A stretch of 27,686 nucleotides of DNA from Paraphysomonas bandaiensis (GCA_965644295.1 CBFFRP010000176.1:1-27686), one strand, 5' to 3'; shown: positions 1-27,686, counted from the first letter of the stretch. Program-made: numbers and translations. Notes: generated by a model not told the origin, from the letters alone.

Positions 1-652
1 TTTATCAGAGAGGTGTGCAGCACACTCCAGTGTGGGTGTGCTGAGTTGATTGGTTTTCTGCCTCTGTGGAAAACCTTGTTTTCTTGAAAAACGTTAATTT
101 TGGTGTGTCTGTGAGAAAATGTCGATCAACAAAATCATGTTTTTTTTTGTAGTGTGCTGGTTTTTGATGCTGATCGATCGACATGTTCTCACAGTGGAAG
201 TTAAGCCTTGTGTGAAGTTTGATCAGTGGGACTCTCTGTGCAGGACATCCAAATCCTATTCGTGTCTATCGTCTCGTTAATGTACGCGACATTCTGTTTA
301 TTGTGGTGTTGAGTAAGAATGCGTATTTCTAGCGTTGCTCTGCTCTATGAGGACAGCGAGTGCACTCCAGGATGAGGCGTGGTCGCAGCGACTGTGTCGA
401 TGGACGAAATATCGACATCGTTGGGAAGCTCAATTCATCTGTGGCTACAGTGATGAGAGATAGAAGCATTCCCTCCTTACATTGCTGCCAGTGCACCACT
501 AGTACTAGTGCCACACTAGTATGTACAGTAAAAAAAACAGTGTTGACTCTTCAGGATACGCAGATATGTTCGGATCATTCTGAATAACCGCAACCTGACA
601 CAGCTAGAGCCGCAATATCCCGCCAGACTCATTCTTCTCATCAACCCGTGTG

Positions 653-3600
653 ATGATTCAGCTCTTCAAGGTTGTGATTGTTTGGACTGCTTTAGCAGGA
701 CTTGCGAGTGGCTTGGAATTTCAGGAGGGAGATTTGGGCGAGTGGGGCGGTTTCGAGCACTCCTCTGCTCTTAATGCGACCCCAACAAGCGTGGATGAGG
801 CCCATGAAACAAGCAGTCCTGGCGAAACATCAAAAATGGATGGTATTTCAGGGCAACGTGTGGCGGGCGGTATACTCACAGACTGTTTATTATGTATTAC
901 TCACTCAGATTAATTTTAGAGTGGATTAGAGCACCTGCAGCTGGTTGGACAGGAAGAAGTGGCCATACTTCCCTGTCATTCAACAACAAGATGTGGGTCT
1001 TGGGTGGGCACACTGGAAGTGTCTACTACAATGAGGTCTGGTGGAGTAGCGATGGCGTATCTTGGGGCTCTTATACGGCCCAGTGGAGTCCAAGGGCAGG
1101 ACATGGCAGTGCAGTGTATTCAGGACGGATGTGGGTAATTGGTGGCTGGTCCGGTCGAACTCCAAACTATGGTGACATGTGGTACAGTTTTGAGGGGAGG
1201 ACGTGGACACTAGTTGCCAACTCTTTTGCGTGGAATGGTCGCAGTTATCATGGTATGACATTTCATGCCAACAATATATGGATGACTGGAGGCTGGGTTG
1301 GTGTGTTGGTGAATGACGTGTGGTATAGTGTAGGTTCTGGTTGGGGTCATATCCCTACGTCCGGCCCCATATGGTCACCTCGACATGCCCACGCTTCTGT
1401 TTCCTTCAACGGACTACTGTGGGTTATTGGAGGAAGTCGAAATGGACAGTACTTAAGCGATGTATGGTACTCAGGGAATATAGAAAACTGGGCTCAAACA
1501 ACGGATACTCCTGGGTGGGCTGGGCGCCACGGCCTCACAGCTGTGGTGTATGACAACAGGATATGGGTATTGGGAGGTTGGGGAGGCGGTACTTCTTATT
1601 TTAATGATGTGTGGTATACGTCGGATGGTATATCGTGGACAAAGTCTTTGGCCCCTTCCCGTTGGAGTGGACGTCAGGGACACACAAGTATTGTATTTGA
1701 CAATAAGATATGGGTTCTTGGTGGCAAGAATGGAGGATACTTGAATGACGTGTGGTATTTTGACTTATTTGCTCCGACTTCATCTCCAACACGAAGTCCA
1801 ACAGGTGCGGACCTTCAATTTTGCATCGAATAGCTTATGCATAAATATATATAAGACTATAAATTGTCGATACTATACTGTTTGTTGGAATATGCCTAAT
1901 CTTGAACGCAGCAAGACCGAGTTTATCTCCAACACGAAGTCCAACAGGTACAGTCCAACGTTTTATAGTTAGCTTATGCATATTTTGGATATTTTTGGGT
2001 ATCATGCCTAATGTTGAGCGCAGAGACTCCTACTCTATCTCCAACGGGCTACAGTTCTTTGGAAGATTCGATTTTGTGCGAGTTTGCTGCGGCTACCAAT
2101 ATAACTCAGCAACCAGAGATTTCGGGCTGGGATTGTGCTTTTGTAAGCAGCGATAAGTGTGTGGACGGCCTCTGGACAGGGATCAGATGTACTGATGACA
2201 CTGTACATGAATTGTTACTCGATGGGCATGGAATATCTGGAACACTACCAGAAATGCTATTTAAGTTGACAAAACTCTCTTCTTTATACCTAAATGATAA
2301 TTCATTCCACGGTACAATACCGCGAAGTATTGGAAATCTGAGAAACTTGAATCGACTCCGACTGCAGTCAAATGGATTAGTTGGTTCTGTGCCAGATTCT
2401 GTAGGTTCCCTTGTTGCACTCCAAGAACTTCAACTGCAGGATAATTTCTTGCAGGCAATATACCCACGTTCTCTATGTGACTTATCCAATCTAACGGTGT
2501 TCTATGTTTCGCAAGACTCTACCCACGAGTGTCTGGTGCCAACTCAGGCTCCTACTTCTCTCCCGACGGACACACCAACTGCAGTTCCTTCTACATACGA
2601 CAGCTTTGAGAATATAGCCATTTGCGATTTAATTAACGCAACCAATATTGCTGGGATATTGGGATGGTCATGTGAAAATGTGGATAGCAAATGCGAAGGT
2701 TGGACTGGACTGTATTGTGATTCCAACAATGGACCCGTGACTTCTATTTCAGTTATTGGCGAAAAGATTAGTGGTTCCCTGCCTTCATCCTTGCAAAACA
2801 TGAAATATCTTACGCATTTGAATTTGCGTTCAAATTATTTAACGGGCTCAATTCCCATAGAGCTTGGAAAACTAACAGGGCTGGAATTGTTAACACTTCG
2901 GAATAATTTATTGACTGGCTCAGTCCCGGAAGCGTTTGCAGATTTGAACGAACTTCGGGTGCTTCGTTTAGAAGGTAATTATCTAAACAATCAATATCCT
3001 CGAGGGCTATGTGATTTGCCGGATTTGACTGAATTTTACCTTACTCAGAATATTATTCATGAGTGTCTCTTGCCCACTCAAGTTCCAACAGAGTCGCCTA
3101 CGCCTTTTCCAACGTTATCACAGCTGCCAACTGCTTATCCATCACAATCTCCATCCCTATCTATCGAGCCAACTATCACTCCTTTAGATTCATGGATTGG
3201 AGATGTTGTCACGATCGCTGGGAGTCGATTATCTGCTGTTAATGACGGTGTGGGAACGTTTGCTTCATTTCAGTTCCCTTCGCATGTTGTGGTTTCTTCA
3301 GATAACTCCTTTCTTGTGGTGTGTGAAAAGCAAGCAATACGAAAAATTGTATTATCAACCTCTGAAGTATCAACCATTGCTAAATTCCATAATGTTAGCG
3401 ATGTTAATGTCGAAAGTAATCGCTTCGATGCAAATTTCAGTTTGTCGTTGGCATTGTCCCCTGATAGCAGTTATGGAGTTCTGACAGATAGAAATAGCGG
3501 AGTGATTAAATTGTTGCAGCTTGAAAGTGGAGATATTATTACGTTATTAGGTTCTGGTGTTTCAGAAAATGCAGATAGTATGAGAACGAATTTTTCATTA

Positions 3601-6600
3601 GTTTATCCAAACTCAGTGGCAATGTCGTCAAATGGTTCCTTTGCACTTATTGGCGACAGTGGCAATTGTGGCATCCTCATGTACGTTTTTTCTACCGACC
3701 AAGTCAGCACATTGTCTGGTGGCACTTGTGGTAGCTCCGACGGAATTGATACTGCAGCTCAGTATCAAATTCCTTTCGTGTCCTTTATCTCACGTGATAA
3801 TGATTTCGCTATAATCGTTGATGCTGGTAATCATATTGTCCAGAAGTTGGTTATATCGACAGGCTCTGTGACTACAATTGCCGGTGTTATTGGCCAGAAG
3901 GGTTTTGTAGATGGTGTGGGCAGCCATTGTCGTTTTTTTTCACCAACCTCTGCTGCCATGACTAAAGAAGGCAACTTTGTGTTGATCTCAGACTTTGGTA
4001 ATAATGCAATAAGAATAATGTCAATTGCAACCTATGAAGTATCGACGATTGCTGGCTCTGAGTCAAGTGGATGGCTGGATGGACTTGGACCAATAGCATC
4101 ATTCAACGGTCCCAGTTGCGTGTCTTTGTCTTCTGATGGTAGTGTGGCATTTGTTACTGACTCTTTTAACCACGTGATTCGAAAGCTGGCAATCAAATCT
4201 GAAGAGCCGGCTATCTCCACCACAACTCTTGTATCAGTAGACGTGGATGCCCCGTGTGCTGCCCGCATCTCGGGACATGTAGTAGGGGGAGTAATTATTG
4301 CGATATTGGTGATTTTTGTGGACTATTTATTGCGTGTGAGTCACACTGGCCCGAAGCTTTCAATGTGGTCATATCTATTTCTCTGGCGAGTATTAGTATT
4401 TGAAGTATTTGATATGATATTATGTCTTATCAATTTGTTGTTGTCGATACACAACAAAATGGATACCGTAATTTATGCGCAGGCGTGTTTTGCAAACATA
4501 TTGCCACTTTTGTATTGTGTTTCTGTCAAAAGCTCATATACTTTTTCTCCAATGTGGATATTTCGCGACGGTTACTCATTGGAGCAATGGTGGTCGGTCG
4601 TACAGGGTATTTTGGATGACAACAAGAAAGAAAGTGTAATGCGCAAGCTTAAAATAGCAACTGACGGAGATTTGCAAAATAGCCTTCAAGACTTTCTGAA
4701 GAAAGTGGAAGGACGTCACGAGTCACTGAGTGTTCCCATGTTCTTTGCTTTTATTAGTGATCTGTTTGATGTGGTAGTTGTGTTGTACAACTACACAAAA
4801 TTTTGTGAGTCTTCTGAGAAAAACTTTTGGCGTGATTTGGTGACACTTGTATCTCTCGTGGCGGTGTGCTGTAACGTGTCTGACATATTTGTCTACTGCC
4901 AAAAACAAACTGAAATTGAAGACTTAGAAAAAAAGATGCATAACTTGAAGAGTGCGAAAATCTGTCCCTCAGCTAATTCGTTACCTGCACCGAATTCAGT
5001 TCCTCGAGAGCAGCCCATTGAATCATATAATCTCAGGACTTTTGCCAGCCGTCCACCATTCGTATGTGTGGATGAAATTGTTGAACACACTTACGGTCTT
5101 GCACATTGGTATATGCACCACAGAAATGACGGCGAGAGGTGGATTGCACGAAACGGCAGACCGCATGTTCGTGGTATTGCATGTGCACTGTGCTTTCAAG
5201 TTGGTGGCGACTTGATCTCCTCCTCCAGAGACAAAAAGCCTGTACGTTGTGCATTAGACCTCGCTGCGTCACGTATTAAGCAGCTCAATATGTTAATATG
5301 TAATGGAACACGCTTGATAGATGGTCGCTCAGCTGGTCGTAGCCCTCAAGAACAAGACGAAGAGGAGGAGGGCATCCTGCAGTTGATCTATGAGCTTTTT
5401 GTAGCCGTCTATATTCAATCTATGTCAGACAAAAACGCTGCGAGTACGAACTCAGCAGGTTTTGATATCATGCAAAGATTTGAGTATCTTCTGAACACAT
5501 GGAAGGATACAAACGGAGGAAATATGTACAGCGAAATTGCAAGCTTGAGGGACAGTGAGTTATGGAGTACAGAAGCGAAGCATATACTGTTGGAAGAAGA
5601 GTTAAACGATTCCATATGTTTAGAGTGCTGTGCCATTCCCGAAGCGTGGAGAGATGATATCCTTATTTATTTACAGAATCATGCTTTGTGGAGTGTATCC
5701 AAGAGTAGAAGCGCAACTCACACTGGGGAAAGTAGGCATGTTGCTTATGCTCTAAAATTGGCTGAATCTATGGGTATATATTTTGAACGGCATCTTGGCT
5801 GCTATTTTAGGAGTAAGGAGCTAGTATTATCTAGAGTCACAGGTGTTTCAAATGGATTATTATCTTCGCAGCTGCCAAATTCAGGCTTGCATGTACTGGA
5901 GCTGAGCCATGTGGGTGTTCAGGTGGAATCTACTGGCACAATGCTTGGGGCCGACGCTTCTTTGGAACCATCTTGTGTAATTGAATGCGTGACTCCTGTA
6001 CACACAAAGAGTGTGTACTTTCCGTTTATTTCCAGGATCATTAAATCTATAAAGGAAGTATACGACGTATCCTTGATTGTTCCATGTGCACTAGTTGGCT
6101 ACTGTTCGTACAGGTTTTTTCTCTGTGCATTGCATATAGGTCAACCTTCTACGACATACAACAAGCATTTTGTGCTCATAATCATGTTGGCTGTCCTTGT
6201 AGTTTCATTGGTACCCACCTGTCTGTACAACAACTACAATTATGTTGCAACTGGGACTATCGTTCTGACCTTTTGTATGGGTGGTGCATTTGCATTGCTT
6301 GATTTAGAGTCGTCTCTGGATGCTGAGACCTACCTTGGTCTTGGACCTCAGTATAATTTGGCCGACCGACCTATTCAGGCACATTTGGTGCCTCTGCTTT
6401 ATGGTGTCATGCATGTCTGCCTCGTTTTGTTCATGCTCTTACCTCTGACCATGTGTCGCCAGTTAATCAATTTTGTCACGCAGTGTGATGCGTTCTATTT
6501 TGCTGGTAGGGCTGTCTTGGTGAGAATGTTTGGGCTGCATCGTTTGTATGCCATTCACCGCTTTTTGGGTTACTCCCTGTGTTGTGGATTGTACATTGGT

Positions 6601-7977
6601 GCGGCACTCTGGTGGGTTGCTATGTACTATTCATGCGCCCACTATGGCAAAAATAGTGAATGTCGCACGTTTTTACCGGAAGGGTCTTTCATCGATATTC
6701 GCGGTCCTTTGTGGTTTTGTTCACCTGAAGACATAGATGCAAGCGTCTCCAAATTTCGGAGAGATATATACAAGTACGACAGCTGTCTATTCGACCAATC
6801 TGGTAACCCTGGAGCTGTGTTTTTTCTTCGCATTGTGATCGTCTCCACTCTGTTACTGATGCTATTAAGCTCCTCCTTGAAGTACCCATTGCTTAAGTTG
6901 AAGCAAGCAGATAACTTTATTTTCAATAATAAAATATGGACGGATTGGATCGTACCCAATAGTTTCGAATTATTTTTATATACACATATCGTTGGGGCTA
7001 ATGCGATAGCGTTTGGCGCTTTTTTTAGCCGTTTTGAGGTATTTTATTCTGGATTTTTGTTTTGGGTGATATACGGCACCGACAAGTTACTCTCATGGTT
7101 GAGAATTCATCGTGTGCGAAAAGAAAACATCTATGCACTGAATATGGATACCTGTGCAAAGACATCGGTGATCAAGCTCAACCTAAGGACTGGCGGTGGA
7201 TTTAGCTTCGAAGCGGGACAGATTCTGTACCTACGGTGTACACAATTATCTTACTTTCAATGGCACCCATTTTCAATCTCATCAAAAGCCGACAACGATG
7301 AATTGAAATTACTTATTAAGGTGGAAAATGGTGGATGGACTGAGCGCTTGAAGCATCTTTTGATTGCACAAGCGGTGGATTGTCTTGACATAATGGGTCC
7401 GTTTTCGTCGTCCTTTCAGAATTGGCTGGGGTATGACTGTGTAATGCTTGTCGGTACTGGAACTGGTATTGCTGGGGCATTATCTATCATTGATGATATT
7501 AAAGCGAAGAGTGAATTGCGCGCCAACAGCCAGTTAAGGCATGATGTAAAGGTATGGTTGATATGGTCAACTGCGCATATGCACGAGGTCACATGGGCCA
7601 TGGACGAGCTCTTTACAGCTATTACATCAAAGTCAATGACACGAATTAAAGCAGCCATTCATGTGACGCGAGACTTTGATAAAGACCTTGCAGCTGTTAT
7701 GGCCAACTTGGACACATACACCGGAGGCGACGAAGAACTTCAGCGTATAAATGAAAGTAAGAGGTTTGTATCTCGCTTGCTCAGGAAAGGACGACCGATA
7801 TGGGGAACATACATGCATAGTTTTGCAGCTATGTGCTCCACACAAAGTTTTACGAAGGCGAAACTATGTGTATGCTCTAATCGCTCAGCTATTGTGACTG
7901 AAATCAACGAGGCTCTTGCTAATGTGGACCTCCCGCCTAACATTGATGTGGAATTTACGTCTGAAGATTTTGCCTAA
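653..7977 (+). CDS. Multidomain membrane protein: signal peptide - Kelch x6 - LRR module x2 - NHL repeats - multi-TM - unassigned region - NOX/ferric-reductase TM + FAD- + NADPH-binding domains (~2363 aa, 4 exons)
   Basis: Proposed exons 653-869, 920-1804, 1912-1947, 2024-7977 with phase-1 GT..AG introns 870-919, 1805-1911, 1948-2023. The spliced length is 7092 nt and stays in frame. Hydrophobic N-terminus MIQLFKVVIVWTALAGLASG. Individual domain motifs are listed in the next features. Splicing is inferred from donor/acceptor sites and phase, not from transcripts. Confidence 0.8.
920..1765 (+). other. Kelch-type six-bladed beta-propeller (exon 2)
   Basis: Six repeats of W-x-(G/P)R-x-(G/A/Y)H...(M/I/L)W(V/M)xGG...(N/S/G)(D/E)(V/M)W (MWVLGG, MWVIGG, IWMTGG, LWVIGG, IWVLGG, IWVLGG). 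Confidence 0.9.
1783..2023 (+). repeat. Tandem duplication of an exon end plus intron, creating a 36-nt microexon
   Basis: tctccaacacgaagtccaacaggt occurs at 1783-1806 and 1926-1949. Both introns contain tagcttatgcata and end atgcctaat(c/g)ttga(a/g)cgcag. Confidence 0.85.
2065..3075 (+). other. Two plant-specific-type LRR modules, each with a Cys N-cap and C-cap, separated by Pro/Thr linkers
   Basis: LxxLxLxxNxLxGxIP repeats (e.g. LTHLNLRSNYLTGSIPIELGKL). Caps WTGIRC/WTGLYC and YPRSLCDL..HECL/YPRGLCDL..HECL. Linkers PTQAPTSLPT and PTQVPTESPT. Confidence 0.9.
3200..4200 (+). other. NHL-repeat beta-propeller
   Basis: Repeated VTTIAG..G..DG.G....F..P motifs with D-x-GN(H/N)-x-(I/V)R (DAGNHIVQK, DFGNNAIRI, DSFNHVIRK). 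Confidence 0.85.
6380..7977 (+). other. NADPH oxidase / ferric reductase-like module (TM heme domain, FAD-binding, NADPH-binding)
   Basis: LLPLTMCR (NOX LPxCR loop), IHRFLG, FELFLYTH, GQILYL, QWHPFSISS (His at 7264), GGWTERL, MGPF, MLVGTGTGIA (Gly at 7453), WLIW, IHVT, GRP-x-W, and C-terminal E-D-F. Confidence 0.9.
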
Positions 7978-8011
7978 TCGGGATGCGGCTAGTTGTGCAT
8001 TTTTACCATAC

Positions 8012-8819
8012 GTCAAGTTATGACACAATTGGATGATTTACTATAAGTTAACTGGACGTGTATTCACTCATTAAGCTTGTCATAATTATTATAATCAATG
8101 TCTGTTCTCATTCATCAATTTCATGTTATCTCTACAACCAATCTTTTCTCGTACGATCATCACTATCTTGAATGATCAATATATTGTATTCAGTTTCATT
8201 ACTACAGTAGCTATCAGGGCTGCGTAACTGTTGAGTTCTGCAATATGATGTGATATATATTGAGCAATTGAAGTGAGAAAATAGTGTGCAATAGGTGAAG
8301 TCAACGCATAGGTGTAACGGGTGATTATAGTTACAAAGGAATTAAATTCAGTTACTGATGTGTGACTATATAAGATATAGAACTGACTGATGAACATGTG
8401 ATAAAGTGATAAACAGATGTTGCTGAGATAATCATCTTGCGGGGGTCACCAATATCGAACTCTGAAGCGTCATTTCTTCATATGCTCTGTATCATAGAAT
8501 CAAAATTGTCATGAATTCTGTTGGTGGTGGAGTCCAAAAAATGCAAGAAGAGCTGAAAGAGGCAATTGAGCGCGGTGTTCTTAACAGCATTGGGAATGAA
8601 GACTTAGTTTCGCTTGAAGGTGAACCGATCACAAAGGGCGCTTTTATACTGGTTGGACATCAACGACTTGTGTGTCAAGATATGACACAATTGGATGATT
8701 TACTAAGTTAACTGGACGTGTTTTTACTCATTAAACAAGTTAAGATAAGAGAAGATTATAATAAATATAATAAGCAATATATCACGTTATCTCTACTACC
8801 ACTCATTTCTAGTACGATC
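8012..8819 (+). repeat. Diverged direct repeat of the sequence just 3' of the NOX-fusion gene
   Basis: gtcaag(t/a)tatgacacaattggatgatttacta..agttaactggacgtgt..actcattaa at 8012-8074 and 8674-8734. A second block gttatctctac..gtacgatc is at 8125-8158 and 8786-8819. Confidence 0.85.
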
Positions 8820-10976
8820 TTACATCGTCATGATATCACTTCTCATAATACAGCTCATCACTACTGTATTCTTCGACTAGCGGTCATAATTCCAACACCT
8901 TAGAATTACAGCTTTTAATTGCATAAACAGCAAAACTCAACATTGTGAAGAAGACTGATGGGATAATGGAATTGCTCGCGGCGAGAGTAACTATGCCAAT
9001 GGCATCTAAAAGGTGTGATTTTGGGGAAGTTCTTGAAGCTTGTTTTCCTTGGTACCTTGACCGAGAGTGCATTATCATTGCTGCTAAACCGGTTTGTTTA
9101 AGAAGTCTACTATCCCCTTTCCTGACAGCGCATGCATCCTGTGAACTATTCGCGGATGGACTGGTTAAAAGAATGTGTTTATATGTAATAAGCAGCTATC
9201 GGATAATTCTATACTGTGAGCTCTCTATTGTCTATTATATATGCTTATTCTTATACATATTCCATGTTTGAAACGATATAATTATCATGAATATAAACTA
9301 TCTACGAATCAAGATCTACTGAGTAACATGACTATTATATGATAGGCTTTCTATTGAAATAGGCAATGATATAACAGATAGCAAGTGTATAACGAAGACT
9401 AGCAATGACGTGTAACGATGAGAACTATGATTGATGTTGTTATTTACAGTAATGCATTTGTACTTTACATTTAGCAGAACCAGAGTTAGAGATTCTGGTA
9501 TATGTAGGCATACAGTATCTGCTTGTGGAGTATAGGTATGCTGTGGTGGTGGAGAATAGACATATTGTATGAGCTTGATTCAATTATTTCAATCATACAG
9601 CAAATTTAAGGTTGATGAAATATGTTCTAAGTTTTAAGATACAAGATTTTAACTCAAGCTAAATTAAACTCATCAATGATCGTTATAGTTTCACAGTGTG
9701 GGAGGTGGATGCACTGCCATTTCATTGTATTCAGTTACCAGACAGTTCTATAGCGAGTGCTTGATTGCTATTATCGTATATATATGTAGGTGTACTTACA
9801 TGCATATCAATGTCATGATGAAACTCATTACCTGTGATATGTTGATTGCAATATACGGCAATATATAGTGAGCTACTTTAACTGTAACAATATTCAGTTT
9901 ATTGTTCCCTAGCTTCAGTTTCGAACATACTTAGCTTGTGAAATATCAGAAGAATTAAATCTACTGAACTGTATTTCTCCTTGAGATGTCTGGCAACAGG
10001 TGTGAGTATCATATATCATATACAGGTACAGTACACACTTGACTTCAACAACAACCGAGTCTACTAGAGTCACTTCCATGTGGAGATGATGTTTTCCTGC
10101 TGTACTCACTTATACCTCTAAAGCAGTAGAAGTTTACAAGAAAGAGCAACCTTCGGTGGTCACGGCCGGACAGTCACACTCATGCCACCATCGCAAAGCA
10201 TTGTCACAATATTCTTTTCCACCAGGGTTCAAAATATCTTGAATGCGTGTGCTTGTCCAGTACGCATCAGACATCATCATCATCATCATCTGCTTCGATT
10301 GCGCCAAGTTGTATAGCTATAAGATCGTTGAGTATTCTGGATAGTGTGGACATTCTTCCAATACACTCCTTTCGTTCTGTCCTTGAATTATGAGGTAGGT
10401 GTGGTGCAGCTGGGTCCATTTGTCTACGAGATACTGTCGTTTCCACTGCAGGTTATTCTACTTCTTAGTATCTGCGTCTGTCTAAAGATATGGTCGTAAA
10501 AAACCCCGACTTTTGTGAATTGGATGACTTCAAAAATAGGATAAAAGCCAGTTTACTTCTGCAACACAGATTGCTTCTGTGGGTTTTCTGTTCTGTAGCC
10601 GATATTCCGGTATTCGAGGTGAACTGTTCACCAAGTACCGCTTATATACCACGGATGTCACCAAAACCCAGTAAAAAAGCCCAAACTATTTCGTAAAACA
10701 GGAGTATTTTGGGATATTGCAAGGTAGGGTTTTCTTACTTTTTCCAGATTTTCACCTCTAAAATGCGGGAATTCCAGCACAGATGTACAGTCAGTACAAT
10801 TTCTGTGATGCTGAGTCAGATCATTCTGCAGCCCAGCAGAGAGCGAAGAGAAGCAAGTGTGTGAGTCAGCGTCCTGTGAGCACATCGTTGACGAGTGAAC
10901 AGAGTCGTATCATACCTTCATATCATGCGTAGCGGAGGAGCATATAACAACAGCTGCATATAACTCTATAATCGCC

Positions 10977-12333
10977 ATGTGTTCCGTTAAGCCTTCCTTC
11001 TATTATGTTCGCCCGGTGCTCAGCAGACCTTTGCATAAGTGGCTGTCGTCCTCCAGGCAGTGGGACATAGTGTACGGGGGCTTCCTTCATAACCACATCA
11101 CTCACAACTGGGTGGTGATGGGAGCGATTGGGCTGGATGATAATGAAGCGGAGTCCAAGATGCGGGTACGTGTATATGTATGGGGGAGTTGTTGGGTGAT
11201 GCTGTTTGTAGTGGTGGCGGGATGTCTACTCGAGTCATACGATTGGAGGAGCGGGTCTGGAGCCTGCACGTGATGTTGATTCGTCAATGCACTCGATAAC
11301 TCCTTCAAGCTGGTCGAAGCACATTGTTTTTTCCGACTTCTCGGACTACCCGGCATTCCTTCAATATTTTGATGATCAGTTACGGACTGGAAGCATAGAT
11401 GATGTCGTCCAACGCCACATCCCAGAGCTTATTCACGGTCTGGCTGGCTCTGCGCTACATCCGATTATACATCTTGGTCTAGGGATGGAGTCCGAGCACA
11501 AGGGCATGGTCGCAGAGGGACTTGCGTGCATGTGCTGTGCATGTCTGTCCCTGCCTCTCCCTTCATCGCCTGCACTATGGACAGAAGATTCTTCTTCACA
11601 GGGCCTTATTGATAGCGCTGTTGGATTTCTTTCGCGTGCCCAAGAGGGTTCATTTCATGACCGAGCCAAGAAGGCCAGTGAAACTCCTGAATATATGGCT
11701 CACAACATTGGCTCTTTCCAGCGGCGTCTCCTGGCCTTTACAGATTCTTCTTACCCCATGTTGGGCACCCTCAACGACGCATGTCCCCTGCGTCTACCAC
11801 CCGTTGATCAATCCATGTTTCCAGCTGTAAAGGAGGCTACTGCCCTTGCCGCTGCATCGTTTTTGGCCTCTAACTGTGAATTCTTTGTGATCCACGGATT
11901 AACGAGCCTGCACGGCCTGTTGGTAGTGATGCAGTATTTACCAGAGGACCTTCAGAGGGATGCCATCATACACTGGTGGCGGGCTGTGGCTGCCGTATTA
12001 GTGTGTCAGGGCATTCCTAATGCAGAGGGTCTCTTGGATCGTTTACACCGGTGGCAATACGCGGAGAGTGCCTACACACTCACTGATACTGGAACTGATA
12101 GCCAGGCATTCCCAGTCCCAGTTAACCACGAAGCCTGGTGGCAATCAGCTTTGCACGAAGCGCTGAAAAGCACGGATGAACACGTCCCAAAGGCAGTATA
12201 TGCTTTATGGAGATGGTCATGCTGGCAAAATATGCCGCCGCACTCGCTGGAGCTGTTCCGAGATGCTGCGGCCAATATTGTAAGACCTACTGACGGAGGA
12301 GGGCCTGAGAAGCACATATGGTTTGCAGGATGA
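10977..12333 (+). CDS. Questin oxidase-like (DUF4243/HypA-type) oxidoreductase, ~436 aa, 2 exons
   Basis: Exons 10977-11165 and 11212-12333, joined in frame across intron 11166-11211 (gtacgt..ttgtag). Family motifs: GFLHNHITH, ALHPIIHLGLG.E....VAEGLA, FFVIHGLTSLH, DEHVPK. Confidence 0.85.
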
Positions 12334-13511
12334 TTCGGGCATATTTGGTGAAATGCACCCGAACGCTTTTCTGTCACTTGCATTGAAAGAAGTGTTCGGG
12401 TTAGGGTTTAGATTCCGAACTTTCGTACTGTTCCATTACACTTCACACTCTCATCTGCCACCGTGGTCACTATAAGCTGGGGAATGTACTTTTATCGCAT
12501 TCCGGTAATCGTCTGTTTCGAATAAATGAAAATATACTATATAACATGATCGCCCACACTATTATTGTCTGTTCCGCATGTATTACTTATGTTGCAAGCT
12601 AATTTTTATACCTGCTAATTGTCTACCGAGTAATTGAACTTCGTAACTATGTTGCCTATTCCTATTGTTTGTACAATATTTAGCTTATAGATAAATTCAC
12701 GTGACATTCATGTAGAATCTAGTGAACAGCTGGTCCCCTTGACATCTATATATATCGTATGTATGGAAGAGCCGCCGCAATAACTTGTCGACTCTCCGCT
12801 AAATGTATTGAGATCAATTAACTTCGCCTTTCAAGCACCGGCCTAGGCCTATAAAACTGTAGAACCAGTACCGATAAAAGAAGTTGTCATGGCTATACCG
12901 GTATACCGGTTCAATAAATGAATTTAGAATTCAGACTGCGTAAATTTAAATTGAACGCTTGATGATAAAAAATGTGGCGTTTCATGACAAAAGATGATGA
13001 TGGGCATAGGAGAAATAGTAAACTTGTCACAATATATATTACTCTTGAAATTTAAATAAACTTGCATGGAATTAAGTTTAGATGTAACGTACTGGGTGTA
13101 GCCTGTATGTAGTAAGTATTGATATCCAAACAACATAATTCTGAGGACAATGGAAGACTTCAAGACTTCACATATATCAAGTGTTGTATGTACTATAAAA
13201 TACGCCTATAGTCCACCTGACATCCCCGGAGGCATAAAAATAGATGTTCACATATTCTAGACAGTGTCTGTGAATAGTCTTATTACACTATTAGCAAATA
13301 AATTCATATACCAAATTAAACGTAGATAAGCAATATATTTTGCATACTGCAGACTGCTAGTAATGATGGCAGATGTCGCGATGTATAAAACGCAGATCAC
13401 GCCGCGAATACAGCACACACAACCCACGTTTATGATATAGAGGAGCACAAGAAACAGCATAACACTCTTTGGGCGAGAAGAATATCACTTATCTTCCATA
13501 CTAGTTCAGTG

Positions 13512-15230
13512 CTAGACACTTCCGAAATCAGCTCTCACGGAAGAATCAATGTGTGTTATATGAAACTCACATTCATCGTGCTTGAGTCCGTGTACGACTG
13601 ATATATCTTGCTCATTAGGTATGACCAAGCATTCATCTCCTTCAAACGTATAGCTTGCCCAGTAAGGAAGGGATGGTGTGCCAACAGATATGGTATTAGG
13701 ATCATGGGTCGCACTAACGGCGAAGTTTCCCCAGTATGAACTCATTAGGTCTGCCAGCATTGAATCGACTGACGTTCCAAGAGACCAGTGGAACACATAC
13801 GGCATCTCTGCAGAATGAATAGCATAACTACTCATCATTGAAGTATATTCAAAGTGATAAAGACTGGTATTGCTCTTTCTTGCTCCCGTTTCTTGCAGTC
13901 GAGCTAACTGTTGACTAGCATGTTTAGCAGGACAGGAAAACATATCATCTCCTGTGGACCGCTGGAGCGCCCACCATTCCGTGGTGGTGATTCGTTCATG
14001 CGGTGTTGAAGGATATGTATCTGCCTTATCATACACATAGAGGTCCATAAGTTTTTGAACCTCTCTTGGTGAGTAGCCGCGATTCTCTAACCAGTAAGTT
14101 ACCAGCTCCGATTCGTTCACTCCATACCTTTGGTCAAGACACGTAAAAAGAATACCCTCGTCAGCATTAGTGCCGTGAAGAATAGGGATGTCAGCAATAT
14201 CGCCCGTATTAAGTGCTAACCATGGGTGAGTTGTCATCTCGACTCCATCCACCGTGGGTACATAAGGGCTCAGATATTTGTTAGCTTCTGTGTTAGATAT
14301 ATGGGCATTGTAGACCTCTTCTGTACTTTTCTCGAGCATGCAAGACAAGTCTGAGCAATTCAACAGAGTCTGTAATTCGATATAGACTTCCTGTGCTCGA
14401 GACATCGGCTGAGCGGTCCACTGTGCGAAGCTGCCGGACTCCACAACTGCAGCAGCGAACAGATCCCACGATGCTTTCATGGTGAGGTGGTTCGATACCG
14501 ATCCACCGCCTGCGCTCTCTCCTGCGAGAGTAACCCGAGAACTATCCCCGCCAAAAGAGACTGGCATCATATTACAATTTGATTACTCAGTGAGACAGTT
14601 GCATAACGGTATTTACTCACCAATATTTTTTTGAATCCACTGGAGGCACATACGTTGGTCTTGGAGACCATAGTTGCCACTCGAACCCATATTTGGGTCT
14701 TGCTTTCGAAGCTCCTCCGAGGCGATAAATCCAAATACATTAAGCCTATAATCAAGAGTGACAACTATAATCTTCCCACCCCAATATTCCACGATATCTT
14801 CTCCTGGGTAGAGCTTGCTGGATCCGCTTATGTAAGAACCACCATGAATAAATACATACACAGGGAGTCTCGTGTCGGGATTAGACAGCGCATCTTCTGG
14901 AGCAAATACATTTAAAAATAAACAGTCCTCACTTCCGTTGGGCCAAACACTTTGAATACAGTGTGATCCAAATGCTGTTGCATCAACCACTTCATCGCTC
15001 ATGTACTCATAAGGCTGCGGAGGGGCCCAGCGAAGTGCTCCTATTGGAGGCTTAGCGTACCGGATGCCTTTGAACGATGCGACCGCACCACTACTCGTGC
15101 CTTGAAGGACTGTACCATCCGACAACATGACCTGAGAATCAGACAGCAGCGGGGTGTCCGCACAGGCGCATAGATTCCATACACACACCGCCACGCACAC
15201 CGCCATACGCATCACAGCCAACACACTCAT
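13512..15230 (-). CDS. Secreted type-B carboxylesterase/cholinesterase-family hydrolase, 2 exons
   Basis: Exons ~15230-14621 and 14560-13512 with intron 14620-14561 (GTGAGT..CCAG) give WIQKNIVSFGGDSSRVTLAGESAGG. Motifs FKGIRYAKPP, SEDCLFLNVF, IHGG and triad GESAG / GTNADE / HSAEM. Hydrophobic N-terminus. The exact start ATG (15230, 15212 or 15206) is uncertain. Confidence 0.92.
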
Positions 15231-15818
15231 AGAGAACAGAACAGTCTTATGGTGATAACAGCTCCTCTTACCTCCTAGAGACACTCATCACTACATAGCT
15301 ACATGTTGATGAGGTGTGCAGTGAGACTCGATCCATCTGATGAGTGCTGTGGCTATATATGCATATCTCTATACCATGTAGGTGTACAGCAGGACAGGTT
15401 AAGTACCTATGTACCTGTATGCCAGTACACACCAAACAATACAGGAGTATGATATCATGTGTATACTACTGTGTACGGGTGTGGTCGTACCCCTACACCC
15501 ATACTGATCTATACATAACCACCTCTGACAAGTTAGATCTGTAGATATACTTTTGATTGGATAGGATCATCCGAGAAATCATATTTCAGTTTTTTCGTGT
15601 CTGTTGAAGATCATGCCTATACAAGCCCCCATCGTTTCATATTGTCAGTTACATTGAGCTGGAGCAGCTGAGCTCTATTGAGGGGCGTGCTGTGTGTATG
15701 TCAGTCATATGATGCACCTCACGCTAATTACTTCAATCCATAATAGAGAAAGTTTAATACATACTACTATTCACAGTTACCTCAATTGATAGGCTGTGTA
15801 TTCACTTAAAATATTCCG

Positions 15819-16839
15819 ATGACAACAGATCTTAGATTGAATCCCAGACGGAAACCGTTTCCGGAGACAGGCTCGGCTTTCGATGCCACTAATATGGCAA
15901 CTATTAAGGAGAGACCTGGCGGACATCACATTGGGTCCAGCGTAGATGTCGATGTCAGTGCATTTTCTCACAGTAGAAGGACTGCGAAACCAAACCCTTC
16001 TTCTTCGTTGAAGAGGGGCACTGGGTTAGGGGGAACTGTTGCGGTAAGCTTCAGTCTCTGGATGGTAGTTGTTGTAACGTACTTGTTTATAGGTACCAAA
16101 GATTACTGTCAACGCTGGACCAGATTCACCCCCTTCTAGAAAATCTAAAAGCCCAAAACGCAACCCACACTCTGCATTTGCACCTCGCGCAAACCCTCCT
16201 AATACTGAACTGAGAAGGTCTACTTTCACTCTGTGTTATTGTGAGTATTAACGTTTTATTTCGTGATGTAGATTCTATGAACGCGGCGATTTGCCCATAC
16301 AAATTGATCATGGTGGAGTTGCTAACCGTTTAGCATGGAAAGTTGAAATCCAAAAGCTTGATTTCCACCACTATCTACCAATATTTTTCGACGGCCTGAG
16401 AGAAGTTGAGCAGCCGTATGCCTTTGTTGCAGAGCAGGCTGTCCTTGACATGCTGGAAGCTGGATCTCATAAGGTCCTTCCTGTAATCCCACAGCTTATT
16501 ATTCCTATCAAAACTGCTCTGAATACACGCCAGAAGGAGGTTATCGTGAAGGTTCTCAAGATTTTGCAAGCTCTTGTAAACTGTGACACACAAAATGGAG
16601 GTGGACTCATTGGACAGGCGTTAGTGCCGTACTACCGACAGATTCTCCCAGTACTTAACATCTTTATCAACAATAATGAGAATCTCGGTGACGGTATTGA
16701 TTACAGTCAGCGGAAAAGAATGAACCTTGGTGAACTAATCTCGGAGACATTGGAACAACTTGAGATTCATGGCGGAGAAGACGCATTCATAAACATCAAA
16801 TACCTCGTCCCCACCTATCAGTCTGTTGTCATCTACTAG
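15819..16839 (+). CDS. PACRG: Parkin co-regulated gene protein (axonemal inner-junction protein), ~305 aa, 3 exons
   Basis: Exons 15819-16043, 16093-16217, 16272-16839 with introns of 49 and 54 bp. Splicing restores [22 protein letters not shown]. Also [30 protein letters not shown] and [18 protein letters not shown]. Confidence 0.95.
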
Positions 16840-17153
16840 TCTCTCATATAACTCTGAATCGAGGATGCAATAGGCTAATCGTCGAGATATTTGAAGTAGT
16901 AGTTGTTTTTTCCGATTTAGCGAGTGTTGTTGGAAGGTAGCTGAATTCTGAATTCTGGTACTTTGCTGACAAATCACGTATAGAGCGGATCTTCTTTCTC
17001 TGTGGCTCTACTGAATGATGTATGAATACGAATATATTTGTGGTTGTTAGTTATTTAGCTTGGTATGGTGATAAGTAAATATAGACTGGCTTGTTGAGTT
17101 TTGCTTGTAAGCAGTTCGAAGCTGTTTTTAAGGTTTTTGAATAATACAGTAGT

Positions 17154-17651
17154 CAGCGGCATTAATGGCCATTATATATTCCGGGAACTGGACTACCATT
17201 AATAGTTACCAAGCCCTGAGCTCTGAAGTAGTTTAGACAAGCTAAAATATATTGACTGTATTCAGTATCCAGCACTAACGGGACAGTATCGCTCGAAATC
17301 TACAGTTAGATTGTGTCAAGATCAAGTCTTTACATCTAGGTTCTTAAATGTCGATTTGGTTATAGTTTACTGTTTACTGTTGCTATGGATATTGCTCAGG
17401 AAACTATTCTCTAACTCTAGAATGCATTATGAAGATAGTGAACAAGGTTGCCACAGAGTGCCTGTAGCCTGTAGAGTTGCATGAACATTGTTGTCTAATA
17501 TTGTTTAGAGTTTCTTCGGAGTATAGAGAAGATACTATACTCTATATTATCTTAATAACACTCAGTTCTATATATAGCAGTACAGGTCATTAATGGTAGT
17601 CCGGTTACCGGCAATTATAATGGCATTACCATTAATTGTTACCAGGCCCTG
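17154..17651. mobile_element. Two inverted, partly truncated copies of a ~70-90 bp MITE-like element with CAGGG..CCCTG ends (17154-17218 and 17583-17651)
   Basis: The reverse complement of copy 1 (cagggcttggtaactattaatggtagtccagttcccggaatatataatggccattaat) aligns with copy 2 (attaatggtagtccggttaccggcaattataatggcattaccattaattgttaccaggccctg). Both end taccattaat(a/t)gttacca(a/g)gccctg. Confidence 0.6.
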
Positions 17652-18145
17652 ACATAACTACCAATATTTGATATTAGGATGGTTAAAACTTATCCTTACT
17701 TCATCAAATGCAATAATAAAGACTAGTCACTTTCTTTAATTCAGAATTCAGAAAACTGAAGCAACAGTTGCTCTCCCCTCGTGTTCTTTTACTCACGTTC
17801 CTGTGAGTTCGTACTCTAAATTTCATGACACTTTTATTGATTAAGAAATAAACGACGAGTGCGGTACTGGAAATTATTAAATCATCACTTATTAAGAATA
17901 ATATATGAAAGGGTTCTAATGTAACATAAATATTACCAATTCAGCTTCCATTATTCTTGTCGTATTAGGTGAGTAGTCATTGTTGCCGGAATAATGTTTC
18001 TTCATCAGTGATATACGCATAGTAAAAGAATAATAGATAAGACAAAAAACAGCATGTCACATATTACATAGTTCCATCGAATTAAGAGGTAAAGAAAATC
18101 CTAGAAGATTTTAGAAGCTCAAATGAAACCAGGGTGAATAATCAT

Positions 18146-19573
18146 TTACTTTTCTTGGGCAATAGCACTGTGCCTTGCGACAACACAATTGTATACATTG
18201 TGCATAAAGGCGTCAAATGCAATATCTGTGTATATCATCCCCTTCTCCCTCAAACGCATTTTGAAATCTGACCGAATGATATCTTTAAGAGAGCACTGCA
18301 AGCGCGCAGATGAGAGGCTTGAATGTACATTGTGAGATCCTGTCAGCGGTGTACGCGCCAGAGGATTCATACTGAAGAAGTTCTTTTGAGACATTTGGGG
18401 TTTGGATGAAGTAAAAGAGGCACACGAATGTTCCTCGTCGAGAGGGTTGTCGTTATCTTCGATATCAGTGGCATACGCATCAATCGTATCGTCATATGGC
18501 GGAGTGGAGCCTATCGGTTGATTCACATTCACATTAAGTGATGGAGCGTCTGTTTGATCGCAATCCTTTTTTTCTTCTGAGTCAGATCTCGAAGAGCCCA
18601 CATCACTCACAGGATCATCTAGTTTAGGTAGTTTGCGGTTGTGAGTGCAGTCGCTACTGTCGTTAGTTCTCTTCATGCCTATATGGGTATGTATGTGTAT
18701 ATGCAGGCTGGTTATAGAGATATGAACAGACAAGTTATGTGATTCCTCAATTCGATGGTGTATGTATCCGCAAGCACGCTCTGGTCTACTTGTGCAGAGC
18801 TGTTGAAGTTGGTTTGAACTGAACCGCCCCTGCATATGTATGTATATGCCTACAGGATACGGTCCACTAGTACACATGGGTGCCGGAGATACATGTGTCT
18901 GCAGGGTGTCCATGTAGGAATTCCTACTTGTAAACTACACCAACTTCCAACGTCCACCGTTTCATTTTCAGTTTTTAAAATACAAATGTTTGAAAACGGA
19001 GTATAGTGACATGAAAACCCATATTTCTATGAAAACCACGGGTTTTATCCTTTGCAGGCTGAGAGTCTCTGTGTAGAGGGCTGCATATAGATGGGAGGGT
19101 CTCGGCTAGAAGGTTCATCTGAAGAGACACAACAAACTCCCTCCCTCTCGAGAGGACAGGAGCTGAGGACCCAGCCCACTGATATCTGGTCTGTGTTAGC
19201 GCTATTAGTGCAGTGGAGAAGCACATCAACAACCACCACACACACACATAGCTCTCCGTCCCCAACATGGACTCCATCGGCATGCCAGGCGGAGAGACAG
19301 GCTGAAATAGTTGAGAGCGAGTCCATTAGGACCATCCATGAGCATCCCAAGCCCTGATGAATAGTGCGTGAAGCGCGGGGTGTCAGTCAGAGATACAAAG
19401 ACACACAGTCTCCTCTGTTGTAAGAGACCCTCAGGATCTATCTCGATATCTCCAACAATGGTCGAAACAAACGGACAGTGCGGGTGTAACAAACTGAGGA
19501 ATGTGTTTATTAAGAGTGTTGGATTTTTCATCTTAAACGTTGGGTAGTGATAGAGAATGCCTGAAGCAGACAA
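18146..19573 (-). CDS. Hypothetical protein or degraded multi-exon gene; structure unresolved
   Basis: A 255-codon ORF (18146-18913) with an acidic/Ser-rich disordered-looking segment, plus upstream ORF pieces in GC-richer sequence. No recognisable domain. Confidence 0.3.
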
Positions 19574-20017
19574 CTTGAAAGGTTCGTGTCAAATCAAATC
19601 GCTTCCGCTTTTCTTAAAGTTACTTATACATATTGATTGGGTCACTGTGACATGCTTCGTGTGAGTGAATATTTATATTAATTGTTCCGTTCATGTCAAT
19701 ATAGTTTGTTGTGTGGTTATGGTAAGTGTAGTAAAGACCAAAATTGGCAAAAGAGTTTGTAGTGGGTGATGCTTTGCTTTAAATCTAGTTTACGACATCA
19801 AACAACGTTTCATATCTGAACGCTCAAAAGTAAGCAACTGAGCTTAGTAGCAAAACACTCTCAATTGATAGAAATAGTGCTAGACACTTCCCATTGTATA
19901 TTTTTCCCATTTTTTTCTCAAAAAATTCATTTTTGGTTCAACAGAACGCTCCTACTAGAACAGGAAATTGTAGACATTCACAAGTTCTATTCCGTCCTTC
20001 GGCTGATATAGAGTAAG

Positions 20018-20679
20018 CAGGGCTGCGCAACAATTAGTTGAATTTTCTATGATTCACCAGAAAGATGGCGCCGAACATGCCGATCTTAGTGATGTGCGTT
20101 TCTTATTGAATAGCTTAATTCAGAAATTCCCTAGTACTAGCCACCACCTTGGTGCGGATGCGGACATAAAACTATGAATCAGGCCTTCGAAAATGCTGTT
20201 GTAAAAGTCCAAAGCAGATTGGAGGACACTCTCACTCGACCTGAGATGGTGCAGCTGAAACGTTTTCTGTTGGACAAATCTGATGAAGAAGAAAAAGAAG
20301 ATGACGGTGTGGACTCACTGATGAGAAGACATCAAGAGCGCACAAAGAGCAAAAGCGATTACGCACGACTATTCCAACTAAGTACCACTGCTTGACGCAT
20401 ATTTACTTCACTACTAATTCTGTAGAAAGGCTTTTCAGCAGAGCAGAAATCACCATGAGTGATCTGCGCAAATTCATGGCACCTCATCGATTTAAGGCCC
20501 TTATGTTCTTGCGCTTTAATATGCATCTGTGCAATGCAAGTACAGTTGAAGATGCTGTTCGTGCTTGTAATGAGTAGCTAATTTAATTAGACAATATTGA
20601 GCAATTAAATTTCAATTATAAGTACGCGAGCTATATCTAATAATTGCAATTTAATTGCCCAAACACATGCGCAGCCCTG
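20018..20679 (+). mobile_element. Internally deleted, non-autonomous hAT DNA transposon
   Basis: Perfect 12-bp TIRs CAGGGCTGCGCA (20018-20029) and TGCGCAGCCCTG (20668-20679). Frameshifted C-terminal transposase remnant: DLSDVRFLLNSLIQKFP..HLGADADI / AFENAVVKV..LT..E / TTNSVERLFSRA..MSDLR..M.P.RF.ALMFLRFN (hAT dimerisation motif). No intact 8-bp TSD. Confidence 0.85.
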
Positions 20680-21544
20680 TGTGCAAATGATCTATCTTCA
20701 ATGCGAGGACTTCATAACAATATTTCAATTGTGCTGATGAGTGTCAATGTCACAGCTAATGCTGAAGGTGATTTAAATCAGTGGCACCCAATCTTTTAGG
20801 GTGATTATGTGCGTCATATTATACACATAACATTCGAGTCAGTTGCACTAGAAGGGGTTAAGCGTGTTGTACTTAAATGTGATGATGACGCTCATCATCA
20901 CATTTGTGTACAAACTTCAATCCTCTTGCAGTATTCCTTCTGTTCTATTTTTGAAAGTTGGGAGTTTACTGCTTTAAATTAATCTAGTACAATAGTCATT
21001 ACCGTATATAGATGCCATTGCAAGTTACAAACAGCATGAAGATAAGCTACAATATACAATATAACCACCTAAATAAAGTCGAAAACGCACCTTTTCATGG
21101 TGTTCTGGGGGATAAGTACCGGAGATATTTCTCCGGGAAACTAACGTGAGCCGCATGTATAGACAGCAGATAACTTTCTGCCTCACTCATAGCCAAATGA
21201 TTGCCCACTGAAGTCAAGCATCCGGGAATGGGCCCACCTCAAGGGTATTCGGGGTATTGGGCTGCCTACTGAAGTCAGGCATTCGGGATGTTCACCTTAA
21301 CGACAGAGAGTGAAACTGATTGCACCTTGGTTCTTGCGGTGACACACAAGCAGCTTTCGTAGCGCCTAATAGAGTTAAGTACTTGTTAGTTAAATTGTTT
21401 TGCTACTTTAGTTCTCACTCTTACACGCCTATTGCTAATGACAGTCACTACTAAAAAAATTTTAATAAGGAGCCAATTCTCTGCCCTACGATGGCAAATA
21501 CAGTCCAACATAAAGTTTCACTCTATTAACCAGCTCCAAGCCCA

Positions 21545-24500
21545 ATGTCTCTATTGAGACTGTGGCTGAGTCACATCAGTGTGCCCAGGGCCTTTTACAC
21601 TCCCTTACTGCTGCATTTTGTTGACCACCACGCTTCTGACAAATTACCTGTCACACCATGTTGTACACGCTCCAAGCCCCCCTGCCTGGCCTTGCAACCT
21701 TCACCCTACTCAACTACTTCAGTTAAACCACGTGCCTGCACCAATGCAGCGCTGACCGCACCTATGTGCTATCCCCTCAGCAGACAACTTCGTCTCACCC
21801 ATCGCTTTCTACGGCTACAACCTCTCAGAACATGGCTCGTGCGAGCAGGCTCACGAAAACGACCCCCATGGACCCCCTATGCAATCACTGAATACTCTCG
21901 ATCCCTCTCAACTGTGCAACAGGGCTGCCTTCTGCCGCCCACTCAACCCAACCCAACATGGTTTGTCTGTGGTCCATCCACCCAGCAGGCTACCCCCTCA
22001 CCCTGTTCACCTATCACCCCCACAGCCCATCCATCTCATTGGATAGACACTGTATTCCGCATACGGTATACTCGACTACTGTACTACTGTGTCCTACAGG
22101 ATGTATACCATTCCGTGTATACCTCTACTGCTGTTGGACACATCACCATGTCCATGTACCTGTCTACCTGTACTGTTGGACACATCACCATGTCCATGTA
22201 CCTGTCTACCTGTACTGTTGGACACATCACCAGCTCTCTCTCTCTGTCCAACACACTCATAACACCACTGCAGTGTCATACACACACACAGTACACTCTA
22301 CCTCCTCCTAGAAAACCCCCAGACAAACTATCGCCTCTCCCTTACTGGGCGTACTGGTCCACCCACCATTCCTCCTTCCTTCCACAAACTCAATTCCTTC
22401 CATCTTATGATGTGTTTTGCTCCAACGATCACTTCTTCCTGGACACCAAATACCCGGTGGAGTTGGAACTACACGCGCTACTCGAGAGAATTCCTGACCT
22501 CGTCATCATGCGTCTCCAAAATGTGTTGCTATGTCATTCCAAGGGAATGCAAGGAGTCCACCGTGCCAGGTCCATCAACCATCCCTCCCACGCCCTTCAG
22601 GGGAAGGAATTCTCCTCCGATAACAGCGGTGACGGACCTAGCAAATCCACCCACACATTACCCTTACCCACTAAGGATGCCACCACACCGTATGCAACGT
22701 TATTTGACTATTTCCCAGTCAAACGGAAGCCACCTACCACCAACCTTACTCAACTGAACACCATGGGAACTCCAGCATTAGCCCCAGACGGCCCATCCTC
22801 ACTCTCCACTACCACTCCTGACCTCAGGCCGGATGTACTGCCCAAGGATATTGCCACATACCCCCTACACTACACAGAGGGCCGGGGTCACACGCCCTTT
22901 CACTCCGATCTGCTGAACAACTGGGTTAGATATGATGAAACCCAAACTATTGCTGCCTCCCCACAGGGAAACCTTTTAAAAGAAATATACGCACACATGC
23001 TATCCCCTGCCTGTTTAGACATATGGGAAGGATTCATAGCCAAGGCTTCCAGGACGGACAACTATGATCTCATGATATCATTCACGCTACCAGAGCACAA
23101 ATTGGACACCACGCACAGCGCCCTACTAGTTGCCCAGCATCTCGCGAATGGCAACAAACCCTGGGCAGACTCCACTCATGTTGTATCTAGGCATGTGCGG
23201 ACCCTTTGCCTGACAAAGGGTATTCCCTCAACAGCCACTGTCACTCTCCGTAAGACACTTATGCAATATGAATCCTCGAATCCACACACAGGACTACATC
23301 TAGACACGGAGGATTTCCAACTGCTACTCGATCTTCTCTCCATACCATACAGACTATGGGACGCTGTTCAACCGCACCTGGCGCCTGGTTGGGCACAGCT
23401 ATCACCATTCTCCAGACAAGCACTAACAGTGCACGCTTCTACCAACACTGTGGTAACCCATGACATCATACGCAGCCAGCATGGGTTTCACATACTAAAT
23501 GCAACAAATATCCCCACCTCCATCATGCACGCTCTAACACGAACTCAGGAGCGGCTATCCTGTTTTCTACAACACCAGACCTCCAGACAGAGCACCAACA
23601 TCATCTGGACTTCTGAACCGTCAACTGTACCATCTATGCTACATGAGCAAAGAGAGCAACAGGAACAGAGGGAAGTAATTGCAGTCTCCTTGTCACCGAG
23701 AGCTCGACGTCAACTACGGCAGATGAACCCCACGGACCGTCGACAACTCAGGCTCCATATGTGCGACATGAGCAGAGTCTATCGCCTCACCCTCAGACCC
23801 TCAGCCCTTCGCACACAACAACATATCCCAAGTGATGGATACTGCGCATACAGCACACTCTATCATCTGCACATTCTTGCTTCAAGCAGGCGACACACTC
23901 GCTCCTGTCTGAAATTAGACCTCAAACAACGCAAGGACCGTCACACGCTAGCATCTTTTATAAATACATTAGGCACCCAAGCGTTCGACACAATGCAACG
24001 GGAGTGCATGGCCCATCACACACTTCAGCCACTACGACATAAGTTGGATCACGCACAGGCCGCACTTTTAATACCTGCCAAAACAACATACACTACGGAG
24101 GACGACATAACTCACTGGCTCTCAGTGCGAGAGGTCCACCTTTTAGCCTCTACTATCAACCCCTGCACGACGTGGGCGCAAAATGGTAATTATCTCAGCA
24201 TTGTAGGCATCCCTACTGACAAAGTAGCTTATAACATCGCATGGAAGGTGGAGGAACTTAGGAACGCTATTCGTGATAACTACTACCATGTCATACTACA
24301 AGATGCTCACTACTTCCTCTTAGACCCTGCCGGTCTTTCTACTGCCCTAGACAACGCCCTACTATCTCTTGAAAACACCTTGGCCACCAGTATACTCTCA
24401 ACGTCTGACCCCATCGCTCCACCTACACTTCCCGCGGACTCAATCACGAACAACAATAGGACATCAAAGACGACCAGCACCAGAACAACCTCGTCCAGCA

Positions 24501-26110
24501 GCACCAAGTTAGCACGAACAAATCGACAGATTCTGCAGGCTTCAACCCCTGGAGCACTACCATCGCACAAGAAGATGCAGTTGAAACACGCCCAAACTGC
24601 GTTGACAAGTCGATGCCAGCCAACCCGGAAAGCCAAAAAGGTCGTAAATTACGATGAAAGTGACCAACCAACGAACCTTCACAACTCACACCAATCCACG
24701 ACCACACGAACGATCAGACCAACTCCAGCACTTGATACCACCAGCTGGGACAAGGACTGGTCAAGAAAGTTCTACATTGCGTACGCCGATAACACTGCCA
24801 AAGGACTATCCCTTTATGCGAAGAACACATTCCCAGCAGACGTCATCATTGCTGAGTACAAAGGCAAACGCTATCCACTAACAAAGCTGAGTCAGTCTGC
24901 AAGGCGTTCTGATTACATAGTTCAAGACAGTACTGGTACCTTCGCAATAGATGGCTTTGACCAAGTCCGACAATGTGTAACATGCGAAGCTGGGTATATT
25001 AATGACCCCCTAGCCACAAACATGGCTAATGTAATTTTTGACACAAAAAAAACACGCCTCTATGTCCGTACAATACGTCCCATTGCTAAGGATGAAGAAC
25101 TTCTCATCAACTACGGGCATCATTACTGGTGTGATCAACGCTGGCCACTTGAGATATTAATCCAAGCCAGGGCTGCGTACGACAGCGACATAGGCGGTGC
25201 CAATAAAGCAGTATGGGACAGACTCCTTGCAGACAAGAGTGGAACTCCTACAGAGACCTCCAGCAGCATCCCCAAGGCTCCCTCGGGAGCAGCCATGGGA
25301 CTCCGACTCTCCACATGGAACACAAATGGCAATCCGGCATCTCACACAGGCAAAGTCCAAGCTATCATCCGACACTTTAAGCGGCAAAAATTGGACGTGC
25401 TCCTATTACAGGATGTCCGTCTAACAGAAACTCAGGCCAACTTCTTCACACGTATCATAGAAGATGCAATCCAGGGATCAAGAATATGCCTCTTCCTCAG
25501 CAAGCAGCCAAAACTGACTTCAAGAGACCCACTAATGGGGGGTACAGTAGTCATAATCAGCGAATACTGGAAGCGCCGTCTCGCCTTCACAAAGGCTGAC
25601 TTTACGGGACTTGGTTTAGTGAGCCGACTAGAGTTCAAAACGTCGGTGGCGCACACCCTAGTACTAATAAGCGTCTATCTACCCCCGAAGCCATCCACGC
25701 CAGGCTCTTGCACATTATGGAGCAAATTGACCAAGCTAGGGAGAGCGTCCCGTGGTATCTGTACTGCTGACCCCTACAAGCTCCTATGCAACATCCTTAC
25801 GAGAATGGGTCACTAAAGCCAGAGCCAAGGACCATACTGTCATTGTCGCCGGCGACTTCAATGCTCCATGGAGACAAATCCGAAAGGCAGAGACATACGA
25901 CCACTTGCCGACAAACTCCAACTGGCTGCACCACTCCATGAGCTTCTCCTACCCAGGAAAACATATCATACCTTCCACAGATTAGACAAAGGAATCATCG
26001 CCGGATTGATCATATTCTACACACGCCGTTACTTCCGAACATGTCTGTTACGGACACTGGCTGCCTTGACTCCCCCCTCACTACTCGCAGCAGCCTTCGA
26101 TCATCGACCG
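21545..26110 (+). mobile_element. 3'-truncated LINE-like (APE-type non-LTR) retroelement ORF carrying OTU-like, SET and AP-endonuclease domains
   Basis: 1423-aa ORF with a strong A/C strand bias. OTU-like IPSDGYC (Cys 23843)..HY (His 24308). SET GLSLYAK..IAEYKG..GYINDP..N..IRPIAKDEELLINYG (~24770-25130). APE LSTWNTNG, DVLLLQD, GGTVVII, LISVYLPP, then through frameshifts VAGDFNA (25851), IDHI (26005) and FDH (26096). No RT present. The true start codon may lie well downstream of 21545. Confidence 0.75.
22131..22232 (+). repeat. 42-bp tandem repeat, ~2.4 copies
   Basis: Unit ctgttggacacatcaccatgtccatgtacctgtctacctgta starts at 22131, 22173 and (partially) 22215. It reads VGHITMSMYLSTCT in the long ORF. 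Confidence 0.95.
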
Positions 26111-26129
26111 GCCTCTGTACCTCCGTGGA

Positions 26130-27686
26130 GAGCCGGCGCGATCTCTTGAACGTCGTCCTAAAATCGTCTTTTTCAAAGATGTTATGCAGTGTCACGAAGT
26201 TCACTTCATCTGAGTCGAAATCGTCACTTTCGTCCACAAATCCGGACAAATACAGCAATCTTGACAAGCAATCGCAACCACATTGTTCTTCCCTGGGATA
26301 TGACGAATCAAAAAGTCAAAATCCTGCAAATAAATTCTCCATCGAATTATCTTCGCAACTTCTGATGCCGACCATCCACACAAAGGTTGTTGTGGGTCGG
26401 TCTCGCTCGCCAGAGATTTCTTTTCCTCTCTCAGATAAAACGAAAATTTCTTGACTGAATAGAATATGCCAAAACCTTCCTTCTCAATAGTACACCACTT
26501 CAGGCTTGCTCTGACAATTTCTTGGAACAGATAGCAATAGTTTGCTGTTGAATCGGACTGAACCCAGTTCCCTCAACAGTCTGGGAAAAAGAATGCCTGC
26601 CACTCCATAGTCACTGGCATCTGTCCTAAGTGTCACTCAGATCATAATTCGGATAAAACAAAGCACAAGACTGTTGCAAACCACTCTTACTTATAGTTTT
26701 CAAACTCCCTGCCTATAATCGTGCTGCCATGTCACGTTTCTTCCCAATTAAAACTACTCTTAGTCATATCACGTAAGATGTTTAACCAAATCTGAGTAAT
26801 TCTGAACAAATGGAGCGAGAATACTCCCAGACCCAACAAAGATCCTAATCTTCTTACATCTATTTCCATTCTCTGGAAAAGGAATCTTCAATAAAGCCTC
26901 TTTCCTATCGTCCGTGAGCTCGAAACTATTCATGCCTTACCAAATAGCCAAAAAACTTGATCTCCCTAAAACCCTAACCAGGTCTTTGCAAATTTCAACA
27001 CAACTCCATGTTCAATGCATCTATCCAGGAAAATCTCAGCTTCTTGTACACGCATCATCAAAAATCATGTACCAATAACAAGAACAGTATCAAATATACA
27101 CAGCGCCCATTGAATCTCAAACAATTTGACTACCGCTTCTTGCAACACACTAATCCTGGAACCTCCCTCCGGAAGGAATAAAGGCTGAAATTGGCCCCAC
27201 GGTGTTTGAACTGACAATTTTCAGATGTTCATGTTCTCATGCAACCTGATCTGATGGAACGCATTCGTGAGGTCAATGTCCATAAATATCTTTATAGCCA
27301 ATAATACGATCCAACTCATGTCTTACATTAGGAACTGTATAGTGTGGACTTGGAGAATGTACTTAGTTGATTTGCACGTAATCCCCACAAATCCTAAATA
27401 AAAGGTTTCGTAGGCTTTTGGCGCGATCACCAAACAAGAAGCCCACGGCGACCTACTAGGAACATAGATGTAACCACACAGTCTCCTAAACTCCTTCTCC
27501 GCATCCTCATATAATCTAGGATTTACGGGTCTTGCCTTCGGCTTGATCCTGGGAGGCAAATTCTCAGCGAACTTGATGTTCAACGGGATCCACTCCTTTT
27601 ATACCTTCCCACCGCTCTGGAACACGTACCTCTACTCCACTTAGTCCTCAATAACTCCAGCACCGGTCGCGCTGCTGAGAACTCTG
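26130..27686 (-). mobile_element. Ty3/gypsy LTR-retrotransposon pol fragment (RT + RNase H), multiply frameshifted, runs off the window end
   Basis: RT: KPKARPVNP..SRSPWASCLVIAPK, DIDLTNAFHQIRL, TPWGQFQP. RNase H: RTDASDYGVAG, EKEGFG, RWRIYLQDFDFLIRHIPGKNNVVA..LSRL. No integrase or LTR is seen downstream. Confidence 0.9.

What the first reader, a model, noticed from the sequence alone, without database searches (positions are those of the whole stretch)
653..7977. Receptor-like NADPH-oxidase fusion: Kelch-LRR-LRR-NHL ectodomain joined to a NOX/FRD module
Seen: LRR, NHL, TM and NOX motifs sit in one uninterrupted 1988-codon ORF, and phase-compatible introns add a signal peptide and a Kelch propeller. 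Established: characterised NOX/RBOH/DUOX/FRE proteins carry EF-hands or a peroxidase domain, and plant LRR receptors activate RBOH as separate proteins through kinases. Inference: a ~1100-aa mosaic ligand-binding ectodomain on the same chain as a flavocytochrome could couple recognition of prey, pathogen, glycan or metal chelate directly to redox output. I do not know of a characterised protein with this architecture.
Basis: partly seen in the sequence, partly recalled or inferred. Interest (0 to 1): 0.88.

Follow-up and report, generated by a model that had tools for sequence, protein, structure and literature searches.

The report
Receptor-like ectodomain fused to NOX-type oxidoreductase
A colourless, silica-making marine flagellate expresses a single 2363-residue membrane protein. 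It joins a large "sticky" outer part (Kelch, two LRR blocks, NHL) to a divergent relative of the NADPH oxidases; I found no description of this layout, and its redox chemistry is still unproven.

Summary
ORF 2011-7977 (1988 codons) carries two LRR blocks, an NHL propeller, transmembrane helices and FAD/NAD(P)H domains of the NOX type. Spliced contigs from two runs remove GT-AG introns at 1805-1911 and 1948-2023. One run also removes 870-919. This joins a signal-peptide exon and a six-blade Kelch exon in frame, giving 2363 aa.

Two environmental relatives carry other ectodomains (LamG-SBBP-LRR, LVIVD-LRR) on the same core. In a tree the fused genes form one clade, nested among relatives that start directly at the first membrane helix.

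The ectodomain is not attached straight to a NOX. It sits on a conserved core of 5 TM helices, a ~385-aa helical region of unknown fold, 2 more TM helices, then a NOX-fold module (Z 23.9 to human NOX2).

That module lacks the surface-proximal heme histidine pair and His-119, but has a conserved histidine in TM2. Electron export or ROS output is therefore plausible but not shown.

I rate it a new variant of a known kind. The "recognition coupled to redox" idea stays an inference. I found no description of this layout in the literature searched.

The parts
653..869 (+). Exon 1: start codon at 653, a hydrophobic signal-peptide-like N-terminus (MIQLFKVVIVWTALAGLASG) and an acidic stretch.
   Evidence: There is an in-frame stop at 605-607 and no earlier in-frame ATG. 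The hydropathy peak covers residues 1-19. An X1 contig covers about 333-868 and is joined to 919.
870..919 (+). Intron 1: 50 nt, GT-AG, phase 1.
   Evidence: Skipped in an X1 contig and kept in the unspliced run X7. Splice sites are printed.
920..1804 (+). Exon 2: a six-blade Kelch beta-propeller. It is a symmetrical phase 1-1 exon of 885 nt.
   Evidence: Pfam Kelch_KLHDC2 5e-43 and Kelch_1 3.5e-35. Six (M/I/L)W(V/M)xGG blades are visible.
1805..1911 (+). Intron 2: 107 nt, GT-AG, phase 1.
   Evidence: Skipped in contigs of X1 and X4 and present in X7.
1912..1947 (+). Exon 3: a 36-nt mini-exon encoding 12 residues of P/T/S linker. Together with intron 3 it is a tandem duplicate of the end of exon 2 plus intron 2.
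   Evidence: Present between two joints in X1 record 4 and in X4. Direct repeats 1774-1813 / 1917-1956 (88%) and 1892-1933 / 2004-2045 (79%).
1948..2023 (+). Intron 3: 76 nt, GT-AG, phase 1.
   Evidence: Skipped in contigs of X1 and X4 and present in X7.
2068..2550 (+). LRR module 1: a Cys-containing N-cap followed by plant-type 24-residue repeats (ORF residues ~20-180).
   Evidence: Pfam LRR_14 at residues 77-169 and LRR_8.
2602..3066 (+). LRR module 2 (ORF residues ~198-352), flanked by P/T-rich linkers at 2551-2601 and 3067-3195.
   Evidence: Pfam LRR_8 at residues 290-347, plus LRR_4 and LRR_1.
3196..4245 (+). NHL-type beta-propeller (ORF residues ~396-745). It is the last extracellular module before the membrane.
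   Evidence: Pfam NHL 6e-8. phmmer gives 1.4e-14 to NHLRC2 and 6e-14 to SOQ1.
4246..4905 (+). Cluster of five predicted TM helices, a-e (ORF residues 746-965). It is the first part of the conserved family core.
   Evidence: Hydropathy peaks. AF2 helices 5-32, 43-66, 71-96, 140-184 and 194-236. It aligns with the N-termini of the ecto-less relatives P0002, P0013 and P0005.
4906..6060 (+). An all-helical, presumably cytosolic region of about 385 aa (ORF residues 966-1350). It is family-specific and has no recognised fold.
   Evidence: No Pfam hit at E<=5. AF2 gives an all-alpha model with mean pLDDT 64. No Foldseek or Atlas match. It is 31% identical to P0001 and 36% to the paralog.
6061..7110 (+). 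Two extra TM helices followed by a six-helix NOX-fold membrane domain (ORF residues 1351-1700). Conserved histidines are H1468 in TM2 (6412-6414), H1516 in TM3 (6556-6558) and H1659 in TM5 (6985-6987). There is no Hx13H or Hx12H motif.
   Evidence: AF2 pLDDT 89.5. VIA Z 23.9, rmsd 3.6 over 472 residues to NOX2 8wej_B. Pfam Ferric_reduct does not hit.
7111..7410 (+). FAD-binding domain, with the HPFS motif starting at ORF residue H1752 (7264-7266).
   Evidence: Pfam FAD_binding_8 4e-15 at residues 1716-1787. The histidine of HPFS is nearly invariant (66 of 68 rows); Pro and Phe are less so.
7411..7977 (+). NAD(P)H-binding domain (GTGTGIAG, C-terminal ...SEDFA) and the stop codon at 7975-7977.
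   Evidence: Pfam NAD_binding_6 5e-9 at residues 1808-1955. VIA Z 24.0, rmsd 2.5 to the csNOX5 dehydrogenase domain 5o0x.

Best explanation
This is one real, expressed gene for a 2363-residue multi-pass surface protein.

Shown:
- The order of parts is: signal-peptide-like N-terminus; about 1100 aa of mosaic ectodomain (Kelch propeller, two LRR modules, NHL propeller, joined by P/T-rich linkers); five TM helices; a ~385-aa helical region; two more TM helices; a six-helix NOX-fold domain; FAD- and NAD(P)H-binding domains.
- The part from the first TM helix onward is the conserved core of a small, unnamed branch of the NOX/ferric-reductase superfamily, which also exists without any ectodomain.
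- The ectodomain is a derived add-on. It is drawn from a pool of Kelch, NHL and LRR modules that the same genome also places on polycystin-1/REJ-like receptors, and it has been swapped among relatives.

Inferred mechanism:
- The ectodomain lies outside the cell or in the phagosome lumen and binds a particulate or glycan ligand, most plausibly prey or cell-surface material in this bacterivorous flagellate.
- It thereby decides where and when the core acts.
- The core takes electrons from cytosolic NAD(P)H through FAD to a cytoplasm-proximal b-heme held by H1516 and H1659, and passes them toward the outer face. The way out would be an atypical outer site involving the conserved TM2 histidine H1468, instead of the usual second bis-His heme.
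- The TM a-e cluster and helical region would carry any regulation, playing the part that the extra TM helix and EF-hand region play in DUOX.

Whether the ectodomain gates the enzyme or merely positions or clusters it is open, and so is the final electron acceptor (O2 or a metal).
For: - Single gene: the introns are spliced out in two runs. One spliced contig links the Kelch exon through the NOX membrane domain as far as 6599 and runs on about 1.5 kb further. The CDS is in frame.
- Selection on the whole layout: paralog C260 is 48% identical over 1939 aa with no stops. Identity per domain is 36-64% (apart from a short 14% linker), and it has the same phase-1 intron in front of the LRR block.
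- Independent fused relatives: P0166 is one 2698-aa ORF with LVIVD propellers and LRR on the same core, 37% identical over 1363 aligned columns. L001 is LamG-SBBP-LRR plus the core.
- Ectodomain is derived: P0002, P0013 and P0005 start a few residues before TM-a. For P0002 and P0013, and for P0004 (whose called start lies further in), the upstream neighbours are other genes on the opposite strand. In the tree the fused rows form one clade (SH-aLRT 99) nested in the ecto-less rows.
- NOX fold and cofactor motifs: AF2 pLDDT 89.5; Z 23.9 to NOX2 and Z 24.0 to the NOX5 dehydrogenase domain; HPFS and GTGTG motifs.
- Topology: seven predicted TM helices before NOX TM1, an odd number, which fits ectodomain out and dehydrogenase domain in.
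- Receptor context: the same NHL and LRR modules sit on REJ-domain giant ORFs.
- The Kelch exon is about 7 times more divergent between strains than exon 4, and the changes are mostly amino-acid changes.
- Lifestyle: no LHC genes, many SIT genes and a PACRG gene, which fits the bacterivorous chrysophyte named by other notes of this scan.
Against: - No biochemical or localisation data exist.
- The outer-heme histidine pair (H115/H222 equivalents) and His-119 are absent. Zhang et al. 2013 (PMC3591440) describe the surface-proximal heme histidines in TM3 and TM5 as conserved across the superfamily, so transmembrane electron transfer may be impaired or work differently.
- Pfam Ferric_reduct does not recognise the TM domain.
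- Ectodomains were swapped freely while the core regulatory parts exist without them. This argues against a conserved allosteric gate and for positioning or clustering.
- DSSP on the model reads TM5 and TM6 as one continuous helix. I could not inspect coordinates, so helix depths rest on alignment.
- The signal peptide and topology are judged from hydropathy only.
- The fold test of linker against dehydrogenase domain gave no answer.
- Contigs cannot prove a single full-length mRNA molecule. The stretch 6600-7977 was not itself laid; it is inferred from contigs that run over the end.
Confidence: 0.5

Rival explanations
1. Nutrient-metal reductase with a capturing ectodomain. The core is a ferric or cupric reductase, like FRE/FRO/STEAP, working at the plasma or phagosome membrane. 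The ectodomain only holds substrate-bearing material (prey wall, chelates, glycans) near the reducing site. There is no signalling or burst function.
For: The module lacks the ROS-type signature His-119 that Zhang et al. 2013 use to separate NOX from metalloreductases. In their scheme, the protist and plant FRE group often carries extra N-terminal TM helices. The FAD and NAD domains are intact.
Against: Known metalloreductases keep all four heme histidines, or at least the surface-proximal pair. Here that pair is the one missing. The genome already has three ordinary FRD genes with Hx13H and Hx12H. Kelch, LRR and NHL are protein- or glycan-binding folds, not known metal-chelate binders.
Confidence: 0.18
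2. Redox-dead or inward-facing module. Having lost the outer heme site, the NOX-like part no longer moves electrons across the membrane. The protein is mainly an adhesion or receptor molecule, and its FAD/NAD(P)H domain with single heme serves as a cytosolic redox or NADPH sensor, or as a scaffold.
For: The Hx13H and Hx12H motifs are absent throughout the subfamily. Ferric_reduct does not hit. The G-rich motif GTGTGIAG lacks the usual Pro, and the usual CGP motif reads VCSNRS.
Against: Three TM histidines (TM2, TM3, TM5), the R-x-E after TM5, HPFS and the G-rich motif are conserved or nearly so, across all rows that cover the site in a 68-row alignment reaching a choanoflagellate sequence. The TM domain is the best-conserved part between the paralogs at 64%. 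This pattern fits a working cofactor site, not decay.
Confidence: 0.2
3. Annotation or assembly artefact: two neighbouring genes (a secreted Kelch/LRR/NHL protein and a NOX-like protein), or a chimeric contig.
For: Contig-level data cannot show one full-length molecule. The region 333-652 contains several upstream ATGs.
Against: LRR through NAD domain is a single 1988-codon ORF. Contigs of the unspliced run X7 and the spliced runs are colinear with it. The paralog and P0166 repeat the layout in single ORFs.
Confidence: 0.03

Closest known systems
DUOX1/DUOX2 (dual oxidases)
   Same: The overall layout matches: an N-terminal extracellular domain, extra TM helices, a cytosolic region, then a six-TM NOX core with FAD and NADPH domains. 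DUOX1 is the best PDB sequence hit (2e-17) and a strong fold match (Z 22).
   Different: The ectodomain here is Kelch/LRR/NHL, not a peroxidase-homology domain. No EF-hands were found. There are seven extra TM helices instead of one. The outer-heme histidines are missing.
NOX2 / NOX5 / plant RBOH (canonical NADPH oxidases)
   Same: The fold matches: Z 23.9, rmsd 3.6 A over 472 residues to NOX2, and Z 24.0 to the csNOX5 dehydrogenase domain. Also shared are the HPF(S/T) FAD motif, the C-terminal aromatic residue and the cytoplasm-proximal histidine pair.
   Different: There is no H115/H222 pair and no His-119. A conserved TM2 histidine is present instead. There are no EF-hands. In plants and phagocytes, recognition receptors are separate proteins that act on the oxidase through kinases or cytosolic subunits (established knowledge); here the recognition-type domains are on the same chain.
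DOMON-FRD fusions of the eFRE group (Zhang et al. 2013, PMC3591440; example P0008 with DOMON and EGF)
   Same: These are a precedent for extracellular modules fused N-terminally to an FRD-FAD-NAD core in protists.
   Different: DOMON is itself a heme- or sugar-binding redox module on a canonical four-His FRD that passes Pfam Ferric_reduct. Here the modules are recognition folds without cofactors, and the FRD is atypical.
STEAP / YedZ single-heme FRD proteins
   Same: They depart from the bis-heme rule, with fewer than four heme histidines.
   Different: STEAP and YedZ keep the surface-proximal heme and lose the cytoplasm-proximal one. This family does the opposite.
Polycystin-1 / sperm REJ-type mosaic receptors
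   Same: The same NHL, LRR and PT-linker modules sit in front of REJ domains in at least four sampled giant ORFs of this genome. This points to a shared pool of ectodomain modules.
   Different: This gene has no REJ domain or polycystin part. Its membrane part is NOX-like.

Membership tests
NOX/FRE eukaryotic core (Ferric_reduct + FAD_binding_8 + NAD_binding_6) | FAD_binding_8 and NAD_binding_6 score above the Pfam cut-offs | tested here: met
   56.3 bits against a cut-off of 22, and 36.8 bits against 22.2.
NOX/FRE eukaryotic core | The TM domain is recognised by Pfam Ferric_reduct (PF01794) | tested here: not met
   No hit even at E<=5 on residues 1341-1730. Three other genes of the same genome do hit, at 28.5-55.9 bits.
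NOX/FRE eukaryotic core | Six-helix FRD fold packed on an FNR-like dehydrogenase domain | tested here: met
   AF2 pLDDT 89.5, pTM 0.87. Foldseek 1.4e-18 to 8wej_B. VIA Z 23.9 over 472 residues.
NOX/FRE eukaryotic core | Four heme-ligating histidines (NOX2 H101/H115 in TM3, H209/H222 in TM5) | tested here: not met
   Only the H101 and H209 equivalents are present (H1516, H1659). The TM3 +14 position is G/A/S and the TM5 +13 position is mostly hydrophobic (F/I/Y/V/A) in the alignment rows. There is no Hx13H or Hx12H in the query, the paralog, P0166, P0001, P0002 or P0013.
NOX/FRE eukaryotic core | HPF(T/S) FAD motif and a G-rich NAD(P)H motif | tested here: met
   HPFS, with the histidine in 66 of 68 rows. 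GTGTGIAG is present but lacks the usual Pro.
ROS-generating NOX group (signature of Zhang et al. 2013) | His-119 in TM3 | tested here: not met
   The position 18 residues after H1516 is Trp (sequence; criterion).
ROS-generating NOX group (signature of Zhang et al. 2013) | Thr-178/Gly-179 dipeptide in TM4 | not tested
   TM4 could not be put in reliable register with NOX2 without model coordinates.
DUOX | Peroxidase-homology ectodomain and EF-hands | tested here: not met
   No An_peroxidase or EF-hand hit on any part.
LRR receptor-like proteins or kinases | Extracellular LRR block with a capping Cys motif, then a TM helix | tested here: met
   LRR_8 4.5e-23 on residues 6-363. The Cys-containing caps are visible. 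TM-a starts at residue 756.
LRR receptor-like proteins or kinases | Cytosolic protein kinase domain (for RLKs) | tested here: not met
   No Pkinase hit.

The most novel reading that the evidence does not exclude
This is a single-chain "recognise-and-burn" receptor. Binding of prey or microbial surface ligands by the swappable Kelch/LRR/NHL ectodomain directly switches on electron export by the fused NOX-like core. The signal passes through the TM a-e cluster and the helical cytosolic region, and the core uses a new heme arrangement (a cytoplasm-proximal bis-His heme plus an outer site built on the TM2 histidine). That would be a cis-fused counterpart of plant PRR-to-RBOHD signalling or phagocyte receptor-to-NOX2 signalling, evolved independently in a phagotrophic stramenopile.
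Probability: 0.2. Interest if true: 0.85.

Novelty: new variant of a known kind. Interest (0 to 1): 0.66.

Why it matters
In every characterised NADPH oxidase system, the part that recognises a stimulus and the part that produces the oxidant are separate proteins linked by kinases, calcium or cytosolic subunits. Here recognition-type modules and a NOX-fold module are on one chain, in a cell that lives by eating bacteria. The ectodomain has been exchanged among relatives. If the core is active, the family gives a compact natural system for asking how extracellular binding can control transmembrane electron flow.

Separately, the core belongs to a wider eukaryotic clade that reaches a choanoflagellate sequence. 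That clade keeps the cytoplasm-proximal heme ligands and a TM2 histidine but lacks the surface-proximal pair, which the FRD literature treats as conserved. This raises a clear, testable question about how many hemes these proteins bind and how electrons leave them.

Tried and rejected
- First intron model (donor at 843): replaced by the donor at 870 seen in the contigs.
- "It is a diatom", inferred from the SIT genes: rejected, because the genome has no LHC genes. A colourless, silica-scaled flagellate fits better.
- The search for homologous proteins on residues 746-1352: nothing.
- Metagenome scan with the subfamily alignment A3: 112 pattern matches, none confirmed.
- ESM Atlas by features for the helical region: only sub-threshold fungal transcription-factor look-alikes, treated as noise.
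- Foldseek PDB and Atlas shape search with the middle-region model: no match. The model is only moderate (pLDDT 64), so this does not show a new fold.
- Complex prediction, helical region against the dehydrogenase domain: no answer (score 0.00). This is not evidence either way.
- The phmmer alignment to DUOX1 placed the TM5 histidine four residues from the outer ligand. I rejected this in favour of the 49-sequence MAFFT alignment.
- Sequon density does not separate the ectodomain from the cytosolic parts.
- Literature searches for LRR, Kelch or NHL together with NOX or ferric reductase found no such fusion.
- I could not obtain model coordinates, so histidine depths and the apparent continuous TM5-TM6 helix remain unchecked.


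Full report
**Observation.** The window is G000:C176:1-27686 of a 62.6-Mb eukaryotic assembly. ORF 2011-7977 (+) has 1988 codons.
- Pfam finds LRR_8 (9.4e-20), LRR_14, LRR_4, a weak NHL, FAD_binding_8 (4e-15, residues 1716-1787) and NAD_binding_6 (5e-9, residues 1808-1955).
- Scored in pieces, the two LRR blocks reach 4.5e-23 and the NHL part 6e-8. The NHL part also matches the NHLRC2 and SOQ1 propellers at about 1e-14.
- The upstream ORF 892-1833 is a Kelch propeller (5e-43) with six blades.

**Gene model and expression.** I laid 6,000 letters (window 600-6599).
- Contigs of run X1 (organism A) skip 870-919, 1805-1911 and 1948-2023. Contigs of run X4 (organism B, 99%+ alike) skip the last two. 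Run X7 (organism A) is unspliced and keeps all three, so X1 and X4 behave as RNA and X7 as DNA.
- All three introns are GT-AG and phase 1. With exons 653-869, 920-1804, 1912-1947 and 2024-7977, the CDS is 7092 nt, giving 2363 aa with no internal stop.
- The first in-frame ATG is at 653, behind a stop at 605-607.
- One 6190-nt spliced contig runs 1708-1801 | 1909-1944 | 2021-6599 and about 1.5 kb beyond. If colinear, that takes it past the stop codon. A second contig covers about 333-1646.
- The gap between these two contigs is an allelic bubble: two 121-nt contigs that appear in both the spliced and the unspliced run.
- A marine poly(A) metatranscriptome (X6) holds two identical fragments of exon 4.
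- Caveats: contigs cannot prove one molecule, and 6600-7977 was not itself laid.
- I assembled the joined protein only inside a local script, to count length, phase and hydropathy. It was never sent to a search or fold tool. All searches were made exon by exon, by reference.

**Anatomy.** Hydropathy and two AF2 models give the following order.

| Part | Position |
|---|---|
| Signal-peptide-like N-terminus | full-protein residues 1-19 |
| Kelch, PT linkers, LRR1, LRR2, NHL | about 1125 residues in all, before the first TM helix |
| Five TM helices (a-e) | ORF residues 746-965 |
| All-helical region | ORF residues 966-1350 |
| Two extra TM helices plus six-helix NOX-fold domain | ORF residues 1351-1700 |
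| FAD and NAD(P)H domains | ORF residues 1701-1988 |

- The helical region has no Pfam hit at E<=5 and no Foldseek or Atlas match. Its model is only moderate (pLDDT 64), so "new fold" is not shown.
- There are seven helices before NOX TM1. An odd number fits an outside ectodomain and a cytosolic dehydrogenase domain.
- The NOX-module model is confident (pLDDT 89.5, pTM 0.87).
- It superposes on activated human NOX2 (Z 23.9, rmsd 3.6 A, 472 residues) and on the csNOX5 dehydrogenase domain (Z 24.0, rmsd 2.5 A).

**Heme ligands.** Pfam Ferric_reduct does not recognise the membrane domain. It does hit three other genes of this genome, and those keep Hx13H and Hx12H motifs.
- In a 49-sequence alignment, and again in the 68-row alignment A1, three histidines are present in all but one of the rows that cover the TM part. 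They are one in TM2 (H1468), the first TM3 position (H1516, in IHRFLGY) and the first TM5 position (H1659).
- The TM3 +14 position is G/A/S, and the TM5 +13 position is mostly hydrophobic.
- No family member tested has Hx13H or Hx12H.
- By the numbering in Zhang et al. 2013 (PMC3591440), the cytoplasm-proximal pair (H101/H209) is kept, while the surface-proximal pair (H115/H222) and His-119 are missing. [quoted passage not shown]
- This agrees with the scan's separate note s1-456163.
- I could not read coordinates, so depths rest on alignment and motif context (FHK against IHR at the start of TM3; H-G-A-E-R against F-S-R-F-E at the end of TM5).
- DSSP reads TM5 and TM6 as one helix, which I cannot explain.

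**Relatives.** Only 12 of 1.84 billion representatives reach E<1e-30.
- *Paralog in the same genome.* On contig C260, a 1082-aa ORF with three Kelch propellers is joined by a GT-AG phase-1 intron to a 1939-aa ORF. That ORF is 48% identical to the query end to end. Most domains are 36-64% identical, and the TM domain is highest at 64%.
- *P0166.* This is a single 2698-aa ORF on a 13-kb metagenome contig. It has LVIVD propellers (2.9e-142) and an LRR block, followed by the same core, 37% identical over 1363 aligned columns.
- *L001.* This contig carries LamG, SBBP and LRR followed by the core, but with two frameshifts, which may be assembly errors or a pseudogene.
- *Relatives without an ectodomain.* P0002, P0013 and P0005 begin a few residues before TM-a. 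The upstream neighbours of P0002, P0004 and P0013 are other genes on the opposite strand.
- *Tree.* In a maximum-likelihood tree of 42 NOX modules, the fused proteins form one clade (SH-aLRT 99). It is nested in the ecto-less core clade (96), which is sister to a larger three-histidine clade. That larger clade includes a Stephanoeca (choanoflagellate) sequence. Canonical FRD proteins lie outside. The outgroup branches are long, so the root should be read with care.
- The ectodomain is therefore a derived add-on that was later reshuffled. LRR is the only module shared by all fused members.

**Context in the genome.** The NHL and Kelch modules recur in more than 20 giant ORFs. Of five sampled, four read NHL-LRR-PT-REJ, a polycystin-1/REJ-like layout (NHL taken from the genome search). 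The fifth shows NHL-LRR-PT with no REJ hit in the part fetched. So the same modules serve other receptor-type proteins.
- All three introns are phase 1 and lie in linkers. The Kelch exon is a symmetrical 1-1 exon. Exon 3 plus intron 3 is a tandem duplicate of the preceding junction. This structure favours module shuffling.
- Between the window and the organism-A runs, the Kelch exon differs at about 3%, against 0.4% in exon 4. Of 16 listed changed codons, 12 change the amino acid, often by two or three bases. The list of differences is partial, so I attempted no formal test.

**Organism.** I first took the many SIT genes to mean a diatom. The genome has no LHC gene, and the window carries a PACRG gene, so a colourless, silica-depositing flagellate fits better. 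Other follow-ups of this scan name it Paraphysomonas, a bacterivorous chrysophyte. I did not verify the name.

**Neighbours in the window.** They look unrelated: a questin-oxidase-like gene, a two-ORF carboxylesterase, PACRG, and a long ORF with a SET domain.

**Interpretation.**
- Shown: one expressed gene; a conserved, reshuffled family; a NOX fold with FAD and NAD(P)H motifs; and an atypical histidine set.
- Inferred: the ectodomain binds extracellular or phagosomal ligands and so directs a NAD(P)H-driven electron-transfer core.
- Gating or mere positioning, O2 or metal as acceptor, and a working or dead outer site all remain open.
- Free ectodomain swapping on a core that also works alone argues for positioning or clustering more than for a conserved allosteric switch.
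- The fold test of the helical region against the dehydrogenase domain gave no answer.

**Comparison with known families.**
- The closest layout is DUOX (ectodomain, extra TM helix, cytosolic region, NOX core), but there is no peroxidase domain and there are no EF-hands.
- DOMON-FRD fusions are a precedent for extracellular add-ons, but those are redox modules on canonical FRDs.
- STEAP and YedZ lose the opposite heme.
- The FRD survey that lists nine N-terminal variations names none with LRR, Kelch or NHL. Full-text searches found no such fusion.

**Verdict.** I rate it a new variant of a known kind, with interest 0.66.

Noticed in passing
window 1035-1520 (Kelch exon): Between the window and the organism-A runs, the Kelch exon differs at about 3% (23 of 728 nt), against about 0.4% in exon 4. 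Of 16 listed changed codons, 12 are non-synonymous. Many are two- or three-base codon changes, and they fall in clusters. This could be diversifying selection or gene conversion from other Kelch copies.
   Followed up: partly
window 1774-2045: The 36-nt exon 3 plus intron 3 is a tandem duplicate of the end of exon 2 plus intron 2 (repeats at 88% and 79%). All three introns are phase 1 and sit in P/T linkers, a structure that favours exon shuffling.
   Followed up: yes
L015, L016, L018, L019, L020 (G000 contigs C79, C516, C116, C247, C449) and about 15 further loci: These are giant ORFs of 1,850 to more than 5,600 codons that reuse the same NHL and LRR modules and long PT repeats. In four of the five sampled, a REJ domain follows, a polycystin-1/REJ-like receptor layout. 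Their C-terminal ends were not fetched.
   Followed up: partly
alignment A1 (P0024-P0154; P0026 is labelled Stephanoeca diplocostata): There is a wider eukaryotic NOX-like clade that fails Pfam Ferric_reduct. It keeps TM2-His, TM3-His1 and TM5-His1 but has no surface-proximal histidine pair. A canonical-like subgroup (P0061 from Nitzschia, P0064) has the TM5 Hx12H motif plus the TM2 histidine, but no second TM3 histidine.
   Followed up: partly
L001 about 1470 and about 3100-3135: The metagenome relative with LamG-SBBP-LRR plus the core needs two frameshifts to read as one protein. These may be low-coverage assembly errors or mark a pseudogene.
   Followed up: partly
window 333-652: The X1 (spliced-run) contig starts about 320 nt upstream of the start codon. 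This leader holds several upstream ATGs (for example at 372, 401, 463, 521 and 567).
   Followed up: no
whole genome G000: No LHC (PF00504) match was found, but at least seven silicon-transporter loci are present, together with a PACRG gene at window 16291-16839. This fits a colourless, silica-depositing flagellate and not a diatom.
   Followed up: partly
window 13512-15284 (-), 11287-12333 (+), 21545-25816 (+): A carboxylesterase is split into two adjacent ORFs, probably by one intron. There is also a questin-oxidase-like gene, and a 1423-codon ORF with a SET domain. The SET-domain ORF overlaps (at 23800-26110) the stretch another note of this scan reads as a LINE-like element.
   Followed up: no
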